From an uncultured Candidatus Saccharibacteria bacterium (GTDB lineage Bacteria > Patescibacteriota > Dojkabacteria > GCA-002793355): a stretch of DNA of 64,000 bases. Below, piece after piece: positions 1 to 64,000 of this stretch (position 1 is the stretch's first letter; every line of letters starts with the position of its first letter). The translations under genes were made by a program, and so were the position numbers. The notes under the pieces are model-generated. The model had not been told where the DNA came from and ran no database searches. It was given only the letters and a program-made list of their open reading frames with translations. The DNA is taken from positions 572,314 through 636,313 of the forward strand of contig CAZGEO010000001.1 in assembly GCA_964525295.1 (NCBI GenBank). Reading direction: 5' to 3'.

Positions 1-310
1 AAAGAGCAGTAAGCATGTTATGGTTGTTGTTCCTGGAGATAAAAAACTCGATATGCGGGCAGTATCTGAAAAGGTCGGTGAAAAAGTTGAATTTGAAAAA
101 CCTGAAGCTATTCTCGATACTTACGGTATTATGGTCGGTGGCGTGCCTCCATTCGGTAACGTTCTCGGAATGCGAGTGTTGCTAGATGAAAATGTTGCCA
201 ATAATCCAAAAGTTTCGTTTAATGCAGGAATGCGAACGTGCTCGATTTCGATGAATGGTGCAGATCTTGCCGAGGCAAATGAGGGAGAAATTGGGAAATT
301 TAGTGCCTAG
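1..310 (+). CDS. YbaK/ProX-like aminoacyl-tRNA deacylase, C-terminal fragment (5' end outside window)
   Basis: ORF runs off the window start. C-terminal motifs (GGVPPFG...VSFNAG) resemble the YbaK/ProX deacylase fold. Annotated from frame continuity, not from the ATG at 20. Confidence 0.45.
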   Translation, partial: KSSKHVMVVVPGDKKLDMRAVSEKVGEKVEFEKPEAILDTYGIMVGGVPPFGNVLGMRVLLDENVANNPKVSFNAGMRTCSISMNGADLAEANEGEIGKFSA

Positions 311-312
311 TA

Positions 313-384
313 AGTAAAGCGATAAAGCATTAAAGTGGTAATGAGATAAAGCAGTAAACTACTAAACTATCAAAGTACTAATGG
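313..384. repeat. Tandem array of about nine degenerate octamers (NNTAAAGY: AGTAAAGC GATAAAGC ATTAAAGT ...)
   Basis: Direct reading: TAAAG/TAAAC recurs with 8-nt period in the intergenic region between convergent genes. Confidence 0.5.
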
Positions 385-467
385 GGAAGAGTGATAAAAA
401 GTTTTCACTTTTGAATAATTGAAAATTGGCAATTGAAAATTAATAATTAATAATTAATGACTGTTGC

Positions 468-1439
468 TTATCGGCAATTCCATTCTCGCGTAGCATCTTG
501 GTAATTGCAGACGATAGAGCCAACACCGTTTCTGATATTCCAACTTTTTTGTTCGCCATTTATGGTTGCTTTTGTGGCGTTTGGTTTTCCTGTAGTGATT
601 TCGTACATTTTGGTCGCGGTATATGTTTGCGAGAAGTCTTCTTTGATACCAACTGCTTTTTGTGTGCTATCTACGACAACTTGAATCCAGGCTTCTCCGC
701 TCACATCGAGCTTTATTGTTGCTTCTTTGCCTTGTGGAGCAGTTGGAACCGTAGATTGTTGAACGCCATTTTGCGTAGATTGTGTTACTTGAACTCCTCC
801 TTGTGGTGCGTACGTCGCAGTTATTAATTTTTCTGTTTTACGACTTTCGATATTCTTCTTCCAAACAACAAATTTGAATGTGTTAGCACCTTCTTTGAGG
901 TCTAAAAGAATGCTGAAAGTATTGTCATCTTTGAGTTGTACTTGTTTATCATTGACAGTCACAATGGTATTGGCCTCAGTAAATCCTTTAATTTCTAGGG
1001 TAGGTTTGTCAACTGTTACTGCCGATTCTTGCGGAGAGGAGATTGTAAAAGAAGGAGCTTGTTGTAATTTATAGAATTGAAAGAACAAATAGCCGAAGAG
1101 ACCGATGAAGAAAACGATAAGCGCGCCTGACATGATCATTGCAGGAGAAATTATGGTACTTTCGGTTTTGATGGGAGAATTTTTTGCTTTGAGGGGAACA
1201 TCTTCTTCTCCTATTTGTCGACGAAAAAGAGCTACGATATTTTCAGCATCTAATCCAAGGTATGATGCGTAACTGCGAATGAATCCTTTAACAAAAGCAG
1301 AGGAATTAAAGCCTGAAAAATCATTACGTTCGATCTTTTCGAGATAATCGGGTTTAATCTTAGTGATCTGTGCTGCTTCCTCGATCTTTTTACCTGCGTG
1401 TTCTCGGGCTTTTTTTAGTAAATTCCCAACTGTTAACAT
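468..1439 (-). CDS. rodZ: RodZ-like cytoskeleton/membrane protein
   Basis: N-terminal XRE-type HTH (LTVGNLLKKAREHAGKKIEEAAQITKIKPDYLEKIE), a single TM segment, and a Q/T-rich C-terminal domain typical of RodZ (HTH_25 + DUF4115). Confidence 0.55.
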   Translation of the reverse strand: MLTVGNLLKKAREHAGKKIEEAAQITKIKPDYLEKIERNDFSGFNSSAFVKGFIRSYASYLGLDAENIVALFRRQIGEEDVPLKAKNSPIKTESTIISPAMIMSGALIVFFIGLFGYLFFQFYKLQQAPSFTISSPQESAVTVDKPTLEIKGFTEANTIVTVNDKQVQLKDDNTFSILLDLKEGANTFKFVVWKKNIESRKTEKLITATYAPQGGVQVTQSTQNGVQQSTVPTAPQGKEATIKLDVSGEAWIQVVVDSTQKAVGIKEDFSQTYTATKMYEITTGKPNATKATINGEQKSWNIRNGVGSIVCNYQDATREWNCR

Positions 1440-1553
1440 GAGTAATTCTCAATTTTTAATTATCAATCTCTATTGACAATTATATATCAAGTACCTACTG
1501 ACTACTAAATGTAGCTCAGTAACGAAATCACAAAATATCTAGTATGATAGCGG

Positions 1554-2726
1554 ATGTCCTCTTTTAAACTTTCACCAGACCAAAAGAAAGTGCTTGATGC
1601 GTTAATGGCCTGGAATACTGAATCAATGCGTGCACCGTATATTACTGTTGGTGGTTATGCAGGTACAGGAAAGACTACGGTAATTGCGGAGTTTAGGAAT
1701 GAATTGACAAAATTGTCAGAAGCAACAAAGATTGCATTTTGTAGCTACACGGGTAAAGCTGCAAGAGTATTGCAAAACAGATTGAAAAAGCATGACGCAT
1801 TACGAATTGTTGATACCGTAGGCACAATTCACTCTTTAATGTATTCTCCGGTTGAAAATGATAAAGAAGAGATTGTCGGCTGGGAGAAGAGAAAAGAAAT
1901 AAAAGCTGATCTTATCGTTGTTGACGAAGCGTCAATGGTTGATGAGTTCATCTGGAATGATTTGTTGTCATACGGAATTCCGATTGTTGCGGTCGGTGAT
2001 CACGGTCAACTGCCTCCCGTGCGAGGTTCATTCAATTTGATGCAAGAACCTCACGTAAAACTTGAGAAGATTCACCGTCAAAGTGAAGGAAATCCAATTA
2101 TTATGGTATCGCTTTTGGCTAGAACTGATGGCGTAATTCCTATGGGAAAATTTGGAGACAAGGTTAGAAAAGTAAATCGCTATGATCCAGAATCTCGTGA
2201 ACAAATAGGAACACTACTCGAAAGTTACAACCAAGAAACAATGTTTTTATGTGGATATAATAAAACGCGAGTAGATTTGAATAAATATATACGAAAGATG
2301 CGCGGTTTTGAAACCGAGTTTCCAAAACCGCGCGACAGAGTTATCTGTTTGCGAAATAATCATACAGCGCAAATATTTAACGGTATGTTGGGAACAATAG
2401 AAACGATTGAAATGAGGGGTGACGGCAATTATTTTGCAGAAATCGCATTAGATGGAGAAGACTATCCATTTAGAGGAGATATTCTTGCCGACCAATTTAA
2501 TGCACCTGCAGGGTTAAATTTCACCTCGAATCGAGCAATAACTAGGCAATTTGATTTGTTTGATTTTGGGTATGCACTAACGGTGCATAAAGCGCAAGGA
2601 AGTCAGTCACGACGAGTTATTCTTTTTGAAGAACGTTTTGCAAAAATGAATGATGATGAATGGCGAAGATGGTTGTATACTGGGGTGACTCGCGCAGAAG
2701 ATGAACTGATAATTGTAGGAACCTAG
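1554..2726 (+). CDS. RecD/PIF1/Dda-like ATP-dependent DNA helicase (superfamily 1)
   Basis: Walker A GYAGTGKTT, DEASMV (Walker B), VGDHGQLPPV, and C-terminal ALTVHKAQGSQ motif of RecD-like helicases. Confidence 0.7.
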   Translation: MSSFKLSPDQKKVLDALMAWNTESMRAPYITVGGYAGTGKTTVIAEFRNELTKLSEATKIAFCSYTGKAARVLQNRLKKHDALRIVDTVGTIHSLMYSPVENDKEEIVGWEKRKEIKADLIVVDEASMVDEFIWNDLLSYGIPIVAVGDHGQLPPVRGSFNLMQEPHVKLEKIHRQSEGNPIIMVSLLARTDGVIPMGKFGDKVRKVNRYDPESREQIGTLLESYNQETMFLCGYNKTRVDLNKYIRKMRGFETEFPKPRDRVICLRNNHTAQIFNGMLGTIETIEMRGDGNYFAEIALDGEDYPFRGDILADQFNAPAGLNFTSNRAITRQFDLFDFGYALTVHKAQGSQSRRVILFEERFAKMNDDEWRRWLYTGVTRAEDELIIVGT

Positions 2727-2774
2727 CTTTTGTTCGTTTGCAGAATTTCTGCTATACATGAAGTGACTTAGTTA

Positions 2775-3371
2775 ATGAAAATTTTCATGACATTGTTGTA
2801 CTCTTTTTTCTGGCTTCTTTTTTGGGAAACAATTCAAAATATCCCTTCTGTTGTAGGTGTGGTCTTCACAATAAAGTCGTGGAAAAGTGAAAACAAATGG
2901 TTAAAATTCATAATCCCGCTACTTGGGGGAATTGGCACCGTGATAATGCTCGGCGTTTTTGAAAATATTAAACTGCAGGTGACTACGTTGCCTGCAGAAA
3001 GTGTCAACAATATGGGAAGTATCGCAATTGGCGTGGTAACTTTTACGATATTTATTTTACTTGCTGGCTGGTATTACAGCTCAACATGGAGTAGTACCAA
3101 AAGTGATGTTATTTTTGGTGTATCTGTAGCGTTGCTATTAACTGCACTTGAGGTATGGGCGAATGTTGTTAAAGGTGATCATGCTGTAAACAGTTATGCT
3201 CGCGTTTTTGCTCATACAATATCATTTTTACTCGCTTTTCCTGCTACTGTAGTTGTAATTCGTAAAGCTTCACAGGTTTCTGGCGGTATGCTTGCAATTT
3301 GGACTTTGGCTGCATTACTGTTGATGAGTGGAATTATTGTTGCAATCGATTATCTTCCCTTTGTTCGTTAA
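2775..3371 (+). CDS. Hypothetical polytopic membrane protein
   Basis: Five to six hydrophobic segments; no recognisable catalytic motif. Confidence 0.4.
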   Translation: MKIFMTLLYSFFWLLFWETIQNIPSVVGVVFTIKSWKSENKWLKFIIPLLGGIGTVIMLGVFENIKLQVTTLPAESVNNMGSIAIGVVTFTIFILLAGWYYSSTWSSTKSDVIFGVSVALLLTALEVWANVVKGDHAVNSYARVFAHTISFLLAFPATVVVIRKASQVSGGMLAIWTLAALLLMSGIIVAIDYLPFVR

Positions 3372-3372
3372 C

Positions 3373-3401
3373 CTGCAAAGAACTGGAATTCTTGGTATAA
3401 T
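3373..3401 (+). promoter_or_regulatory. uvrB promoter (extended -10 TGGTATAAT) with GAAC-N4-ATTC dyad in the spacer (possible Cheo-like SOS box)
   Basis: TGGTATAAT at 3393-3401; GAACTGGAATTC at 3380-3391 resembles GAAC-N4-GTTC with one mismatch. Confidence 0.3.
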
Positions 3402-3406
3402 CGAAG

Positions 3407-5464
3407 ATGCGTTTTCAACTATCTTCCCAGTACAAACCAATGGGCGATCAGCCCCAAGCTATCGATAAATTGGTATCAGGTATACAGAATGGTCATAAAG
3501 ATCAAGTTCTGTTAGGGGTTACCGGTAGTGGAAAAACGTTTACGGTTGCGAATGTTATTGAAAGAATCCAAAAGCCGACGTTGATTATTTCACACAACAA
3601 AACACTTGCTGCCCAACTGTATCAGGAATTCAAAGAATTTTTTCCGAAAAACGCGGTGCAATATTTCGTTAGTTACTACGATTATTATCAGCCTGAAGCG
3701 TATATTCCACAGCGAGATCTATATATCGAAAAAGATGCCGATATTAACGAAGAAATTGATAAACTCCGTTTAGCGACTTCAACTGCACTTATGACACGTA
3801 AAGATGTTATCGTAATTGCGTCAGTATCAGCGATTTACAACATCGGTTCACCACAAACTTATAAAAATGCGATGGTTTTGGTCGAAAAAGGCAAAGGTGA
3901 AGGCATGCAGAAGTTACAGGTGGGACTGCTTGGTCTTTATTATGAAAGAAACGAAATTGATTTCAAGCGTGGTACTTTCAGAGTTCGTGGGAATGCTATA
4001 GATATTCATGTTTCTTATGCCGATCTAGGCGTTCGAGTCATATTTAATGGTGATATTGTCGCTAGCATGGAACTTTTCAATCCGGTGGATGGATCACCAA
4101 TTACCGATTACGATTATTACATTGACATACTTGTTGAGACCGAAGGTCAGACAATTGAAAAGGTCGTTCTTTACCCATCTAAGCATTATGTTATGGATCC
4201 GGCAGCTCAAGATGAAGCCGTTAAAAGAATTGAAGAAGATACGGTAAAGCGAGTTAAAGAGCTCGAAGCGCAAGGTAAAATGATTGAAGCACATAGATTA
4301 ACGCAGAAAGTTAAATACGACATGGAAATGATCCGAGAGATCGGTTACTGTAAAGGAATCGAAAACTACTCGTATTACTTTGACGGTCGTAAACTTGGCG
4401 AGCCACCTTATTCTTTAATGGATTACTTTCCAAAAGATGATTATTTGCTTATTATCGATGAATCACACATTACGATTCCGCAAGTGCGCGGAATGTTTAA
4501 CGGAGATCAAGCCCGAAAAGAAACATTAGTTGAGTATGGTTTCAGACTGCCAACGGCAAAAGAGAATAGACCTCTCCGATTCTCTGAGTTTGAAGAGAGA
4601 ATGGGAAACACTTTGTATCTTTCGGCAACTCCAGAAGAATATGAACTTAAAAAGGCAGGTAAAGAGAATATTGCAGAGCAATTGATTAGGCCAACTGGTT
4701 TGGTTGATCCAATCGTTGAAGTTCGACCAGTTGAAAATCAGATTCAAGATCTCGTTGGCGAAATTAAGAAAACAGTTGAAAAAGGAGAACGCGTGTTAGT
4801 TACCACCTTAACAAAGCGAATGGCCGAAGATTTGTCGCAGTATTTGAAAGATGGTGGCGTGCGAGTTACATACCTACACTCGGATATCGATACGATGGAT
4901 AGAACCGATATTTTGGCCGATTTGCGCGCTGGGAATTATGACGTTTTAGTTGGTATTAATCTGCTTCGTGAAGGGCTCGATTTGCCAGAAGTGTCGTTAG
5001 TTGCGATTCTTGATGCAGATAAAGAAGGATTTCTTCGCTCGCGAACTAGTTTAATTCAAACAATGGGTCGTGCTGCTCGTCATGTAAATGGTCATGTGAT
5101 TTTGTATGCAGACAAAAAAACTCACAGCATGCAAGAAGCCTTGTTCGAGGTAGAGCGCCGTCGAAAAATTCAGTTGGAATATAACGAAGCTCATGGAATT
5201 ACCCCGGCTTCTATTCAAAAGGCAATTCGACAGCGAATTTTGCCAAAGCAAGTCGAAGATACTGATGAAGCCCGTGAGAAGAGAATTCATACAGTATTGG
5301 GTAAAGACGTTGAAATCATGATCGCCTCGTACAGAACTATGCCTAGAAAAGAGCAAAAAGAGACTATCGATTGGCTCAATAAAGAGATGAAAAAAGAAGC
5401 GTTAGCGCTCAACTTTGAGAAAGCAATAGAATTGAGAGAGTTGATAAAGACGCTGAAGGAATAG
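3407..5464 (+). CDS. uvrB: Excinuclease ABC subunit B
   Basis: GVTGSGKT Walker A, YYDYYQPEAY beta-hairpin region, helicase motifs, C-terminal UVR domain (ALNFEKAIELRELI). Confidence 0.95.
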   Translation: MRFQLSSQYKPMGDQPQAIDKLVSGIQNGHKDQVLLGVTGSGKTFTVANVIERIQKPTLIISHNKTLAAQLYQEFKEFFPKNAVQYFVSYYDYYQPEAYIPQRDLYIEKDADINEEIDKLRLATSTALMTRKDVIVIASVSAIYNIGSPQTYKNAMVLVEKGKGEGMQKLQVGLLGLYYERNEIDFKRGTFRVRGNAIDIHVSYADLGVRVIFNGDIVASMELFNPVDGSPITDYDYYIDILVETEGQTIEKVVLYPSKHYVMDPAAQDEAVKRIEEDTVKRVKELEAQGKMIEAHRLTQKVKYDMEMIREIGYCKGIENYSYYFDGRKLGEPPYSLMDYFPKDDYLLIIDESHITIPQVRGMFNGDQARKETLVEYGFRLPTAKENRPLRFSEFEERMGNTLYLSATPEEYELKKAGKENIAEQLIRPTGLVDPIVEVRPVENQIQDLVGEIKKTVEKGERVLVTTLTKRMAEDLSQYLKDGGVRVTYLHSDIDTMDRTDILADLRAGNYDVLVGINLLREGLDLPEVSLVAILDADKEGFLRSRTSLIQTMGRAARHVNGHVILYADKKTHSMQEALFEVERRRKIQLEYNEAHGITPASIQKAIRQRILPKQVEDTDEAREKRIHTVLGKDVEIMIASYRTMPRKEQKETIDWLNKEMKKEALALNFEKAIELRELIKTLKE

Positions 5465-5551
5465 AGTAAGGCGCAAAAGTGTTTATTCGAGAAATCAATC
5501 AAAGAACTAGGTCGTTTGGCAGTAGTCGTATTTGCTTTATTTTTCGGTAAT

Positions 5552-5768
5552 TGTATAATTATGTAATGCGTTGACGACGAATTACACGTCTGAGCAGAGG
5601 GAAGAAATCGCTAAAACATGAAAATGCAGGCGAAAGTAGAACCCTCCGGGTAAGCCCGAAAAAGCTGTAAAAAGCGCTTGCGCACTCTATTTTCAGAGTG
5701 ATGCAGGCGGAAGCAAGGTGGTACCGCGTAACCATCGCCCTTGCCAGCATAATTTTTATGTTCTGGCG
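5552..5768 (+). promoter_or_regulatory. T-box riboswitch leader (putative Tyr specifier UAC) with intrinsic terminator, upstream of tyrS
   Basis: TGTATAAT -10 at 5552-5559. UAC at 5583-5585 in a GAAUUACACG context. Conserved T-box 14-mer AAGGUGGUACCGCG at 5715-5728. Terminator hairpin GCAAGGUGGU...ACCAUCGCCCUUGC followed by an AUAAUUUUUAU U-run (5751-5758). Confidence 0.6.
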
Positions 5769-7103
5769 ATGACAACTCAAGAAAAAGTTGAACTTATCAA
5801 ATCAATTGCTGAAGGTGGTGGTGATTTAGTCGGTGTAGATGAATTACCCGCCCTTCTCGAGTCAGGTGAAAAACTGTACACCTACGATGGATTTGAGCCT
5901 TCTGGGCAAATGCACATCTCGCAGGGCATAATGCGCGCGATCAATGTTAACAAGATGATTCAGGCCGGTTTTACCTTCAGGATGTGGGTTGCAGACTGGT
6001 TTGGTTATTTGAATAACAAAATGGGTGGTGATTTAGAAAAGATTAAGACCGTGGGTCGCTATTTTATCGAAATTTGGCGTGCAAGCGGTATGGATTTAGA
6101 GCATACTGAATTTTTGTGGACTTCGGATGCGGTGAAAGATCCCTCGTACTGGGAAACTGTTATGCGTGTTGCGAAGTCGATTACGTTGAAACGTGCTATT
6201 CGAACGACTCAGATTATGGGAAGAAATGAGAGTGATGATTTATCCGCAGGTATGATTTTTTACCCTTGTATGCAGGTTACTGATATTTTCCACGTTATGA
6301 AAGCGCAAGTAACGCAACTTGGGTTAGATCAGCAGAAAGCGAATATACTGGCCCGCGAAGTCGGCGAAGAATTGGGATATTGGAAGCCAGTCATCGTAAG
6401 TCATGGAATGTTACAGGGGTTACAGAAACCAGTGGAGAAAAAAGTTAGTTCATTAGCCTTAGGAAATCTAAGTAATGGTGATTTACTCTACGATGGAGAA
6501 AAGGCACAGGTTTATGTAACCTGGAAAGAACCGTTTACTGTAGCATTTGTAGTGAATGGTCAAACGCCTCGTTCCGTTGAACTTGAAGTGGGTAAAGCTG
6601 AGAAGTATTTTGATATCGAGTTAACACTTCGCATTGACGATACCCTAGAAGTCGCTGAAAACACCGAGGCACGCAAACTCTCTATGAAAATGAGCAAGTC
6701 AATGCCTGAATCCTCGATCTTTATGACTGATACTCCTGACCAAGTCGTACAAAAAATTCGCAAGGCGTATTGCCCTGAAGGAATCGTCGAAGATAACCCA
6801 ATTTTGGCGTATTGTAAGTATATTATCTTCAACGCACACTTTTTGAAGCGAAAAACACCGCTACTAACTGATGGAAAATTCGTAGTGAAGCGACCTGAAA
6901 AATTCGGTGGTGATGTCGTTTACTCGAATTATGAGGAGCTGGAAAGGTCATATGTCGCAAAGGAATTGTTCCCGTTAGACCTCAAAAATGCAGTGGTTGA
7001 GTATTTGAATGAGCTCATTCGCCCTGTTCGTGAACATTTCGAGAATAATGTCGAAGCTAAGGCAATTCTTGAGAAGGTACAGAGCTATCAGGTGACAAGA
7101 TAG
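5769..7103 (+). CDS. tyrS: Tyrosyl-tRNA synthetase, archaeal/eukaryal type with an internal insertion
   Basis: GFEPSGQMHISQG (HIGH-region variant), VADWFGYLNNK, KMSKS. The C-terminal half (KAYCPEGIVEDNPI...KRPEKFGGDVVYSNYEELE...LDLKNAV) matches Methanocaldococcus-type TyrRS closely. Start placed at the ATG after the T-box terminator rather than the ORF-track start at 5718. Confidence 0.8.
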   Translation: MTTQEKVELIKSIAEGGGDLVGVDELPALLESGEKLYTYDGFEPSGQMHISQGIMRAINVNKMIQAGFTFRMWVADWFGYLNNKMGGDLEKIKTVGRYFIEIWRASGMDLEHTEFLWTSDAVKDPSYWETVMRVAKSITLKRAIRTTQIMGRNESDDLSAGMIFYPCMQVTDIFHVMKAQVTQLGLDQQKANILAREVGEELGYWKPVIVSHGMLQGLQKPVEKKVSSLALGNLSNGDLLYDGEKAQVYVTWKEPFTVAFVVNGQTPRSVELEVGKAEKYFDIELTLRIDDTLEVAENTEARKLSMKMSKSMPESSIFMTDTPDQVVQKIRKAYCPEGIVEDNPILAYCKYIIFNAHFLKRKTPLLTDGKFVVKRPEKFGGDVVYSNYEELERSYVAKELFPLDLKNAVVEYLNELIRPVREHFENNVEAKAILEKVQSYQVTR

Positions 7104-7180
7104 TTTCACGAACTAAGAGACGATTCTGTTCCACAATGTAGGCTTAGTTGTGGATAACTAAATTGAATCGGGAAGATATA

Positions 7181-7927
7181 ATGCAAACTTTCGGCGTTTT
7201 TGGTCACGGACGATTTGGCTCGTTATGGGCAGAACTTCTTACGCGCTTCGGTGAAGTATATGTGTATGAACCATTACCTAAAAAGCGAGTTGATCATAAT
7301 GAACGGCTTCATTTTTGTGAATCACCTCAAGAAATATTTGCTTCTGCGAATATAATTTTTTACGCCGTTCCAATTTCACTTTTTGAAGAAATTGTTCGTG
7401 AACATGCGTCATTAATGAACAATCTGCACGTCATTTATGATTTGCTGTCAGTTAAACTACATGCAAAAAAAGTCTTTGATTCATTTTTACCAGAAGGCGT
7501 TGAAGCAGGGTTACTGCATCCAATGTTTGGGCCAGATAGTGCAAAAGCGCACGGCGTACCTGGGCTCCCAATTGTTGTGGATAAGTATCGGCTTACGTCG
7601 GCAAATTATGAAAAAATGATTGGTATATTTTCACAATTGCAGTTAAAAGTGATTGAACTCACTGCTGATGAGCATGATCGTTTGGCAGCACGATCTCAAG
7701 GAGTTGCCCACTTTATCGGAAGAGTTCTTGCTGAATTCGGTTTCGAATCTACGGAAATCGATACCATGGGAGCGAAGAAGCTAAATGAGATTACGGAACA
7801 GACCTGTAACGATACCTGGCAGCTTTTTACTGATTTGCAGACAAAAAATCCGTATACCGAAAAAATGCGAAAAGACCTGCAAAAAGCATTTGAAAAAGTT
7901 ACAGAAAAGATTACAACGGCCCCATAA
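7181..7927 (+). CDS. tyrA: Prephenate/arogenate dehydrogenase
   Basis: N-terminal NAD-binding GVFGHGRFGS, then a TyrA-like catalytic region (HPMFGP). Start chosen at MQTFGVFG with GGGAAG RBS; the ORF track starts 33 nt earlier. Confidence 0.7.
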   Translation: MQTFGVFGHGRFGSLWAELLTRFGEVYVYEPLPKKRVDHNERLHFCESPQEIFASANIIFYAVPISLFEEIVREHASLMNNLHVIYDLLSVKLHAKKVFDSFLPEGVEAGLLHPMFGPDSAKAHGVPGLPIVVDKYRLTSANYEKMIGIFSQLQLKVIELTADEHDRLAARSQGVAHFIGRVLAEFGFESTEIDTMGAKKLNEITEQTCNDTWQLFTDLQTKNPYTEKMRKDLQKAFEKVTEKITTAP

Positions 7928-8306
7928 ATTGCAAGCAATTCTTGTCAGGATCAAGAATTGTTAGCGCATAACGTGTTTCGCCTGGAACAAATTCGTTCAT
8001 TGCAAAAATGTCAGCCACAATTTCTGTTCGGGGATCATTTTTTACTTTGACCGCGACATCTTGAACCGAATCTACGTAGATATTCAGCATCGTTCGCAGG
8101 GATTCCTTATTTTGCCCGTGAATTTCAGAGTGATTCGCCAGCCAAATTTCATACCCTGGTGCGACTTCTACGGTATAGCCGTAATCTTTGGGAAGTTCGA
8201 GCTTTTTAAGTATTTTGAAGCCTAGTGTTTCAGTATAGAAAGTGATTAGTTTCTCTACATCTTCTGTAAAAATGAAAGCCTTAAACTTTTGATAGGTCAT
8301 AATCAT
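7911..8306 (-). CDS. VOC/glyoxalase-bleomycin resistance family protein
   Basis: About 130 aa with the paired beta-alpha-beta-beta-beta signature (FYTETLGF..., EVAPGYEIWL). Confidence 0.6.
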   Translation of the reverse strand: MIMTYQKFKAFIFTEDVEKLITFYTETLGFKILKKLELPKDYGYTVEVAPGYEIWLANHSEIHGQNKESLRTMLNIYVDSVQDVAVKVKNDPRTEIVADIFAMNEFVPGETRYALTILDPDKNCLQFMGPL

Positions 8307-8368
8307 AATTGTAGCTTAGGTAGTCTCTCTTTCCTAGATTTTAACAGAAAAGGCGGTATCATCAACGT

Positions 8369-9085
8369 ATGAATCTAGAAAATCAAACTCAGAAAGACAT
8401 TTTGCGTCACATGATGTGGGTAAGTGAAATCAAATATAGTGATCTGCATAAACATTTCGAAAAACACGAGCTCTTTAATTATCACCTGCGTGAATTAGTT
8501 GCACAAGGGTATCTTGAAAAAACGGGCAGTATGTATAAATTAACGCAAACAGGGCGTCAAAAAGTATCATTTATGGATGAAGACGGTTCGGTTCAGCAAC
8601 AATTCAAGGTAAGCATGGCTGCGTGGGTCGTTCGTGAACATGAGGGGCATTGGGAAACCATTATGTTTACACGAAAAAAACATCCACAATTGGGGTGGAA
8701 ATCGATTATAACAGGGAAAATGAAATATGGTGAACCAATTGAAGATTGCTTGAAACGAGAACTTCAAGAGGAAGTTAACATTATTCCAACGAAATATTCA
8801 CTTATCGATGTTTCGCGTGTGTTTGTAAAAGATGAAAAGGGCGAGCTTCGTAACGATCTTATACTCTTCAGTTACGTTGTTACCGAGTGGCAAAATGAGC
8901 CGGTATTAACCGGAATTGAAGGGGAATACTTCTGGCAAAAGATTGATACCTTTGAAAAAGAGGTATCTCCAACCTTTGAATTCGGCTACAGCTTTTGGTT
9001 GCAAGGGATTCGAAAGTATTTGAAATCTCCGACTACGTATACGCCTGTTGTTTGGCATATTAACCCCGATAGAATGGCGTATTGA
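8369..9085 (+). CDS. Winged-HTH / NUDIX hydrolase fusion protein (paralog of 36628..37338)
   Basis: N-terminal wHTH (LFNYHLRELVAQGYLEK). Nudix box GKMKYGEPIEDCLKRELQEEVNI. Confidence 0.7.
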   Translation: MNLENQTQKDILRHMMWVSEIKYSDLHKHFEKHELFNYHLRELVAQGYLEKTGSMYKLTQTGRQKVSFMDEDGSVQQQFKVSMAAWVVREHEGHWETIMFTRKKHPQLGWKSIITGKMKYGEPIEDCLKRELQEEVNIIPTKYSLIDVSRVFVKDEKGELRNDLILFSYVVTEWQNEPVLTGIEGEYFWQKIDTFEKEVSPTFEFGYSFWLQGIRKYLKSPTTYTPVVWHINPDRMAY

Positions 9086-9089
9086 GCAT

Positions 9090-9494
9090 TTAGTTGATTA
9101 ATACCGAATTGGCCTTCATCTCACCGCGATAGTTCATTTCGATGAGTAATGCGCAGAATTTGTTAGAAATCACTTTGTATTCAATTACTGTTTCGATCGA
9201 ATCACCACCCATGAGACCGTTACTCAAATCATTACTCTTTCTAGCGGTTTCTTCGATACAGGTCGATTCGACGAGGCGTGCTTCGACAAATGACAGGCCA
9301 ATAGAAGGCTTTTCGTAAATTTTTACGGTAAGTGTATCATTGACGCGCGCATCAATTCGCGTACTTCCTGTTGATAGTTTTGACCAGTCTACAATATGAT
9401 TTTGCGCAGGTTTATTGTAATGAAATGTAAACAATGCGCCGATTGCTAATAATATGATCGCAATGATGACAAGTGGCAATTTTGTGAATTTCAT
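9090..9494 (-). CDS. Hypothetical small exported/membrane-anchored protein (Cys-containing)
   Basis: N-terminal hydrophobic anchor (LPLVIIAIILLAIGALF). Last gene in the ABC-2 operon. Confidence 0.4.
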   Translation of the reverse strand: MKFTKLPLVIIAIILLAIGALFTFHYNKPAQNHIVDWSKLSTGSTRIDARVNDTLTVKIYEKPSIGLSFVEARLVESTCIEETARKSNDLSNGLMGGDSIETVIEYKVISNKFCALLIEMNYRGEMKANSVLIN

Positions 9495-9513
9495 TATTAA
9501 TTTTATAGCAAAT

Positions 9514-10488
9514 TTACAAATTTTTGTCTTTGAAAATTCCTTCTATAATTTTGCTAAGTGGAACTCCTTCAATATCAATATCTTGCACAGCGTCGTTTTT
9601 CATAATCTCAGCAATTATGACTGCTTGATTATTTTTACCAATTTCAAGAGTTAAACTGTCACTCGTTCTTTGCATGCAAATACCGAGTTTCTCTAAATCA
9701 CTCATGTCTGCATCTTTGTTCCCGAAAATGATTTTGATATATTTTTTGCTTGAAAATGATCGTCGTAATTTTTCAAGAGAGTCGTCGTAAACGAGCTTTC
9801 CTTTGTTTATGATTATGACTCGTTCACAAACTTGCTCAATGTCTTCCATATTGTGACTGGTTAAAAGGATTGTTATGTTGCGTTCTTTATGAATTCTTGC
9901 GAGAAAATTGCGAATGTTATTCTGTGATGAAATATCAAGACCAACGGTAGGTTCATCCAGATACAGAATTTGAGGTTTATGCAAAATTGAGCCGATAACT
10001 TCAACCTTCATTCGTTGACCAAGTGAAAGTTTGCGAATAGGGCGATCAAGGTGTTCAGATACTTCAAGTAGTTCTGATAATTCGTCAATTGTGTTATAGA
10101 ATTCGACTGGTTCTATGTCATAAATGACTTTGTTCAATTCATAATTTTGGCGTGCAGATAAGTCAGTCACTAGTGTAGACTTGTTCCCCATGACGAAGCC
10201 GATATTTTTTAGCATTGCGGTTGCTCTCGAGCTGGGAGTGTAGCCCATAACAGAAATATCGCCTGCTGTTGGATATAAAATGCCTGTGAGCATTTTCATT
10301 GTGGTAGTTTTTCCTGCACCGTTAGGGCCTAAAAATGCGACAGATTCTCCTTCGCCGATAGTAAACGAAATATCGTTTACAGCCGTGAAAGTTTCTTCTT
10401 TTGGAGTAAGCATTCTTTGCCAGAAGGATTGTTTAACTGGTATGGTGAACTTCTTGACGAGATTGTTGACGGTAATAATTGGTTTCAT
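9514..10488 (-). CDS. ABC transporter ATP-binding protein (ABC-2 type, with C-terminal DUF4162-like extension)
   Basis: GPNGAGKTT Walker A, LSLGQRMKV signature, ILYLDEPTVGLD Walker B, H-loop TSHNMED. Confidence 0.9.
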   Translation of the reverse strand: MKPIITVNNLVKKFTIPVKQSFWQRMLTPKEETFTAVNDISFTIGEGESVAFLGPNGAGKTTTMKMLTGILYPTAGDISVMGYTPSSRATAMLKNIGFVMGNKSTLVTDLSARQNYELNKVIYDIEPVEFYNTIDELSELLEVSEHLDRPIRKLSLGQRMKVEVIGSILHKPQILYLDEPTVGLDISSQNNIRNFLARIHKERNITILLTSHNMEDIEQVCERVIIINKGKLVYDDSLEKLRRSFSSKKYIKIIFGNKDADMSDLEKLGICMQRTSDSLTLEIGKNNQAVIIAEIMKNDAVQDIDIEGVPLSKIIEGIFKDKNL

Positions 10489-10503
10489 AGTTATGCAATA
10501 AAA

Positions 10504-11322
10504 TTATGATGAAAATGATTCATATTTTGGTAATCCTTTTTTCCAAAGAAATACGAAGAGTGCAAAGAATAGTGTTGCAAAGAATGCTTGAAGTAGTAAT
10601 AATGACAAATCTGTCGTTTTTTCGAGAAGATATGAAACGGTAACACCAACGGTTATGGGGGTTGTTGCAAGAAAAATGACTATGGTGCGAATAGGCTCGG
10701 TGTATGCTTCGATAGGATAATTACCAATGTTACCACTTAAGTAGACGATTTTTAGCAAATTTCTCGTTTTTTGCGTCCAAAGTACAGACATTGCAATTGC
10801 GAAATAGAAAAAGTGTTGAATGAAAAAACCGATAATCCAGGCGATGATGGCATAAAAGATTGCAATTCCTGAAGTTTTGAATCCACCTTGACTAATGATA
10901 AGAGAAAAATACATGACCATTGGTATAAAAGCAGACATTACTGTGTGAAAAGTCTTGATTCTACAGGTAAAAATCTGCAAAAGAATTGAGACAGGTTTTA
11001 CCAAAAATGCATCGAATCTGCCATCTTTGACTATATCGACAAATCTTTCTACGCCAGTACCTGAAAGGCTGGTGGTTATATAAAATGTTAACTGCATGAC
11101 AGTTAAGAAAACTACCCAATCTTCGTAGGAATAGCCTGCAATGTAATTAACTTTTAGTGTTACGACTCTTGCGAAGAGAATAAACATTATATTCCAGCAT
11201 AAGGTTGTGAGTAATTCGCCTAAAACGCTCCTTGGAAATGCTGTTTCGATCTGCCAGTTGAATCGTAATATCGCGCCAACATACGAAAAGATAAATTTTA
11301 TTCTATGCGCCAACGCCTTCAT
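10504..11322 (-). CDS. ABC-2 family transporter permease (first of two)
   Basis: Six TM helices; overlaps the upstream permease by 20 nt (operon). Confidence 0.65.
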   Translation of the reverse strand: MKALAHRIKFIFSYVGAILRFNWQIETAFPRSVLGELLTTLCWNIMFILFARVVTLKVNYIAGYSYEDWVVFLTVMQLTFYITTSLSGTGVERFVDIVKDGRFDAFLVKPVSILLQIFTCRIKTFHTVMSAFIPMVMYFSLIISQGGFKTSGIAIFYAIIAWIIGFFIQHFFYFAIAMSVLWTQKTRNLLKIVYLSGNIGNYPIEAYTEPIRTIVIFLATTPITVGVTVSYLLEKTTDLSLLLLQAFFATLFFALFVFLWKKGLPKYESFSS

Positions 11323-12139
11323 AGCGTGTAATTCCTCTTCTCCAAATTATTACCGCAAAAATTGGCAAAAGTATTGCCCAGATAATCGCCGAAGCAATAA
11401 ACAACCATTGTTCGCTACCTAAGGAACTCACAGTTAAAATGTGTGCTGGTGTAAATGCCATTCCAGCGAAGGGAAGTACAATTATGGCAGAACCCGCGAG
11501 TGAGCCTAACGTTGCTCGAAAGAGCGTTAATGGAATACTTGTGCCGTTTAGCATTCTGCTTATTTGCAATGTGCCGTACATTATTCCATCTGCATCTTCT
11601 AGCCAGAGCGAAATTGAACCAAGAATGATATTGTAAGAAGTCGCAATTATGATTGCTGCAACGAGTAGAATCGCAAAGTATGCGATGCGTATTGGTTCGA
11701 GAATTTGAGCAGTAAACAAACCTATTATTATCGCAAGAAAGCCAATTATTAATTCATTTGCACGCGCTCCAAGGTGAACAGCGAGAATTTGAAAAAGTGG
11801 TGAAAGTGGTCGCAGTAAATATCGCGAAAGTGAACCATCTTTAATTTTGTTCGCTAGATCTTTGCCGAGGCGAAGTCGAGTACTTCCTGAAAGCATGGCG
11901 ATACCGTTTGCGATGAATAGATATGAGATCTTCTGTCCGAAAGTTTGCGCGTCAACTGAAGGCAATATATATAGCCAAATAAAGATGGGCGTGCCCACCA
12001 TTGCAATAGATTGAAGGCTACTCAACAGGAAGTCGAGAGAATAGAGTGAGATTTCAGAGAACCCCTGCTTGAGTAACTGCAGGTAAGGTGATTTCATAGG
12101 AGATAGACGGATTATAGGACGAATGAAAAAATCTGTCAA
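11303..12139 (-). CDS. ABC-2 family transporter permease (second of two)
   Basis: Six TM helices; gives an ATPase plus two-permease architecture (LanFEG/EcsABC-like). Confidence 0.65.
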   Translation of the reverse strand: MTDFFIRPIIRLSPMKSPYLQLLKQGFSEISLYSLDFLLSSLQSIAMVGTPIFIWLYILPSVDAQTFGQKISYLFIANGIAMLSGSTRLRLGKDLANKIKDGSLSRYLLRPLSPLFQILAVHLGARANELIIGFLAIIIGLFTAQILEPIRIAYFAILLVAAIIIATSYNIILGSISLWLEDADGIMYGTLQISRMLNGTSIPLTLFRATLGSLAGSAIIVLPFAGMAFTPAHILTVSSLGSEQWLFIASAIIWAILLPIFAVIIWRRGITRYEGVGA

Positions 12140-12159
12140 AATATATGTTACGGACTGAT

Positions 12160-12221
12160 TTTAATAGTTAATATTTAATACTCATTTGTGAATGCGATCT
12201 TATTACCTATTAACTATTAAA
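12160..12221. promoter_or_regulatory. Perfect 14-bp inverted repeat (TTTAATAGTTAATA ... TATTAACTATTAAA) with 34-nt spacer in the divergent ABC-permease/uvrA promoter region
   Basis: Direct reading: arms at 12160-12173 and 12208-12221 are exact reverse complements. Confidence 0.45.
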
Positions 12222-12266
12222 TCCTATTGCTAGAAAATTTAGCGTAGAAATGGTAGAATACACGTT

Positions 12267-15257
12267 ATGGAAAAGCTCACAATTCGCGGTGCTCGCGAGA
12301 ACAATCTCCAAAATATCGATCTTGATTTACCAAAGAACAAGCTAATTGTTTTTACAGGGCTATCGGGGTCTGGAAAGAGTTCTCTTGCAATGGATACGAT
12401 CTATGCAGAAGGTCAACGCAAATATGTCGAGAGTTTGTCTGCGTATGCACGCCAGTTCTTAGGTGAATTACGTAAACCAGATGTCGATAAAATCGAAGGT
12501 TTGTCACCATCAATAGCTATTGATCAAAAGACCGTTTCGCATAATCCTCGTTCAACCGTTGGAACAATTACAGAGATTTATGACTATTTACGCTTGTTGT
12601 ATGCTCGCGTCGGAATCGCACATTGTCCGCAATGTGGGGCGGTATTAACGTCTCAGACAATTGACCAAGTTGTTGAAGGTTTGTTGAACAAAATTAAAAA
12701 AGCGTACGAAAATGATGACGTTGTACAGAAATTCTCCTTCAGATTTATGGTCGCTGCTGTGCCAATTTCAGGGAGAAAAGGTGAATATGAACAGGTGTTT
12801 TTGAACTTGAGAAAGCAAGGCTGGAACGTTGTTCGTGTTGATGGCGAATATATTGACCTGAAATTAATGCTTCCCCAGCTAGATAAGTATAAACAGCACG
12901 ATATTGAGGTGATAGTCGACACTTTGTCGGTTTCTCGTACCATTTTCGAATCAGATGAAGCGGTAAAAGAGATACGATCACGAATCTTTCAGTCAATTGA
13001 AGCAGCACTCAAAATACAGCCAACTTTCGTAAGAATTCTTGAAATTCGCGATCCTCACCTTGGAATACCTGCAAAGGCTGACGCAATCCTTTCACACGAT
13101 TACAGCGTTTCGAAGAGTTGTAAACAATGTGGCATTTCTGTTCCTGATTTTGAGCCACGAGACTTTTCCTTTAACTCACCACACGGGGCATGCCCTGAAT
13201 GTGATGGGTTAGGGGTGATTAAGCAAATAAGTACCGAAGGAATTGTCGATGGAAAACGATCGGTTTTAGCCGGTGGAATCATTCCTTATGCGAAGATGTT
13301 AGAACGTGATACGTATTTTCGTAGGCTTTTAGAAATTGTTTGTGATGAACATACGATTTCATTGCATACTCCCGTGAGTATGTTGACCGAAGGCAAATTA
13401 AATGTTCTTTTGTACGGTACCGGTGAGCAAAAATATAAAGTAACCTACTTTTCGAGCCAAGATGGTTCGGAACGTTCTCTGCATGCGAAATTCGAAGGTA
13501 TTATTCCAAACCTTGAGCGACGCTACAAAGAAACAAATTCTGACTTTATTCGCACCGAAATTGAAAAATTTATGTCAACAGTAACCTGTCCGACGTGTAA
13601 AGGTACTCGATTGAAAGATATTACATTGGCAGTTACCATCAAAGACTACAACATTGCGCAACTGTGTGACTTGACCATCAATGATTTTGCTACTGTTATG
13701 ACTGACTTACCGAAAACGCTTGATAATAAGTCTCTTGCGATAGCGCAGCCGGTCGTAAAGGAAATTCTTTTGAGATCGCAATTCCTATTAGATGTTGGGC
13801 TTGAATATTTAACGGTAAGCCGTACAGCAACAACTCTCTCGGGTGGTGAAGCTCAGCGTATTCGTTTGGCAAGCCAAATTGGTACTGGTTTATCTGGGGT
13901 CATTTACGTATTAGATGAACCATCAATTGGGTTACATGCGCGAGATCAACATCGTTTGATAGCGACATTAAAGCATCTTCGAGATTTAGGAAATACGGTC
14001 ATCGTTGTCGAACATGATCGAGATACTATGTTGAATGCGGATCTTATCGTAGATTTTGGTCCAGGTGCGGGAAGTAATGGAGGAAAAATTATTGCTATGG
14101 GAACTCCTGCGCAATTAATGAAAGCGGAAGATTCAGTAACAGGTCCATACCTTGCAGGAAAGAAGACCATTGCGAAAGAAGTGCAGAAAATTATTACAGC
14201 ACAAGAAAAGAAAAGCTCAAGAATTACCGTACAGCGTGATGCTGCATATGGAAAACGTCCAGATAGATATATTGAATTATCTGGTGCTAAAACTCATAAT
14301 CTAAAAGATGTTACCGTTAAATTCCCTCTCGGAAAATTCGTCTGTGTCACGGGAGTCTCGGGTTCAGGGAAAAGTTCATTGGTTGTTGAAACGTTATTGC
14401 CCGCATTGAAACGTAATTTAGGGCTTCGAACAGATAGTCCTGATACTGTTTTTAAGAATCTGTATATCTCAGATGTTGTCGATAAAGTGCTATATATTGA
14501 TCAGTCTCCAATCGGTCGTACTCCACGTAGCAATGCTGCAACCTACACGAAGTTGTTTGATGATATTCGTGAACTTTTTGCTCAAACAAAAGACTCAAAA
14601 GTTCGCGGTTATACAGCTAGTCGCTTTAGCTTTAACCTGAAGGGTGGTCGCTGTGAAGCGTGTAAAGGAGAAGGAAAAATTCGTATCGAAATGCAGTTTA
14701 TGCCTGATGTTTATATTGACTGTGATGTTTGCCACGGAAAACGATACGTATCCGAAGTGCTTGAAGTGAATTATAAAGGTAAGAATATCGCTGAAGTTCT
14801 TGAAATGTCTATCGATGAAGCGCAAGCTTTCTTTTCAGAACTTTCAGTTTTACGCGAAAAATTAGAAATGTTGCAACAAGTTGGGCTTGGTTATCTGAAG
14901 TTAGGTGAACCAGCACCGATGCTTTCTGGCGGAGAAGCTCAGCGTATTAAATTATCTTCTGAATTAGGAAGACGAGCAACAGGTAAAACAGTGTATATTC
15001 TAGATGAACCTACAACTGGCTTGCACTTTGCAGATATTGAAAAGCTTGTTGCAGTTTTGAAAACTCTTGTAAAAAACGGTAGTAGTGTATTCGTGATTGA
15101 GCATAATATCGATTTTATTGCTGAAGCTGATTACCTTATCGACATGGGGCCTGAAGGTGGTAGCGGTGGTGGTGAAGTTGTCGGGTTAGGGAGTGTTGGT
15201 GATATTCGTCGCAATGAACGAAGCTGGACGGGGAGAATGTTGAAAGAACTTGTTTAG
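12267..15257 (+). CDS. uvrA: Excinuclease ABC subunit A
   Basis: Two ABC ATPase modules (GLSGSGKSSL, GVSGSGKSSL), zinc-finger CxxC pairs, LSGGEAQR signatures, 996 aa. Confidence 0.95.
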   Translation: MEKLTIRGARENNLQNIDLDLPKNKLIVFTGLSGSGKSSLAMDTIYAEGQRKYVESLSAYARQFLGELRKPDVDKIEGLSPSIAIDQKTVSHNPRSTVGTITEIYDYLRLLYARVGIAHCPQCGAVLTSQTIDQVVEGLLNKIKKAYENDDVVQKFSFRFMVAAVPISGRKGEYEQVFLNLRKQGWNVVRVDGEYIDLKLMLPQLDKYKQHDIEVIVDTLSVSRTIFESDEAVKEIRSRIFQSIEAALKIQPTFVRILEIRDPHLGIPAKADAILSHDYSVSKSCKQCGISVPDFEPRDFSFNSPHGACPECDGLGVIKQISTEGIVDGKRSVLAGGIIPYAKMLERDTYFRRLLEIVCDEHTISLHTPVSMLTEGKLNVLLYGTGEQKYKVTYFSSQDGSERSLHAKFEGIIPNLERRYKETNSDFIRTEIEKFMSTVTCPTCKGTRLKDITLAVTIKDYNIAQLCDLTINDFATVMTDLPKTLDNKSLAIAQPVVKEILLRSQFLLDVGLEYLTVSRTATTLSGGEAQRIRLASQIGTGLSGVIYVLDEPSIGLHARDQHRLIATLKHLRDLGNTVIVVEHDRDTMLNADLIVDFGPGAGSNGGKIIAMGTPAQLMKAEDSVTGPYLAGKKTIAKEVQKIITAQEKKSSRITVQRDAAYGKRPDRYIELSGAKTHNLKDVTVKFPLGKFVCVTGVSGSGKSSLVVETLLPALKRNLGLRTDSPDTVFKNLYISDVVDKVLYIDQSPIGRTPRSNAATYTKLFDDIRELFAQTKDSKVRGYTASRFSFNLKGGRCEACKGEGKIRIEMQFMPDVYIDCDVCHGKRYVSEVLEVNYKGKNIAEVLEMSIDEAQAFFSELSVLREKLEMLQQVGLGYLKLGEPAPMLSGGEAQRIKLSSELGRRATGKTVYILDEPTTGLHFADIEKLVAVLKTLVKNGSSVFVIEHNIDFIAEADYLIDMGPEGGSGGGEVVGLGSVGDIRRNERSWTGRMLKELV

Positions 15258-15373
15258 CAATTACTAATTCTCAATTTTCAATTATTAATGCAAATTTAAT
15301 AAGTGCATATTGACAAACGATAAATCTATGCTGTATTATATCGATAGTCAATAAAATTATATTAATAAATAAT

Positions 15374-16036
15374 ATGCAAAAGACTCAAGTAAAAGACTTG
15401 GGAAGAATAGAACATTGGATAATTTCATTTCTTCAGCTTGCACTTGTTATAGATTATGCATTCTCTGTAACTTTGCAGTTTTTGGCCTCTGCGCCTGAAA
15501 CAGTTATGAAGATTTCTTATTCTGTAATGTCATTTTTCAGAATGATTTCTTCATTACCGTTAATTTTGTTTAGAGATGTCACATCACCGACAATACACTT
15601 GGATTTACTCGACGTTGAAACTGCAGAATCGGTGTTAAGAGGGAATGCTTTAATTTCTGAGTGGAGTTACGCAATTTTTGGAGCAATCGTTCTAGCTGCA
15701 ATTATCTATTTCCTTGAAGTGTTGAAACAAGTGCTAACAAAAATCAGAGAAGAAGGCGTTTATTCACAGAGTGTTGAGAAAAAATTCTCGGCACTTTTTA
15801 GTCTGTATGTGGTCATACAAGGGGCTGGATATCTAGCCAAGCTAATTTTTTATTCATTTATATTTTCACAGTTATTGAGAGAATCGCCTCAATCTGATGC
15901 TTTGCAAATTCTTCAAGCACATATGTTATCGTCAATTCCTTGGGTGGGAATGATAACAATCGGTATCGCTGCTGTTGCTTTGCTGTTATACAAGCGAACA
16001 GTAACCTTAAAAGAAGATAATTTATTAACTATTTAA
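15374..16036 (+). CDS. Hypothetical membrane protein (DUF2975-like position)
   Basis: Multiple TM segments; sits upstream of a small XRE regulator, as in DUF2975/YozG pairs. Confidence 0.4.
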   Translation: MQKTQVKDLGRIEHWIISFLQLALVIDYAFSVTLQFLASAPETVMKISYSVMSFFRMISSLPLILFRDVTSPTIHLDLLDVETAESVLRGNALISEWSYAIFGAIVLAAIIYFLEVLKQVLTKIREEGVYSQSVEKKFSALFSLYVVIQGAGYLAKLIFYSFIFSQLLRESPQSDALQILQAHMLSSIPWVGMITIGIAAVALLLYKRTVTLKEDNLLTI

Positions 16037-16038
16037 TT

Positions 16039-16635
16039 ATGAACATGAAAACAACTTTGTTAAAAGTACTTGAAATCTACACTAGATACAATCAGTTTGT
16101 AATACTTCTGATTGTTATTAGCAGTTTAGTTACTATGTTTTTCGTAAGTGATCCCTCAACGTTTAGTCCGGTAATCACGACTACGATGGAGATACTAACT
16201 TTTGTAGGATTTCCGATTTTAGCGCTGTTTAATTCGTTAGTTGTAGGATATTTTCCGCTCACCTCGGGTATTCCAGTTGTGGAAGTTATTTATCTTCTTG
16301 GTGCAGGAGTGGGAAGCTATCTGATCTTCGATTATGTTTCAAAAATAGTTCAGACTATTGCGAAGCAGGGAGTGTATACTGTTTCGGTGGTAAATTTACT
16401 ATCAAAAATTCAATTGGTATTAGTCGTGTTTGCGGTAGTGAACTCAATAGTAGGGCTTATAGCGGGTTTGTATTATTGGTTGGCGTTGGGTGATGCTGCA
16501 TATTCTTCTGTAAGTACCTTAATCATGAATGTCTTTCCGACTGCAATCTTAATTCTGCTTGCAATTATCTGGGTGATAAGGAGTATCTTGCAAACAGCGA
16601 TTAATGAAAAAGCAGGCCAAGAATTAGTTGTTTAG
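16039..16635 (+). CDS. Hypothetical membrane protein (DUF2975-like)
   Basis: Four to five TM segments; translationally close to the previous and next gene. Confidence 0.4.
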   Translation: MNMKTTLLKVLEIYTRYNQFVILLIVISSLVTMFFVSDPSTFSPVITTTMEILTFVGFPILALFNSLVVGYFPLTSGIPVVEVIYLLGAGVGSYLIFDYVSKIVQTIAKQGVYTVSVVNLLSKIQLVLVVFAVVNSIVGLIAGLYYWLALGDAAYSSVSTLIMNVFPTAILILLAIIWVIRSILQTAINEKAGQELVV

Positions 16636-16647
16636 TAAAAAAAGAGT

Positions 16648-16854
16648 ATGAAAGAAATTATTGTAAATCTTGATGTCATGATGGCGAAACGAAAGATGTC
16701 GCTAACGGAGCTATCTGAAAAAGTAGGCATTACTATGGCAAACCTTTCTATCTTGAAGACAGGCAAAGCTCGTGCCATTCGCTTTGAAACCTTATTGCGA
16801 ATTTGCGAAGTGCTAGATTGCCAACCCGGTGACATTCTGGAATACAGAAGATAG
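16648..16854 (+). CDS. XRE-family (YozG-like) small HTH transcriptional regulator
   Basis: 68 aa; LSLTELSEKVGITMANLSILKTGKARAIRFETLLRICEVLDCQPGDIL is a canonical Cro/C1 HTH. Confidence 0.8.
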   Translation: MKEIIVNLDVMMAKRKMSLTELSEKVGITMANLSILKTGKARAIRFETLLRICEVLDCQPGDILEYRR

Positions 16855-16971
16855 GTAGCAATTTTTAATTATCTATTATTGATTGCTGAGAAATTGACTA
16901 TTACTATTAAACACGCATTAGTGCATTATCGCTTTACATCTTTATTGTGTGCAAATAGGTTATAATATACG

Positions 16972-18306
16972 GTGATCGAAGTGACGCCAAAAGTTCAAAA
17001 GAAGCTGGAAAATTTGCCAACGACACCTGGGTGCTATCTATACTACAACGATAAGCATAGAATCATCTATGTCGGAAAAGCAAAAAACTTGAAAAACCGA
17101 GTGTCAAGCTATTTTGTGAATACATATAAGGGGCCAAAGACAGAAGCTCTCGTTTCGCATATTGCAGACCTAGATTTTATTCAAGTTCGCTCAGAAGTAG
17201 AGGCTTTTCTACTCGAGGCGGAACTGATAAAACGGTATAAACCTCACTATAATTTTGCACTGGTTGATGATAAATCGTATAAGTACATTGCTGTTCAAGA
17301 TTTTGATGTAATTGTTGATGGAAAGAAATACACATTTTCTAAAATCTTTGGCGTTTTTGGAAAAAAGTTGAAGCGAACGCGATATTATGGCCCGTATCCA
17401 GATGGCTCACTCGTTGCGATCGTTTTGAGAGCATTGAGGCGAATTTTTCCTCACTGTGATTATTCTGCAGCAAAATTGAGTCAGTCATTAAAGCAGAAAC
17501 GTCCGTGTATGTATGCACATATTGGATTGTGTCCTGGGGCTTGCGGAAATTTAGAAAAATTGGCTGAAAATCAGAAGAATATCCATGCATTAGAACAATT
17601 TATTAAAAAGGGATATTCTGTGGCTATTGAAGAACTCGAAAAAAGAATGCATCAACATGCTGTGAAGCTAGAATTTGAAGCGGCGAAAGAATTGCGAGAT
17701 GTACTTGAAAAATTGAATAATCTTGAGACTGCGAGTATTCTTCCTGATCAATATACCGATAATCCGAATCTTTTAGTAGATATTCAAGACAAACGTATGA
17801 AAGATGTTGCCGAATTATTCGGCATCGGTGAAGTGAATCGGGTTGAGTGTTACGACATCTCAAACATTATGGAAAAATGGACTGTTGGTTCGATGGTTGT
17901 GAGCGAAAATGGTAAATTGGCAAAAGATCAATATCGGAAATTCCGCATTAAATACACGACTGGAATTTCCGACTTCTGGATGATGAAAGAGATTCTTGGG
18001 CGACGCGTCAAGAAAGAGTGGCGTCGCCCAGATATTTTGCTTATTGACGGAGGTAAAGGGCAAGTAGGTGCAGTAATCGATGCATTGAAAGACACCGCTT
18101 TTAGCGATATACCCGTGATTGGTATCTTCAAGCCGAATGACTATTTCATTCGCAGAATTGAAGGCAAATGGAAAGTTACCAAAGCACTTAAAAACAACAT
18201 TGGTTATTTACATTTGCGAGAACTCCGCGATGAAGCCCATCGATTTGCAAATAGATATCGTAAAGTGTTAATAAAAAAAGATAATAATTATTTTATAAAT
18301 AAATGA
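16972..18306 (+). CDS. uvrC: Excinuclease ABC subunit C, short form lacking the C-terminal (HhH)2 domain
   Basis: GTG start. GIY-YIG (GCYLYYND...IIYVGKAKNLKNRVSSYF), UVR-like helix (FEAAKELRDVLEKL), RNase H-like endonuclease domain ending DEAHRFANRYRK. Only 444 aa. Confidence 0.85.
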   Translation: MIEVTPKVQKKLENLPTTPGCYLYYNDKHRIIYVGKAKNLKNRVSSYFVNTYKGPKTEALVSHIADLDFIQVRSEVEAFLLEAELIKRYKPHYNFALVDDKSYKYIAVQDFDVIVDGKKYTFSKIFGVFGKKLKRTRYYGPYPDGSLVAIVLRALRRIFPHCDYSAAKLSQSLKQKRPCMYAHIGLCPGACGNLEKLAENQKNIHALEQFIKKGYSVAIEELEKRMHQHAVKLEFEAAKELRDVLEKLNNLETASILPDQYTDNPNLLVDIQDKRMKDVAELFGIGEVNRVECYDISNIMEKWTVGSMVVSENGKLAKDQYRKFRIKYTTGISDFWMMKEILGRRVKKEWRRPDILLIDGGKGQVGAVIDALKDTAFSDIPVIGIFKPNDYFIRRIEGKWKVTKALKNNIGYLHLRELRDEAHRFANRYRKVLIKKDNNYFINK

Positions 18307-18806
18307 AATCTTTAAACGATTCTAGAGAGGCGAATAGATTGTATGATGCCGTTGTTATTCCTCAGCAAGAAATGCTCGATAGAATCGAAGTTATCAATAG
18401 AAGTTCTGACATAAGATGGAGTGTTCTATTAGCACCAGTCAATAATGAATTCGCCAATGCAGTAGAATTTGCAGATGTAGGTTCTCCTCAGACACGGGCT
18501 CAATTGAGCACTTTGGTAGCAGAAGATGCTGATACCGAAATCGCTGCAAGAAAGTTTCCAGAAAGGCGTTTTTCAAGACTTTTGTTTTACGATCCAAAAG
18601 AAGGAAACTTTGCACAGGAACGTCTTCTACTGAATCAACGGTCAGATGGTTCTTATCAATTTGTAACCTTTAGTGAATCTGGATTACAAGATATGCAAAT
18701 TCAGGGGTTCAACAACTTTATGGTTTTGCTTTCAATTGCTCTAAATGAACATAATTCTTCAAAAGGTTCTCCCGCAACTTTTACTCCACTTCGAATTGAT
18801 GATTGA
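18303..18806 (+). CDS. Hypothetical protein, translationally coupled to uvrC (4-nt overlap)
   Basis: 167-aa ORF; no recognisable motif; no HhH. Confidence 0.4.
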   Translation: MKSLNDSREANRLYDAVVIPQQEMLDRIEVINRSSDIRWSVLLAPVNNEFANAVEFADVGSPQTRAQLSTLVAEDADTEIAARKFPERRFSRLLFYDPKEGNFAQERLLLNQRSDGSYQFVTFSESGLQDMQIQGFNNFMVLLSIALNEHNSSKGSPATFTPLRIDD

Positions 18807-18823
18807 GAATTATAAATTAATAA

Positions 18824-20314
18824 TTATTCCTTCCATCCTCCAGCTCTCAAATTCGAGTAGGCGGGTAACGTTCCTCCGAGCATGATTTTCTTCCCAATAG
18901 GTTTGAATGGATCGCTTGAATCGATAACTAATACAGTTTTCATCTCATCGAGAATTACAACTCCTTGCGAAAAATCTTTATTCCAAGCAATTTTCCCAAA
19001 GGCTTTTCCTTCGAGTAATGGCAGAAGAGTTGGATCTGGCGTAATTTCTTTTGCCTGCTCATCTGGAAGTGAAAAAAGGTAGTATTTTGATGATTTTTCT
19101 ACTGGTGATTTCTCTTTATTCGTGTAAGTGAGCGTAATATACGCGAGTTTGTAATCATTAAAGAAAATTGCTGTGTAGGTAGGCACGTGATTAGCATTTA
19201 CTTCTGCTCGTTTTAGTAGTGTTGGAACTTCGGTCAGTACGTCCTCTTTTGTTTGTTGTAAGTTGAATGTTGTAATTTCTGCAGTTTCGGTAAAACCCTC
19301 AGACATATAGAAAAGTCGACCGTTTTTGCCATCAACTTCTGGTCCCCAAAGAATTTTTTCATATCGCGCTGAAGGAATGACAATTTTCGTTTTGTTGTAA
19401 GTGGTTCGATTTATTAAAAAATAGGTGTCGGTTTTTTGTTGTTGTGTACCTGTGAGAAGATGGTGAGTAGTGGTAGTTCCCACATAGTTTGCAATAACAA
19501 CATCTTTTTCGTTTTGAATCGCGCGAATCGGCTGCTTTGTGTCTGCGCTATTGTAAATGAATGCAGATTTGGGAACTTTTTGACAAACGCCTTCCCAGCC
19601 ACAGGCACTTTGATAGAAATAGTAGAAATACTCTGTAGCGGAAACAAATTTTCCCTCGATGAATTGATTATCGGGAGCTGTTGCAATTTTTTTCATTGTA
19701 CTATTTGCAACGGCATTTCCAATTTCTAGTGTCTTTGAAGTGCGCTTTATGCGTAGTTTACTATCTGATGAAAGTTCGCCAATTTCAGTAGTTTTACCCT
19801 GCGCATCGAGATTTCTGTATACAAAAGGAGAGCTTGCCATATTATCTGCGAGTGCAATAAGTGTTCCTTCTGGTGAGAATTCTGCAACCTTTGTGACTAA
19901 TCCCTGGGAATCAAGAAGTTCAATGAGGAAGTTCTTTTTTACTGTGACTGTTGGAAACGGAGTTTGTGAAGGTGCGTTACTGGCAGTTGGTGTAGGCGTT
20001 GGGGTTGGCGTAACTGGTGGTTTGGGGGTCTCGCTGAGTTGGGTGAAAATAATAAAAATGACAGCGATTGCAAGAATTGCAAAAGCAGTAATACCTATAA
20101 CAATGGTTGTGAGTCGCTTTTGTGTTGTAGGCTCTTTGTTTAGTTCAGTGTTTGGCGATACAGTTTCTGGCAATGAAGGTTCAGAAGGTGACGGAGCAGT
20201 TGATGAAATTGGGGGAGTGGGTGGGAGTGGTGGGGGCGTAGGAATAGTATCAATTGTTGGAGGAATTGGAGGTTCAGGCGGTTGACCTGGATTAATTAGT
20301 GTTGGATTTTCCAT
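18824..20314 (-). CDS. Hypothetical Pro/Thr-rich membrane-anchored surface protein
   Basis: N-terminal PT-rich low-complexity region, one TM (IVIGITAFAILAIAVIFIIF), a second PT linker, then a globular about 380-aa domain. Confidence 0.5.
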   Translation of the reverse strand: MENPTLINPGQPPEPPIPPTIDTIPTPPPLPPTPPISSTAPSPSEPSLPETVSPNTELNKEPTTQKRLTTIVIGITAFAILAIAVIFIIFTQLSETPKPPVTPTPTPTPTASNAPSQTPFPTVTVKKNFLIELLDSQGLVTKVAEFSPEGTLIALADNMASSPFVYRNLDAQGKTTEIGELSSDSKLRIKRTSKTLEIGNAVANSTMKKIATAPDNQFIEGKFVSATEYFYYFYQSACGWEGVCQKVPKSAFIYNSADTKQPIRAIQNEKDVVIANYVGTTTTHHLLTGTQQQKTDTYFLINRTTYNKTKIVIPSARYEKILWGPEVDGKNGRLFYMSEGFTETAEITTFNLQQTKEDVLTEVPTLLKRAEVNANHVPTYTAIFFNDYKLAYITLTYTNKEKSPVEKSSKYYLFSLPDEQAKEITPDPTLLPLLEGKAFGKIAWNKDFSQGVVILDEMKTVLVIDSSDPFKPIGKKIMLGGTLPAYSNLRAGGWKE

Positions 20315-20375
20315 AATACATTATATGGATATATTTATAGATTGCCAATTCACAGCCGAATTGTTATACTGATTC

Positions 20376-21149
20376 ATGCCACTGCCTCGTTTGTTTGGTT
20401 CAAAAAAAGAAGAGAAATCAATTCGTGTTACTACTGTTCAATCACAACGTGAAAAAAAGGTCAGCGATACGATTGAAGCAGGCTTATATCCAGCAAAAGT
20501 TGCCTCACGTAAAGGTATTCGTGTTACTCGTCTCTTGCTTCAGGTTGTGGTAGGTGTTCTCTTTTTAGTGACGATATTGAGTTATTTTGGAGTTATTGAA
20601 CTTGGAAGAAAAGTTTGGGCTCCAGTACAAGGAAAGGTCGGTGGGCTCGTTGTGTCTTCAGAGGTGGTTAAGGTTCAGGTTAAAATGAACGGAAAGTTAT
20701 TAGGGCAGGCACCATATACAGGGCAGGGGCTTCCAGCAGGTAATCACGTATTACTGCTAGAGGCAGTCGAAAATCCCAATAACTATTTTGTTCCAGTCGA
20801 ATTGCCAATTACCATATCTCCAGATAATACAACTGTTGTGCGTGTTAATTTGGCACCAGATAATTCACTATCAAACTATGTGGTAATCTCTTCACAAACG
20901 AGAATTCATGTCGCCGATCCTAAATTAGTGGTGCGTACGGTACCTGCTGATGTATCAGTGACAATTGATGGTGCTGATTTTGGTAAAACGCCTTTACTAA
21001 ACGATTCTCTTGGCGCTGGCGCTCATCAAGTGACTTTACAAAAAGAAGGCTATCGAGCAACAACGATTGATGTAACTGTTGCTGATGATAAGACAATTAC
21101 GATTGATGCCAAATTGTATCCATATCAGGTAAAACTTGAACTAGAATGA
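20376..21149 (+). CDS. PEGA domain-containing membrane protein
   Basis: TM anchor, then two PEGA-like repeats (VKVQVKMNGKLLGQAPYTG... and VSVTIDGADFGKTPLLNDSLGAGAHQVTLQKEGY). Confidence 0.6.
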   Translation: MPLPRLFGSKKEEKSIRVTTVQSQREKKVSDTIEAGLYPAKVASRKGIRVTRLLLQVVVGVLFLVTILSYFGVIELGRKVWAPVQGKVGGLVVSSEVVKVQVKMNGKLLGQAPYTGQGLPAGNHVLLLEAVENPNNYFVPVELPITISPDNTTVVRVNLAPDNSLSNYVVISSQTRIHVADPKLVVRTVPADVSVTIDGADFGKTPLLNDSLGAGAHQVTLQKEGYRATTIDVTVADDKTITIDAKLYPYQVKLELE

Positions 21150-24100
21150 CAATAGACCAATTTACAAAAGTAAATAAGCCGATAACGGTCATCGTCAACG
21201 TGAGTAATCCGTTGGCTATTAGAATGGCTCGGATTCTTGCCGATCAAGGAAGTCGTTTACTCATCGTAGATCGGTTGACCTCGGCAAAACGTAAACTTCT
21301 CGGTGATCTTTTGGAACGAGACGATTGTCTCTTTATGGACGCCGAAAGTACCTTCAGGAATATCGACAAATTCAAGAAAATCGATTATGTCTATTACTTT
21401 ATAAATCATTTAGTCGCAGGAAGCACATTCCCTCAGCATCAAGCTGAAAGTATGGAAATTCTTGCACTGCAGCACAAAGATTTTCTCCGAGAAACGAATA
21501 GAATTGATGCATATCTTAAGCTCGCAGCAGAATTTGATGCATCGGCCACCTTAGTAACATCTGGGTATGTTGCTCAATATCTTGAACATCTTCCTGAAGC
21601 GAACTTGCAATTACAGAAGTATGCAGAATCTTTACTTCTTGATTATGTCGAGAAAAATCGATTGAATGGTCGTATTGTGCGAGTTGGTGAATTGGTTGGA
21701 ACCGATTACGATGTTACTGCTCCAACAAATTTGGCTCGCTTAATTCGTGAAGTTCTCTTACGAAAGAAAATAAACATTTTTGGTGGTGGATTGCAGCAAA
21801 ACTATATTGTTGATACTGAAGATGCGGTTTATGCGATTTTGAAGGCTGCGTTCGCTATTGAAGCGAAGGGGCGAACCTATTTAGCTGCGTATCCGCACCC
21901 GTTAACATCATTGAGTCTTGCATATCAATTGCTTGAACTCACTGTTGACGAAAAAGAAGTCGTTTTCAATGAAATTTTACCTCGTCAAGATGATATCGCT
22001 AAACTGAAAGATATGTGTATTTCGCCTTCGGCTACGGCACTTGGGTGGGAACCTCAGATTGATCTTGATCAGGCCTTAAGTGAAACCATGAAAGGTATAG
22101 CTAAAGAGCTTAATCAACCTTGGCAACAATTGAACAAAACTCCAGTTATTCCAGTGCAAACGGTTGTTGGTATGAAAGAAGAAGCCCCAGTTCCTGGAGA
22201 GAAACCAGTAAGCGAAAAACCACAAAAAGGGAAAGTTAAAGAAGCCTTTACAAGCCAGGTTATGAAAATTGACCAGGCAATAGCAACGGGGTACAAGAAA
22301 TTAATAGCTGAGCCAATACTTGGGTTATTATCCTTTCCGCAGAAAATGGCGACCACAGTCAAAAAAACCGGTCCAGCAGCGAAAGAGAGAATACTCTCTG
22401 TTGTTTTAGCCTTGGTTGTAGCGGTATTTGTTTGGGTGGTAAGTCTTCCTTACATCCATTTCGTGGTTTCTGGAGTGAAATTGTATCAACTCGCACAATC
22501 AGCAAAAACCGAATTGAGTGGTCTTGAAGGTGCAAAATTGAAAAAACTGAGTGAATCTGCTGCATCGTTAACTGGTGGAATGCTTGCCGATGTTGAAAGT
22601 GTTTCGTATTTGACAGTTATTCCGTCATTTGTTGCTCCATATAATGAATTGGTAACCTTGTTGAATGCAATTGATTTGTATGCACAAAGCAGTACAACCG
22701 CGGTAGATGCAGCTATTCCAATGCTTGAAATAGTTAAAGGAATTGCTGCTGCAAGGCCCAATGTGACATCAGGTGGGCAAACTCGCGAATACTTTACTGA
22801 AATTACTGAAATAATGAGACAAAAGAATGCGGTAGTTCAGGCTTCGCAAGAAGCACAAATTGCGCAACAACGTCTTGAAAAGGTGAACTTTTCAGTATTT
22901 CCTGCGTTTATGCAAGGCAAATTGTATGAAGCAAAAAGTTTATTATCAGGTTATTCTGGTGCCGTGAAAGAATTAGGAAAATATTACGATTTAATGCCGT
23001 ATTTTCTAGGGTACAAAGACAGAACCAATTATCTCTTAATGGTTCAGAATGAAACAGAATTACGTTCAACAGGAGGCTGGTTCACCAATTATGTTCTTGT
23101 AGGTGTTGAAAACGGTGCTGTTCGAGAATTAACCGTTAATGATGTGTACGAACTTGATGGGCGAATTCAGGGAGTGACTTCCCCAGCAGATATGCAAAAG
23201 GCTTTAAATATAAAAGATTTCAAGCTTTCGTTAACCAACTGGAATCCAGAGCTTGCGGTAACTGCAACTGAAGCGGGTAATGCGTTAGATCGAGCAGGGA
23301 AGTTCCAAGCAAATGACGTTACCGTCACAATGACTTTTCAGGTTGTTCAAGATATTTTGCGAGTTATTGGGCCTATTAATATCGAAGGCCTAGGTTCAGT
23401 TTCAGCAGAAAATATGTATGAAAAGGTGGGAATCCTTCACGAACAATTTACTCCAGGAACTGACAACAAGATTAAAACAGTATCCCAGTTCTTGCCAATT
23501 CTGCTCGATCAAATCGCGTCGGCAGATGTAGGGAAAAAACAAGAAATTATGTCGGTTCTTCTTTCTGCGATTGTAGAGAAGAATGTGATGATTTACTCAA
23601 CTAATGCAACAGTAAGAACTCGTTTACTAGATACGTTTGAGACATATCGAGAGTTGAAGCAAACGTCAAATCCGCTCTTTGTTGTTGATTGGAATTGGGG
23701 TGGAAATAAGGCAAATATGTATCTTCGTCGCACAACAGATATCGAGATTAATGAACAAACGAAAAAGGCAAAAGTGACAATGGTCTACACTAATGATAGT
23801 AAGAAAGATGCCTATCCAGAGGGGAAATATGTGAATGTTCAAAGAGTATATTTTCCAGAACAGTTTACTTTCAGTAAGGCAGTTGGCTACTCTAAGCCTG
23901 TTACGTTGTACAAAACAACACAAGAAGTACTGTATGTACTAACTCAAATGGAAGTAAACATTCAAGAAACGAAGAACGTCTGGCTGGAATATGATTTCAA
24001 ATCATTGCCAAAGTTTATGACATTAATGAAACAATCAGGCATTGATACCGAGGTCGTGCGAGTGATAATTACCCCAGCAACTGACAAATCTGAAATAAAC

Positions 24101-24199
24101 ACAGAAGTTCTCAAAAATCAGGAATTCACGTTGGCAGACGAAAAATGGACGAAGACTTTCATTCGCAAAACCGATGTCGAGGTAATGTTTAAGAATTAA
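21146..24199 (+). CDS. Large DUF4012-type envelope protein with degenerate N-terminal Rossmann (epimerase-like) domain
   Basis: N-terminal SDR/epimerase-like fold lacking GxxGxxG. TM segment (VLALVVAVFVWVV). C-terminal region with RSTGGWFTNYVLVGVENG typical of DUF4012. Overlaps the PEGA gene by 4 nt. Confidence 0.55.
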   Translation: MTIDQFTKVNKPITVIVNVSNPLAIRMARILADQGSRLLIVDRLTSAKRKLLGDLLERDDCLFMDAESTFRNIDKFKKIDYVYYFINHLVAGSTFPQHQAESMEILALQHKDFLRETNRIDAYLKLAAEFDASATLVTSGYVAQYLEHLPEANLQLQKYAESLLLDYVEKNRLNGRIVRVGELVGTDYDVTAPTNLARLIREVLLRKKINIFGGGLQQNYIVDTEDAVYAILKAAFAIEAKGRTYLAAYPHPLTSLSLAYQLLELTVDEKEVVFNEILPRQDDIAKLKDMCISPSATALGWEPQIDLDQALSETMKGIAKELNQPWQQLNKTPVIPVQTVVGMKEEAPVPGEKPVSEKPQKGKVKEAFTSQVMKIDQAIATGYKKLIAEPILGLLSFPQKMATTVKKTGPAAKERILSVVLALVVAVFVWVVSLPYIHFVVSGVKLYQLAQSAKTELSGLEGAKLKKLSESAASLTGGMLADVESVSYLTVIPSFVAPYNELVTLLNAIDLYAQSSTTAVDAAIPMLEIVKGIAAARPNVTSGGQTREYFTEITEIMRQKNAVVQASQEAQIAQQRLEKVNFSVFPAFMQGKLYEAKSLLSGYSGAVKELGKYYDLMPYFLGYKDRTNYLLMVQNETELRSTGGWFTNYVLVGVENGAVRELTVNDVYELDGRIQGVTSPADMQKALNIKDFKLSLTNWNPELAVTATEAGNALDRAGKFQANDVTVTMTFQVVQDILRVIGPINIEGLGSVSAENMYEKVGILHEQFTPGTDNKIKTVSQFLPILLDQIASADVGKKQEIMSVLLSAIVEKNVMIYSTNATVRTRLLDTFETYRELKQTSNPLFVVDWNWGGNKANMYLRRTTDIEINEQTKKAKVTMVYTNDSKKDAYPEGKYVNVQRVYFPEQFTFSKAVGYSKPVTLYKTTQEVLYVLTQMEVNIQETKNVWLEYDFKSLPKFMTLMKQSGIDTEVVRVIITPATDKSEINTEVLKNQEFTLADEKWTKTFIRKTDVEVMFKN

Positions 24200-25671
24200 C
24201 GCTGGATACACATGAAATGATCGGCGGTGGAGCAAGTGACTCCTTGTTGTTGCGAAATATAATCAATTTCGGTTTGCCAATCAGAAATTTTATAAGGGAA
24301 GAGAAATACGAATTTTTTCTCTTTCATTCTTTCTTGCAGCTCAATTTGCCAACTTTGGTTAGTGGCATCAAATGAATAACTTGAGAATTGTTGCAGTTTT
24401 GGATATCGGCGACGGTAGTACTCCATGGTTGGATTACCGTCAACAAAATATATTGCATAGTCAGTTGGCGAAAGCTCGGTAACGGTCTCAATATTCCTCT
24501 GAAATCCGTAGGTTTCGCCAACTACAACATACCTAACAGGAAAATAGCGCAATGTAGCAATAAGTAATACAGTTAAGCCGGCGATGGCGCTACTAACCGT
24601 AATTCTTACGAAAAAATGACTCTCTTCGCGTAAAAGTAAGCCGAACAAGAGTAGTGTCGAAGGAATCAGAAAAATTGTTAGGCGACCCTGCAAAGGATAC
24701 AGCCCTAAAGCTGAAGCGATGGCAGATATTACAAAAGTAAGCGTAATGAGAATTAGTAGAATTCTAACTTTTGTGTAAAAAGACTTCATCGAAATAAAGT
24801 TAAAAACATATCCGCCAATCAATACCAATAAAAGTAAAAATGGCGCGATTTTCCCAAATGAATAGCTGAACGAAAAGATACTGAGATACAATTGTTTGAA
24901 AGTTTCGAGGTCACCAAGGCTGAGAAAGGCTTTGCTGTTTTGCCAATATTGATGTAGATGTTCATTTCCCGAAGTGAATTTATACTGTATAAGATACAAA
25001 ATTGAAAAAGTAGTAAGCCAAAGAATTCCTGGCATGAAGAGTTCTCTTATAGTATCGAAGATTTTCAATTTTTGTGTTGTAATTGCGTCAATAAATAGAG
25101 TTATGCCACACGCAGCAAGGATAAAAAGACTGGTTTGTGAAAATAATAACGCGATTGTGCCTGAAATCGTCAATTGCAGGAGGCTCGTTGAGGTAGGGTG
25201 CTTTAGGTGTTTTTGAGTAAGTAAAAGAAGTAGCGAAGATATCGCAAGTTCGATCATGTATTGTTTATGTTGAACCGAGTATGTGATAGCGACAGGAAGA
25301 ACCGCATAAAAAGCTAGCAATAGCTTGTTTTTTATTTCGAACGTTTCGAAAAGTCTGTACAGCAAATACAACGAAAGAAGTCCCGCAAAAAAGGCGGGTA
25401 ATCTCAGTATGTATTCTTGGATACCTATAAAAGAAGTCAAAAATTTTTCAATAAGCAGGTACGCAAAAGGCGCAGATTGGCTGAAGCGATCTGTTCTTAA
25501 CAACTCAAAAAAGTTGAAATCTAGGATATTTAACGTAAGTGCAGCTTCATCTAGCCAAAGGGTAGGATTCGCAACGTAAAGTGCGATTCTTGCGATTGCT
25601 CCGATTGTGACGGAAAGTGCCGTAAAAAGAGTGATTGTGACAGGAGCGTATTTTTTGATAAATTCAAGCAT
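24196..25671 (-). CDS. GT-C family glycosyltransferase (ArnT/PMT_2-like)
   Basis: Polytopic membrane protein with an N-terminal loop WLDEA (DE motif of GT-C transferases). Start moved to the internal Met (MLEFIKKYAP) to avoid a 109-nt overlap with the upstream ORF; the ORF-track long form ends at 25818. Confidence 0.55.
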   Translation of the reverse strand: MLEFIKKYAPVTITLFTALSVTIGAIARIALYVANPTLWLDEAALTLNILDFNFFELLRTDRFSQSAPFAYLLIEKFLTSFIGIQEYILRLPAFFAGLLSLYLLYRLFETFEIKNKLLLAFYAVLPVAITYSVQHKQYMIELAISSLLLLLTQKHLKHPTSTSLLQLTISGTIALLFSQTSLFILAACGITLFIDAITTQKLKIFDTIRELFMPGILWLTTFSILYLIQYKFTSGNEHLHQYWQNSKAFLSLGDLETFKQLYLSIFSFSYSFGKIAPFLLLLVLIGGYVFNFISMKSFYTKVRILLILITLTFVISAIASALGLYPLQGRLTIFLIPSTLLLFGLLLREESHFFVRITVSSAIAGLTVLLIATLRYFPVRYVVVGETYGFQRNIETVTELSPTDYAIYFVDGNPTMEYYRRRYPKLQQFSSYSFDATNQSWQIELQERMKEKKFVFLFPYKISDWQTEIDYISQQQGVTCSTADHFMCIQR

Positions 25672-25709
25672 GCTCAATACTACTGAATCTGTCGAAAAGA
25701 AACAATAAT

Positions 25710-26054
25710 CTAGAAATTCTGTACCGGAATCTGCCAGAAGGCGTATCTGTGGTTGAACAAATACAAGGAAAGGAACAAAAGCAGGTACGTTAGTAACCAA
25801 ACGCCGATTCTTGCCCAATTATTTTGTTGTTTGTTGAGTAACCACCACCCTACATAGGCAAGTGCAATGTCGAAAATTGGCACGAAAGGTAACCAAATTT
25901 CTTCATGACAAAACAAAAGAGCTTCTGTACCGCCTGAGCCTGTGCCGGTGCAGTAATCAGCAAGATTGATCCATTTGAAGATGAAAAGTATTGCGATGAA
26001 CACAAGTGAAATGCCCCAATAAAGAATTCCAAAGAGTAGTTTTGATTTATTCAT
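25710..26054 (-). CDS. Hypothetical small membrane protein
   Basis: Three TM segments. The ORF-track long form (to 26192) would overlap the tmRNA gene on the opposite strand, so the internal Met start is preferred. Confidence 0.4.
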   Translation of the reverse strand: MNKSKLLFGILYWGISLVFIAILFIFKWINLADYCTGTGSGGTEALLFCHEEIWLPFVPIFDIALAYVGWWLLNKQQNNWARIGVWLLTYLLLFLSLYLFNHRYAFWQIPVQNF

Positions 26055-26147
26055 ATTGAATTGTAACGTTTCTGCGTCAAAATGATAACAATTGTCGCCT
26101 TGACGTGACTTTCTACCCTCAAAAATGCTATAATTCACATACCCAAT

Positions 26148-26569
26148 GGGGGTGACCGGCTTAGACGGTTGTTCATTGAAAGAAGTAGCCAAGCGGGCTG
26201 ATATCCCGTAAATCTATCAAAGCACCATAAAGTGCCAAGTCAAACCTTTCTGAGAAAGTCGCAGCTTTTTTGAACTCAGCAGTTAAGGCTTTTGCCTCAG
26301 TTGTTGCAGCTCCAAAGCTTGCAGTCTCACTCGTCTCTTAATGACGTAACTGGTTTCTCCTCCTTTGCATAACAAGCGGGAAACCAGGAGTAATAAGGTT
26401 TATGCCGACACGCTATCAAGCTCCGCTGGGGTAGAGTGTTGTACATGTGCGGGCGAGTATTCCTTTTTTGCTCGATTTTCAGGGGATACTTAGTACTCAA
26501 CTCGAGCTGTCTTGGGAGAGACTTCTTTTTAAGAAGAGCTGCACAGGGGTTCGATTCCCCTCACCTCCA
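26148..26569 (+). ncRNA. ssrA: tmRNA (transfer-messenger RNA)
   Basis: 5' GGGGGUGA pairs with 3' UCACCUCC to give a 7-bp acceptor stem with a G3:U wobble (tRNA-Ala identity), followed by a discriminator A. T-arm AGGGGUUCGAUUCCCCU. 5' GGCUUAGACGG resembles the GGAUUCGACGG box. Internal frame ...AAAGUC GCA GCU... is followed by UAAUGA stops and a CUGGUUUC/GAAACCAG helix. Confidence 0.65.
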
Positions 26570-27325
26570 TTTTTTCAACACTCTCGTTCGCTACAAAAAA
26601 GAAACCAGTTCTTTTTTGTTACGCTCACGATCCGTGTAGAAGAAAATGGAGCGAACGGGAGGGGTGAAAAATAGGAAAATGTTGGGGAAGCGAAACGCAA
26701 GCGAGAATGTACTGACGTACATTCGAACGAAGCGGGGGTCGAGGAGCGGAAAATTTTCTAGCGAAGCGACGGAAATGACCGCGAGGTGACCGATTCCCCT
26801 GACTTTTGAAAACGCTTCGAAAGAGTTTTTTATGACGTCGGCGACCATTACCCATTCGGGCAAAAAGAGGCTTTTCAAAACGATAATGTTCGATGCTATC
26901 GCCTGAAAGTATAACCTTATCGTTTACTGTGAATGGTAAAGAATCTTCTTGTGTTGCACTACTATCAAGCGAAGTAGTGCAGTCAGAAGCGCGAGCGCGT
27001 AGGGGCTCGCGCTCTTCTTCCTGCAAGCCATGAGAAACAATCGACTGTCTCTTTCCTTTTATTCTTGAGGAATTTGAGTCACTCGAAATTTTGCCCATAA
27101 GTAGTGTGCCTACACGAGTAGATCCAATGGATCATTTCTAATGTAGGGTGCCTAACCTTGAAGGCGGCTACTTACGGTCTGACAGTTCTTTTGAACAGCG
27201 TGATCTTTTTGTTAACTTGTTTTCTCTGGCATCATCACTCCTACCAGCAGAAGGCGCATTCGGCCTTGGGCCTTTATATATTACCCTGTTAAATTGTAAG
27301 CGATAAAATAATTTAGAATAGAGTA

Positions 27326-28399
27326 CTACACCCCAGTCATAACCTTGAATTTATAACGTGGTCTTAGCGGAGTAATGAAACTCCATTGAACGTGGTCTTC
27401 TTTTGCCAATCTTCCTGCAACTATTGAATGTGCTATTTGAATTTTATTCGCGAATTCTTTGATCGAAGCCAATGAGAAGATTCCTGATTGAATAAACTGT
27501 TCGTACATATCAGAGGGTATTAGTGTGTTTTTCGCAAATTCGTTGGCTTCTAATTCATGGGTTTGAGTATCATCCTGACTGATTTCATCAATAAAGTTTT
27601 TATTTTTGTCATGAATTATCAAGTGGCCCAACTCGTGAAAGAGTGTGAACCAGAATATATCTTCAGTGCAGTTACGCAATGATAAAATAATTACTGGTGT
27701 CTCATTTTGTATCCAAATCAATGCACCGTTAACAGGGGATCTCGGAATATTCGGCAACCCAATTAAAACTACACCCGCCTTTTTTAGAATTTCTTTTACT
27801 TGTTTATAGACTACTGTGATAGGCTGCTGTGATAGTTTTTTTATCTCATCGAGAGAGCGAGTTAACAAGGTTTTGTTGTATCTGTATTCTGGTAATGATT
27901 TGAGTGCAGCAATTTCTCCCTGTCTTAACCAAGCTTGCGTTTCAGGGATTGAAGCCTTAAGTTTATCTGCAATTCTGAATTCGATTGCTACATCCCTATC
28001 TATTACTGTTTTAAGTGAATTAACTGCGAAGAAATTCAGTAGGTTCCTAACTTTGGTTACTTGATTAATAGTTTTCTCTACCCAACCAAAGTTTGCCATA
28101 TCTTTATAAAAGGAAAAATGAGGAAGATATTTCTTTTCATCTAAAACATGGTTAAGGTCTTCTTCAATAGCAAGCGCGTGCTGATAATTGCTCTCAAGAT
28201 TAATCCAAAAGTCGGATGAGATTTCGAATATTCTAGATAGACGTATTGCAGTCTCGGGAGTAATAGATGCTTTCTCATTAATAATCATGTTCAGTTGCTT
28301 TCTGCTCAGACCAATACGTGCAGCGAGTTCAACCTGTGATAATCCATAAGCTATCATCGTTTCTTCAAGGATTGTCCCTGGATGTGTGATGTTGTTCAT
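27326..28399 (-). CDS. HigA-type HTH antitoxin fused to ImmA/IrrE (COG2856, DUF955) Zn-metallopeptidase domain
   Basis: N-terminal HPGTILEE...GLSQVELAARIGLSRKQLNMIINEKASITPETAIRLSRIFEISSDFWINLESNY matches the HigA/VapI HTH. C-terminal HEXXH (FHELGHLIIHD) in a DUF955 context. Confidence 0.7.
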   Translation of the reverse strand: MNNITHPGTILEETMIAYGLSQVELAARIGLSRKQLNMIINEKASITPETAIRLSRIFEISSDFWINLESNYQHALAIEEDLNHVLDEKKYLPHFSFYKDMANFGWVEKTINQVTKVRNLLNFFAVNSLKTVIDRDVAIEFRIADKLKASIPETQAWLRQGEIAALKSLPEYRYNKTLLTRSLDEIKKLSQQPITVVYKQVKEILKKAGVVLIGLPNIPRSPVNGALIWIQNETPVIILSLRNCTEDIFWFTLFHELGHLIIHDKNKNFIDEISQDDTQTHELEANEFAKNTLIPSDMYEQFIQSGIFSLASIKEFANKIQIAHSIVAGRLAKEDHVQWSFITPLRPRYKFKVMTGV

Positions 28400-28752
28400 C
28401 AGTGGTAGTTTATGTCTAAGTTAGTAATCATTACAGAGGTAATTTCTTCTGGCTGATCAGAAATCGGAGTGCCATCATCATTGTAAGGAGTGATGATCAT
28501 TCGAAACGGCTCAATCGTTGTAAGCGCGTATGATCCCTGATCTTTCCCGATTAGCGGATGAAAGTTTAATTGTTTTAATCCGTAAAGGTCTTTTAAATTT
28601 TTTGCTGCGCAGAGTTCTGCGTGCCTTATCAAAAGAACCTTTCCCTTACGGTCGCCAAACTCCGCTTTAGCTTTGCCTAGTTTTTTCTCCATTTTGTTAT
28701 TGGAAAAGAAGACTTTCATTAATATTCTATACTGTATCTTATCCGTTGTCAA
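28399..28752 (-). CDS. HigB-like (RelE/ParE superfamily) toxin
   Basis: C-terminal FHPLIGKDQGSYALTT...ITNLDINYH parallels HigB LHPLKGDREGYWSI...ILNYEDYH. Toxin-first order with 1-nt overlap onto the antitoxin. Confidence 0.6.
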   Translation of the reverse strand: MTTDKIQYRILMKVFFSNNKMEKKLGKAKAEFGDRKGKVLLIRHAELCAAKNLKDLYGLKQLNFHPLIGKDQGSYALTTIEPFRMIITPYNDDGTPISDQPEEITSVMITNLDINYH

Positions 28753-28832
28753 TAAAATTGTAACCTGTTAGGTTACAGTATTCTACGCTTTTGCACAAAA
28801 CATTACAAGTACAAAAGAAATGAGTTACAATA

Positions 28833-30392
28833 TTGAATATGAAATTTGGATTTAGAACACCTTCACTCAAGAAGAGTATATCTGCAAGACTATCCCCAAA
28901 GCGTGCGATAAAAAATGCCTTGGGCTTGCGAATGCCCCGTGGTACAGGTTGGATAACTAATCCTAAAAAAGCACTTTATAACAAAGTCTACAATAAAACG
29001 ACATTCGGAGTAAAAGATATCATGAAATCGTCATCAAGAAAGAGCGTTCCTACAAAAAGCAGTACGGCAGGAACGAGTAACCCACTTGCCATTTGGTTAC
29101 TTATTGCAGGTGCATTACTGCTTTGCGGTCAACCTTGGTTTTCTGTTTTAATTGTTATTGGCTTAGTTATATATAACATGATGCCATCACAGAAAGCATT
29201 AAGTTACGCAAAAATAGCAGTTCAATCATTTGATAATGGAAATAAAGAGGGCGCAGTTTTAAATGCTAAAAATGCATTTGAATTACAACCGAAAAATCCA
29301 GAATATAAGCGATTGTATGCATTCGCATTAAATAATGTTGGAAAGTATCAAGAAGCACAGGATCTACTTGAAGAATACGTAACTGCAAACCCAACAAGAG
29401 AGGATGTCTTGTTTGTATTGGGCTACTGTTATTATAAAAACGAAAAACTTGAACATGCGAGAAAATGTTTACAACAAATCTCACCTGAATCGTCTGATTA
29501 TGTTAGGTCAATCGTAGTCATTGCTGATACATATACAAAAGAAAATAAACTTGATTTAGCATTAGCAGTTCTCAAAGAAGGTCCACTTAGAAAAAGAATT
29601 TCAGATGACTCCTTAGTTATGTTGCATTATCAATTGGCTTGCTTGTACGAATTGCGAGGAGAGAAAAAGAAAGCAATAAACGAATTTGCAAAAGTGATGG
29701 CAGTCGACCCAGAACATGCAGACACAGAACAGCGAATAAATGCATTAATGGGAACGGAGTCACCAAATATTCAATTATCTGAGCCTAAAATTATCGAGCC
29801 AACAGATGAAGGTAATGTTCCAACGATAAATCTAAAGGAATGGTTTAGTTCAGCTTTTACCTTGGAAGAACAGCAATATATGAATACCGTCTTTCAACCT
29901 TTAGGAAGTAATTCTACGCTAACTCAAGACATAAACAGTTTGTCTGAAAATGAAGCATTAAGCTTTCTTACAGCTTTGGTAGGTTGGTTTGATAATCCAC
30001 GAGATAGAAAATTCGCATTTGTCATAATTAAAAAAGCAGAAGAATATGTAAGTCAAGCAGATATTCTTGACCAGCATTTCTTTTGGTCAACCAAAATGAA
30101 ACTTTTTTATAAAGAGCGAGAATCAAATCCAGAGAATCTTGAAATTGCTATAAAATCAGCACAAAAACAAATCTCACTTGCTCCGAGAGCATCAATTGCT
30201 TTTAAAAAAGAAATGCCAGGCCCGCTACCGTTTCATGAAGGATATGTTCAACTGTGCATTATTCTTGATAAGCAAGGTAAATATGAAGAGGCAATTGCTT
30301 TAGCGCAAAAGGCTAAAAGCGAAGGGTGGAACGAAGATTGGGATAAGCGAATAGAAAGACTTAAATCAAAAATTGCTAAAAAGTCGGCTTGA
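28833..30392 (+). CDS. Tetratricopeptide-repeat membrane protein
   Basis: Basic N-terminal region, one TM (AIWLLIAGALLLCG), then several TPR-like helical repeats (AFALNNVGKYQEAQDLLEEY..., LACLYELRGEKKKAINEFAKVMAVDP). Confidence 0.55.
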   Translation: MNMKFGFRTPSLKKSISARLSPKRAIKNALGLRMPRGTGWITNPKKALYNKVYNKTTFGVKDIMKSSSRKSVPTKSSTAGTSNPLAIWLLIAGALLLCGQPWFSVLIVIGLVIYNMMPSQKALSYAKIAVQSFDNGNKEGAVLNAKNAFELQPKNPEYKRLYAFALNNVGKYQEAQDLLEEYVTANPTREDVLFVLGYCYYKNEKLEHARKCLQQISPESSDYVRSIVVIADTYTKENKLDLALAVLKEGPLRKRISDDSLVMLHYQLACLYELRGEKKKAINEFAKVMAVDPEHADTEQRINALMGTESPNIQLSEPKIIEPTDEGNVPTINLKEWFSSAFTLEEQQYMNTVFQPLGSNSTLTQDINSLSENEALSFLTALVGWFDNPRDRKFAFVIIKKAEEYVSQADILDQHFFWSTKMKLFYKERESNPENLEIAIKSAQKQISLAPRASIAFKKEMPGPLPFHEGYVQLCIILDKQGKYEEAIALAQKAKSEGWNEDWDKRIERLKSKIAKKSA

Positions 30393-30771
30393 TAGCGAAA
30401 TTATCGAATCAATATTTATTAAAAGTTGGTTCGACATCCATCCCCTCAGGTCCATTTTTCAAATTTCTCTTGCTCACTACCGCTGAAACATTCGTTTCAT
30501 CGGGATACGCTCGCAATCCGAAATTTGAGAAAATGCAGGAGACAGCAAGAGGAATTTGAAAAAGTGAAGAATGCTGGGGAATCGAAACTTGAGAAAAACG
30601 TGAACGATTTCACGTTTGACGAGAGCGAGGCTACGCCTAACAACCTTTGAAAATACAATGTGCAATTTTAGTGGCGGGCCAGCAAGGTGATGTTTGAGAA
30701 AAATTCCCGAAAGTAAGTTGGCAAGGCCAAAAATTGGTGGGTGTTCGATTTTCTTTACCCCACTCCCAGTA

Positions 30772-31404
30772 CTATTTTACTCCAACATACTTTATAGATA
30801 GGAGTATTGTTGTAAGTTCTTGTCGTTGTTGAGCATCGAGTGTGTTATTATCACCCCAGCTACCTGACGTTACGAGTATAGTTGTTGTTAAATTTTTGTT
30901 TTTAATAAAGCCAACAATTTCTTTTGTTTTACCTTTAACAATATATTCAGTGTATTGGAAATCTGCTGTTTCAAGAAAGGTTTGTGAATAACAATCAGCA
31001 CTAGGTGTCGTTTCGGCGTCAAACCCACATATATCACCTCTACCAAATTCGTCTGCAAATAATATTGTCATGTTATCTTTTGACATTAAATTCTTGTCTT
31101 CTGAATATTTCCAATCGGTTGGTAAATTCGCTGTAATACTTAGATCTGCTTTGAGTCTATTTTGGGCCTGAATATTTGAAATGTATTTTGATGGATTACT
31201 TGTAATGGTGGGTGTATTACTGATATCTGATGGAGTTGTTGCGGTTGGGGTAATCTGCACAGTATTGTTTTCTGCCTGCTTAAGCTTCGATTTATTGCTA
31301 ATAATTATATAAGTAGTTTGAGCTGTAAGTAATGCAATTAGGATTATAATAATTGCAACAAGGTGTTTTCTTTGTATTTTGCTAATAATTTCGTTAAATG
31401 TCAT
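30772..31404 (-). CDS. Hypothetical secreted Thr-rich protein
   Basis: N-terminal signal/TM anchor, T/S/P-rich linker, Cys-containing C-terminal domain. Confidence 0.4.
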   Translation of the reverse strand: MTFNEIISKIQRKHLVAIIIILIALLTAQTTYIIISNKSKLKQAENNTVQITPTATTPSDISNTPTITSNPSKYISNIQAQNRLKADLSITANLPTDWKYSEDKNLMSKDNMTILFADEFGRGDICGFDAETTPSADCYSQTFLETADFQYTEYIVKGKTKEIVGFIKNKNLTTTILVTSGSWGDNNTLDAQQRQELTTILLSIKYVGVK

Positions 31405-31612
31405 TGTCTATTATACGTAATATTGTGTAAAAAGTAACTATAGTGATCTATCGTCTTAAATACATCGAAGAATCTGCATTTACTTCTGCCGACAAAAGGA
31501 CTTCTTGTCTGTATCGCCCCATACGCTTTTATAGAGATGTCGAGTAGGCGGTTATAATTTTAGACCTGGGCCATTTTCTCACCGAAAACACAAAATCCTA
31601 GTATAATCTCTT

Positions 31613-32212
31613 ATGCACGCCGAAGGAGCAAGGCAATTAGAATTGTTCGCAACAAAATCAAGATTTTTACGACCAGGTAGCATGTTTCCTCGGAAAACTC
31701 TGAATCATATTGGGGAAATTAGTGCTTTGAACGGTGATAGTGCTGAGAAACATGGTATCCGATATGAATGGCCCAAATATAATGATTATGGTGGTGGCTT
31801 TCTTGAGTTTGATTTTAGAGGCCCAAACGACGTATGTCCCGCGGTAGGTGCTGGAAAGTTGGTGATATTGTCGAATCTACAAATAAATAAGCGGTCGAAT
31901 CGCTTAGAAGATGGCACAAAAGAAGGCTTGCTTGCATTCATTACAATGATTGCAACAATTGAACAAATAGCCAGTTTATTACCAGCCAATTCATTAGGAT
32001 TATTCCATGTGGAAAGGGCAACTAAGTACTCACTGCGATTATTTCTTGAACAGGTTCAACTGGGTAATTATCAAGAAATTTCCAAAGAGGATTCGGGCTT
32101 TGAGCTATATTATCAGGGCTACTTTATGGCAGAATATCCATTCAAAGATGCAAGTTTGAAAGAATTTGCATTAAAAGAGGTCGTGGAATGGGGTAGACAA
32201 TACGTGAAATAA
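31613..32212 (+). CDS. Hypothetical protein
   Basis: 199-aa ORF with a TAGTATAAT-like promoter upstream; no motif recognised. Confidence 0.35.
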   Translation: MHAEGARQLELFATKSRFLRPGSMFPRKTLNHIGEISALNGDSAEKHGIRYEWPKYNDYGGGFLEFDFRGPNDVCPAVGAGKLVILSNLQINKRSNRLEDGTKEGLLAFITMIATIEQIASLLPANSLGLFHVERATKYSLRLFLEQVQLGNYQEISKEDSGFELYYQGYFMAEYPFKDASLKEFALKEVVEWGRQYVK

Positions 32213-32271
32213 CGGATGGTTTCCTTGTGAATCCGCTTCATCAGAAACAGCCAAGATATTAATAATTGAGC

Positions 32272-32296
32272 ATTGATAATTAACAATTAATTTCAC
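32272..32296. repeat. 25-nt element ATTGATAATTAACAATTAATTTCAC abutting a stop codon (identical copy at 53051..53075)
   Basis: Exact 25/25 identity between two unrelated gene 3' ends; member of a wider AT-rich AATTGAAAATT / TTAATAATTAA motif family. Confidence 0.6.
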
Positions 32297-32871
32297 CTCC
32301 TCTTCTCCGTTGCCAAATTCTTGGCCCAGTCATTAACCTTGGTGTGGTAAACGGTAAGGGCGAGTTTTTTACCATATTCCGTCAAATACGTTTGGTTAAT
32401 CCAATCCTCATTATTTTCGAGCCATTCTTTCGCTTGTTGGTTGTTGTAAGTGAAAACTTGCTCTTGCAACAATATCATCTGAGCCATTCTATCGGCATCT
32501 TTAACACATTTTGCCTCTAACGATTCACGTTTCCCATACTCTTCAAGTAGCGTCTTGATATTTAGGTGATCTAATTCTTCTGGGAACATTTCAGCAATTG
32601 CCTCCTCTTCGTATGCTTTGACGTATCTTTTGTTAATCCAGGCAATATCACCTGTCCTGGTTTCTGCCGTGTCGTGCGACATTGCCATTAAAAGAACCTT
32701 TTCGATATTTGCGCCCTCGTGCTTTGCAATAATGTAAGCAATCCAGGTTACTAAGTAAGAATGAGTCGCAAGATTGTCGCTTAGGTCGTCGAGTAATAAA
32801 ACAGGGCGGTGGTTTCGAACTATCTTTCGCATTGTTGAAAGTTCAAACAAGAGGTTTGCTTCTTTTTTCAT
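32293..32871 (-). CDS. HD-domain 5'-deoxynucleotidase (YfbR-like)
   Basis: HSYLV...H...MSHDTAETRTGDI...DADR pattern of YfbR-type HD phosphohydrolases. Confidence 0.65.
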   Translation of the reverse strand: MKKEANLLFELSTMRKIVRNHRPVLLLDDLSDNLATHSYLVTWIAYIIAKHEGANIEKVLLMAMSHDTAETRTGDIAWINKRYVKAYEEEAIAEMFPEELDHLNIKTLLEEYGKRESLEAKCVKDADRMAQMILLQEQVFTYNNQQAKEWLENNEDWINQTYLTEYGKKLALTVYHTKVNDWAKNLATEKRR

Positions 32872-32908
32872 AGTTGCTGATTATATAACGTTACTCAATT
32901 GGTGCCCA

Positions 32909-33466
32909 TTATACTTCTAGCAATTTCTTTACCGGTGGGTATACATTCGAGGTGAAAAGTTTTAATGCCTGCTTTTTTGTCACCCATCTTACTTCGACAT
33001 TCTCTTCGTCATCGGCAAGATATGGTTCACCGTGAAGATAATCACATAACCAATATGAAATAATTGCCTTAGTGTCTGGATGAATACGCTTTCCAATGGA
33101 TTTAACGGCCTTGCAATGAACACCAGTTTCTTCTAAACATTCAATTTCTGCACGAGTAGAGGAGCGTTCTTTGTATTTGATCCTTCCTGCGGGGAATTGC
33201 CAAGATAGTGAACCTTCTCGGACTCTTCGATGGAGAACGAGAACTTTATCGTTGTGCATAATAATTGCTACGGCAATTTTTAGTGGCTGCGTGCTTTCGG
33301 TTGATTTGTTAAGGTATTCGGTTAAGGCAGCGTGAGTGACAAGAAAATTCTTGCCTATTCTTATGGTCTTCAGTTCCCCTTTCGATATCTTTGAGAGTAT
33401 GGTGCGGTAGTTGAGATTTAACGCCGATGCTACTTGTTTTGGGGTATAAATTTCCGCTTTCTGCAT
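32909..33466 (-). CDS. Excisionase/MerR-type HTH / NUDIX hydrolase fusion protein
   Basis: N-terminal HTH_17-like (YTPKQVASALNLNYRTILSKISKGELKTIRIGKNFLVTHAALTEYL). Nudix box GRIKYKERSSTRAEIECLEETGV, with REx2EE degenerated to IEx2EE. Confidence 0.65.
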   Translation of the reverse strand: MQKAEIYTPKQVASALNLNYRTILSKISKGELKTIRIGKNFLVTHAALTEYLNKSTESTQPLKIAVAIIMHNDKVLVLHRRVREGSLSWQFPAGRIKYKERSSTRAEIECLEETGVHCKAVKSIGKRIHPDTKAIISYWLCDYLHGEPYLADDEENVEVRWVTKKQALKLFTSNVYPPVKKLLEV

Positions 33467-33544
33467 ATACCATTATATCACGGAGTGTATTTTAGTGTAT
33501 ATAGGTGATGTGTTATTTGTGGTCAGACATTGCTATAATCCTTC

Positions 33545-34096
33545 ATGAACAAATACTGGTATTTCGATATAATTCATAAATATATAAAACCCGGCACACA
33601 GGTGTATCCTTTTTATATAATTCACGTGAATTTAGTAACTGCAAAGGCATTGGCGATAGCGCAGAAATTGAATTTATCTGCAGAAAGTCTACAGTTTATT
33701 GAAGAGGCCTCAATGCTGCACGACATCGGTATTTGTGGAGTAGAAGATGAAGATTTTGGCACAACTGGCGGTCCATACATAACGCACGGAATTCTAGGCT
33801 CTGAAATTCTTCGGAAAGAAGGGTATCCTAAACATGCAAAAGTCGCAGAAAATCATACCGGGGTAGGTCTGTATAAAGATCAAATAGTAGAGAGAAATTT
33901 ACCTCTTCCACATAAAGATTTTGTACCCGAAAATTTGGAAGAAAGAATAATAAGCTATGCAGATCTTTTTTATTCGAAAGTGACTGAAATCCTTTGGCAA
34001 GAGCAATCTTTTGAAAAGATTCGTGCTGGAGTTGGCAAGTACGGACAGAAATATAGCGACATCCTAGAAGCGTGGATTAAAGAGTTCGAGTCATAA
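33545..34096 (+). CDS. HD-domain phosphohydrolase
   Basis: H...HD (ASMLHDIG) ...H...D spacing of the HD superfamily. Confidence 0.6.
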   Translation: MNKYWYFDIIHKYIKPGTQVYPFYIIHVNLVTAKALAIAQKLNLSAESLQFIEEASMLHDIGICGVEDEDFGTTGGPYITHGILGSEILRKEGYPKHAKVAENHTGVGLYKDQIVERNLPLPHKDFVPENLEERIISYADLFYSKVTEILWQEQSFEKIRAGVGKYGQKYSDILEAWIKEFES

Positions 34097-34119
34097 TTCT
34101 CTTAGTATTACAATCTTTT

Positions 34120-34596
34120 ATGATCACCATGCGAATAGCAAATATATCGGATATTCCGGCGGTGCAGAAATTGCATGCCGAACTCTTTACGTATGAAGAT
34201 GCGTTTTTGAAATTGTATAACAATAACTATGACGAATCGGCAGCGAGCACAAAATATTTCAAAAGCAGAATAAATCCAGAAAATGGGCGGATATTTCTTG
34301 CTGAAGAAGGCGGTAAAGTCGTTGGTTATTTGTGTGCAGGCAAAGGCGTAGAAGAGTACCGAGAGGTGCCGAGATATGCAGAAATCGAAAGTTTGTTCGT
34401 TGTGGAAAATTGTAGAGGCCAAAACGTCGGTAAATTGCTAATAAATGCCTTTAAGGAGTGGGCAAGAGCAGAAGGAATAAATCGCCTAAAAGTTGAAGTC
34501 GTGCACTCGAATGTTCGTTCATTGGCTTTTTACCAAAGGGAAGGTTTTTTACCAACATATTTGGAGCTCGAATCAATTGAAATTACGAGCCAGTAA
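34120..34596 (+). CDS. GNAT family N-acetyltransferase
   Basis: Acetyl-CoA motif A NCRGQNVGKLLINAF. Confidence 0.75.
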   Translation: MITMRIANISDIPAVQKLHAELFTYEDAFLKLYNNNYDESAASTKYFKSRINPENGRIFLAEEGGKVVGYLCAGKGVEEYREVPRYAEIESLFVVENCRGQNVGKLLINAFKEWARAEGINRLKVEVVHSNVRSLAFYQREGFLPTYLELESIEITSQ

Positions 34597-34620
34597 TTAA
34601 AAATCAATGCAAGTATCTTG

Positions 34621-35427
34621 TTACCAAACATCACCCTGTTTGTATATTTTCTGATGAACCTTTTTTGCAGGATCATATATCCAATAACCCTCACGGTTAT
34701 CTTTGTTGAATAGGTCCATTTGAATTCCCATTTCTTTGCAGTATTCCTCGTTGTCGGTACATCCAAATGGTCTGTGGTTGATGTTGTAAAGCAAAATTTC
34801 ATTTTGTGACGATGATCCGGGGAGTATCGCTGAAAGTGATATTTCGGTAATTGTTGATTTCCCCGATGAGATTGTTTCTAAATTATCAATGTTGGGGAAG
34901 TTGGCCTTATAGACATTGCCTAGTTCTTTGTCGAAAAGAACTATCTCGTGTTGAGTTTTCCCCTGCTTCTGATAAGTTAAGATTGCATAAGCAATATCGT
35001 CGATTTTCACATCGATCTTTTCGATTACTCTAATGACGCGCTCCTTAAAATTGATTGTGCAGGGTTTATCATTGTTATTGTAATTAGTAATTGAAATTTC
35101 GAATTTTTGTTCGGAATTGTTGCTTAGGAGATAATTCTGCTCTGAAGTTGAAAATGTATAGCGAGAAGTATCCATATTAGATTGATTGTAAAATTCCGAA
35201 ACAATTGCTTCTGAGCATCGTGGATTTTCTTGTGACGCCGAAGTAGTTATACTTGGAATTAAGGTGGGATTTGTTGAAGTCTTTTGCGAATAGTCGAATG
35301 CGGTGCGACCCGCAATATTGTTATTTACAAACACTGCGGCCATTACTATGAAAATAATGATTAAAACAAATTCAACGAGCGCAATGCTTGTTGCATTGCT
35401 TGAGAGAAATTTCTTAATTTGATTCAT
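34621..35427 (-). CDS. Hypothetical membrane-anchored protein
   Basis: N-terminal TM (IALVEFVLIIIFIVMAAVFV), then a soluble Cys-containing domain. The N-terminus is only weakly pilin-like. Confidence 0.4.
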   Translation of the reverse strand: MNQIKKFLSSNATSIALVEFVLIIIFIVMAAVFVNNNIAGRTAFDYSQKTSTNPTLIPSITTSASQENPRCSEAIVSEFYNQSNMDTSRYTFSTSEQNYLLSNNSEQKFEISITNYNNNDKPCTINFKERVIRVIEKIDVKIDDIAYAILTYQKQGKTQHEIVLFDKELGNVYKANFPNIDNLETISSGKSTITEISLSAILPGSSSQNEILLYNINHRPFGCTDNEEYCKEMGIQMDLFNKDNREGYWIYDPAKKVHQKIYKQGDVW

Positions 35428-35466
35428 TGGTCATTATACGTTTTTTCAAGAAGAAAGTAACGTATT

Positions 35467-35976
35467 ATGGAGAAATTTTGGTATTACTATTATAATTGCT
35501 TCATGACACTAACAATTCGCCGCGCATCGGCCTCAGATATTCCGTCGCTTAGGCAGCTTGGTTATGAGCTTCAAGAAAATGAGCGATTATTGTGTCCTGA
35601 CCGTGCTCCGGCAGCGGAAATTGTCGATCAATACAATGCAATCACGCAGAGAGTGGTAGCGTCGGGAGAATGGGTAATTTTTGTCGCGCTTGATGGCGAC
35701 CAATTCGTTGGATATACCGCAGGTGCAATGAATGACCCCGAAGATGATTTGATTAATTTGGCACCAGGATTCCATGTTGACGATATAGTCGTTGCCAAAT
35801 CGCATCGTGGGCAGGGAATTGGTCGTCAGTTGCTTGATGCAATAGGTGAATATGCGAAAGAGCAAGGTGCGAAAAGTATCGAACTAAATGTGTTATCGGC
35901 GAATGTTGAGGCTCAAGCCTTTTACCGAAAGGTGGGCTTTCAAGATTATGAGTTGGTACTGAAGAAGAAGCTGTAG
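35467..35976 (+). CDS. GNAT family N-acetyltransferase
   Basis: VAKSHRGQGIGRQLL motif A. Alternative start at 35503 (MTLTIRR) is possible. Confidence 0.7.
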   Translation: MEKFWYYYYNCFMTLTIRRASASDIPSLRQLGYELQENERLLCPDRAPAAEIVDQYNAITQRVVASGEWVIFVALDGDQFVGYTAGAMNDPEDDLINLAPGFHVDDIVVAKSHRGQGIGRQLLDAIGEYAKEQGAKSIELNVLSANVEAQAFYRKVGFQDYELVLKKKL

Positions 35977-36015
35977 AAGAGTATAAAATTTGTAGTAAAT
36001 CTTCCAATTTTTCGA

Positions 36016-36615
36016 TTATTTGCCAGGCATTCTCTGATATTTTGAGCCAGCAAAGGTTATTCCTTTGCCTGTTACTTTAAAAAGCTCCCGGTCATTATCT
36101 CCATCGCCAATACAGTAGATATCAGTAATTTGTGTGTTGTTTTTCTCGCAATAATCTGTTAGTTGCATTACCTTTGCATTGTAATCATTTGCTACGGTTT
36201 TTATGTCACTAAGGTAATCATTTTCATCAAAAACAAAGTGGTTGTTGGCATACCAGTTTGAGATGCCAAGATCCTTAGCAACGTGTTCAACTAACAAATC
36301 CATAGAGCCACTAATCAAAAGTAGTTTGTGACCACGTGACAGCAATTGACTAATCACTTTTTGAGCCCCTTCAAGGTAGGTGTAGTTAAATAAGGTTTGT
36401 AGGATTGTTTGCTTTGTGTGTCTTCCGGAACTTTTATAAATTCTCAATATAATTTGTTGACCAGCTGCATCACTGATAATACCGCGCTTTCCCCAATCCA
36501 TTAGTATATTATCTTCCTGTTCTGTGACGCCAAGAGCAAGATTAAGATTAAGCCAGGCATTTTCTTTGATAAGTGTTTTGTTGAGGTCAAAGCAGATTGT
36601 CTTTGGAGCGTTCAT
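36016..36615 (-). CDS. HAD-superfamily hydrolase (subfamily IB-like phosphatase)
   Basis: Motif I variant CFDLNKTL near the N-terminus, motif IV GDGDND near the C-terminus. Confidence 0.6.
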   Translation of the reverse strand: MNAPKTICFDLNKTLIKENAWLNLNLALGVTEQEDNILMDWGKRGIISDAAGQQIILRIYKSSGRHTKQTILQTLFNYTYLEGAQKVISQLLSRGHKLLLISGSMDLLVEHVAKDLGISNWYANNHFVFDENDYLSDIKTVANDYNAKVMQLTDYCEKNNTQITDIYCIGDGDNDRELFKVTGKGITFAGSKYQRMPGK

Positions 36616-36627
36616 GAGTATATTATA

Positions 36628-37338
36628 CTAGTACTCCAGTTTCTCTTCATCAGGCTCAGTAATGTATGGCGTAAAAGCTGTAGGATTCGCAAGAAATTCT
36701 TTGATATGTGGCAAGCCTGTTTCAAATCCTTTTCTAAAAATTTTATCGAGTTCAAAGATTTTGTCGATATCGTGCCAAAAGTATTCACCTTCAATATTTT
36801 GTGAATTTGGCGAACCTTCCCATTTTGTTACAAATATGACAAAAAATACTCCATCACCGACTATTTCGCCGGTTTCATTTCTGATGATCTCACGATGAAT
36901 TCCTGCTACTTTGAATTCTGTTGGCACAATAGCTAGTTCTTCTTGTAATTCTCTTCGCATGTTATGTTCTAGTGATTCGCCCCATTTAAGCTTGCCAGTA
37001 ACGGCGCCAATGTAATCATAATGTGGATGCTTTTTTCTTCTGAACAGTAACATTTGCCAATTGCCCTCGTGATATCGCAATAAATCGATAAACATGCTGA
37101 CTTTGAACTGTTTTTGATACTGTCCATCTTCTTCCATCAGCGACACTTGTTGCCTACCTTCTGAAGAAAGTGAGTAGGAGCTGCCATTTTTTAAGATGAG
37201 CCCTTTCGCCACTAATTCTCTTAAATGATAATTGAATAAATCATGATTTCCGCTAGCTTTGTGTAATTCGCCATAGGTTAAACTCGGTGAAAACATAAGT
37301 TTGTTGAGTATTATTTTCCTTGTTTCTGCTTCTGTCAT
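36628..37338 (-). CDS. Winged-HTH / NUDIX hydrolase fusion protein (paralog of 8369..9085)
   Basis: LFNYHLRELVAKGLILK wHTH and Nudix box GKLKWGESLEHNMRRELQEELAI. Same architecture and length as the other copy, though the sequence has diverged. Confidence 0.7.
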   Translation of the reverse strand: MTEAETRKIILNKLMFSPSLTYGELHKASGNHDLFNYHLRELVAKGLILKNGSSYSLSSEGRQQVSLMEEDGQYQKQFKVSMFIDLLRYHEGNWQMLLFRRKKHPHYDYIGAVTGKLKWGESLEHNMRRELQEELAIVPTEFKVAGIHREIIRNETGEIVGDGVFFVIFVTKWEGSPNSQNIEGEYFWHDIDKIFELDKIFRKGFETGLPHIKEFLANPTAFTPYITEPDEEKLEY

Positions 37339-37474
37339 AATTACTTGTAATCGATTTGGATTTTTATCTCAAGTGAGGGTGTACTAACTAGTTTCTGTGC
37401 AAAGAGTAATGCCATATGCGTAAGTTCGGAGCGAATTATGTTGCGACTTTTGCGTACTGTGAGTATAATTTCGC

Positions 37475-38263
37475 ATGCATTTATTTCGCAAAATTTACTA
37501 TCTTTTTTTGACAGCGAAGCCAGGACATCATTTTGCGACAGAACTTTCATTTATTGTTGGATTTTTTTATGCCAGTGCCGGTCGATTGCCAACTAACCAA
37601 GAATTATTATTGCTGATCACTTTTGTCATTTTTTATGGAGCAATTTATCAAATGAATGAGGTGCTCGATTATGAGCGTGATAGGAAAGATCCGTATCGTA
37701 ATCGTCGGCCACTTGCCTCAGGAAAAGTCAGTAGGGGCGAAGTACTCGCGACAGCAATTGTTCTCGGAGGATCGGCATTTTCGTTTATGGTTGTGAATCG
37801 ACCAACGCTACTTCTTTTGTTGTGTGGGCTTATTCTGTTGAATATTTTGTATACGCGAATTCTTAAAAATTACAGATACATTGATTTACTCATCATAAAC
37901 ATGTCGCATATGGTGAAATTCTGGTGTGGAATCATAATTGCAAACCAAACTTTGTCATTTAACTTCGAGATATTACTGTTGAGTTTCTGTATTTATTTCA
38001 TTGTTTTAACGCTACAACCAAATAGACGAATTTTTGCGTTACTTGATAAGCCAGATAGAAGACCAGAGTTGAACGCTTATTTGATTATTCGCAGAAGTTC
38101 ACTGCTATTTCTTACGCTTATCTTATTCTCAGCAAAATTGTATTCATTCACTTTTCTCGTTATTGCTTACGTATTTCTTGTCATTTTTATTGCGCTATTG
38201 GAATTTTCAAAACCATTCAAGTTGTGGTTTCGCTCGCAGCAAACGTGGTATAGCAAATACTAG
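37475..38263 (+). CDS. UbiA-family prenyltransferase
   Basis: NEVLDYERDRKD (NDxxDxxxD-like) and RPLASG motifs in a polytopic membrane protein. Confidence 0.65.
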   Translation: MHLFRKIYYLFLTAKPGHHFATELSFIVGFFYASAGRLPTNQELLLLITFVIFYGAIYQMNEVLDYERDRKDPYRNRRPLASGKVSRGEVLATAIVLGGSAFSFMVVNRPTLLLLLCGLILLNILYTRILKNYRYIDLLIINMSHMVKFWCGIIIANQTLSFNFEILLLSFCIYFIVLTLQPNRRIFALLDKPDRRPELNAYLIIRRSSLLFLTLILFSAKLYSFTFLVIAYVFLVIFIALLEFSKPFKLWFRSQQTWYSKY

Positions 38264-38264
38264 A

Positions 38265-38301
38265 CTGTACTATTGACAGTAGTACGCGTGTCGTGTACTA
38301 T
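38265..38301 (+). promoter_or_regulatory. lexA promoter (TTGACA-N17-TACTAT) with candidate LexA operator dyad GTACTA-N7-TAGTAC overlapping -35
   Basis: Direct reading: TTGACA at 38273-38278, TACTAT at 38296-38301; inverted repeat arms at 38267-38272 and 38280-38285 (also parsable as CTGT-N7-ACAG). Confidence 0.45.
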
Positions 38302-38329
38302 CGAAGGAATAAGATTGAATTAGTTAGCT

Positions 38330-38935
38330 ATGGAACCACTACACAAGGCGCAGCAGCTACTTTTAGAATTACTTGCAAAAAATGCTCAAGACCCGTTGAC
38401 AATTCGTGAATTGCAAAACAGAATAGGTGCTTCATCACCAAGTGTTGTTACTCACCATTTAAAGCAATTGCAGAAAAAAGGGTATTTAACTAGAGATCCG
38501 CACGATCCTCGCACGTATATTGTGCATGAAAAAACTGAATTACTTGGTGATATTGTCAGTTTGCCACTTTATGGTATGGCTCAATGTGGTCCTAACGGTA
38601 GTTTGCTTGATGGTGCACCAGTTGAATATGTACCAATTTCTAGGCAATTGTTAGGAACGTATTACGATAATTCATTTATGGTTAAAGCACGTGGTGATTC
38701 AATGGAACCACAAATTAAAGAAGGCGATCTTGTTATTGCAGTCAAGCGAAATCTGGCTCAATCGGGAGACATTGTTGTATGTGTTAATCATGAAAAAGTA
38801 CTTATTAAAAAATATGTCGAAAGTGAGAATATGGTACTGCTTCTTTCACTTAATCAGAATTATGATCCAATAATTCCTGCTGAAGACTTTCGCATCGAAG
38901 GGGTAGTGAAATCGGTATATTCGTATCAGCGTTAG
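38330..38935 (+). CDS. lexA: LexA repressor (S24 peptidase family)
   Basis: N-terminal wHTH (LTIRELQNRIGASSPSVVTHHLKQLQKKGYL). C-terminal S24 catalytic motifs GDSMEP and the Lys region (VLIKKYV). Confidence 0.85.
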   Translation: MEPLHKAQQLLLELLAKNAQDPLTIRELQNRIGASSPSVVTHHLKQLQKKGYLTRDPHDPRTYIVHEKTELLGDIVSLPLYGMAQCGPNGSLLDGAPVEYVPISRQLLGTYYDNSFMVKARGDSMEPQIKEGDLVIAVKRNLAQSGDIVVCVNHEKVLIKKYVESENMVLLLSLNQNYDPIIPAEDFRIEGVVKSVYSYQR

Positions 38936-38978
38936 TTATTGGTTGTGAAAACTTGAAAGTTTCTGCTAGTATGTAGGT

Positions 38979-40157
38979 ATGAAACTATTCTTTTCAATAA
39001 TTCGCTGGTTAATTGCAATTTTTGCCTCGATTGTGTGGTATGCAATCGTTGTTACGATAATACCAATACAATTGTTTCTTGGTAATTTTGCAACTCGAGA
39101 AGGAGCAACGCAGTTTGTTACCGCATTGACTGTTTCAGAAGAAACAACGGTGGCTCTTCGAGAAGGCATAATTTCTGGTTTGGCAAATAGTCAGGTGACT
39201 GACCCAAGTTTAGCGCAGCTATTTGCTGATGTAGCACAGCCGACCTCGGTGCTTGGCGATACTGTTAGGAAGGTCTTTACGGCGTCGATGTTACGAAATA
39301 ATCTACGTAATAACGTCACGATCTTTTACGATTGGTTAGAAGGAAAGAATGCAAACTTAGTATTGAATGTAAAACTGGAAGGAACAAAAGCGCAGCATGA
39401 GGCGATTCTGAATGCTGTTATCAAATCGGAATATGATGCATTACCAGAATGTACCGAAGCTGAATTGCGACAAATAATGGCCTCTCCATCGGGTAGTGAA
39501 ACTCCAACATGTCGCTTTGTTCCTTATGAACAGCTTGATAATTCTTTAACGACTGAAGGCTTTTTTTCTGCTCCTGAATACACGCAAGCAACGACAACAG
39601 GGCTTCCTTTTGATACTAAGGCAACGGCAAGTGATAGAGAAGCAATTAAAGCATTTTTTGGATTAGCTCAGGTAGGTCGTCAGATATTCTGGGTATTGTT
39701 GGCAATTGTAGCAGTCATAATCTGGTTACTCTTTACCCCACGCGCAATTAGCTCGATAATGACGGGAATCTTGCTGGTGTTTACTGCTTTAACGCTTTAT
39801 TCAGAGGCAGCAATTATTGCGGGAATCGCAGGTGTAAGTACGTTGTCAGTTTATGTTGGAAAATTACAACAAACCGCAAATATTCTTCTTGCGATAGGCG
39901 TACTACTCGCAGTATTCGGTGTATATCTGCTAGCTCGTAAAAAGAAAAAATCACCTGCAGAAAATGTAGTTGACAGACGAGTAGAGGAAGAGCCGGTAGT
40001 TTCAGAGATATCAGGAGTTGCAAAGAAAAATTCAGTTGAATCAGAAGAGCGGAAAGGGGTTGCAAAAAACGAAGCGACTGAAAAAGAAGACATTAACACA
40101 CCTGAAGTTGCAGAATCTAGTGAAGTGAGTGGCGATTCAAGCTCGGATGATTCGTAA
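38979..40157 (+). CDS. Hypothetical membrane protein with acidic/Ser-rich C-terminal tail
   Basis: Several TM segments at both ends of a central soluble region; C-terminal EEPVVSEISGV...SSDDS tail. Confidence 0.4.
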   Translation: MKLFFSIIRWLIAIFASIVWYAIVVTIIPIQLFLGNFATREGATQFVTALTVSEETTVALREGIISGLANSQVTDPSLAQLFADVAQPTSVLGDTVRKVFTASMLRNNLRNNVTIFYDWLEGKNANLVLNVKLEGTKAQHEAILNAVIKSEYDALPECTEAELRQIMASPSGSETPTCRFVPYEQLDNSLTTEGFFSAPEYTQATTTGLPFDTKATASDREAIKAFFGLAQVGRQIFWVLLAIVAVIIWLLFTPRAISSIMTGILLVFTALTLYSEAAIIAGIAGVSTLSVYVGKLQQTANILLAIGVLLAVFGVYLLARKKKKSPAENVVDRRVEEEPVVSEISGVAKKNSVESEERKGVAKNEATEKEDINTPEVAESSEVSGDSSSDDS

Positions 40158-40170
40158 ATCGTGCGTCGTT

Positions 40171-40917
40171 TTAGCGTAGCATCGCGACCATAGCTAGACG
40201 TCCGGTATCTGGCTTTGTACCGTTGTCGTAATCGAACTTGTGAGAAAAGAAGTTTTTGTTTGTATAGGTATCAATGCCAGAATTGAATATATTTTCTGTT
40301 AAAACTCCAGAATCCTTTATCTGTTTAAGTGTTAGGCCAACGTTGTCGATAAGGAATTTATTATTGTTATTAAGTTCGAAAAATCCTTGCCAATGTGCTG
40401 AATTTCTGTGTTCAAACGTTTCGTAAATGTATGATTCTTTTTGAATCGCAGGGCCAATAAGTGCGATTAATTCTTCCGGTTTGATGTGATACTTCTCAAT
40501 CATTTTGTTGATTACTTTTTGCACAAAGGAGTTGTCGGTATTTTTTATACCGTGGTGCACGATGGCAAGGCATGTTTGCGCTTTATCAAATAATACGATT
40601 GGCGCGCAATCTGCAACAAGGAGATAAAGCGCAACATTCTTTTGATTAGTAATCATGGCGTCGCATACAACTACTTCGTCTTGGTTGTAAACCGATTTTC
40701 CACGCTCGGCGACGCCAACTTCGCGGATGACATCGCCGTGATTAACGAGCATTGCAACGGTATGTTCTGGTGCGATGCCCGCTAAATTTAGGAATTTCTG
40801 TCGATTATTCTTTACTTCAGAGAATTCACCATAGACAAATGATTGATTTCCTTCACTTTTGTCAGAAATCGCATATACAAAGCCTTGAGGTGGCGTAAAG
40901 TGAGTTATTTGGTACAT
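40171..40917 (-). CDS. pgeF: YfiH/PgeF family protein (purine nucleoside phosphorylase / peptidoglycan editing factor, DUF152)
   Basis: LLVADCAPIVLFD and CLAIVHHG motifs. Start placed at the Met giving a TAATG stop-start overlap with murE; the ORF-track long form (to 40989) would overlap murE by 73 nt. Confidence 0.7.
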   Translation of the reverse strand: MYQITHFTPPQGFVYAISDKSEGNQSFVYGEFSEVKNNRQKFLNLAGIAPEHTVAMLVNHGDVIREVGVAERGKSVYNQDEVVVCDAMITNQKNVALYLLVADCAPIVLFDKAQTCLAIVHHGIKNTDNSFVQKVINKMIEKYHIKPEELIALIGPAIQKESYIYETFEHRNSAHWQGFFELNNNNKFLIDNVGLTLKQIKDSGVLTENIFNSGIDTYTNKNFFSHKFDYDNGTKPDTGRLAMVAMLR

Positions 40918-42518
40918 TAATTCCTCTTCCCAAGTAATTTTCTTACGGCCTGAATATCGTTCCAGGGGTACTCCGTCACTCCAAAACAAAGGGATTCCTC
41001 ATGAGCTTTTCCACAGATTATGACGACGTCACCTGGTTTTGCAAGCTTTAATGCTAGTTCAATGGCCTGTTTACGAACTTCAGCAAGAATCGTATCATCA
41101 TCGAATCGTATTAGCTGTTTTTTGTGAGACGCAAATGAACTCCAACCTTTTTGAATTGAGTCGTTAATCTCTTCCAATTTTTCGGTTCTTGGGTCTTCTG
41201 CTGTAAGTATAGTGATATCAGCAAATTTTGCTGCTGCTTCACCCATGGGGACTCGTTTCCCAGCATCGCGTTTACCCGCACAACCGAATACGGTAATGAT
41301 CCTGTTGTCGGGTGAAGCTTTTTGCGTTGCAGCTGTTTTGAGCGCATTTTCAAGTGCATTTGCTGTGTGAGCAAAATCAACAATAACGGTGAATGGATCT
41401 GTTTGTTCGACCTGCATTCGTCCAGTAATTGTTATGAAGTTACTTAATTTTGGCGCAACTTGAGAAATTGGCAATTTTTCCAACTCGCTAACAAGGAGTA
41501 TTGCTGCAGAAGCGTTCCAGACGTTAAATCTCCCCAGAATCGGAATTGTTATGTTCTCTCCTGCAAATCTGAATGATAATTTCCCTCGTTCTGCGATGTT
41601 GTCGATGACTCTATCCGCTGAGGGTTGTTCACCGTAGCTAATGACACTTCGTTCTTTTGATTGGGCTACTTCAAGCAATTTTTTGAAGGATTTTTCGTCA
41701 TCAGCGTTTATTACGGCAAATCCAGTCTGTTTGAGATGCTCTGAAAGTAAACGCGCTTTTGCAGTAAAGTAATTTTCCCAAGTTTTGTGATAATCTAGAT
41801 GTTCGCTGGTAATATTGGTGTAGGCAACTGCGTCGAAATGTAAACCTGCGAGTCTACCCATTGCGAGCGCATGTGAAGTTGTTTCAACTACGGCATGAGT
41901 GCAGCCTTTTTCTTCCATGAGCTTGAGGAATTTAAACAATTCTTGTGGAGCTGGAGTAGTTGTGTGAAACCCTGTGTCTATTGTTTCGTCGCCAATTTTT
42001 GCTGAAACGGTTGATATTAAGCCTGGTTTGAAGCCTAGCTCCTGTAGCATATGGTAAATCATTGTGGAGGTTGTAGTCTTTCCATCAGTTCCTGTTACTG
42101 CGATATATTTCATCTTGGAAGTATCGAGTGTGTAAAGGGGGCCAATTTCTGCGCTAATAAAGGCTTTTTTCTCATTGACAGATAACTCATCTTTTTCAAA
42201 TTTTTGTGCGAGTTCATCAGTAAAAGCTCCTACGTCCTGTGAGGGAATTTTTATGTTTTGTGTAAGCAGCTCAGAAAGTAGTTGATCAGGCAGTCCTGGT
42301 GCATAAACAAATAACGTTGTGCCTGCTTCTAGCGCTTCTTTCGGATTTTCGTAGAAAATTCGCGCACCTTGTTGTTCAAGTTCTTTTGTTCTGTCACTTT
42401 CTTTTATATCAAAACCGTAAACTTCGCATCCAAGGTTGAGAAAGAATCTTGCTACATAATAAACGCCAGCACCACCAATACCAATACAGGCTACCTTTTT
42501 TAGATTATCGTAGGTCAT
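40917..42518 (-). CDS. murE: UDP-N-acetylmuramoyl-tripeptide ligase MurE-like (meso-DAP type), with MurC/D-like N-terminal Rossmann domain
   Basis: Mur ligase P-loop VTGTDGKTTT, ETTSHAL...GR, TNITSEHLDYH, and the MurE hallmark TAEDPRTEKLEEINDSI (compare DNPRTEEPRAIINDI). N-terminus IGIGGAG is unusual for MurE. Confidence 0.7.
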   Translation of the reverse strand: MTYDNLKKVACIGIGGAGVYYVARFFLNLGCEVYGFDIKESDRTKELEQQGARIFYENPKEALEAGTTLFVYAPGLPDQLLSELLTQNIKIPSQDVGAFTDELAQKFEKDELSVNEKKAFISAEIGPLYTLDTSKMKYIAVTGTDGKTTTSTMIYHMLQELGFKPGLISTVSAKIGDETIDTGFHTTTPAPQELFKFLKLMEEKGCTHAVVETTSHALAMGRLAGLHFDAVAYTNITSEHLDYHKTWENYFTAKARLLSEHLKQTGFAVINADDEKSFKKLLEVAQSKERSVISYGEQPSADRVIDNIAERGKLSFRFAGENITIPILGRFNVWNASAAILLVSELEKLPISQVAPKLSNFITITGRMQVEQTDPFTVIVDFAHTANALENALKTAATQKASPDNRIITVFGCAGKRDAGKRVPMGEAAAKFADITILTAEDPRTEKLEEINDSIQKGWSSFASHKKQLIRFDDDTILAEVRKQAIELALKLAKPGDVVIICGKAHEESLCFGVTEYPWNDIQAVRKLLGKRN

Positions 42519-43882
42519 ACAATTAGTTGTGGAATAATTTTATCGATATCTCCAGCACTCATGATAACAAGCAAGGAGTTTTCTTTATCTAGTTCAATGA
42601 ATTTACCCAGCGTTTTTTCATATGGAGGAGTATCGTTGGTGAAATGAATTTCTTTGTTGGGGAATCTTTTGCGAATTCCATCTACAAATTGTTCTGCGGT
42701 AATTAGGTTCCGTTCTGCTTCACTTTCGCGAATTGAATAGATGTTAGGAATAATCAAAACGTCGGCATCTTTAAGCGCTTCGGTTATCTCTGTTTGAAAA
42801 GTGAACGTTCGTTCATAATTGTGTGGTTGATACAATGCAATGAGCCTCTTAGTTGGAAATGCTTCACGTGCTCCCTGCAAGCAGGCAGCAACCTTCTGCG
42901 GATTATGGGCAAAATCCTTATAAATCGCTGTCCCTTTGCGGGTTTTGCCCTTATACTCAAATCTTGATGAAATGCCAATAAATGATGCTAATGCCTCACG
43001 AATTTGAGATTCTGAAAGCCCTAATGCTACGCCAACCCCCGCTGCGCGTAGAAGATTTTCTTGATTGTGATTGCCAACCAAGATTGAGTCAAGGTGACCA
43101 AATTTTTCTTTTAGTTCTGTTACGCTGAGTATTCTAGTTTCTACATCAGGAAGTGCCTGTATTACCGACTTTTCGTTCTTATGTGCTGAGTCGATAATGA
43201 TACGATTCTTCGTTGGCGCTAAGAATTCAGAAAAGGCGCTATTATAATCTTCTTGTGAATGGTAATAATCGGTATGATCGAGATCAATATGAGTAACGAC
43301 ACTTATGTAGGGGTGGGGAGCTCTATCGAGAAATTGACGTTTGTATTCGCAAGCCTCGAGAACCAAATATTCGCTTTGTTTATTAACTTGCCAATTGGCG
43401 TCAATTCCTGCGATTCTATCTTTTGCATCACCAACGATGAAATTCGGCGTCCCAAGTGTTTTGTGAAGTAGCCAAACAACAAGTGCTGTTGTTGTTGTCT
43501 TGCCATGAGTGCCCGCAATTGCAATGGTCTTGTAGTTTTGTGAAATCTGCCCAAGCAACTGAGGTACGGTGACGTACGGCATATCGGTTTGTTGAATTTT
43601 CTCTATTTCAGGATTCCCTGGTATTGGCCCGTTGGGGATCACGATAAGGTCGAGATCGTCAGTAATAAACTCCGCATTATGTGGGCCGGGATAAAGTACG
43701 CCTTTAGCAATCCATTCCTTAGCGCTATCAGAATCTTGGTTCGCTTCTGATGCAGTTACGCGAATTCCTTGATTAAGTAGTGTCGTCGCACTGAAACTGC
43801 AGAAAGGTGATGTTATGCCAATAAAGTGAACTTTTTTGATAGTTGGCCATTTTTCAGCCAATTGTTCTTTAGAATAGTGCAT
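42515..43882 (-). CDS. Mur ligase, MurC/Mpl family (Mpl-like)
   Basis: HFIGI N-terminus, IAIAGTHGKTTTT P-loop, EACEYKRQFLDRA (compare Mpl EADEYDCAFFDKR), KDFAHNPQK (compare DDFAHHPT). Confidence 0.65.
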   Translation of the reverse strand: MHYSKEQLAEKWPTIKKVHFIGITSPFCSFSATTLLNQGIRVTASEANQDSDSAKEWIAKGVLYPGPHNAEFITDDLDLIVIPNGPIPGNPEIEKIQQTDMPYVTVPQLLGQISQNYKTIAIAGTHGKTTTTALVVWLLHKTLGTPNFIVGDAKDRIAGIDANWQVNKQSEYLVLEACEYKRQFLDRAPHPYISVVTHIDLDHTDYYHSQEDYNSAFSEFLAPTKNRIIIDSAHKNEKSVIQALPDVETRILSVTELKEKFGHLDSILVGNHNQENLLRAAGVGVALGLSESQIREALASFIGISSRFEYKGKTRKGTAIYKDFAHNPQKVAACLQGAREAFPTKRLIALYQPHNYERTFTFQTEITEALKDADVLIIPNIYSIRESEAERNLITAEQFVDGIRKRFPNKEIHFTNDTPPYEKTLGKFIELDKENSLLVIMSAGDIDKIIPQLIV

Positions 43883-43958
43883 GTAACAATTGTAACATGC
43901 CAGTCATGCGTCTTCTTTCGTTAAAGTGTGTCCTTTGAGATCGGTGGTAAAATAGAAT

Positions 43959-45035
43959 ATGAAGATAATTGAAAACTACTCATTAAAAGAATTAAATACT
44001 TACGGGGTTGCAGCTTCAGCGAGGTATTATGCAAATATTGAAGATACTACGGAACTCGTAGAGTTGTTGAATGATAAAAAATATACGGGTTTGCCGTTGA
44101 AGATCCTTGGTGGTGGAAGTAATGTTTTGTTTGTACACGACTTTCCGGGAATTGTAGCTCACCTGAATTTGCGTGGAAGAGCAGTTGTTTACGAAGATGC
44201 CGAAAAGGTGCATATCGAATGCGCAGCTGGTGAATCATGGCATGATTTTGTAACTTACGCAGTTGAGAACGAGTTTGAAGGCGTTGAAAATATGGCATTA
44301 ATTCCTGGAACTATTGGTGGCGCGGTTGTCGGAAATATTGCAGCCTATGGGCAAAATTTGAGTGATGTTATTCTTTCAGTTAAGGTGCTTAATACGAAAA
44401 CAAACGAAGTTCTAGAAATGAGTAAAGAAGAATTGCGATTGCGCTACCGAGATAGTATTTTCAAAGAAAGGCGTGAACTTATCATATTATCGGCAACATT
44501 TGAACTCAAGAAACAATATGAACAATTAGAAACTTCATATCATGAGCGAAAGGGGCGATACGGCTCATTAGAAGAAGAGTTGCAAAGTTTTTCATCACCA
44601 CCGTACACAATAAAAGATGTATATAATGCGGTAATTAGGCAGAGAACGAAGCGTTTGCCAAGCGTTGAGGAAGTCGGCAATGCGGGAAGTTTCTTTGTAA
44701 ATCCAATAATTACAAAAGAGAAGTTTGAGGAGTTATACAAAAAAATTCCTGAATTACAATCATACCCAGCTGAAGATTTGAAATATACACGTAAAGATTG
44801 GGAAGATGTGAAAGATCAGTATGTAAAAATTCCAGCGGGTAGGGTAATTGAATTTCTTGGCTGGCGCGGTAAATGGGAAGGTAATGTTGGTATTTCAGAA
44901 AAGCATGCATTATGTGTTGTTACTAACAAGCAAGCAACTGGCGAGGAAGTCTTAGCTTTCACAGAAAAGGTTAAAAAAGACGTTCTCGAAAAATACGGAA
45001 TAGAGCTGAAGTCAGAGATTGATATTATTCAGTAA
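43959..45035 (+). CDS. murB: UDP-N-acetylenolpyruvoylglucosamine reductase
   Basis: FAD-binding PCMH-type N-terminus (LKILGGGSNVLF) and MurB C-terminal domain (GSFFVNP, R...E catalytic region). Confidence 0.85.
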   Translation: MKIIENYSLKELNTYGVAASARYYANIEDTTELVELLNDKKYTGLPLKILGGGSNVLFVHDFPGIVAHLNLRGRAVVYEDAEKVHIECAAGESWHDFVTYAVENEFEGVENMALIPGTIGGAVVGNIAAYGQNLSDVILSVKVLNTKTNEVLEMSKEELRLRYRDSIFKERRELIILSATFELKKQYEQLETSYHERKGRYGSLEEELQSFSSPPYTIKDVYNAVIRQRTKRLPSVEEVGNAGSFFVNPIITKEKFEELYKKIPELQSYPAEDLKYTRKDWEDVKDQYVKIPAGRVIEFLGWRGKWEGNVGISEKHALCVVTNKQATGEEVLAFTEKVKKDVLEKYGIELKSEIDIIQ

Positions 45036-45052
45036 TTTTCAATTGTTAATAA

Positions 45053-45337
45053 TTAATGCCCAATTGCAACTGTTTTCTGCTTTTGTAGCCAATATCTCTT
45101 AAGTGCATTTAACGACAATGTGGACAAAAGGAATCCGAGTGTTGGAATTATTGAGTTTACGTAGGGAATGTCGTTACCAAGCGACCACATAAAAGCTGTC
45201 ATAACAAGGTAAGTCAATAAAGCAATTGAAACTTTGCGAAAAGTACTTGTTTCCCAAGCTTTATCAAGTTCAACACGCGCGTTACGATTTTGAATTTCTA
45301 TTATTTGTTTTGTAATTTCTTCTATAGAAGTATTCAT
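45053..45337 (-). CDS. Hypothetical small 2-TM membrane protein
   Basis: 94 aa with two hydrophobic segments. Confidence 0.35.
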   Translation of the reverse strand: MNTSIEEITKQIIEIQNRNARVELDKAWETSTFRKVSIALLTYLVMTAFMWSLGNDIPYVNSIIPTLGFLLSTLSLNALKRYWLQKQKTVAIGH

Positions 45338-45397
45338 ATTTTTATCGAAGATTAATAATTATTAATTAACGGTTTATATAAATTTAAAAAGTGCCGT

Positions 45398-46687
45398 TTA
45401 TACCCATTGAATATCTGCCCCTAAATTCTGCAATGTTTGCTCAAAATGTGGATGTGCTCGACGAATTGAATCGGCATTGCGAATGGTGCTTTCACCTTCA
45501 ATAGAAAGCCCAATCATTGTTAAGGCTATCGCAGCGCGAATGATATTTGGTGCGTCAATTGTTGCTGGGGTAAGTTTCTGACCTCCAAATATTATGACTC
45601 TGTGTGGATCAAGCATAGAAATTTTTGAACCATATTTCATAACTTCTGGCATCCAGAATAGGCCACCTTCGTATACTTTGTTCCAGAACATAATTTCGCC
45701 TTTTGCTTTTACTGCAAGCGCAATGAGTAGTGGCATGAGGTCAACAGGGAAATATGGCCATGGGGCTGCTTCGATTTTTTGAATCATATTTGCGGTAAAT
45801 GGTTGCTCTACGAGAAGTTTTTGATTTTCTCTGACTATTGCGGTTGTTCCTTCATATTCGATATTGACGCCAAGTTTCTTGAATGAATTAACTATTAGTG
45901 GAAAGTGATGAGGGAGTGCATTGGTAACGTGAACTTCACCGCCGGTCATTGCCCCTAATGCGAGAATCGTCGTTATTTCGTGATGGTCGCTGCTAATGGT
46001 AAATTCTGTACCAGTAAGTTCGTTGACACCTTCTATGGTTAAGGTACTAGTGCCGATGCCGTTAATTTTTGCACCCATTGACACCAAAAAATTACAAAGA
46101 TCTTGTACATGCGGTTCGCTTGCAGCATTGACCATTGTTGAAGTGCCTTCGGCAAGTACTGCTGCATTAATGAAGTTTTCTGTAGTGGTAACACTCATGT
46201 AATCTGGCCAGAGTTTTGCGCCTTTGAATCGACCTTCAATCGTGAATTCAATTGTTGACCCGCGTACGACTTTGGTTCCGAGTGCTTCTAATACATCGAG
46301 ATGTGGGTCAATTTCGCGAATACCTAGAGCGCACCCACCAATATCATTTTGCATTTTCAAATGCTTCATACGATGCAAAAGTGGCGAGAAAAGGAGAATT
46401 GAACCTCGCATACCTACAGGAAAATCTGCTTTGAAAAGTTCATTGTTTACTGTGCTGTTGTCAACGGTAATAGTTGCGGTTTCTTTATTCCATACAATGG
46501 TAGAGCCAATACTCTGGAGCTGTTCAACGAGTTTTGTAACATCTGTTAATTCTGGAACGTTGTGAAGGGTAATTTTCTCATTTGTGAGTAATGTTGCACA
46601 AAGTATGGGAAGAACGCTGTTTTTGTTACCTGAAGGAGTTACGGTACCTGAAAGTTTTTTACCACCACGTAGAATTATATTGCTCAT
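45398..46687 (-). CDS. murA: UDP-N-acetylglucosamine 1-carboxyvinyltransferase
   Basis: EPSP-synthase-fold enzyme with N-terminal LSGTVTPSGNKNSVLPILCATLL and about 429 aa typical of MurA. Confidence 0.9.
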   Translation of the reverse strand: MSNIILRGGKKLSGTVTPSGNKNSVLPILCATLLTNEKITLHNVPELTDVTKLVEQLQSIGSTIVWNKETATITVDNSTVNNELFKADFPVGMRGSILLFSPLLHRMKHLKMQNDIGGCALGIREIDPHLDVLEALGTKVVRGSTIEFTIEGRFKGAKLWPDYMSVTTTENFINAAVLAEGTSTMVNAASEPHVQDLCNFLVSMGAKINGIGTSTLTIEGVNELTGTEFTISSDHHEITTILALGAMTGGEVHVTNALPHHFPLIVNSFKKLGVNIEYEGTTAIVRENQKLLVEQPFTANMIQKIEAAPWPYFPVDLMPLLIALAVKAKGEIMFWNKVYEGGLFWMPEVMKYGSKISMLDPHRVIIFGGQKLTPATIDAPNIIRAAIALTMIGLSIEGESTIRNADSIRRAHPHFEQTLQNLGADIQWV

Positions 46688-46757
46688 TTTTTCAATGCTA
46701 AGTTAAGTGTTAGTACAATTATAACCTATGTTTCAAGCTCGATTTGCAAAAATTTTG

Positions 46758-47603
46758 CTAAATTCTGGAGAGAATCCCAACTTTAGGGGATTTTGTTAAG
46801 CCTTCTTGGGTCAAATCTGATGCAACTTTGTTAATAATCTCACTGGAATAACCTACTAAGTTGATGTTTTTTAGCTTTATTGAACCTTTTGTAAGAACTT
46901 CTCGAAGAAGAAAACCTCGAACATATCGCTCTGAACCTTTGAAAGGTTTCTGTTTCGTGTATCCTTTTTGCTTATGAAAATAATCGTGACCTTCAGATTT
47001 CAGGAAGTTTCCGTAATCCATTAGGGCATAATACCATTCTCTTGGGCCTTTTTCGGCTGATGTCGGTGAAAGTTGTATCGCTAATCGCGATAGTATTTGC
47101 TTTATTTCTTTATCAGAAACTTGGGCGTTGTCGGCGAAAAAATGATGAATAATAACGGTTCGAATGTTAGTCTCGACAACGATCGTTGGTTGATTGTAGG
47201 CGAACGCCAGAATGGCGTTCGCCGTATATTCTCCAACACCAGGTAATTTCCGCAATTCTTTTTCATTAAGTGAAAACTCTTTCTTGTTTGGAATTGAAAA
47301 TTGAGAATCAAGAATTACTAACTGTTTTGCAGCTTGCTGCAAAAACTTTGCTCGACGGTTATATCCAAGGCCACTCCACGCTAAAAGTACTTCGCTTAAT
47401 GGGGCATTCGCGAGTGTCTCTGGAGAGGGAAATTGTTGCATCCAACTTTGGTATTTTGGTAAAACTCTATGAGTTTGAGTTTGTTGCAACATAATTTCAG
47501 ATACAAGAATTTCATACAAATTGTGAGTTTCTCTCCAAGGAAATGAACGCCGATTTTTCTGGTGAAAATCCCAAATGAGCGTAATGAAATCGGCATCTGA
47601 CAT
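46758..47603 (-). CDS. HhH-GPD base-excision glycosylase (MutY/Nth-like, no Fe-S cluster cysteines seen)
   Basis: EILVSEIMLQQTQ, HhH (LRKLPGVGEYTANAILAFAYN), catalytic Asp region. No C-x6-C-x2-C-x5-C motif. Confidence 0.65.
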   Translation of the reverse strand: MSDADFITLIWDFHQKNRRSFPWRETHNLYEILVSEIMLQQTQTHRVLPKYQSWMQQFPSPETLANAPLSEVLLAWSGLGYNRRAKFLQQAAKQLVILDSQFSIPNKKEFSLNEKELRKLPGVGEYTANAILAFAYNQPTIVVETNIRTVIIHHFFADNAQVSDKEIKQILSRLAIQLSPTSAEKGPREWYYALMDYGNFLKSEGHDYFHKQKGYTKQKPFKGSERYVRGFLLREVLTKGSIKLKNINLVGYSSEIINKVASDLTQEGLTKSPKVGILSRI

Positions 47604-47636
47604 GACAGATTATAGCAAACTAGGGTATAATTCTTT

Positions 47637-47903
47637 ATGAAAAAGAAAACTGCCACAAAAAGCTCAAACGCAACATACGAAGAATCATTCAGCGGTAAAG
47701 CCTCTGAATTGATTGAACGATTGAAAGAAATTATTGCCGAAGGGAATGCCCGACAAATTGTAGTTGAAGATAAGTCAGGTAAGGTACTTTTTACCATTCC
47801 TGTAACTTTTGGTATCTTTGGCGCACTAATTGCTCCTGGGCTTGCAGCCTTAGGTGCAGTCGCAGCAGTAGTTGCGGAATGCACTATTAGAGTAGAAAAA
47901 TAA
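47637..47903 (+). CDS. DUF4342 domain protein
   Basis: EESFSGKASELIERLKEIIAEGNARQIVVEDKSGKVLFTIPVTFGIFGALIAPGLAALGAVAAVVAECTIRVEK matches the DUF4342 pattern. Confidence 0.55.
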   Translation: MKKKTATKSSNATYEESFSGKASELIERLKEIIAEGNARQIVVEDKSGKVLFTIPVTFGIFGALIAPGLAALGAVAAVVAECTIRVEK

Positions 47904-48733
47904 TGATTCTTTCAGACAATAAAGAAGCTCAGAGGAAATCATCGACAGCCAATATCACTGATTCTTTACCATACGCTGAGCGTCAGGGAGTTTTGTTTGC
48001 ACTGTCGCCAATTTCTCGAGAAATTCCACATTTTGAGCTAGATTTCACAAAATTAGAAACTAGTGTTCGTAGTGCCTTTAATTCAGCTATTCCCGAAACT
48101 TTAAAGAGAACTAAAGAATTCGCTGGTCAAGGAGGCGTGAATTCCTTGATGAAAACGATACTTTTGTTCGAATCGGAGAATGTTCTTGGAAGTCAGTTAA
48201 TTCATGAAGATGTAATAAAAGCGAAACTCTCAAGCCTAATAGCTGGCAAAAAGAATTGTCGAGGCGAATTTTTAATACAAGAGTCATCAAATGAGAGTTT
48301 GACTCGAGTCGTTAATTATTTAACGAATATATATCTTCAAATACATCCAATTTCTGCAGAAAATCTGAAAATTTTACCTCTTTCAGAAAGTAGAGACAGT
48401 TCTCAAAGAATTATCGAACATAGAAAAAATATCGAATCAGTGATTATTTTGTACTTACGCACAAAGTCAAACGAATTTAAAGTCATGAAAAATACGGGTT
48501 TGCCTTATACTGTAGGTGAAATAGAACAAATGCTCGAAGAAATTAAAGAAAATGATCCAATCGAATTGCTGAATCCACCACAAGATTTCTCACTTGCCGA
48601 ATATTTACAGAAACAATATCAGAACAAAATTGAAAATTTCTACACAATGCGTAACCGTGCAACTCGCAGAGTTCGGCAGATGCTTCAAAAAGCACCAGAT
48701 GACGAAGATTTATTGCACGATGATCTGTATTGA
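47903..48733 (+). CDS. Hypothetical protein, translationally coupled (TAATG) to the DUF4342 gene
   Basis: 276-aa ORF; no motif recognised. Confidence 0.4.
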   Translation: MILSDNKEAQRKSSTANITDSLPYAERQGVLFALSPISREIPHFELDFTKLETSVRSAFNSAIPETLKRTKEFAGQGGVNSLMKTILLFESENVLGSQLIHEDVIKAKLSSLIAGKKNCRGEFLIQESSNESLTRVVNYLTNIYLQIHPISAENLKILPLSESRDSSQRIIEHRKNIESVIILYLRTKSNEFKVMKNTGLPYTVGEIEQMLEEIKENDPIELLNPPQDFSLAEYLQKQYQNKIENFYTMRNRATRRVRQMLQKAPDDEDLLHDDLY

Positions 48734-48740
48734 TTTTACA

Positions 48741-49074
48741 GCGCTGAATCTGAGCATCTGAAAGAGGTTGCCGTTGTCTCATGAGTAGGGCTAAAACGTT
48801 GCAGATTCAAGAGAAACAGAGGGCCTTATGAGCTAAATCAATACGCGGGAAATTCTAGGCAAAGGTGAATCTCGCAACGAGTTGTACGACTATATTGCGA
48901 GTGCGGAACACAACCACTAACGCTGAATCTGAAAGTTTTTGCCGTTATTTCGTGAGTAGGGTTAAAACGCGGCGGATTCAAAGAGTCAGCGAGTATCGGA
49001 ATGAGTTGTACATCTGTACTACGAATGAGTAACACAGCTGACGACGAAGAATCCACCCGTTATAGCCCACGAAC

Positions 49075-49075
<1 letters not shown>
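48741..49075. repeat. Two imperfect tandem copies of an about 180-bp unit between convergent genes (downstream of groEL)
   Basis: CGCTGAATCTGA...GCCGTTGTCTCATGAGTAGGGCTAAAACGTTGCAGATTCAAGAG (48742..) vs CGCTGAATCTGA...GCCGTTATTTCGTGAGTAGGGTTAAAACGCGGCGGATTCAAAGAG (48921..); downstream GAGTTGTAC shared. Confidence 0.5.
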
Positions 49076-50736
<1,661 letters not shown>

Positions 50737-50747
50737 CTAGAGTTTTA

Positions 50748-50774
50748 TTAGCAGTCACCAAGTTAGTTTGCTAA
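50748..50774. promoter_or_regulatory. CIRCE-like inverted repeat (TTAGCAGTC-N9-GTTTGCTAA) upstream of groEL
   Basis: Resembles the HrcA operator TTAGCACTC-N9-GAGTGCTAA with three mismatches; lies 45-70 nt upstream of the groEL start. Confidence 0.4.
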
Positions 50775-50843
50775 AAGATTATAGGGAGGGGAGGGATGGA
50801 TGTCAAGAGACGGGGCTTTGCGTTCAAAAATTGTTAAACTCCA

Positions 50844-51803
50844 TTATAAATCGCCTATTGCTTTCATTATCTCAACCGCAACATCTCTTTTTGCAGCTTT
50901 TTCTTCTTTGTAATGAATTCTCATGCCAGGGTCAACGTTGGTTTCGATAATATATGCTTCTGCTCCGGGTTTATCAATGTATGGGGAGATAATGTCGATT
51001 CCTGCAAGTCTAAAGCCAGCTATTTTTGTTGCTGTAACAGCCAAATCTTTGTAACTTTGGTCACATTCGTCGGTCACATCTGCAACTGTACCACCAAGTG
51101 ATAAATTCGCGGTTAATCGTAAATAAACTTCAACTTCTTTTGGTAAAACATCATTTGGTTTGTAACCTTGCGCTTCGACAATACTCCAAGTGTACGTATT
51201 CATTGGTACTTGAGGCAATCCTTTAGCATGATTCTCCATATTGTAATCGTCGATTAGTGTTCTCACTTTGGTTTGTCCATCGCCTTTGATTAGTGGTGGA
51301 TTGCGCAGCGAAACTGCAAGAACTTTGCCATCGAGAACGAGAAAACGATAATTTTTTCCTACAACGAATTTTTCTGCGATAACCTTTTTTGATATTTTGT
51401 GTGCGCGGTTAAGTGACTCGGGTAATTCATTTTCTTTCGGCAAAACGGTGATTCCTTTTCCGCCATGACCATCAATCGGTTTAACTACGATTTGCTTGTA
51501 GGTTCTGTGAAAGAGTTCTAAACTTTGCAGATCTTTGATTTTTGTTTGTGGAGGAGTCGGCAGGCCTGCCTTGCTTAATGTTAACGTCGTATCACGTTTG
51601 TTTTTTGATAATAAAGCCTGTGGAACTAAATTAAGCGGTGTTGCTGCTTTGTAGCAGAGTACTTCTTTTCCAGATTTTGTGCGAATCCAGAGTGCGTGGT
51701 TGTTGAGTGACAATCTGTACGGAAGCTTTAGCTTTTCGCAGGCTGAAACATAAATTCGTGTGTGAACATTCGGGATTCTAGCGGGAGTTTCTGTGCTTTC
51801 CAT
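50844..51803 (-). CDS. ATP-grasp domain protein (RimK/GshB-like ligase)
   Basis: VVKPIDGHGGKGITV, a FLVLDGKVLAV strand and YIIETNVDPGM C-terminal region in ATP-grasp order. Confidence 0.55.
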   Translation of the reverse strand: MESTETPARIPNVHTRIYVSACEKLKLPYRLSLNNHALWIRTKSGKEVLCYKAATPLNLVPQALLSKNKRDTTLTLSKAGLPTPPQTKIKDLQSLELFHRTYKQIVVKPIDGHGGKGITVLPKENELPESLNRAHKISKKVIAEKFVVGKNYRFLVLDGKVLAVSLRNPPLIKGDGQTKVRTLIDDYNMENHAKGLPQVPMNTYTWSIVEAQGYKPNDVLPKEVEVYLRLTANLSLGGTVADVTDECDQSYKDLAVTATKIAGFRLAGIDIISPYIDKPGAEAYIIETNVDPGMRIHYKEEKAAKRDVAVEIMKAIGDL

Positions 51804-51883
51804 ATTGAATTATACCAATTAAAGCAATAAAGCGCTAAAGTAGTGAAACATTAAAGTATTGTGGCTTTAGGGGCTTTATCTCT

Positions 51884-52999
51884 TTATTGCTTTAAATTCT
51901 CTAAGAATTTCAAGTACCACCAAACATTGTGTAGCGAGGCGAGTGTATAACCAACAGGATTTTTCTTTTTCATGAGAAATCGAAGGTAGGCGCGGGTGTA
52001 ATTCTTGCAGACGGGACAATCGCAATTCTTGTCGATTGGTCCAAGATCGGTTTCATACTTTTGTGAAGTTATTCTTACTAAATCAAAGGTTCTACCGGCT
52101 TTTTCAGCGGTTCCAGGGGTAACGAAAAGTGAGCCATGTCGCGCGTTTCGCGTTGGGATAACGCAGTCAAAAATGGTCATTCCGATTTTGTAACAAGTTT
52201 CGATATCGTCAGGAGTGCCAACGCCCATACCGTAGGTTATTGCAGTTTCGGGCACTGATTTGACAAATGCTTCGGCAATTTTTGTGTTGAATACGCCATT
52301 TTCATCCATTGGCCAACCACCAAAACCGTATAAATCGAAGCCAATTGCTGCCAATTGTCTGCCTGATTCTGCGCGGAGTTCCGGGTCGTTTCCTCCCTGT
52401 ACAACAGCTCCAAGAAGTGGCCGCTCAATTTTCAATTCATAATTTTCACTAGTTGTTGGCAGTTGAGAATTGGCAATTGATAATTGCGTTAGCTTTTCAA
52501 ACTCTCTCTTTGCGCGCTCAGCCCATCTTGTTGTCTGTTCCATTGCTGCAAGGGTAGTTTTGCGGTCCTCTGTGCCCATGAGTGGAACGTCTAGAACCAT
52601 TCGAATGTCGCTGCCGATTGTATGCTGAATTTGCTGTGACAATTCTGGTGTTAAGGTTGTTTTCTGTTTTCCGTTTTTGGTTAAGCGGAAAACGGCTCCT
52701 TCTTCAGTAACTTTTCCAAGTTTATGTTTGTGAATCAGTGAAAGAACTTGGAATCCGCCGCTGTCGCTAAGAATTACTGTTTCATCTGGCAAATTTGCCA
52801 TTTCGCGGTAAGTCGTTGTTTCGGCAAATTTGCCGAGTTCTTCAATCATCCCAATTAACTTCATGTGAAGTGTTGTCACAACGATTCCGGGAAGCTTTTC
52901 GCGAATTTCATGAAAGGGCAGGCTGTGAATAGCTGCATAAGTTGCGTCAGGAAAAAAAGTGGGAAGTTTTAGTATTTTTGGAATAAATTCTGAAGACAC
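51884..52999 (-). CDS. tgt: Queuine tRNA-ribosyltransferase (tRNA-guanine transglycosylase)
   Basis: DSGGFQ, LGVGTPDD/GMTIFDCVIPTRNARHG, zinc site CDCPVCKNYTRAYLRHL-like. Confidence 0.9.
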   Translation of the reverse strand: MSSEFIPKILKLPTFFPDATYAAIHSLPFHEIREKLPGIVVTTLHMKLIGMIEELGKFAETTTYREMANLPDETVILSDSGGFQVLSLIHKHKLGKVTEEGAVFRLTKNGKQKTTLTPELSQQIQHTIGSDIRMVLDVPLMGTEDRKTTLAAMEQTTRWAERAKREFEKLTQLSIANSQLPTTSENYELKIERPLLGAVVQGGNDPELRAESGRQLAAIGFDLYGFGGWPMDENGVFNTKIAEAFVKSVPETAITYGMGVGTPDDIETCYKIGMTIFDCVIPTRNARHGSLFVTPGTAEKAGRTFDLVRITSQKYETDLGPIDKNCDCPVCKNYTRAYLRFLMKKKNPVGYTLASLHNVWWYLKFLENLKQ

Positions 53000-53050
53000 G
53001 TCGTTAGTTATTAATATTTAGTAAATAGCGGCAATAATTGAAAATTAAGA

Positions 53051-53075
53051 ATTGATAATTAACAATTAATTTCAC
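53051..53075. repeat. 25-nt element ATTGATAATTAACAATTAATTTCAC abutting a stop codon (identical copy at 32272..32296)
   Basis: Exact identity with the copy at 32272..32296; preceded by AATTGAAAATT, which also recurs elsewhere. Confidence 0.6.
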
Positions 53076-53437
53076 TTTCCCTCAATTGCCTCAACTATCT
53101 CTGCGAAATTCTTCGCTTTAAGAATTTTTTTTCTTGCTGCAAGTAACTCATCGGAAGTAAGTGGCCCTAAGGTATAGTAAGTTTTAAGCAATTCTGGGGC
53201 AATATCTAAACGCATTGGAATCTTTTTTGTCATTTGTAGGGGCTTTATAACATGTGCCATATAGATACCCTTGCAATTATCGCACTGCGCCTGTATAATG
53301 ACCGAGGCGTTTGATTCGCTAACGATATCTATATTATCGGTCTTATAAGCAGTGCCACATTTATCACAAAACTTCGAAACATTCTCAATGAAAAAGAATC
53401 GTAACGATTCAAGGTTGTTGCCAATAGTATTCTCCAT
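53072..53437 (-). CDS. Hypothetical zinc-ribbon protein
   Basis: CDKCG...CDNCKG Cys pairs. Divergent from rpoD with only a 21-nt spacer. Confidence 0.4.
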
Positions 53438-53458
53438 AAATTCAATTATAACACGCTA

Positions 53459-54970
53459 ATGAAAGATTTACTTTCACGAAAGAAGGTTCAAGCGCTCTTA
53501 ACGAAGGGCCAAACGCAAGGTTTTTTGACTGAAAGTGATGTTTTGTTAGTGTTTCCTAACCCTGAAGTTGACTTAGAATCACTAGAGCAATTTCTTGCCA
53601 TTCTTGAAAAAGAAAATGTTGAAGTTCTTTATGCTGATGATATGCCTGCAAAACCGGTAAAAATGTCATTAGAAGAGAAGATCAAAATTTTAGAAAGTAT
53701 TCAGGCCTCGGTTACTGGTAACCCACTTCGTTCTTACTTGCAGGAAATTGGAAAAATCCCACTTCTTACACAAGATGAAGAACAGGTTCTTGCCGAAAGA
53801 AAGGACGTTGGCGTAGTAATTGAATACTATCAAATTCTTTTGTTCTTTCAGTCATTTTTTAAGGAACTCATAGAACTGCCAGAAGAGCAGCAAAAAGCAT
53901 GGGTTGAAGTACTCTTAAAACAATTGAAAACCAAGCAACCATTGACGAAACCGTCTGGTGGATTGAGTTTCAAGCCTCTTTATACAACAGAATACATGCA
54001 AAATTACGTCGATACCTTCATGGATGAGTTAAAAGAGAAGGGATTGTCAGGCTTTCAAAAGGCAGTTGAATCTGGCTTGCAAAATGAAGAAATTGGAACG
54101 ACTCATGAATCACTTTTGAAACTCGAAAGTGAATGGAATGTTGCAGTTGGGCGATTTAAAGCTGATGTCTTTGCAAAGATACCCAAAATTACGCAGAAAG
54201 CTGAACGTGAAATGAATAAATTCCTGATTGAAGGCAATAAAGCAAAAGATTTATTGACGTTAGCAAACCTTCGTTTGGTCGTTAGTGTCGCAAAAAGATA
54301 TGCTCGAAAAGGGCTCGATTTTCTCGATTTGATTCAGGAAGGCAATATTGGCTTAATGAAGGCAGTTAACAAATTCGATCGTAGAAAAGGTTTCAAATTT
54401 TCAACGTATGCTACTTGGTGGATTCGTCAATCTATTACTCGTGCGATCGCCGACCAAGGTCGAACAATCCGTATTCCGGTACACATGCACGAAACAATTA
54501 ACAAGCTTCGTAAAGTTAAGACTCAGCTTGCCTCAAAGCTTGGGCGAACACCAACAGTCCCAGAGCTCGCCCGCGCCATGGAAATGGATCGCGAAAAGCT
54601 CGAATATATTGACCAAATTTCGCAGTATCCAACCTCATTAACAGGTGAACGATCCTCGTCAAGTAACGATGAAGAAGATGTACAGTTAGCTGAAATTGTC
54701 GCAGATACCAAGATTGAAGGTCCTGAAGAAGAAGCTGCTCGTGAAATTTTACACAAGGAACTAATTGATTTGCTTAAAGAACTTCCTGAACGAGAACGTA
54801 GAGTATTAGAACTACGTTTTGGTTTAGCCGATGGCGTTGTTAGAACGCTTGAAGAAGTGGGTAAAGAATTCAAAGTAACTCGCGAAAGAATTCGACAAAT
54901 AGAGGCAAAGGCGTTGTATAGACTCCGTGAAATTGCAGAAGAGAAGAGGCTTTCGACGTACATTCATTAA
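53459..54970 (+). CDS. rpoD: RNA polymerase primary sigma factor (sigma-70)
   Basis: Region 2 ([62 protein letters not shown]), region 3 and region 4 ([15 protein letters not shown]) present. Confidence 0.9.
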
Positions 54971-55062
54971 TAATTACTAATTATTAATTTTCAATTGTGA
55001 AGTATATTGTTGTTGCGTCAAAGTTTCGTACATAATGATAATTGTTAATTGAAAATTATCAA

Positions 55063-55335
55063 TTATTGTGGTGTTGGTGTGGGAATTGTGATCTCGATGC
55101 TCTCTGTTTGTCCGTTGGCGAATTGTTCTCTAGTGATAATCAGGTATTTTTCTGCTCTTTCTTGAATCTTTGCAAGAAGCTCTTCGTCAAGGCTTGCTGG
55201 TAGTAAATTGATAGAAGTTGCACTAACTCCAGAAGAATCTTGTGCCGGTGAAATAAAAGCAAACAAAATTTGCCCAGCTACAACAACAACTGCGAGAAGT
55301 AACGCAAAGACTATAAAAAATCTTGAACCGTTCAT
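55063..55335 (-). CDS. Hypothetical small membrane-anchored protein (PilP position in pilNO operon)
   Basis: N-terminal TM; overlaps pilO by 4 nt. Confidence 0.35.
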   Translation of the reverse strand: MNGSRFFIVFALLLAVVVVAGQILFAFISPAQDSSGVSATSINLLPASLDEELLAKIQERAEKYLIITREQFANGQTESIEITIPTPTPQ

Positions 55336-55946
55336 GGTGAGGCTGCGGAATTCAGTTTATAAACTAAGATCGTTACAGAAATTGTTGTCTTCGTTGGATC
55401 ATTGGCGTTTGGCGAATATGAGAGACTCAGTATTTCAGGCAAAAATGGTAAATTTTCAAGGTATGTCAAAAATTGATGAATGTTAACGTAGTTTCCTACA
55501 AGTGAAAGTTGGAATGTCGTTGGGTTGAGCCCCTCATATTGCAGATTTTTGTCGGATTCAACCTGTCGGTAATAATTACTAGAAAAAGATACTGCGGTTA
55601 ACCAGAAACCGTGTTTTCGTGCAAGTTCATTGACATTTGTAACAAACAGTGAGTAATCACCATCGTTTGGATAATAAGCGTCGAGCGCTTGCATTTCGTC
55701 TGCTAGTTCATTTTGTTGAGAAACAAGTGTCGTTATTCTGGTATTTTGAGTTTCCATTCGATCGAGTAGAGCTTTCTTTTCAGTATACTTTTTGTTGGTT
55801 TCGATAATGGTGAGTATGGTAGGACGAAAAGAGCCCCACAAGAGGGCAGTTACTAAAACAAGAGTGAGTAAACCTGTTGAGAAAGCTTTTTGTTGGCTTG
55901 TTTGCAAAAGGTCTGCGATATTTCTCGATTTTGCTAGGGTTGCCAT
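55332..55946 (-). CDS. pilO: Type IV pilus assembly protein PilO-like
   Basis: N-terminal TM, coiled-coil (LLDRMETQNTRITTLVSQQNELADEMQAL), and C-terminal domain of PilO size. Immediately follows pilN. Confidence 0.5.
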   Translation of the reverse strand: MATLAKSRNIADLLQTSQQKAFSTGLLTLVLVTALLWGSFRPTILTIIETNKKYTEKKALLDRMETQNTRITTLVSQQNELADEMQALDAYYPNDGDYSLFVTNVNELARKHGFWLTAVSFSSNYYRQVESDKNLQYEGLNPTTFQLSLVGNYVNIHQFLTYLENLPFLPEILSLSYSPNANDPTKTTISVTILVYKLNSAASP

Positions 55947-55947
55947 A

Positions 55948-56490
55948 CTAATTGACCTTTATTTTGAAGTTAACCGAGAAATTGATACCACTACCTGCTG
56001 TCTGGTTTGCAGAAACAGTGACGTTACTAAAGGTTTCTGTAGCGCTTTTTAAGTTGTTTTCTAGCTGTAGAAGGGTGTCGTATGAAGTTACCTGCCCAGA
56101 CATTGCAGAAGAACTAATATCAAGGGTTACTGTGCGAACGTTTACTCCAGGAGGGATAAGTGACTGCAACTGAGTATAGTAATAAGCAAGTGAAAATGAA
56201 TCATTTTCTAATTCATTGAGCGATTTCATACCTACAATTAGTTCGCGTACGCGAGCCTCTTCAGGCGCTCTTTGGTCGAGTAATTCTTTTTGGGCTTCAA
56301 TTTCACTATCTAATGCCGAAATTTGGCTGTCAAGAACGAATCTGTAGGCAATGGCGCCGAGAACAATAAGTTCAGTTATGATAATGATGTATTTGGCTGT
56401 ATTTGCAGTCCACGCGTAGATACGATCCCACTGACTTTGTGGGCGTATTTCTGCAGTTAACAAATTGATAGACTTTTTCGGGGCAGCCAT
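55948..56490 (-). CDS. pilN: Type IV pilus assembly protein PilN-like
   Basis: Conserved N-terminal INLL motif (KSINLLTAEI), one TM, coiled-coil periplasmic domain. Confidence 0.55.
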   Translation of the reverse strand: MAAPKKSINLLTAEIRPQSQWDRIYAWTANTAKYIIIITELIVLGAIAYRFVLDSQISALDSEIEAQKELLDQRAPEEARVRELIVGMKSLNELENDSFSLAYYYTQLQSLIPPGVNVRTVTLDISSSAMSGQVTSYDTLLQLENNLKSATETFSNVTVSANQTAGSGINFSVNFKIKVN

Positions 56491-56557
56491 ATTTACGCAA
56501 GTATAGCATGCAATTTAGGTAATTGTTAATGCTAGGTAAAGAAGGTATAATAAATGT

Positions 56558-56884
56558 ATGACAGATTGCATCTTTTGTAAATTTGCCAAAGGAGAAGTAC
56601 CAGTTTCTTTCGTCTGGGAAAATGATGAATTTTACTGCATAAATGATAAGTATCCTTCTGCGCCGATTCATCTTTTAGTCATTCCTAAAAATCATGTTGA
56701 TAAAATGACTGATACATTGGTTACTCGAGATAGTGAATTCTGGAAACGATATATGGATGCCGTTTTCATGGTAATTTCAAGTCAAGGTTTAGATAAAAAA
56801 GGGTATCAAATAGTAAATTTTGGTGCCGGTGAACAAGCAATTGATCACGAACATATTCATATAAAAAGTGGAGCAAAACAATGA
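56558..56884 (+). CDS. HIT family (histidine triad) hydrolase
   Basis: HLLVIPKNHV and histidine triad DHEHIHI. Confidence 0.85.
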   Translation: MTDCIFCKFAKGEVPVSFVWENDEFYCINDKYPSAPIHLLVIPKNHVDKMTDTLVTRDSEFWKRYMDAVFMVISSQGLDKKGYQIVNFGAGEQAIDHEHIHIKSGAKQ

Positions 56885-57960
56885 AAAAATTATTAGAAAA
56901 AAATCCGCCAAAAGTAGAAAATAAATTCTATTTTTATGCATTTCTGTTTGTAACTTTTGTGCTTGGCGCATTAGTTTTATGGCCGGTAAAAGACTTAGTC
57001 ATGATCGCTTGGGTAGTTGTGACACTTTTTCGCCCAATTTATGTCTTTTTTGAAAAGAAACTGCCAAAAGCTCGTTGGCTCGCAACATTAATTGCGGTTA
57101 TTTCGGTGCTTTTTACAGTCTTGGTGCCACTTTCAATTTTCGTAAATATGACCGTATCTCAATTTAGTATCTTCTACCAAGATATTAATAAGTTTTTGGC
57201 TGGTGGTACTTCCGTTTATGATGTTACCGTTTCGTTATTCGAGCAAATTAATGCGATTTTTGCGAAGATTCCATATTTTGAATATCGACTAACTATCGAT
57301 AGCGTAAAAATCGCAGTTCAAGAAAATATTGCACCAGTCGCAAATACGGCACTCGATCTCTCAGTAAATATTGGTGTTGGGCTTGCGCAAGGCTTTCCTC
57401 TCGTCATTGTTCTTCTGTATGTGCTTTGGTATGGATTCCCTGATTATGATCGAATGCTTCACTTTGTTAAGCGATTAAGCCCTTTGCCAGCACGTCTTGA
57501 TGCTTTGTATATGGCAAGAATTGTTGCAATGCTTAAGGGTATCGTATCGGGAACTTTTACCATTGCTGCTATTCAAGCTATTGTTGCTGCAATCTCTCTT
57601 TGGATAATTGGGGTACCTTACGTACTTTTCTGGGCAGCACTTATGTTCTTTTTCTCAATTGTACCTTTGGGTACTTCATTTGTGACTGTTCCAATGGCAA
57701 TTGTGAACTTACTAATAGGTAATGTTTGGCAGGCAATATTCATATTCGCGGTGCAGTTTGGTGTTACATCAAATATTGATAATATTTTGAGACCAATGTT
57801 GGTTCCTAAAGAGGCAGATATTCACCCAGTTCTTCTCTTATTGAGTTTTATTGGTGGTATTCAAGTATTCGGCGCAATGGGGCTTTTATATGGACCTTTA
57901 ATTATGGTCATTATGATCACCTCATTTGAAGTTTTTCAACAGTATTTTAAGACTGAATAA
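56881..57960 (+). CDS. AI-2E family transporter (UPF0118/PerM-like)
   Basis: Eight TM helices with the conserved AI-2E topology and motifs (LVIVLLYVLWYGF). Confidence 0.65.
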   Translation: MKKLLEKNPPKVENKFYFYAFLFVTFVLGALVLWPVKDLVMIAWVVVTLFRPIYVFFEKKLPKARWLATLIAVISVLFTVLVPLSIFVNMTVSQFSIFYQDINKFLAGGTSVYDVTVSLFEQINAIFAKIPYFEYRLTIDSVKIAVQENIAPVANTALDLSVNIGVGLAQGFPLVIVLLYVLWYGFPDYDRMLHFVKRLSPLPARLDALYMARIVAMLKGIVSGTFTIAAIQAIVAAISLWIIGVPYVLFWAALMFFFSIVPLGTSFVTVPMAIVNLLIGNVWQAIFIFAVQFGVTSNIDNILRPMLVPKEADIHPVLLLLSFIGGIQVFGAMGLLYGPLIMVIMITSFEVFQQYFKTE

Positions 57961-57961
57961 A

Positions 57962-58204
57962 ATGCCAAAGAATGGTCATTTGCCCAAAGTTAAACAGTTG
58001 ATGTCATACATCACAAAACGTAAGAAATCATGGACCGTTGCGGTATACGATAGAAAAACGAAAAAGAGAGCTGTTGGTAATTCTTTAGCAGAAATATTGC
58101 AAAATTTCGGCGAACATAGTGATGATATTGTCGTGGTCGATTATCAAGAGTGGCGAAATTTTGCAAAAAATGAGGGCCTAAGCGACGATGAAGCCGATTT
58201 ATGA
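57962..58204 (+). CDS. Hypothetical small basic protein
   Basis: Start moved to the ATG just after the AI-2E stop. 4-nt overlap with the downstream aspartic protease gene. Confidence 0.35.
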   Translation: MPKNGHLPKVKQLMSYITKRKKSWTVAVYDRKTKKRAVGNSLAEILQNFGEHSDDIVVVDYQEWRNFAKNEGLSDDEADL

Positions 58205-58599
58205 ACCGTCTGATACTTTCATCGCCAAACTTTTATTTAGGTGATCAAGGCCATCCTTTTTGTGAAACAGGCATTCAAGGAATAACGGCAAAAACAACAT
58301 GTCTCGTAGATACGGGATTTTCCTTGGGTTTTGCCTTCTCTCAAAAATCGATTTCACGCTTCAAGTTTTCTGAGGGCTACGTAATTACGATGCTTCTTGG
58401 TAATGGTGCGCCAACCAAGGGAATAGTTTTTCCTGTTGAAGTACTAATTCAAAATGAAGCAGTTCAAGAAGTATTGGGCATGACATCTGTTGTGTTTATG
58501 GAGAAAAAGGGTGATCCTTTATTAGGAATCGAAACGATTAGGTTATTTTCCCCTGTGCATTTAGATTGGAATACTAACCAAATTATTGTTCGCTCTTAG
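58201..58599 (+). CDS. Retropepsin-like (clan AA) aspartic protease
   Basis: CLVDTGFS (D-T-G active-site triad) in a 132-aa protein; second-half hydrophobic flap region. Confidence 0.6.
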   Translation: MNRLILSSPNFYLGDQGHPFCETGIQGITAKTTCLVDTGFSLGFAFSQKSISRFKFSEGYVITMLLGNGAPTKGIVFPVEVLIQNEAVQEVLGMTSVVFMEKKGDPLLGIETIRLFSPVHLDWNTNQIIVRS

Positions 58600-58686
58600 C
58601 TTGCTATCGTCGAAAATTCAAAATTCATTAAGCAATTTATGACTACTCAACGTTGCAATCAGATTAAACTGTGAGAATATAAGTAT

Positions 58687-59313
58687 ATGAAAGAAAAGAA
58701 AGTATTATTACTCTTGCTGCTAGTTTTACTTTTTAGTGCCGGTATATTGGGTGTCATTTATTTAGTGACGACACGTAGTCAACCACAACTTCCTGTTGCA
58801 GGTATTACCCAATCTGGCGTACTTTTAGAATTATCTGCAGTTGAAATGCCAACTACGGTTGAAACAATCTGTCAACCGCTAGAATTCAGAATTACTATGA
58901 AAAATATTGGCTCTGAAAAGTTGACACTGAAAGATATAACAGATTCACGTTATAAATTCGTTATTCTCGAAAAATCAACATACCTCAGTTTCTTGTATAC
59001 AAACACGCTAGAATGGGGTAAGCCTACACTTGAGATTTCTGAATTTGATGAATTGCTCCCAGGTAAATCCACTGCAATTACCTTGAAAACTCACGAAGTC
59101 GTTGGAAACACCGAAGATGCAACTGTTCGTAATGGATTCTCAGCACTTTTTCAAAAGGGTAGTGGCCAAGCAGAATTCGAACTTTCATTCCAACGAATTG
59201 ATGATGATAACACCGTAAGTATTCGTAGCAATAAGTTGCCTTTTACGCTAAATATTAACGCATTTGAATCTAATAGAACCGAAATCGGCTATCTTAATAA
59301 AGTGTGTGACTAA
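58687..59313 (+). CDS. Hypothetical secreted/membrane-anchored protein
   Basis: N-terminal TM (VLLLLLLVLLFSAGILGVIYLV), then a soluble about 170-aa domain. Confidence 0.4.
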   Translation: MKEKKVLLLLLLVLLFSAGILGVIYLVTTRSQPQLPVAGITQSGVLLELSAVEMPTTVETICQPLEFRITMKNIGSEKLTLKDITDSRYKFVILEKSTYLSFLYTNTLEWGKPTLEISEFDELLPGKSTAITLKTHEVVGNTEDATVRNGFSALFQKGSGQAEFELSFQRIDDDNTVSIRSNKLPFTLNINAFESNRTEIGYLNKVCD

Positions 59314-61502
59314 CGTACTACAACAGCAGTGTAGTTGAAGTAAGACCACTTATTCTTGAATGCGCTTGCAGTATACAATTCCTGGTTAAATGTTGGCCAT
59401 GGGTCACGAACATAAAAGTGGGTTGGTGCATTTTCACTTCCTTTGAAACCATAAACGACGACCGAATGCATGTTTGGCTTTGCTCCATGCTGATTGTACC
59501 AACTGTACGAACCAGAATAACTAAAGCCATTCCACCACCAGACAATTACTGGGTTCCCTTTTGCAATTTCTTTTGCAATTCCGGCAGTATTCCAGCCTCG
59601 ATACACATCAGCGCCTCTTCCTCGATAGCGAATATATTGAGCAATTGGGTCCCAATGAACGCCATATTGATCAATCCAATCTGCATTCGGATTTCCTCCG
59701 GTTTGGGCAGCTTTATTGTAAGGCTGTCCTGACCCAATATACGATATTAACGATCCTACATCGGAACCACCCGGAACTGAGACACCTTTCGCTGCAAGTG
59801 CCATCTTCGCAGCTACTAAATTACAATGGAATGAACCATAAGATTGTTTCATTAAAGGAACGCTAATGGTTATGGTTTGCGGACGGGTAGTGAAGGTGAA
59901 GGTAAAATTTTCTTTACTGTCCCATCCATCGATACTTTTGATGCCTGCTTTAACGGTAACGGTATATTTTGTTTGATAATAGAGTTCAGAACTTGGGCTG
60001 AAGCTTAAACTGTTATTGCTCCATGAATATTTAAGCCCTGCACTTGGTGAAATTGAGATATGTTGTTCTGCACTTCCGTGATCTACCCCTTGGTCAAAAG
60101 TGATTTGCATTTGTTGAGTTACCGATACATTGCCTGCACCATTTTTTGGATTTGTGCCAATTACCTTGACGAAGCCGAGTGTTTCGAATTGATGAACATA
60201 TTCTGTCATTAAAACGCCACCTTTAGCTGTCATAATGTCGGTAGTAAAGGTCATTTTGTAACCTGTCCCTTTATTCATAGGTTGCTTTAATTTAAGAGTT
60301 AATTCACTCTTATCTTCATTCCAAATTTTTTCTGCATCGACAGCAGGCTCAATGTTTAGGCCTTTTTCGACACTATCTGTGTTCATAGGTTCGGTAAAAG
60401 TCACTACAATTGGTGCCATTGGAGGAACACTGCTCCCCTGAGTAGTAATGTTTTTTATGCCTGGTGGGGTGACTGTCTTAAAGGATATAAACATCCCTTT
60501 GTCTGGCTCATCTGTACTTTCAGCTTGTCCTGTTTTGTAATTGTAGACTTGTTTTGCTCGTTGCAATTCAAGTTTGTATTCTTTTCCTTGTTCAAGCGGT
60601 TTATTGAATTTGAGTTGAATTACCGTTGGAATGTCTTGTACGATGGTGTAATCTACGGCTGGTTCAAAGGTTGGAATGAGCTTAAACGAGCCGGTTGCTG
60701 CAGAATCAAGCGTAAGTTGAATGGGCGAAGTTACTGAAACATCAACGGCCTTGTCTTTAATTGAAACGTCACTAATAGTAGGGAATTTTGGCGTTGAAAG
60801 AACATAACCTTGTTCGTGACTCCCTGCAGTTTGCATGACATTGGTAATACCAGAAAGGTAAAAAATGACGCCAGTATCATAAGGAACTGAATGAACAGGT
60901 TTAATTTTAACGCCAGTATAGATCTGCAAATCAACGCCGATACCCGTATATTGACGAAGTAATTCTGTATATTGAGTAAACGGTGAAATAAATTCAAGTG
61001 TTGCCTCAAGTTCTTTTGGCGCAGTTTCAATCTTCATAGTATTAGGATGAAAAGGTTTATCAAACATAACGATTGCTGGTTTGTTATCAACATAAAGTTG
61101 TTGATCTGCAGGGTCGGTATAGGTTACATAGGGGCGAGAATAGAAATAAAGCACTGTGTAAGCAATGCTTGCTCCCATTAGTGCTATGAAATACAAACCA
61201 ATCAATAATCGTTTGGGAGTGAGTTTACCAAAGCGAATAGTTGGTATATGTGGTAATTTTTCGAAAATTCTAGCAAGTTTTCCCTTTGCCTTTATTTCGG
61301 GTTCGCGATCTAGTCCGGTAATGACGCGCTTTCGCATAAACGGCAGAGTAAAGGTAATTTTACTTCCAATCTTCTTTACTAATTTGATTACAAGTGAGCC
61401 GATAAATCCTAGAATTTTGAATATTATCCACAGCAACAAGACTACCAAAGGCAGTGCCCAGAATAGCGCGAGTAGCAGAGTGTCTCTGGTAAATGCATCC
61501 AT
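59310..61502 (-). CDS. Membrane-anchored surface protein with Ig-like repeats and C-terminal peptidase C39-like domain
   Basis: N-terminal TMs. Repeated beta-rich modules. C-terminal candidate Cys nucleophile (GSFHCNLVAAKMALAA) and His (NMHSVVVYGF) in C39_2-like order. Confidence 0.5.
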   Translation of the reverse strand: MDAFTRDTLLLALFWALPLVVLLLWIIFKILGFIGSLVIKLVKKIGSKITFTLPFMRKRVITGLDREPEIKAKGKLARIFEKLPHIPTIRFGKLTPKRLLIGLYFIALMGASIAYTVLYFYSRPYVTYTDPADQQLYVDNKPAIVMFDKPFHPNTMKIETAPKELEATLEFISPFTQYTELLRQYTGIGVDLQIYTGVKIKPVHSVPYDTGVIFYLSGITNVMQTAGSHEQGYVLSTPKFPTISDVSIKDKAVDVSVTSPIQLTLDSAATGSFKLIPTFEPAVDYTIVQDIPTVIQLKFNKPLEQGKEYKLELQRAKQVYNYKTGQAESTDEPDKGMFISFKTVTPPGIKNITTQGSSVPPMAPIVVTFTEPMNTDSVEKGLNIEPAVDAEKIWNEDKSELTLKLKQPMNKGTGYKMTFTTDIMTAKGGVLMTEYVHQFETLGFVKVIGTNPKNGAGNVSVTQQMQITFDQGVDHGSAEQHISISPSAGLKYSWSNNSLSFSPSSELYYQTKYTVTVKAGIKSIDGWDSKENFTFTFTTRPQTITISVPLMKQSYGSFHCNLVAAKMALAAKGVSVPGGSDVGSLISYIGSGQPYNKAAQTGGNPNADWIDQYGVHWDPIAQYIRYRGRGADVYRGWNTAGIAKEIAKGNPVIVWWWNGFSYSGSYSWYNQHGAKPNMHSVVVYGFKGSENAPTHFYVRDPWPTFNQELYTASAFKNKWSYFNYTAVVVR

Positions 61503-61504
61503 AG

Positions 61505-64000
61505 TTATTTCGCGTATAAATTATAATATCCTTGTAAGGTAATATAGACGTAAGGCCCGCTATCACTGTTTGCCATATACATTCTTGAAAGATTTAATAC
61601 TTGTTCAATTTTTGGACCTTCTTTATTAAAATAATCGGGGTGACTTATATAAGTAATCATTCTTGGTCCACTGAATGTTTCGCCATTTGCGTTGTCTGCC
61701 ATTCGCTTTACCATTGCATCGACGGTAAATGCCCAAGAGTCCCCACCGTTATTAGGCATTTCGTAAATACCGATGCTGTTTGCCTTTGACGTGGATTTAT
61801 TAATATCAGTTTTTGAAACCCAGTAAGGTTGAGTTGTTGTTGAAAGTGACCAAGGTCCATTATATAGCGTACCTCTTCCAAATGATCGTGTTGAATAAGC
61901 TGTTCGTCCTGAGGTGTCGATTTTAATCCCAGCTTCTGAAGCAGCTTTGAGAACATTGGTACTTGAGAACCACCCTCCAGAGCGGAATGTTGTTGGTTTT
62001 GGTAGTCCTTTTTTGGGGAATTCTGCGACAGCCCAATTAAACATTTTTACGTGATCTTCGTAGGCATACTCAGAAATTGGAATATCGTATCCATCGGTTA
62101 GATTATTCCAGCCGGGAATTTCGAGTGGTGTAACGCCAATAGAGGTAAGCATATCTCGATACATATGCAAGTGAAGGGCTATTTCATCGCCGAATTTTTT
62201 GTATCCATCGTTAACGTAATTGACCATATTTTGGGCAACTGACTTACTTACAACGCTTGTATTCCATAATCGAGGGTTAAACATGTGGGTAATAACTAAC
62301 CCTGGATTGTTCGTTCTGATTCGTGCAATTGAGTCAAGAACGCCCTGATTCACGGCATATCCTTCCCAGTCTAGTGTCCAGGCAATATACACTGGATAAC
62401 TAACCCAATAATTTTTCTGATCACTGTAGACGATCGGATCAGTTCCTTCTTTTTTTAATGTCACGCCGTAGGTAACTGAGCGTTTTCCTGTTCCTTCATT
62501 GGCGAAATCGATGCTTACTGGCATCGTTATTGTTGACATTGCGGGAATGAACCCAGCAGGGAAGAGCTCTGAATGATCTAGGTTTACGCATTCAGGATTC
62601 TCGATTGCTAATTCTTTGTCATTTTCAGTTAATTTGATGACTCTTTGCGCATCTTCAAGGTAAAGTGATAAATCTTCACAGGTAACAGGCATCGTAAATA
62701 GAAATGCTTGAACGCTATTGTTCGGTGTATTTTTTACAAACCATTTCTTTCCTATGGTTTCAAATGGTTTAAATGCCCATTCTGTAATATCTTTGTTGAT
62801 AATGCCAAGTTTTGTACCGCTAGGTTCGGTTGTTTGAGTAATGTATGGAAGGTGCGTTTGTGGCGCAATTGATACAGTTTCGGTAAATGAAACTGCTATT
62901 CCTTCGAAACTTTCTTCTGTTGTAAAGTTCACAATAATATTGTTGTAGCCAAAATTTGCAAACTTCGTTTCAAGTTTCTTGACTCCGCCATTTTTAAGAA
63001 GTCCATATACAGAAATGTCTGATCCATTGGCATTCGTTTGAATATCGAGTGGATGAATGTCAACGTGTGCAGCACCTGCTTTGTAATCATCGTTAAATTT
63101 GATGAAAGCTGCTTTATATCCTAAGAATGGCCATTCATCTTTTCGCTCATATGAACTGCTGAGCATTCGAGAAACGCGTTCTTCATGTGAAATTGGGGTA
63201 GGGGTAATAAGTGGTTCAGTTGGTTTAACAGTACCAATTACTTTACCGATAGTAACGCTTTGCACAGTATAAATGAAAACTAGATGAAAAATGAAGAAAA
63301 GTATTGCTTGTTTTCCAACCCATTGTAAGCTTGTTGAAAGAATATTCTGTTTTTCACGTTCTAAAAGGGTAGCTAAATAAACGATTAGTGCAGAAACTGT
63401 AATACCCGACGCAATAAAGAAGAGTGTTGGGGGCCAACGAATTATATCAAGATCGTTTATGGTGAGCGAAATTTTCTCTAATGGAATTGCGATGAAGCTA
63501 ATCACTAACGTTGCAAGAATTACGCTGAGTGCCTCAATACCATAATCCTTTGGACTTTCGAGTTTCTTTGACCATCCGAGCCAAATACCAACGCCATAAA
63601 CAACGCCATAAGAGATTAATGGGAAGGTATGAAATGAGGAAGATCCGACAATTAATGACAACCAATAATTTGTGTTAATAGTTGCAGTATATTTTCCTAA
63701 AATAACGAAGAGTAGGCCAATAAGAAGAACCAGTAGTCCTCCAACAGAATGAGTCAGAATTTTCTTTGTAATGGTAATTCTTCTGAAAACGGCAATCAAT
63801 AAATAAGCAAAAATTGGAAGAATTGCGAGTGTCAAGAGGTATTCTTCGAGATAAATTGGTCCAGTGAATAGAGACAAAATATCCTTTTGTTGCATGAGTG
63901 TGTAAAACACCCCTAATCCTAAGTAAACAACGAAAAGACCGGCAGATCGCTTTAGTGTCTTTTTGAAATCAAGATGATCGTATCCGTAGCCAATGAGAAA
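61505..64000 (-). CDS. Large polytopic membrane protein with extracytoplasmic C-terminal domain (5' end outside window)
   Basis: ORF stays open upstream of the GTG at 63908-63910, through to the window edge. About 11 TM helices then an about 500-aa soluble domain (DWEG, LHLHMY motifs) of unclear family. Confidence 0.45.
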   Translation of the reverse strand, partial: FLIGYGYDHLDFKKTLKRSAGLFVVYLGLGVFYTLMQQKDILSLFTGPIYLEEYLLTLAILPIFAYLLIAVFRRITITKKILTHSVGGLLVLLIGLLFVILGKYTATINTNYWLSLIVGSSSFHTFPLISYGVVYGVGIWLGWSKKLESPKDYGIEALSVILATLVISFIAIPLEKISLTINDLDIIRWPPTLFFIASGITVSALIVYLATLLEREKQNILSTSLQWVGKQAILFFIFHLVFIYTVQSVTIGKVIGTVKPTEPLITPTPISHEERVSRMLSSSYERKDEWPFLGYKAAFIKFNDDYKAGAAHVDIHPLDIQTNANGSDISVYGLLKNGGVKKLETKFANFGYNNIIVNFTTEESFEGIAVSFTETVSIAPQTHLPYITQTTEPSGTKLGIINKDITEWAFKPFETIGKKWFVKNTPNNSVQAFLFTMPVTCEDLSLYLEDAQRVIKLTENDKELAIENPECVNLDHSELFPAGFIPAMSTITMPVSIDFANEGTGKRSVTYGVTLKKEGTDPIVYSDQKNYWVSYPVYIAWTLDWEGYAVNQGVLDSIARIRTNNPGLVITHMFNPRLWNTSVVSKSVAQNMVNYVNDGYKKFGDEIALHLHMYRDMLTSIGVTPLEIPGWNNLTDGYDIPISEYAYEDHVKMFNWAVAEFPKKGLPKPTTFRSGGWFSSTNVLKAASEAGIKIDTSGRTAYSTRSFGRGTLYNGPWSLSTTTQPYWVSKTDINKSTSKANSIGIYEMPNNGGDSWAFTVDAMVKRMADNANGETFSGPRMITYISHPDYFNKEGPKIEQVLNLSRMYMANSDSGPYVYITLQGYYNLYAK

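What the first reader, a model, noticed from the sequence alone, without database searches (positions are those of the whole stretch)
32293..34096. Xis-type HTH-NUDIX fusion co-transcribed with a YfbR-like HD nucleotidase, flanked by a second HD hydrolase
A 185-aa protein joins an excisionase/MerR-like HTH to a NUDIX domain. The NUDIX domain has a slightly degenerate Nudix box (IE instead of RE). It sits 37 nt upstream of, and on the same strand as, an HD 5'-deoxynucleotidase-like gene. A further HD-domain gene is divergent. NUDIX hydrolysis yields an NMP-type product that an HD/HAD nucleotidase can dephosphorylate. An HTH on the NUDIX suggests a ligand-sensing transcription factor like NrtR, but with reversed domain order (HTH N-terminal). 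The wider 31.6-36.6 kb stretch is a run of small housecleaning enzymes (HD, HD, NUDIX, GNAT x2, HAD).
Basis: partly seen in the sequence, partly recalled or inferred. Interest (0 to 1): 0.55.

Follow-up and report, generated by a model that had tools for sequence, protein, structure and literature searches.

The report
Rare DNA-binding NUDIX fusion, unlinked neighbours
A small bacterium carries a rare gene that joins a DNA-binding domain to a nucleotide-hydrolase domain and probably acts as a self-contained nucleotide-responsive switch, but its proposed partnership with the neighbouring HD phosphatase genes is not conserved and is probably coincidental.

Summary
The gene at 32909-33466(-) encodes a 185-aa HTH_17 (Xis/MerR-type winged helix) + NUDIX fusion with an IE-for-RE Nudix box. 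A YfbR-like HD gene lies 37 nt downstream and a second HD gene is divergent.

The operon/pathway reading does not hold.
- None of 8 independent lineages of the fusion has an adjacent HD gene.
- HD orthologues at 82% and 59% identity sit next to unrelated genes.
- In this SD-less genome, 39% of gene starts have a TATAAT box 5-8 nt upstream, which suggests leaderless transcripts. The HD gene has its own such box inside the 37-nt spacer.

The "NrtR-like sensor" idea is plausible.
- Catalytic glutamates are lost in 5 of 9 lineages, while pocket residues stay invariant.
- The same NUDIX clade forms 135 actinobacterial cassettes: an HTH plus degenerate NUDIX, followed by a canonical NUDIX.
- TACAC repeats recur at the promoters of the fusion gene in several lineages.

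My best reading is an autonomous, accessory, nucleotide-responsive autoregulator that may still hydrolyse its ligand. The ligand is unknown and nothing has been tested biochemically. It is a new variant of a known kind, of moderate-to-low interest.

The parts
32909..33466 (-). HTH_17-NUDIX fusion gene (185 aa, stop codon included)
   Evidence: ORF. Pfam HTH_17 at 30.0 bits and NUDIX at 55.1 bits. TIGR01764 at 34.7 bits. AF2 model with pLDDT 88.1.
33302..33454 (-). Winged HTH domain, residues 5-55 (strand, helix, helix, two-strand wing, helix). Y20-R21-T22 in the second helix is invariant.
   Evidence: Secondary structure. Foldseek best matches are BldC, NmlR and Xis proteins, TM 0.63-0.74. The best PDB sequence hit is Pukovnik Xis 4j2n, E=0.005.
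32912..33280 (-). MutT-like NUDIX domain, residues 63-185
   Evidence: Pfam and NCBIfam hits. Foldseek matches to NUDIX structures at E about 1e-9. Clade signature WQFPxG, GxRxHPxT, Y138, W161.
33119..33187 (-). Nudix box, residues 94-116, with R108 replaced by I. E100, E109, E112 and E113 are present.
   Evidence: Sequence. Family alignment and residue tables.
33472..33477 (-). TATAAT box 5 nt upstream of the ATG, read as a leaderless-type promoter. A TATACA -35-like hexamer lies at 33496-33501.
   Evidence: Promoter scan. The genome-wide pattern is 22 of 56 gene starts against a 2.3% background, P about 1e-21.
33484..33500 (-). Candidate operator: two ATACACT direct repeats 10 bp apart, lying between the -10 box and the -35-like hexamer and overlapping the latter
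   Evidence: This is the only TACACT pair within 30 bp in the 64-kb window. TACAC pairs recur upstream of homologues in L006, L007 and L008, with one copy in L011. No other upstream region of the window has two copies. Inferred, not shown.
32293..32871 (-). Neighbour HD1: HD_3/YfbR-like phosphohydrolase with an H...HDxxE...D motif. Adjacent, but not shown to be functionally linked.
   Evidence: Pfam. The NCBIfam 5'-deoxynucleotidase equivalog scores 35.6 bits against a cut-off of 122. Orthologue contexts lack the fusion gene.
32880..32885 (-). TATAAT box of HD1 inside the 37-nt spacer, 8 nt before its ATG
   Evidence: The 82% orthologue in L161 has TATAAT 6 nt before its ATG, behind an unrelated 788-aa gene.
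33545..34096 (+). Neighbour HD2: divergent HD/HDIG-type protein with its own TATAAT at 33534-33539. It shares the 78-bp intergenic region with the fusion gene.
   Evidence: Pfam HD at 33.2 bits. TIGR00295 at 61 bits, below its cut-off of 172. Promoter. Found next to the fusion gene only in the 98% strain.

Best explanation
The gene encodes an autonomous one-component protein.

Proposed mechanism:
- The N-terminal Xis/MerR-type winged HTH binds short TACAC-containing repeats at the gene's own leaderless promoter. This would give autorepression and could also affect the divergent HD2 promoter.
- The C-terminal MutT-like NUDIX domain binds a nucleoside-phosphate ligand.
- Ligand occupancy changes DNA binding, so expression tracks the level of that nucleotide.
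- In the window protein all four catalytic glutamates remain and only R108 is replaced by I. It probably still hydrolyses the ligand slowly, like a 'trigger enzyme'. In several sister lineages the domain is probably a non-catalytic sensor.

The gene is an accessory, frequently relocated unit. Its adjacency to the two HD genes is a species-level accident of a plastic region full of small hydrolases, not an operon or pathway.

Shown here: the domain identities and folds, the family-wide residue pattern, the lack of conserved neighbours, and the separate promoter-like boxes.

Inferred: DNA binding at the TACAC repeats, ligand-dependent regulation, and residual catalysis. The ligand is unknown.
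For: 1. The HTH is real. It passes the profile cut-offs. The AF2 topology and the fold matches to DNA-bound BldC, NmlR and excisionases agree.
2. Among 9 lineages of the fusion, E109 and/or E112 (and E100 in one) are replaced in 5 (P0004, P0006, P0012, P0018, P0034). R108 is kept in only one. Meanwhile WQFPxG, G125, R127, P130, T132, Y138, N156 and W161 are invariant.
3. The same NUDIX clade (about 40% identity) forms 135 two-gene loci. An HTH-bearing NUDIX with a degenerate box (E100 kept in 12/123, E112 in 1/123) is followed by a stand-alone NUDIX that is fully canonical in 125/125. Other members of the clade carry Xre-type, AbiEi-type and other HTHs at the N-terminus.
4. The window promoter holds two ATACACT repeats 10 bp apart. 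TACAC occurs twice upstream of 3 of the 7 other lineages and once in a fourth. Among the window's other 54 upstream regions, none has two copies and 7 have one. BldC-type wHTH proteins are known to bind direct repeats (PMC5859096).
5. Neighbours differ in every lineage: HIT, IS200 transposase, sigma factor, RHH plus methyltransferase-like, reverse transcriptase, AbiE. The unit is therefore self-contained.
Against: - No experiment supports any step.
- The operator motif is short, was picked from the window itself, and is AT-rich and promoter-like.
- In two lineages the repeats form GTAC-N8-GTAC palindromes that resemble the one at the window's lexA promoter, so they may be LexA boxes instead.
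- The window protein keeps E100, E109, E112 and E113, so it may simply be an enzyme.
- E112 is variable across the whole clade (48% E), so its loss is weaker evidence for loss of catalysis than loss of E109.
- The family is small: 11 sequences, about 9 lineages.
- Oligomeric state and interdomain communication are unknown. The linker has low pLDDT.
Confidence: 0.45

Rival explanations
1. The HTH-NUDIX and the downstream YfbR-like HD nucleotidase form a co-transcribed two-step pathway (NDP-X/NTP to NMP to nucleoside). The HTH-NUDIX regulates it, and the second HD, the GNATs and the HAD belong to one housecleaning module.
For: Same strand, a 37-nt gap and no predicted terminator between the genes. 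The chemistry is plausible. A second fusion, wHTH-NUDIX at 36628-37338, is likewise followed after 12 nt by a HAD phosphatase. In the P0002/P0003 lineage the divergent neighbour is another nucleotide hydrolase, a HIT protein.
Against: HD adjacency is seen only in the 98%-identical strain and is absent in 8 other lineages. HD1 orthologues at 82% and 59% identity sit beside unrelated genes. HD1 has its own TATAAT 8 nt before its ATG, and its 82% orthologue keeps such a box (6 nt before its ATG), in a genome without SD sites where 39% of gene starts show this leaderless signature. The wHTH-NUDIX/HAD adjacency is also absent in the 2 relatives examined.
Confidence: 0.1
2. A plain MutT-like housecleaning hydrolase. 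The HTH only tethers the enzyme to DNA or gives simple ligand-independent autorepression, and the NUDIX domain has no sensing role.
For: The window protein retains E100, E109, E112 and E113. Its best NCBIfam and PDB sequence relatives are MutT, YmfB/NudJ, DR1025 and Ap4A hydrolase. JGI names homologues '8-oxo-dGTP diphosphatase'.
Against: Scores are far below every equivalog cut-off, for example MutT at 39 bits against 148. R108 is lost in nearly all members and the general-base position E109 in three lineages. This is hard to reconcile with selection for catalysis across the family. From my recollection of the MutT sequence, the residue aligned with MutT N119 (in FPPAN) is K/R here.
Confidence: 0.2
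3. A component of a biological-conflict system (defence, counter-defence or mobile element). The NUDIX domain senses or destroys an immune nucleotide signal or depletes a nucleotide pool, under control of a mobile-element-type Xis-like HTH.
For: The nearest NUDIX relatives are fused to TIR (11-18 of 150 representatives), HD-CE (8), EAD11, DprA/SLOG-like, trypsin-like, deaminase, kinase and AbiEi domains. The NUDIX domain hits PADLOC candidate PDC-S07 at 43.9 bits. Neighbours in other lineages include AbiEi/AbiEii, a reverse transcriptase, an IS200 transposase and an RHH/NikA-like protein. Seventy IMG/VR contigs carry clade members.
Against: There is no match in 50,697 deposited phage genomes. 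The window shows no integrase, att repeat or composition shift. No known defence gene lies beside it in the window. PDC-S07 is, to my knowledge, an unvalidated candidate. The fused relatives are only about 40% identical, and about half of the clade are plain stand-alone NUDIX proteins.
Confidence: 0.12

Closest known systems
NrtR (Nudix-related transcriptional regulator of NAD metabolism; PMC2330246)
   Same: One polypeptide joins a NUDIX-fold effector domain to a winged-helix DNA-binding domain. The Nudix signature tends to degenerate, consistent with sensing rather than catalysis. An autoregulatory logic is proposed.
   Different: NrtR has the Nudix domain at the N-terminus and the HTH at the C-terminus; here the order is reversed. 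The HTH class differs (Xis/MerR-type HTH_17). The NUDIX clade is MutT-like rather than ADP-ribose-pyrophosphatase-like. No NAD genes are nearby. There is no sequence-level family match.
MutT/NudG-type small NTP pyrophosphohydrolases
   Same: NUDIX fold, the WxFPGG motif, a C-terminal (F/Y)PP motif and a domain of about 125 aa. These are the best sequence relatives in NCBIfam and the PDB.
   Different: Scores are far below the equivalog cut-offs. R of the RE pair is replaced by I/K. An HTH is fused at the N-terminus. The clade has its own GxRxHPxT/Y/C/W signature.
BldC and phage/ICE excisionases (Pukovnik Xis, RdfS, GIsul2 Xis): minimal MerR-like winged HTH proteins
   Same: These are the best structural matches of the N-terminal domain, at TM 0.63-0.74. 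BldC binds direct repeats as cooperative multimers (PMC5859096). This fits the direct ATACACT repeats at the promoter.
   Different: Those proteins are stand-alone domains of about 55-70 aa with no ligand-binding or enzymatic domain. No recombinase is nearby here.
Actinobacterial two-gene cassette found here: an HTH-bearing NUDIX with a degenerate box, followed by a canonical stand-alone NUDIX (for example L095 4749-5387 and 5384-5800)
   Same: Same NUDIX clade (41% identity over 126 aa), an N-terminal HTH, and a degenerate Nudix box.
   Different: The HTH is Xre-like rather than HTH_17. It is always paired with an active-looking NUDIX paralogue. The hosts are high-GC. It is uncharacterised as far as my literature searches show.
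YfbR (E. coli HD-domain 5'-deoxynucleotidase), for the neighbouring gene HD1
   Same: Pfam YfbR-like and HD_3 are above their cut-offs, and the H...HDxxE...D metal and catalytic motif is present.
   Different: The NCBIfam equivalog is not reached (35.6 bits against 122). Substrate is unknown.

Membership tests
NUDIX superfamily (PF00293) | NUDIX fold | tested here: met
   Pfam scores 55.1 bits against a cut-off of 21.1. The AF2 model matches NudC, YmfB, Ap4A hydrolase and MutT2 at E about 1e-9.
NUDIX superfamily (PF00293) | Complete Nudix box GX5EX7REUXEEXGU | tested here: not met
   R108 is I in the window protein, and I/K/V/N in 10 of 11 family members. The four glutamates are present in the window protein, but E109 or E112 is lost in 5 of 9 lineages.
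HTH_17 / excisionase-family DNA-binding domain (PF12728, TIGR01764) | Profile match above the curated cut-off | tested here: met
   30.0 bits against 27, and 34.7 bits against 28.8.
HTH_17 / excisionase-family DNA-binding domain (PF12728, TIGR01764) | MerR/Xis-type winged-helix fold | tested here: met
   The AF2 domain model has pLDDT 83.5. The best PDB matches are BldC, NmlR, Pukovnik Xis, RdfS and GIsul2 Xis, at TM 0.63-0.74 and rmsd 1.3-3.5 A. Foldseek E-values are weak (0.03-0.3), likely because the domain is only 60 aa.
HTH_17 / excisionase-family DNA-binding domain (PF12728, TIGR01764) | Sequence-specific DNA binding | not testable with these tools
   Only a candidate operator is available.
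NrtR family | N-terminal Nudix-like domain followed by a C-terminal winged HTH | tested here: not met
   The order is reversed: HTH at residues 5-55, NUDIX at 63-185. The NrtR architecture is as stated in PMC2330246.
NrtR family | Linked to NAD-metabolism genes and ADP-ribose as effector | tested here: not met
   No NAD gene was found in the window neighbourhood or in any homologue locus. The effector is not testable here.
MutT 8-oxo-dGTP diphosphatase (NCBIfam equivalogs NF008044, TIGR00586) | Score at or above the equivalog cut-off | tested here: not met
   39 bits against 148, and 33.2 bits against 97.9.
   None of 8 diverged lineages of the fusion has an adjacent HD gene. Neither of the two HD1 orthologue contexts examined has the fusion.
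   No terminator is predicted in the spacer, but HD1 has its own TATAAT 8 nt before its ATG, and the orthologue behind a different gene keeps such a box (6 nt before its ATG). RNA data are needed.
YfbR-like 5'-deoxynucleotidase (for HD1) | Family profile and equivalog score | tested here: inconclusive
   PF12917 scores 32.8 bits against 25.9, which is met. NF003009 scores 35.6 bits against 122, which is not met.
PADLOC candidate defence gene PDC-S07 | Profile match and defence-island context | tested here: inconclusive
   The NUDIX domain matches at 43.9 bits. No known defence gene lies next to it in the window. AbiE and a reverse transcriptase lie next to homologues in two lineages.

The most novel reading that the evidence does not exclude
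The fusion belongs to a distinct MutT-like NUDIX clade that evolution repeatedly uses as a nucleotide-signal sensing or clearing module. The clade is fused to TIR, HD-CE, EAD11, SLOG-like, protease and deaminase effectors, and to Xre, HTH_17 and AbiEi DNA-binding domains. On this reading the HTH_17-NUDIX of this Patescibacteria genome is a minimal stand-alone switch. It detects, and perhaps degrades, an immune or stress nucleotide and turns that signal directly into transcription. That would be a new class of one-component conflict or stress regulator.
Probability: 0.12. Interest if true: 0.7.

Novelty: new variant of a known kind. Interest (0 to 1): 0.35.

Why it matters
If the regulator reading is right, this would be a second, independently evolved way of wiring a NUDIX fold to DNA binding, after NrtR/NadQ. 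The HTH would be N-terminal and of a different class, the NUDIX would be MutT-like, and there may be a continuum from active 'trigger enzyme' to pure sensor within one small family.

It would also give a handle on transcriptional regulation in Patescibacteria, which have few recognisable regulators and, in this genome, mostly leaderless-type promoters.

The wider clade may interest people who work on nucleotide-based immunity. This includes the HTH + degenerate-NUDIX / canonical-NUDIX cassettes in Actinobacteria and the fusions to TIR and other conflict-system domains.

On the negative side, the attractive NUDIX-to-HD nucleotidase 'pathway' is not supported and should not be propagated as an annotation.

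Tried and rejected
- **Conserved HD pairing: rejected.** Contexts of 8 lineages of the fusion and 2 HD1 orthologues show no pairing.
- **Parallel wHTH-NUDIX2 + HAD pairing as support for a NUDIX-plus-phosphatase theme:** not conserved in the 2 relatives examined.
- **Phage origin.** IMG/VR holds 70 contigs with clade members, but tblastn against 50,697 deposited phage genomes found nothing. BFVD gave only generic NUDIX matches. Pfam on one IMG/VR locus showed no phage hallmark genes. I therefore do not call the clade viral.
- **Integrated island next to the tmRNA gene.** I found no att-like repeat of the tmRNA end, no integrase and no GC shift.
- **GTDB species genomes.** The pattern scan returned only two distant NUDIX loci, so the source species was not identified that way. 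Names attached to homologues point to Patescibacteria / Candidatus Dojkabacteria.
- **A solved two-domain analogue:** none in the PDB by fold or by sequence.
- **The afdb50 fold library** was unavailable.
- **Literature.** Searches for N-terminal HTH-NUDIX, TIR-NUDIX or PDC-S07 descriptions found only NrtR-type regulators and general statements on NUDIX in conflict systems.
- **Crude ORF calling** in high-GC loci gave antisense artefacts, so I could not establish conserved neighbours of the actinobacterial cassette.
Full report
**1. Observation**

- 32909-33466(-) encodes 185 aa. It scores above curated cut-offs for HTH_17 (30.0 against 27), for the TIGR01764 excisionase-family DNA-binding domain (34.7 against 28.8), and for NUDIX (55.1 against 21.1).
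- The Nudix box, residues 94-116, reads GRIKYKERSSTRAEIECLEETGV. It is canonical except that the R of the RE pair is I.
- 32293-32871(-) is an HD_3/YfbR-like protein 37 nt downstream on the same strand.
- 33545-34096(+) is a divergent HD/HDIG protein.
- Two GNATs and a HAD-IB phosphatase follow.

**2. The N-terminal domain is an HTH**

- AlphaFold2 on the family alignment gives a confident two-domain model (pLDDT 88). It has a strand-helix-helix-wing-helix module at residues 5-55, a low-confidence linker, and a NUDIX fold.
- The isolated domain model (pLDDT 83.5) best matches DNA-bound BldC, the MerR-family NmlR, and the Pukovnik, RdfS and GIsul2 excisionases, at TM 0.63-0.74.
- The best PDB sequence match is Pukovnik Xis, E=0.005.
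- No solved protein combines the two domains.

**3. How rare is the fusion, and what is the NUDIX domain**

- A word-indexed search found 6 full-length relatives.
- An exhaustive profile search of 1.84 billion representatives found only four further full-length clusters: P0012, P0018, P0025 and P0034.
- The NUDIX domain belongs to a large MutT-like clade of about 40% identity. Its signature is R80, WxFPxG, E109, E113-T, GxRxHPxT, Y138, C141 and W161.
- About half of the top 150 representatives are stand-alone proteins of about 130 aa.
- The rest carry the domain C-terminally, often in tandem. Partners are TIR (11-18 members), HD-CE (8), Xre-type HTHs (about 9), HTH_17 (5), EAD11, DprA/SLOG-like, kinase, trypsin-like, deaminase, metallophosphatase, zf-HC2 and AbiEi domains.
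- The domain also hits the PADLOC candidate PDC-S07.

**4. The pairing with HD genes is not conserved**

- Only a 98%-identical strain (L001) repeats the arrangement.
- The other lineages have different neighbours:
  - L002/L003/L004: a divergent HIT gene, and an IS200 transposase in L003.
  - L006: a sigma factor.
  - L007: an RHH/NikA-like protein, a methyltransferase-like protein and a GNAT.
  - L008: a reverse transcriptase.
  - L011: unknown proteins.
  - L014: AbiEi/AbiEii.
  - Sources.
- phmmer with both HD proteins against the ORFs of 160 fetched loci hit only L001.
- The HD1 orthologue at 82% identity (L161) follows an unrelated 788-aa gene. GNAT1 and GNAT2 homologues lie nearby, but there is no fusion gene, HD2 or HAD.
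- The 59% orthologue lies between a transglutaminase-like gene and a beta-lactamase gene.
- The region is plastic even between strains. L001 lacks the 268-aa gene and GNAT2.

**5. Co-transcription is doubtful**

- The genome essentially lacks Shine-Dalgarno sites.
- Of 56 gene starts, 22 have a TATAAT-like box ending 5-8 nt upstream of the start codon. The background is 2.3% (P about 1e-21). This is the signature of leaderless transcripts.
- The fusion gene, HD1, HD2, GNAT1, the 268-aa gene and the HAD each have such a box.
- HD1's box lies inside the 37-nt spacer. Its orthologue in L161 keeps such a box (6 nt before its ATG) behind a different upstream gene.

**6. Evidence for a sensing and regulatory role**

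- Within the fusion family the catalytic positions erode.
  - R108 is I/K/V/N in all but one member.
  - E109 is lost in three lineages and E112 in five.
  - One member (P0034) has also lost E100.
  - The putative pocket residues remain invariant.
- In 135 mostly high-GC loci the same clade forms a two-gene cassette.
  - Gene A has an N-terminal extension of about 88 aa (median), Xre-like in the examples inspected, plus a NUDIX that keeps E100 in 12/123 and E112 in 1/123.
  - Gene B is a stand-alone NUDIX with every box residue canonical in 125/125.
- This paralogue contrast is what a sensor-plus-enzyme pair would look like. It shows that HTH fusion with a degenerate box is a recurrent theme of the clade.
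- Caveats:
  - E112 is variable clade-wide (48% E).
  - E109 and E113 stay invariant in gene A.
  - The window protein keeps all four glutamates, so residual activity is likely.

**7. Candidate operator**

- Two ATACACT repeats 10 bp apart (33484-33500) overlap the -35-like hexamer of the fusion gene's promoter. They are the only TACACT pair within 30 bp in the window.
- TACAC occurs twice upstream of the homologues in L006, L007 and L008 (inverted) and once in L011.
- Among the window's other 54 upstream regions, two copies never occur and one copy occurs in 7.
- The GTACA class reaches its observed recurrence in 1 of 500 shuffles.
- BldC-type domains bind direct repeats cooperatively (PMC5859096).
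- An unresolved alternative exists. Rare GTAC-N7-10-GTAC palindromes lie at the window's lexA promoter and upstream of the L003 and L008 homologues. Those sites may be SOS boxes.

**8. Conflict-system and phage leads**

- Seventy IMG/VR contigs carry clade members. No deposited phage genome does. Plasmid hits are plain NUDIX genes of Streptomyces and Rhizobium.
- The window shows no integrase, att repeat or GC anomaly, although a tmRNA gene and an HTH_3-Peptidase_M78 (ImmA/IrrE-type) gene lie 5-7 kb away.
- I keep this as a minority reading.

**9. Verdict**

- The fusion is real and rare.
- It is most likely an autonomous nucleotide-responsive autoregulator that may retain hydrolase activity.
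- It is not an NrtR member and not part of a conserved NUDIX-HD pathway.
- It is a new variant of the known 'NUDIX-linked regulator' kind.
- Interest is moderate to low until a ligand or DNA site is shown.

Noticed in passing
whole window, e.g. 33472-33477, 32880-32885, 33534-33539, 36622-36627: The genome uses leaderless-type promoters. Of 56 gene starts, 22 have a TATAAT-like box ending 5-8 nt before the start codon, against a 2.3% background (P about 1e-21). Shine-Dalgarno motifs are almost absent. This bears on every operon call in this genome.
   Followed up: partly
window 36628-37338 (-), with HAD 36016-36615 (-) 12 nt downstream: A second, unrelated N-terminal winged-helix (DUF7347-like, 24.6 bits, below cut-off) + NUDIX fusion of 236 aa. 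Unlike the HTH_17 fusion it is well conserved: 35 clusters at 47-66% identity. Some sources name it Candidatus Dojkabacteria, and JGI calls it 'NUDIX/predicted transcriptional regulator'. The HAD adjacency is absent in the 2 relatives examined.
   Followed up: partly
L015, L018, L030, L091, L093, L095, L102, L107 and about 125 other loci (e.g. L095 4749-5387 and 5384-5800): A widespread high-GC (median 68%) two-gene cassette. Gene A is an HTH-bearing NUDIX (Xre-like in the examples inspected) with a degenerate Nudix box (E100 kept in 12/123, E112 in 1/123). Gene B follows immediately, with overlapping stop and start in the examples inspected, and is a fully canonical stand-alone NUDIX (125/125). 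It looks like a sensor/pseudoenzyme plus enzyme pair. I found no description in the papers searched.
   Followed up: partly
proteins P0013-P0050 from the representative search: The same MutT-like NUDIX clade, often as tandem NUDIX, is fused C-terminally to TIR, HD-CE, EAD11, DprA/SLOG-like, alpha/beta-hydrolase, trypsin-like protease, cytidine deaminase, metallophosphatase, kinase and zf-HC2 domains. This is a conflict-system-like pattern of architectures.
   Followed up: partly
window 38281-38299, upstream of lexA (38330-38935); L003 834-849; L008 1656-1670 and 1729-1744: An AGTAC-N9-GTACT palindrome lies at the lexA promoter, and TGTACTAT occurs twice there. Similar rare GTAC-N8-GTAC palindromes lie upstream of two HTH-NUDIX homologues. 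This may be the SOS box of this lineage, and some homologues may be SOS-regulated.
   Followed up: partly
window 26148-26572 (+) and 27326-28399 (-): A tmRNA gene (78 bits) lies next to an HTH_3 + Peptidase_M78 (ImmA/IrrE-type) gene and a TPR protein, just upstream of the run of small hydrolases. No att-like repeat or integrase was found, so an island boundary could not be shown.
   Followed up: partly
L001 1-874 versus window 34120-36615: Strain-level indel. In the 98%-identical strain the HAD gene directly abuts GNAT1. The 268-aa membrane-anchored gene (34621-35427) and GNAT2 (35467-35976) are absent there.
   Followed up: no
protein P0095 (479 aa): A protein made almost entirely of about seven tandem HTH_17-like domains matched the HTH part of the profile.
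   Followed up: no
window 1-64000: No tRNA gene was found in 64 kb. GC skew is positive in all but two of the 2-kb bins and cumulative skew rises almost monotonically, which suggests that the window lies on one replichore.
   Followed up: no

What the first reader, a model, noticed from the sequence alone, without database searches (positions are those of the whole stretch)
36016..37338. Second HTH-NUDIX module (wHTH type) paired with a HAD phosphatase; a paralog elsewhere at 8369-9085
The 236-aa wHTH-NUDIX protein here is a clear paralog of the 238-aa protein at 8369-9085. They share LFNYHLRELVA, KKHP and the Nudix box, and both are followed by a C-terminal extension. This copy is followed after 12 nt by a HAD-family phosphatase on the same strand, which mirrors the HTH-NUDIX plus HD pairing at about 33 kb. 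Three HTH-NUDIX fusions in 64 kb is a striking lineage-specific expansion. Two of them have phosphatase partners, suggesting a recurring two-gene module.
Basis: partly seen in the sequence, partly recalled or inferred. Interest (0 to 1): 0.5.

Follow-up and report, generated by a model that had tools for sequence, protein, structure and literature searches.

The report
Self-regulated wHTH-Nudix gene, unlinked HAD neighbour
The two look-alike genes are true old paralogs from a widespread, unstudied family of small-genome (CPR) bacteria that fuses a DNA-binding domain to a nucleotide-cleaving Nudix enzyme, and each copy carries a conserved DNA element on its own promoter, whereas the phosphatase gene next door looks like a chance neighbour with its own promoter.

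Summary
On the minus strand, 36628-37338 encodes a 236-aa wHTH+Nudix protein. It is 43% identical (E 2e-73) to the 238-aa protein at 8369-9085. A HAD-IB hydrolase gene (36016-36615) follows after 12 nt.

- The HAD partner is absent from all about 15 distinct orthologous wHTH-Nudix loci and from 6 of 7 other HAD loci.
- The 12-nt gap is TATAAT+6 nt. That is the register in which 25 of 57 window genes carry a -10 box, which suggests leaderless transcripts. The HAD gene therefore probably has its own promoter.
- The third HTH-Nudix (32909-33466) has an unrelated HTH_17 domain.
- A and B are an old duplication. B has its own 76% ortholog.

New here: every close ortholog and both window paralogs carry a conserved 22-nt element, [AG]G[TG]TAG-N5-C[CT]TCACTAGA[CT]. 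It ends 17-18 nt before a -10-like hexamer, so it overlaps the -35 box. I read it as the protein's own operator, which would make this an NrtR-like enzyme/regulator with reversed domain order and an intact Nudix box. Binding is not tested.

The HAD has DxNxT in place of DxDxT and a frameshifted C-terminus.

The parts
36628..37338 (-). wHTH-Nudix gene, copy A (236 aa). wHTH at residues 1-70, flexible linker about 66-77, Nudix fold 78-196 with box G115-x5-E121-x7-R129 E130..E133 E134, and a C-terminal helix at 202-217.
37368..37389 (-). Conserved 22-nt upstream element of copy A, AGTTAGTACACCCTCACTTGAG. Its 3' end forms the -35-like TTGAGA (37367-37372). This is the candidate auto-operator.
   Evidence: A PWM built only from non-window orthologs scores this site 22.0 bits, the top hit of the window on both strands. 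Its anatomy is shown.
37344..37349 (-). Weak -10-like hexamer TACAAG. It lies 17 nt after TTGAGA and 5 nt before the ATG, which is the leaderless geometry.
   Evidence: It has 2 mismatches to TATAAT, so this is inferred rather than shown.
36622..36627 (-). Perfect TATAAT inside the 12-nt gap, 6 nt before the HAD ATG. This is the probable -10 box of a HAD promoter of its own.
   Evidence: Sequence. Positional enrichment of TATAAT at 5-8 nt before start codons is shown.
36016..36615 (-). HAD-IB (PSP-like) hydrolase gene, 199 aa. Motif I reads FDLNKTL (DxNxT). Its C-terminus is about 13 aa shorter than in the family.
   Evidence: Pfam and NCBIfam matches; alignment A2; closest solved structure MjPSP 1f5s, E 2e-26; AF2 pLDDT 92.8 with a weak tail.
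35984..36043 (-). Relic of the family C-terminus (KISENAWQIIEKLEDLLQIL), encoded out of frame after the A4 run at 36040-36043. This indicates a 1-nt deletion, either a real frameshift or an assembly error.
   Evidence: Translation. The DNA alignment to the 72% ortholog L020 is, and the family consensus SKIxxxAWKVIxxLxDLKxIL is.
8369..9085 (+). wHTH-Nudix gene, copy B (238 aa), an old paralog of copy A.
   Evidence: It is 43% identical to A, E 2e-73, and has its own ortholog P0103 at 76%.
8318..8339 (+). Conserved upstream element of copy B, AGGTAGTCTCTCTTTCCTAGAT. It ends 29 nt before the ATG, exactly as in copy A. A -10 box TATCAT at 8357-8362 follows, 6 nt before the ATG.
   Evidence: It scores 15.4 bits with the non-window PWM, the second-best hit in the window, where 0.055 hits at or above that score are expected.
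32909..33466 (-). Third HTH-Nudix (185 aa). It has an HTH_17 (excisionase/MerR-type) N-terminus and is an independent fusion, not a paralog of A or B.
   Evidence: Pfam; NCBIfam 'excise' domain; no similarity to A.
32293..32871 (-). HD_3/YfbR-like phosphohydrolase gene, 37 nt downstream of the third HTH-Nudix. It has its own TATAAT 8 nt before the ATG.

Best explanation
The window comes from a Candidatus Dojkabacteria-like (CPR/Patescibacteria) genome. Genes 36628-37338 and 8369-9085 are two anciently diverged paralogs. They belong to a widespread, uncharacterised CPR family of about 235-aa proteins. Each protein joins an N-terminal winged-helix DNA-binding domain, through a flexible linker, to a MutT/MTH1-like Nudix hydrolase with an intact catalytic box.

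Each gene is a stand-alone unit with its own promoter. That promoter carries a family-specific 22-bp element (GTTAG-N6-CTCACTAGAC) whose 3' end is the -35 hexamer.

I infer the following mechanism. The protein binds this element through its invariant recognition helix (LFNYHLRELV) and regulates its own transcription, most simply by occluding the -35 box. The nucleotide bound or hydrolysed by the Nudix domain would modulate DNA binding. This is the logic of NrtR, but with the domain order reversed and catalysis retained.

The HAD-IB gene 12 nt downstream is a separate gene. It is a PSP-like fold with DxNxT in place of DxDxT, lacks the PSP specificity residue Glu20, and has a frameshifted C-terminus. 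It very probably has its own leaderless-type promoter, whose TATAAT lies in the gap. The juxtaposition is specific to this lineage and is not a conserved module.

Shown here: paralogy, domain architecture, catalytic-box conservation, the conserved promoter-linked element, lack of conserved synteny with HAD, and the -10 box in the gap. Inferred: DNA binding by the protein itself, the direction of regulation, the ligand, and separate transcription of the HAD gene.
For: Paralogy.

Domains.

Family conservation: L34 F35 Y37 H38 L39 L42 in the recognition helix are invariant, as are K103 H104 P105 and R129 E130 E133 E134.

Family size: 677 clusters at E<=1e-10, and at least 150 of them span both domains.

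The element:
- It is seen in the upstream regions of all close orthologs.
- Across 289 kb scanned on both strands, every hit above 20 bits lies upstream of a wHTH-Nudix gene on the same strand. This includes the held-out site in L005 (26.9 bits). The next-best hit is 15.6 bits.
- Leave-one-out scores are 12.7-33.1 bits.
- With a PWM built from non-window sites only, the window's top two hits are the two paralog promoters. 0.055 hits at or above 15.4 bits are expected per window.
- A -10-like hexamer lies 17-18 nt after the element in all 14 loci. The element-to-ATG distance falls into two classes, 29-31 nt and 48-55 nt (one outlier, L005, 118 nt).
- The flanking genes differ between loci, so the conservation is not inherited synteny.

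HAD independence: for synteny; for the -10 register.
Against: - No binding data exist. The element is only weakly palindromic (TAGT-N8-ACTA) and could be the site of another factor or an unusual promoter.
- Copy A's -10 hexamer (TACAAG) is poor.
- Copy B's element scores only 15.4 bits. Two other window hits at 13 bits (27136-27157 and 63859-63880) exceed the 0.145 expected and remain unexplained.
- L003 orthologs carry only a variant, GTTAGTGGTCACTAAC (10.2 bits).
- Distant Saccharibacteria homologs lack the element, and some sit inside operons.
- No terminator separates the Nudix and HAD genes, so read-through co-transcription cannot be excluded.
- The closest HAD ortholog (L020) does sit beside a wHTH-family gene. 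Some functional link is therefore possible.
Confidence: 0.5

Rival explanations
1. wHTH-Nudix and HAD form a co-transcribed two-gene module that acts in sequence on a nucleotide: Nudix cleaves NTP or NDP-X to NMP, and the phosphatase converts NMP to nucleoside. The HTH_17-Nudix + HD pair at 33 kb would be a parallel case.
For: - The gap is 12 nt on the same strand, with no terminator-like site between the genes.
- The closest HAD ortholog (72% identical, L020) is also adjacent to a wHTH-family gene.
- HD_3/YfbR-like 5'-nucleotidase-type genes lie next to wHTH-Nudix genes in L013, L018 and L019, and next to the HTH_17-Nudix in the window.
- Pyrophosphatase followed by 5'-nucleotidase is a biochemically sensible sequence. 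That is general knowledge of MutT/MazG plus YfbR-type pathways and was not tested here.
Against: - There is no HAD gene near any of about 15 distinct close-ortholog loci, and 6 of 7 other HAD loci lack a wHTH-Nudix neighbour.
- L020 has the opposite gene order.
- The gap holds a perfect -10 box in this genome's leaderless register. Four other closely spaced same-strand pairs (gaps 19-37 nt) show the same.
- The HAD lacks the general-acid Asp (DxNxT) and has a truncated C-terminus.
Confidence: 0.15
2. The wHTH domain does not regulate transcription. In this model the protein is a nucleic-acid-directed Nudix enzyme, for example an RppH/NudC-like RNA 5'-end pyrophosphohydrolase or decapping enzyme that uses the winged helix to hold RNA or DNA. 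The conserved upstream element would then be bound by another factor, or would be a special promoter.
For: - The Nudix box is fully intact, unlike many NrtR regulators (PMC2330246).
- The genome appears rich in leaderless mRNAs, whose 5' ends matter for translation.
- The element is not a clean palindrome.
Against: - The element travels with the gene through changing genomic contexts and is found nowhere else in 289 kb. That is the usual signature of autoregulation.
- The most conserved stretch of the whole protein is the predicted recognition helix.
- MutT- and MTH1-type matches score as well as or better than RppH.
Confidence: 0.15
3. The protein is a pure regulator. The Nudix domain would only sense a ligand, as in most NrtR proteins, and would control a wider regulon than its own gene.
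For: - NrtR and AraR provide a precedent (PMC2330246; PDB 3gz5 and 5bs6 appear among the matches).
- Two sub-threshold extra element hits occur in the window, at 13 bits.
Against: - The catalytic residues R129, E130, E133 and E134 are invariant across the family. In NrtR, an intact signature correlates with catalytic activity (PMC2330246).
- No strong second site exists in the window or in the loci flanks.
Confidence: 0.1

Closest known systems
NrtR family (Nudix-related transcriptional regulators; S. oneidensis SO1979, Synechocystis Slr1690, B. thetaiotaomicron AraR)
   Same: A Nudix-fold domain is fused to a winged-helix DNA-binding domain in a single polypeptide of about 230 aa. In this family a nucleotide-derived ligand (ADP-ribose) weakens DNA binding, and operators lie in promoter regions (PMC2330246). 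NrtR and AraR structures appear among the structural and sequence matches.
   Different: - The domain order is reversed here: wHTH at the N-terminus, Nudix at the C-terminus.
- The wHTH is of the DUF7347/HTH_45 type.
- The Nudix box is intact and invariant.
- The Nudix domain is closer to MutT/MTH1 than to ADPR pyrophosphatases.
- The conserved element is not the 21-bp GT-N7-AC palindrome.
- No NAD genes lie nearby.
MutT/MTH1-type Nudix NTP pyrophosphohydrolases (closest solved: B. halodurans 'MutT' 3fk9; human MTH1)
   Different: Those enzymes have no DNA-binding domain. The substrate of the present family is unknown.
Phosphoserine phosphatase of M. jannaschii (1f5s) / HAD-IB subfamily, for the downstream gene
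   Same: The alignment is full-length, E 2e-26. Motifs II and IV (GDGDND) are present. TIGR01488 HAD-IB scores above its cut-off.
   Different: - The SerB equivalog model scores 73 bits, below its 144-bit cut-off.
- Motif I is DxNxT, nearly invariant in this subfamily.
- PSP Glu20 aligns with an invariant Asn.
- The window copy has lost the terminal helix through a frameshift.
YfbR-like HD_3 5'-deoxynucleotidases, for the recurrent neighbour
   Same: HD_3/YfbR-like Pfam matches are found at window 32293-32871 and in L013, L018 and L019, next to HTH-Nudix genes.
   Different: The NCBIfam 5'-deoxynucleotidase model scores far below its cut-off (35.6 against 122 bits). The adjacency is seen in only a minority of loci.

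Membership tests
Nudix hydrolase superfamily | Nudix box GX5EX7REUXEEXGU and a Pfam PF00293 match above the gathering score | tested here: met
   A reads GKLKWGESLEHNMRRELQEELAI and B reads GKMKYGEPIEDCLKRELQEEVNI. Only the penultimate G is replaced, by A in copy A and N in copy B. PF00293 scores 46.3 and 43.8 bits against a cut-off of 21.1.
NrtR family | [quoted passage not shown] | tested here: not met
   The order is reversed: wHTH at residues 1-70 and Nudix at 78-196.
NrtR family | 21-bp palindromic operator with a GT-N7-AC core upstream of NAD or pentose genes (PMC2330246) | tested here: not met
   The conserved element is GTTAG-N6-CTCACTAGAC and is found only upstream of the gene itself. 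No NAD genes lie in the neighbourhoods.
NrtR family | ADP-ribose-sensitive DNA binding | not testable with these tools
   This needs EMSA with purified protein.
MutT (8-oxo-dGTPase) equivalog | NCBIfam TIGR00586 / PRK10776 score above the curated cut-off | tested here: not met
   The scores are 23-32 bits against cut-offs of 98-148. The resemblance is at the level of fold only.
HAD superfamily, subfamily IB | Pfam HAD or TIGR01488 above cut-off, with motifs II (S/T), III (K) and IV (GDxxxD) | tested here: met
   PF12710 scores 50.5 bits against 27, and TIGR01488 scores 69.6 against 45. The LISGS, K148 and GDGDND motifs are conserved.
HAD phosphatases (canonical) | Motif I DxDx(T/V), with the second Asp acting as general acid/base | tested here: not met
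   The motif reads FDLNKTL. N12 is nearly invariant in 26 family members, and only P0082 has Asp.
Phosphoserine phosphatase SerB | TIGR00338 above cut-off, plus the substrate-specificity residue Glu20 of MjPSP | tested here: not met
   TIGR00338 scores 73.4 bits against 144.15. Glu20 aligns with an invariant Asn.
Conserved two-gene operon (Nudix + phosphatase module) | Adjacency conserved across orthologs | tested here: not met
   None of about 15 distinct wHTH-Nudix loci has a HAD neighbour. One of 7 other HAD loci has a wHTH-family neighbour, in the opposite order.
Conserved two-gene operon (Nudix + phosphatase module) | No promoter and no terminator between the genes | tested here: inconclusive
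   There is no terminator. A perfect TATAAT lies 6 nt before the HAD ATG, in the register used by 25 of 57 genes. Transcript data are needed to settle this.

The most novel reading that the evidence does not exclude
A CPR-wide family of 'reverse NrtR' proteins, in which an N-terminal wHTH is fused to a catalytically active MutT-like Nudix domain. These would be trigger enzymes: they would both destroy a nucleotide (damaged, signalling or cap-like) and use its occupancy to control their own leaderless promoter, through a family-specific operator that overlaps the -35 box. If true, this would be one of the first predicted regulator-operator pairs in Dojkabacteria.
Probability: 0.4. Interest if true: 0.55.

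Novelty: new variant of a known kind. Interest (0 to 1): 0.4.

Why it matters
Almost nothing is known about transcriptional regulation in CPR/Patescibacteria. A regulator family that can be paired by sequence alone with a conserved site on its own promoter gives a directly testable regulator-operator pair. The test needs only an EMSA and a nucleotide ligand screen.

It would also extend the Nudix-regulator idea of NrtR to an independent fusion with the opposite domain order and retained catalysis.

There is a practical lesson for annotation as well. In this genome a short same-strand gap does not imply an operon, because many genes carry a -10 box 5-6 nt before the ATG. Operon-based function transfer is therefore risky here.

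The HAD pairing, which was the headline of the finding, is ordinary.

Tried and rejected
- **Inverted repeats.** A search of the two upstream regions gave nothing useful.
- **Rfam.** A scan of the whole window found only a tmRNA and no leader RNA near either gene.
- **Short core motif.** CTCACTAGA is not enriched in the window (10 matches with at most 1 mismatch against 9.7 expected). Only the full 22-nt model is specific.
- **LexA box.** I considered that the element might be a LexA box, because it resembles the Xanthomonas TTAG-N6-TACTA type (recalled from memory) and lexA lies at 38330. I rejected this because the spacing differs and the lexA promoter region does not score with the PWM.
- **Alternative sigma promoter.** I considered sigma-54 or ECF types. 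I rejected this because a sigma-70-like -10 hexamer sits 17-18 nt downstream in all loci.
- **Weaker PWM hits.** The hit at 27136-27157 lies upstream of a 157-aa protein with no Pfam match, and the hit at 63859-63880 lies inside an 801-aa ORF. Neither led further.
- **Distant homologs.** The Saccharibacteria loci L006, L007 and L017-L019 do not carry the element.
- **Tool failures.** The look-up of the window's own HAD protein failed, and the afdb50 fold library was unavailable.
- **Literature.** I found no paper on wHTH-Nudix in Patescibacteria and none describing leaderless promoters in Patescibacteria.
Full report
**1. Observation.**
All genes of the finding lie on the minus strand.
- wHTH-Nudix: 36628-37338, 236 aa.
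- HAD: 36016-36615, 199 aa.
- Gap between them: 12 nt, TATAATATACTC.

BLASTP of the 236-aa protein against the 238-aa protein at 8369-9085 gives 43% identity over 235 residues, E 2e-73. Both proteins match Pfam NUDIX above the gathering score. Both also match the winged-helix family DUF7347 at the N-terminus. That match is above Pfam's cut-off in copy B (30.3 bits) but not in the whole copy A protein (24.6 bits); copy A's N-terminal domain scanned alone scores 28.3 bits.

The Nudix boxes are intact except for the penultimate Gly:
- copy A: GKLKWGESLEHNMRRELQEELAI
- copy B: GKMKYGEPIEDCLKRELQEEVNI

The pair near 33 kb is real. It consists of HTH_17+NUDIX at 32909-33466 and HD_3/YfbR-like at 32293-32871.

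**2. What the wHTH-Nudix protein is.**
A word-index search found 35 close relatives at 47-66% identity. The named ones are from Candidatus Dojkabacteria. Genome and metagenome scans added loci labelled Dojkabacteria and Saccharibacteria.

A profile search of 1.84 billion cluster representatives found 1686 hits at E<=1e-3 and 677 at E<=1e-10. At least 150 clusters of about 230-240 aa matched across both domains. The architecture is therefore widespread, and the few source names attached to its members are Dojkabacteria and Saccharibacteria, both CPR lineages. Sources annotate it only as 'NUDIX domain-containing protein' or as 'ADP-ribose pyrophosphatase/predicted transcriptional regulator'.

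The following residues are invariant across 33 sequences:
- L34 F35 Y37 H38 L39 L42, the LFNYHL..L stretch;
- E70 D71 in the linker;
- K103 H104 P105;
- R129 E130 E133 E134, the catalytic Nudix residues;
- E183 G184 W188.

AlphaFold2 (pLDDT 86) gives the following layout:
- a canonical wHTH, with helix 1 at 3-15, helix 2 at 22-26, recognition helix at 32-44 and wing at 48-57;
- a low-confidence linker;
- a Nudix fold at 78-196;
- a packed C-terminal helix at 202-217.

**3. Paralogy and 'expansion'.**
Copy B has its own ortholog, P0103, at 76% identity. In a neighbour-joining tree, B+P0103 is sister to the whole clade of copy-A orthologs. The duplication is therefore older than the sampled diversification of the A clade.

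Multiple copies per genome are also seen elsewhere. L003 has two copies and L019 has a tandem pair.

The third window protein (32909-33466) has an excisionase/MerR-type HTH_17 domain and no significant pairwise similarity to A (E 0.05). It is an independent fusion. 'Three HTH-Nudix fusions' is factually right, but they represent two unrelated architectures.

**4. Is Nudix+HAD a module?**
I recovered 19 loci by pattern scan and more by exact-protein look-ups. phmmer with the window HAD found no HAD homolog in any wHTH-Nudix locus. The neighbours of the orthologs vary: SOD upstream in one subclade, NusA/DnaJ in another, HxlR in another. The downstream gene is usually convergent.

Conversely, HAD orthologs of 51-58% identity stand alone in varied contexts. 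The one exception is the closest HAD ortholog, L020 at 72% identity. There the HAD is followed, not preceded, by a gene whose 97-aa N-terminal fragment belongs to the wHTH family (E 1e-10 to 1e-15).

Adjacency is thus limited to the two closest HADs, and in those two the gene order differs.

**5. Is the HAD co-transcribed?**
No terminator-like site lies between the genes. However, the window shows a striking promoter geometry.
- 25 of 57 confident genes have a TATAAT-like hexamer (at most 1 mismatch) ending 5-8 nt before the start codon. Sixteen of them are at exactly 5 nt. About 0.45 are expected per position.
- Shine-Dalgarno motifs are rare.

This is the signature of leaderless transcription. 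The 12-nt gap is TATAAT+ATACTC+ATG, a perfect -10 box in that register. Its -35 match (3 of 6) is typical for these promoters, whose median is also 3 of 6.

Four other closely spaced same-strand pairs, with gaps of 19-37 nt, also show this. One of them is the HD gene after the HTH_17-Nudix. In this genome a short gap is not evidence of an operon. Transcript data are still needed.

**6. A conserved promoter-linked element (new).**
Lining up the upstream regions of the orthologs revealed a gap-free 22-nt motif, [AG]G[TG]TAG-N5-C[CT]TCACTAGA[CT].

A PWM of 12 sites (29 bits) was scanned over the window plus 32 loci, 289 kb on both strands. All hits above 20 bits lay upstream of wHTH-Nudix genes on the coding strand, one per locus. 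This included a site in L005 that was not used for training (26.9 bits). The next-best hit anywhere scored 15.6 bits. Leave-one-out scores are 12.7-33.1 bits.

With a PWM built only from non-window sites, the two best hits in the 64-kb window are 37368-37389(-) at 22.0 bits and 8318-8339(+) at 15.4 bits. These are the promoters of the two paralogs. Both elements end exactly 29 nt before the ATG. In Markov-simulated windows, 0.055 hits at or above 15.4 bits are expected.

In all 14 distinct loci a -10-like hexamer follows the element after 17-18 nt. Examples are GATAAT, TATAAT, CATAAT, TATCAT, TACTAT and, weakly, TACAAG in copy A. The last bases of the element (TAGACn / TTGAGA / TAGATT) are therefore the -35 hexamer. 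The element-to-ATG distance falls into two classes, 29-31 nt (leaderless) and 48-55 nt (short leader), apart from L005, where it is 118 nt.

The proteins are only 54-66% identical and the flanking genes differ. The conservation therefore reflects selection rather than shared ancestry of the surrounding DNA.

The element contains a weak inverted repeat, TAGT-N8-ACTA. An ortholog group in L003 has a perfect palindrome variant, GTTAGTG-GT-CACTAAC.

The most conserved part of the protein is the predicted recognition helix, which fits a conserved DNA target. I infer autoregulation by binding over the -35 box. This is an inference, and no binding was tested.

**7. Comparison with known systems.**
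NrtR regulators (PMC2330246) also fuse a Nudix domain to a wHTH, and ADP-ribose weakens their DNA binding. They differ from the present family in several ways:
- the Nudix domain is N-terminal and the wHTH C-terminal;
- the Nudix signature is often degenerate;
- they bind 21-bp GT-N7-AC palindromes upstream of NAD genes.

The present family fails these membership tests. It is best described as an independent, reverse-order analogue with retained catalytic residues.

No paper on such proteins in Patescibacteria was found.

**8. The HAD gene.**
It is a HAD-IB member: TIGR01488 scores 69.6 bits against a cut-off of 45. Its closest solved relative is M. jannaschii phosphoserine phosphatase, 1f5s (E 2e-26).

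It is not a SerB equivalog (73 bits against a 144-bit cut-off). PSP Glu20 aligns with an invariant Asn. Motif I is FDLNKTL, so the general-acid Asp is replaced by Asn in 25 of 26 family members. From general HAD enzymology, I infer either a substrate with a good leaving group or a slow enzyme.

The window copy ends 12-13 residues early. The family C-terminus (SKIxxxAWKVIxxLxDLKxIL) is encoded out of frame as KISENAWQIIEKLEDLLQIL after the A4 run at 36040-36043. That means a 1-nt deletion relative to L020. Even the restored frame lacks the ancestral stop codon.

AF2 folds the rest of the protein confidently (pLDDT 92.8), with a weak tail. Whether the frameshift is real or an assembly error cannot be decided here.

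**9. Verdict.**
The 'module' interpretation is mostly not supported.

What is really there is a stand-alone, probably self-regulated wHTH-Nudix gene of a large uncharacterised CPR family, its old paralog, and an unrelated HAD neighbour with its own promoter.

A looser Nudix-with-5'-nucleotidase-like (HD_3) association recurs in L013, L018, L019 and at 33 kb. It deserves a proper statistical test.

My approximate confidence in each claim:

| Claim | Confidence |
|---|---|
| Paralogy of A and B | about 1.0 |
| No conserved HAD module | about 0.8 |
| HAD has its own promoter | about 0.6 |
| Element is the protein's own operator | about 0.5 |

Noticed in passing
whole window; examples 37464-37469 (UbiA), 36622-36627 (HAD), 33472-33477 region (HTH_17-Nudix): 25 of 57 genes have a TATAAT-like hexamer ending 5-8 nt before the start codon (16 at exactly 5 nt; about 0.45 expected per position), and almost none has a Shine-Dalgarno motif. 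The genome seems to rely heavily on leaderless mRNAs, including for genes only 12-37 nt downstream of a same-strand neighbour.
   Followed up: partly
window 36016-36615 (-), residues 9-15: The HAD-IB subfamily has motif I FDLNKTL (DxNxT), nearly invariant in 26 members. The PSP specificity residue Glu20 is replaced by an invariant Asn, so this is an atypical HAD whose chemistry is unclear.
   Followed up: partly
window 35984-36043 (-): The family-consensus C-terminus of the HAD is encoded out of frame after an A4 run at 36040-36043. This is a 1-nt deletion relative to the 72% ortholog, and the restored frame has no stop codon until 35753. It is either a real truncation or an assembly error.
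   Followed up: partly
L013 48-626(-), L018 2600-3274(+), L019 4454-5134(-); window 32293-32871(-): HD_3/YfbR-like phosphohydrolase genes lie directly beside wHTH-Nudix or HTH_17-Nudix genes in four unrelated loci. This is a possible Nudix plus 5'-nucleotidase functional link.
   Followed up: partly
L020 2-382(-) and 1179-1469(+): The closest HAD ortholog has two notable flanking genes. One is an XRE-HTH protein fused to a canonical HAD (FVFDLDDTL). The other is a distant wHTH-family gene whose upstream region has TTTACTAGAC ending 29 nt before its ATG.
   Followed up: partly
window 27136-27157 (-) and 63859-63880 (-): There are two sub-threshold matches to the 22-nt element, at 13.0 and 13.1 bits, where 0.145 hits at or above 13 bits are expected per window. 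The first lies 37 nt upstream of a 157-aa gene with no Pfam match. The second lies inside an 801-aa ORF.
   Followed up: partly
window 36628-37338 (-): The public protein for this gene (P0001) is called 14 residues short, at 222 aa. The conserved N-terminus (ILNKLMF) and the promoter geometry both support the 236-aa start at 37338.
   Followed up: yes
window 26148-26572 (+): A tmRNA gene, Rfam RF00023, at 78 bits.
   Followed up: no
window 38330-38935 (+) and 27326-28399 (-): A LexA homolog (LexA_DNA_bind + Peptidase_S24) and an IrrE-like HTH_3 + Peptidase_M78 protein. These are two different DNA-damage-type regulator architectures in a single 64-kb stretch of a small genome.
   Followed up: no
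window 34120-34596 (+) and 35467-35976 (+): Two GNAT acetyltransferase paralogs (phmmer E 7.5e-14) flank a 268-aa gene with no Pfam match. The second converges on the HAD gene with about 40 nt between their stop codons.
   Followed up: no
L019 5233-5916 and 5977-6660 (+): A tandem pair of distant wHTH-Nudix genes that share a near-identical stretch just before the ATG (TACAATTTGACTCAAAT / TATAATCTGACTCAAAT). This may be their own promoter or operator.
   Followed up: no

What the first reader, a model, noticed from the sequence alone, without database searches (positions are those of the whole stretch)
38265..38301. Candidate LexA operator overlapping the -35 box of the lexA promoter
Directly upstream of lexA is a near-consensus sigma-70 promoter, TTGACA-N17-TACTAT. 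It is embedded in a dyad GTACTA-TTGACAG-TAGTAC, which can also be read as CTGT-N7-ACAG. An autoregulated SOS promoter is expected here. The uvrB promoter has a different GAAC-N4-ATTC dyad (3380-3391), and uvrA has no obvious match. That leaves the operator consensus of this lineage open.
Basis: seen in the sequence. Interest (0 to 1): 0.5.

Follow-up and report, generated by a model that had tools for sequence, protein, structure and literature searches.

The report
LexA operator in the lexA promoter
The palindrome upstream of lexA in this small Patescibacteria (CPR) genome is very probably the site where LexA represses its own gene: an expected feature, but with a lineage-specific spelling (three TAGTAC half-sites) and layout.

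Summary
TTGACA (38273-38278)-N17-TACTAT (38296-38301) lies 28 bp upstream of a genuine lexA (38330-38935). It is embedded in GTACTA-N7-TAGTAC (38267-38285).

Comparison with about 85 orthologous lexA promoters shows that this LexA family uses TAGWAC half-sites:
- 66 of 80 promoters carry a strict half-site pair, against 3 in about 260 kb of flanking DNA.
- The exact geometry GTWCTA-N7-TAGWAC occurs in 21 of 81 lineages.
- The full three-site layout occurs in the window, L001, L002, L052, L082 and L083.
- There is a graded GAAC to GTAC series across these loci.
- In the closest relative (LexA 83% identical) all three half-sites are intact, while the spacer (3/9) and flanks (8/40, 5/25) have diverged.

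The alternative CTGT-N7-ACAG reading is not conserved.

No second operator exists in the 64 kb window; uvrA, uvrB and uvrC have none. The regulon beyond lexA therefore remains unknown.

Verdict: a real autoregulatory LexA operator, a GTAC-flavoured, inverted-geometry variant of the Patescibacteria LexA box. LexA binding itself is inferred, not shown. Interest is modest.

The parts
38267..38300 (.). Complete candidate LexA operator: three TAGTAC-type half-sites, H1(-) N7 H2(+) N9 H3(-), spanning the core promoter
   Evidence: Sequence. It is the only 0-mismatch match to both pair geometries in the window. The same three-site layout is found upstream of lexA in L001, L002, L052, L082 and L083.
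38267..38272 (.). Half-site H1, GTACTA (reverse complement of TAGTAC), immediately upstream of the -35
   Evidence: 6/6 conserved in L001. It is GTACTA in all six type-C promoters. No promoter hexamer explains its conservation.
38273..38278 (+). -35 hexamer TTGACA, lying in the H1-H2 spacer
   Evidence: Promoter scan. Conserved in L001. Promoter use itself is inferred; there are no transcript data.
38280..38285 (.). Half-site H2, TAGTAC, inside the -35/-10 spacer
   Evidence: 6/6 conserved in L001 while the following 9 nt are 3/9 conserved. It corresponds to TAGAAC or TAGTAC at the same position in L002, L052, L082 and L083.
38286..38294 (.). Non-conserved 9-nt spacer between H2 and H3
   Evidence: 3/9 identical in L001. 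The only promoter substitution in the 97.2%-identical strain L086 (C to T at 38287) falls here.
38295..38300 (.). Half-site H3, GTACTA, overlapping the -10
   Evidence: Conserved in L001. It corresponds to GTTCT(T) at N9-N12 from H2 in 36 of 81 relatives. Five of its six bases are also -10 bases, so its role as a LexA half-site is less certain than that of H1 and H2.
38296..38301 (+). -10 hexamer TACTAT
   Evidence: Promoter scan. Conserved in L001.
38330..38935 (+). lexA: the repressor that is inferred to bind the operator
   Evidence: PF01726 (4e-13) and PF00717 (9e-21). The identical protein P0001 lies on a 659 kb contig. Alignment A1 has invariant C86, S124 and K160 and nearly invariant G87. 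I read these as the cleavage site and the Ser/Lys catalytic dyad, by analogy with E. coli LexA and UmuD.
38979..40157 (+). Membrane-protein gene 43 bp downstream of lexA; a possible co-transcribed partner (inferred only)
   Evidence: Same strand, and no terminator-like site between the two genes. No Pfam family. Present in strain L086 but absent from the L001 locus, so it is not a conserved partner.

Best explanation
The 34-bp block 38267-38300 is the autoregulatory operator of lexA. It consists of three half-sites of the TAGWAC type, all spelled TAGTAC here. They are arranged as GTACTA-N7-TAGTAC-N9-GTACTA. The first two bracket the -35 hexamer and the third overlaps the -10.

Inferred mechanism: LexA dimers occupy the H1/H2 dyad. 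A second dimer, or the same dimer in an alternative register, uses H2/H3 or H3. Occupancy blocks RNA polymerase from the TTGACA-N17-TACTAT promoter. After DNA damage, RecA-stimulated self-cleavage of LexA would release the promoter.

Shown here: the sequence anatomy, its statistical rarity, the identity of the downstream gene, and the conservation of the half-sites and their geometry across lexA promoters. Inferred: that LexA is the binding protein, the stoichiometry, promoter use, and RecA dependence.
For: 1. The downstream gene is a canonical LexA. Conserved residues are consistent with an intact self-cleavage site and catalytic dyad.
2. In 66 of 80 orthologous lexA upstream regions there is at least one strict TAGWAC half-site pair. 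The same patterns occur only 3 times in the roughly 260 kb of those loci outside the upstream regions.
3. The window's exact geometry GTWCTA-N7-TAGWAC occurs in 21 of 81 upstream regions. The full three-site layout occurs in six loci.
4. There is a graded series. L002, L052 and L082 have GTACTA-N7-TAGAAC-N10-GTTCTT. L083 has GTACTA-N7-TAGTAC-N10-GTTCTT. The window and L001 have GTACTA-N7-TAGTAC-N9-GTACTA. L019 uses TAGTAC twice in the direct-repeat layout. GTAC and GAAC/GTTC cores are therefore interchangeable within single promoters.
5. Footprint against L001 (LexA 83% identical): H1 6/6, H2 6/6, H3+T 7/7, against spacer 3/9 and flanks 8/40 and 5/25. L001 has a different, divergently oriented upstream neighbour, so the block travels with lexA.
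6. The strain variant L086 has its only promoter substitution in the spacer.
7. The recognition helix SSPSVVxHH is the same across all operator types.
8. GTAC-cored LexA boxes, with GTAC and GTTC mixed in one site, are documented in cyanobacteria (PMC3091678). A full LexA site plus one extra half-site, bound cooperatively, is documented for Verrucomicrobia lexA promoters (PMC4951493).
9. Chance is excluded.
Against: There is no direct binding or expression evidence.

No second operator was found in the 64 kb window, even though uvrA, uvrB, uvrC, a RecD2-like helicase and an HhH-GPD glycosylase are present. A regulon-level confirmation is therefore missing.

A weight matrix built only from relatives' GTTCTA-N7-TAGAAC sites does not rank the window's site highly, probably because its T/A core positions and its spacer differ from that training set.

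H3 shares five of its six bases with the -10, so its conservation could be due to promoter function alone.

Only one moderately diverged relative (L001) shares the all-GTAC spelling.

The Patescibacteria LexA paper (PMID 28618189) could not be read. I therefore cannot say how far this layout departs from the published motif.
Confidence: 0.85

Rival explanations
1. Only the H1/H2 dyad (38267-38285) is the LexA site and it binds one dimer. The third GTACTA is conserved simply because it is the -10 (TACTAT).
For: Five of the six H3 bases are -10 bases. The type-B lineages manage with GTTCTA-N7-TAGAAC alone.
Against: A third half-site at N9-N12 from H2 (GTTCT) is present in 36 of 81 relatives. There it abuts the -35 rather than the -10, so it is a family feature independent of the -10. 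The G at 38295, which lies outside the -10, is conserved in L001.
Confidence: 0.2
2. The conserved GTACTA elements are bound by a regulator other than LexA, or are lineage-specific promoter elements.
For: No binding data exist. The window encodes other HTH proteins: wHTH-NUDIX at 36628-37338 and HTH-IrrE/M78 at 27326-28399.
Against: The only gene constantly associated with the motif across about 66 diverse lineages is lexA. Neighbouring genes differ. The half-site resembles known LexA half-sites, GAAC/GTTC and GTAC.
Confidence: 0.06
3. The operator is an E. coli-type SOS box read as CTGT-N7-ACAG (38265-38279).
For: The tetranucleotides are present.
Against: They are not conserved in L001, which has ATGT...ACAA. 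The spacing is N7, not N8. No relative shows CTGT...ACAG.
Confidence: 0.02
4. It is a chance palindrome, or an RNA hairpin/terminator of the upstream UbiA gene.
For: The region can form hairpins with a minimum free energy of -13.3 kcal/mol.
Against: The fold is not exceptional: z = -1.1, and 27 of 200 shuffles fold as well. There is no T-run and no terminator call. In L001 the upstream gene is different and divergent, yet the block is conserved. Simulations exclude chance.
Confidence: 0.02

Closest known systems
Patescibacteria LexA-binding motif (Sanchez-Osuna, Barbe and Erill, Environ Microbiol 2017, PMID 28618189). The paper is not held. A later paper from the same group cites it among direct-repeat LexA motifs (PMC7739468).
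   Same: Same phylum-level group and the same LexA family. The half-site I recover from relatives is TAGAAC, most often as TAGAAC-N6-TAGAAC followed by GTTCT (35 of 81 promoters). The window's half-site differs from it at one core position.
   Different: The window has no direct repeat. Its first half-site is inverted (GTACTA-N7-TAGTAC), all three cores are GTAC, and the promoter hexamers sit inside the operator rather than after it. I could not read the paper, so I do not know whether this layout is already described there.
Cyanobacterial LexA box, RGTACNNNDGTWCB / AGTACWNWTGTACT (PMC3091678)
   Same: GTAC core, with tolerance of GTAC or GTTC at the same position within one site.
   Different: In cyanobacteria the cores are 4 nt apart (GTAC-N4-GTAC). 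Here they are 11 and 9 nt apart.
Firmicutes/Actinobacteria LexA (Cheo) box, GAAC-N4-GTTC
   Same: Related GAAC/GTTC half-site. H2/H3 have the same head-to-head orientation.
   Different: The N4 spacing is absent from all 81 lexA promoters of this family. Here the H2-H3 gap is N9, and N9-N12 in relatives.
Verrucomicrobia LexA box, TGTTC-N4-GAACA, with tandem arrangement in lexA promoters (PMC4951493)
   Same: GTTC...GAAC orientation like H1/H2. lexA promoters carry a full site plus one extra conserved half-site and are bound cooperatively. This is the best precedent for three half-sites.
   Different: The cores are 4 nt apart there and 11 nt apart here (6-mer half-sites separated by N7). The phylum is also different.
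E. coli SOS box, CTGT-N8-ACAG
   Same: Same function: an autoregulatory operator overlapping the lexA promoter.
   Different: The half-site sequence and spacing are unrelated. The CTGT/ACAG seen here is fortuitous.

Membership tests
Autoregulatory LexA operator (SOS box at the lexA promoter) | Located within or overlapping the core promoter of a gene encoding a canonical LexA | tested here: met
   The operator at 38267-38300 covers the predicted -35 and -10, 29 bp upstream of lexA.
Autoregulatory LexA operator (SOS box at the lexA promoter) | Matches the motif conserved upstream of orthologous lexA genes of the same LexA family | tested here: met
   TAGWAC half-site pairs occur in 66 of 80 orthologous promoters. 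The identical geometry occurs in 21 of 81 and the triple layout in 6. The background is 3 pairs in about 260 kb.
Autoregulatory LexA operator (SOS box at the lexA promoter) | Half-sites conserved while spacers and flanks diverge (phylogenetic footprint) | tested here: met
   Window against L001: half-sites 19/19 (6/6 H1, 6/6 H2, 7/7 H3+T), spacer 3/9, flanks 8/40 and 5/25.
Autoregulatory LexA operator (SOS box at the lexA promoter) | Repressor capable of RecA-stimulated self-cleavage (cleavage site plus Ser/Lys dyad) | tested here: inconclusive
   Alignment A1 has invariant C86, S124 and K160 and nearly invariant G87. I assign these as a Cys-Gly cleavage site like that of UmuD and as the Ser/Lys dyad, by analogy only. 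recA is not in the window and cleavage was not tested.
Autoregulatory LexA operator (SOS box at the lexA promoter) | Specific binding of LexA to the site | not testable with these tools
   This needs EMSA or footprinting.
SOS regulon motif (same box upstream of other damage-inducible genes) | Recurrence upstream of recA, error-prone polymerases or NER genes in the same genome | tested here: not met
   In the 64 kb window no other site has 1 mismatch or fewer in intergenic DNA. uvrB, uvrA and uvrC lack it. The remaining roughly 595 kb of the genome could not be fetched.
Patescibacteria direct-repeat LexA box | Tandem direct repeat of the half-site (here TAGAAC-N6-TAGAAC) | tested here: not met
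   The best direct-repeat match at the lexA promoter has 1-2 mismatches and is an artefact of the palindromic GTAC. The window instead uses the inverted N7 arrangement.
E. coli-type SOS box | CTGT-N8-ACAG, conserved | tested here: not met
   The spacing is N7. The tetranucleotides are not conserved in L001.
Cheo box / cyanobacterial LexA box | GAAC or GTAC cores separated by 4 nt | tested here: not met
   The core gaps are 11 and 9 nt. There are 0 N4 sites in 81 lexA promoters.

The most novel reading that the evidence does not exclude
In this CPR lineage (the window plus L001) LexA has drifted to an all-GTAC, three-half-site operator fused with the promoter hexamers. It may control little or nothing beyond itself, perhaps also the downstream membrane protein. 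That would make it a minimal, self-contained SOS loop in a 0.66 Mb genome whose NER genes are constitutive. The lineage-specific wing sequence (LTRDPxDPRxYIVHE against the family's LRRNPxNPxDYQIL) could be the protein-side correlate of the altered spelling and spacing.
Probability: 0.2. Interest if true: 0.45.

Novelty: new variant of a known kind. Interest (0 to 1): 0.3.

Why it matters
LexA is unusual among transcription factors in how often its binding motif has changed during evolution. Candidate-phyla bacteria cannot be cultured, so their regulation is known only from sequence.

This promoter, together with its relatives, shows one LexA family using the same half-site in at least three geometries: direct repeat, inverted N7, and inverted N9-N12. 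GAAC and GTAC cores are mixed within these sites. The relatives also include apparent intermediates between the family consensus and the window's all-GTAC operator.

The practical value is modest. It gives a defined operator model (TAGWAC; H(-)N7H(+)N9-10H(-)) for scanning CPR genomes. It also shows that NER genes in this genome are probably not SOS-controlled. It does not change the textbook picture of lexA autoregulation.

Tried and rejected
1. Scanning the window with the literal dyad at 3 mismatches or fewer gave 14 hits against 16.6 expected, so there is no recurrence.

2. Weight matrices built from relatives' sites (inverted-repeat 19-mer, direct-repeat 18-mer, half-site 7-mer) found no operator-grade hit anywhere else. 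All top hits lie inside ORFs and score below the shuffle maxima. These matrices also under-score the window's own site.

3. IUPAC pair scans at 2 mismatches or fewer for all geometries gave counts at or below the null.

4. The uvrB GAAC-N4-ATTC (3380-3391) was rejected as a LexA site. The N4 geometry never occurs in this family's lexA promoters. It sits just upstream of an extended -10, TGGTATAAT, at 3393-3401.

5. The uvrA upstream TAGAAA/TAGAAT repeats (12231-12259) were rejected. They lack the C that is kept in every half-site of the relatives' strict pairs, their spacing is wrong, and TGGTAGAAT looks like an extended -10.

6. GTACATCTGTACTA at 49008-49021 has cyanobacterial-type N4 spacing, but it belongs to a tandemly duplicated non-coding unit and is not upstream of any gene.

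They were dominated by low-complexity GTA/CTA repeats, and none had a LexA homologue, so the scan was uninformative.

8. Four attempts to extend beyond the window through edge proteins failed because the proteins are not on record. The rest of the 659 kb genome, including recA and any translesion polymerases, could not be examined.

9. The 2017 Patescibacteria SOS paper is not held. Searches for text describing its motif found only citations.

10. The Bacteroidetes 'non-canonical LexA' paper concerns a different, CI-like repressor family and is not applicable.

11. The RNA hairpin or terminator idea was rejected.

Full report
**What is in the sequence.** The finding's coordinates are accurate.
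- The ORF 38330-38935 (+) is a canonical LexA. It has a LexA DNA-binding domain (PF01726, 4e-13) and a Peptidase_S24 domain (PF00717, 9e-21).
- Upstream lies the best sigma-70-like site of the region: TTGACA (38273-38278), a 17-nt spacer and TACTAT (38296-38301), matching 10 of 12 positions.
- The -35 sits in the 7-nt spacer of a perfect dyad, GTACTA (38267-38272) and TAGTAC (38280-38285).
- The overall layout is GTACTA-N7-TAGTAC-N9-GTACTA.
- The alternative reading CTGT (38265-38268)-N7-ACAG (38276-38279) is physically present.
- The uvrB-proximal GAAC-TGGA-ATTC is at 3380-3391.

**Is it more than chance?**
- The hexamer GTACTA is not enriched overall in the window (19 found, 15.1 expected).
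- Three distinct TA-flanked GTAC cores within 32 bp arose in only 1 of 1000 first-order Markov simulations of 64 kb.
- The exact dyad arose in 0 of 400 simulations.
- With the middle core base written as W, the lexA promoter holds the only 0-mismatch instance in the window of both GTWCTA-N7-TAGWAC and TAGWAC-N9-GTWCTW.

**Source organism.**
- The identical LexA (P0001) is on record on a 659,080-bp contig.
- The next relative is 83% identical. All others are 58% identical or less and come mostly from Patescibacteria/CPR bins: Gracilibacteria, Shapirobacteria, Saccharibacteria, Woesebacteria and Dojkabacteria.
- The window is AT-rich, 39% G+C.
- Its genes include uvrB, uvrA, uvrC, a RecD2-like helicase, an HhH-GPD glycosylase, mur genes, groEL, rpoD and a tmRNA.

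**Comparative evidence.** I collected about 85 lexA loci and read their upstream regions. They share one half-site, TAGAAC (TAGWAC), in three recurrent arrangements.

| Type | Arrangement | Where |
|---|---|---|
| A | TAGAAC-N6-TAGAAC, then about 10 nt, then GTTCT fused to a TTGAC -35 | 35 of 81 regions |
| B | GTTCTA-N7-TAGAAC alone, about 37 bp before the start codon | One coherent LexA clade, in bins labelled Rickettsiales or Alphaproteobacteria |
| C | Inverted first site, second site, third site | Six loci |

The type-C loci form a graded series:
- L002, L052 and L082: GTACTA-N7-TAGAAC-N10-GTTCTT
- L083: GTACTA-N7-TAGTAC-N10-GTTCTT
- The window and L001: GTACTA-N7-TAGTAC-N9-GTACTA

Further points from the comparison:
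- L019 uses TAGTAC twice in the type-A layout. GTAC and GAAC/GTTC cores are therefore interchangeable within single promoters.
- The LexA recognition helix (SSPSVVxHH) is the same in all types.
- In total, 66 of 80 upstream regions of at least 100 bp contain at least one strict half-site pair. The same patterns occur only three times in the rest of those loci, about 260 kb.
- After L001, three of the window's four closest LexAs (L083, L082, L002) are type C.

**Footprint in close relatives.**
- In L001 (LexA 83% identical) the upstream neighbour is a different, divergently oriented gene.
- The block is nevertheless kept: H1 6/6, -35 spacer 6/7, H2 6/6 and H3+T 7/7. The H2-H3 spacer is 3/9 identical and the flanks are 8/40 and 5/25.
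- H1 and H2 are not promoter hexamers, so promoter function cannot explain their conservation.
- CTGT and ACAG are not kept. L001 has ATGT and ACAA, which removes the E. coli-like reading.
- A strain 97.2% identical over 11.3 kb (L086) has a single substitution in the promoter, at 38287 in the spacer.

**Mechanism.**
- *Shown.* An operator-like, conserved array of half-sites typical of this LexA family covers the predicted -35 and -10 of lexA.
- *Inferred from established knowledge of LexA systems.* LexA dimers bind it and occlude RNA polymerase. RecA-stimulated self-cleavage relieves repression. The residues I take to be the Cys-Gly cleavage site and the Ser/Lys dyad are conserved in the family alignment: C86, S124 and K160 invariant, G87 nearly so.
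- *Three half-sites.* This is a family-wide feature. The best precedent is the Verrucomicrobia lexA promoter, where a full site plus one conserved extra half-site is bound cooperatively (PMC4951493).
- *Stoichiometry.* Which pair a dimer uses, H1/H2 or H2/H3, cannot be decided from sequence. Type B shows that the N7 dyad can stand alone.
- *H3.* It shares five bases with the -10, so its status as a LexA half-site is the least secure. I give a two-half-site model about 0.2.
- *What differs from relatives.* In most relatives the -35 follows the third half-site. In the window and L001 the promoter hexamers are interleaved with the half-sites.

**Regulon.**
- No other operator-grade site exists in the window.
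- uvrB, uvrA and uvrC are present and lack one.
- The GAAC-N4-ATTC at uvrB uses a spacing never seen in 81 lexA promoters of this family. I reject it as a LexA site.
- The TAGAAA/TAGAAT repeats before uvrA lack the conserved C and look like -10 elements.
- No recA or translesion polymerase gene is in the window, and I could not reach the rest of the genome.
- The single metagenome scan with the strict triple pattern returned only low-complexity repeats and unrelated loci.

**Comparison with known systems.**
- This is a lexA autoregulatory operator, a textbook arrangement.
- The half-site belongs to the GAAC/GTTC/GTAC group used by Firmicutes and Actinobacteria (GAAC-N4-GTTC), Verrucomicrobia (TGTTC-N4-GAACA), Alphaproteobacteria (GTTC-N7-GTTC) and cyanobacteria (AGTACWNWTGTACT, with GTAC and GTTC mixed).
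- A Patescibacteria LexA motif was published in 2017 (PMID 28618189). A later paper from the same group cites it among direct-repeat LexA motifs. That fits the type-A layout I recovered independently, but I could not read the paper.
- The window's operator fails the direct-repeat test, the Cheo/cyanobacterial N4 test and the E. coli CTGT-N8-ACAG test.
- I therefore file it as a new variant of a known kind: same protein family and same half-site family, but an inverted N7 plus N9 geometry with all-GTAC cores.

**Verdict.** The corrections are three half-sites rather than one dyad, and no CTGT/ACAG box. My confidence that this is the LexA operator is about 0.85. Interest is modest (0.3): it refines the picture of LexA motif plasticity in uncultured bacteria but is not surprising.

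Noticed in passing
window 48742-49040 (+), between ORF 47903-48733 and groEL 49075-50703(-): A tandem duplication of a non-coding unit of about 175 nt. Both copies start with CGCTGAATCTGA, and a 55-nt core is 82% identical (48756-48810 against 48927-48981). No Rfam family matches. It may be an undescribed structured RNA or a repeat element.
   Followed up: partly
Relatives' lexA promoters: L012, L013, L027, L030, L044, L060, L063, L072 (130 bp upstream of lexA): Exact DnaA-box 9-mers (TTATCCACA / TGTGGATAA) occur in 8 of 81 lexA upstream regions. The same loci hold only 2 in 248 kb elsewhere, about a 100-fold enrichment. Five of them lie between the LexA operator and the -10. This suggests DnaA co-regulation of lexA, or that lexA lies next to oriC in many CPR genomes. 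The window's own lexA promoter has none.
   Followed up: partly
window 3393-3407 and 12252-12267: uvrB and uvrA each have an extended -10 (TGGTATAAT at 3393-3401; TGGTAGAAT at 12251-12259) ending 5-7 nt before the ATG. Both mRNAs are therefore probably leaderless.
   Followed up: no
window 27326-28399 (-): A fusion of an XRE-type HTH (PF01381) with an IrrE/ImmA-like M78 metallopeptidase domain (PF06114). This is a second candidate stress- or damage-responsive regulator, which might control genes that LexA does not.
   Followed up: no
window 26148-26572 (+): A tmRNA gene (Rfam RF00023, 78 bits). ARAGORN did not call it, and it found no tRNA genes in the 64 kb window.
   Followed up: no
Loci L009-L081: Canonical LexAs 47-55% identical to this one, with the same TAGAAC operators, occur in bins labelled Rickettsiales, 'Rickettsia typhi', Bacteroidia, Planctomycetia, Gammaproteobacteria and even Methanosarcinales. 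One is in the cultured Chitinophagaceae strain Ilyomonas limi (L058). The cause is either widespread mis-binning or mislabelling of CPR contigs, or lateral spread of this lexA family.
   Followed up: no
LexA residues about 53-67 (window 38486-38530): The window and L001 share a distinct wing segment, LTRDPxDPRxYIVHE, against the family consensus LRRNPxNPxDYQIL. It coincides with the all-GTAC operator and the N9 spacing. A causal link is speculative.
   Followed up: no
L083 1185-2291: In this relative, lexA overlaps by 8 bp the start of a gene for an N6 DNA methyltransferase/Eco57I-type restriction-modification enzyme. They may form an operon, so the enzyme may be LexA-controlled.
   Followed up: no
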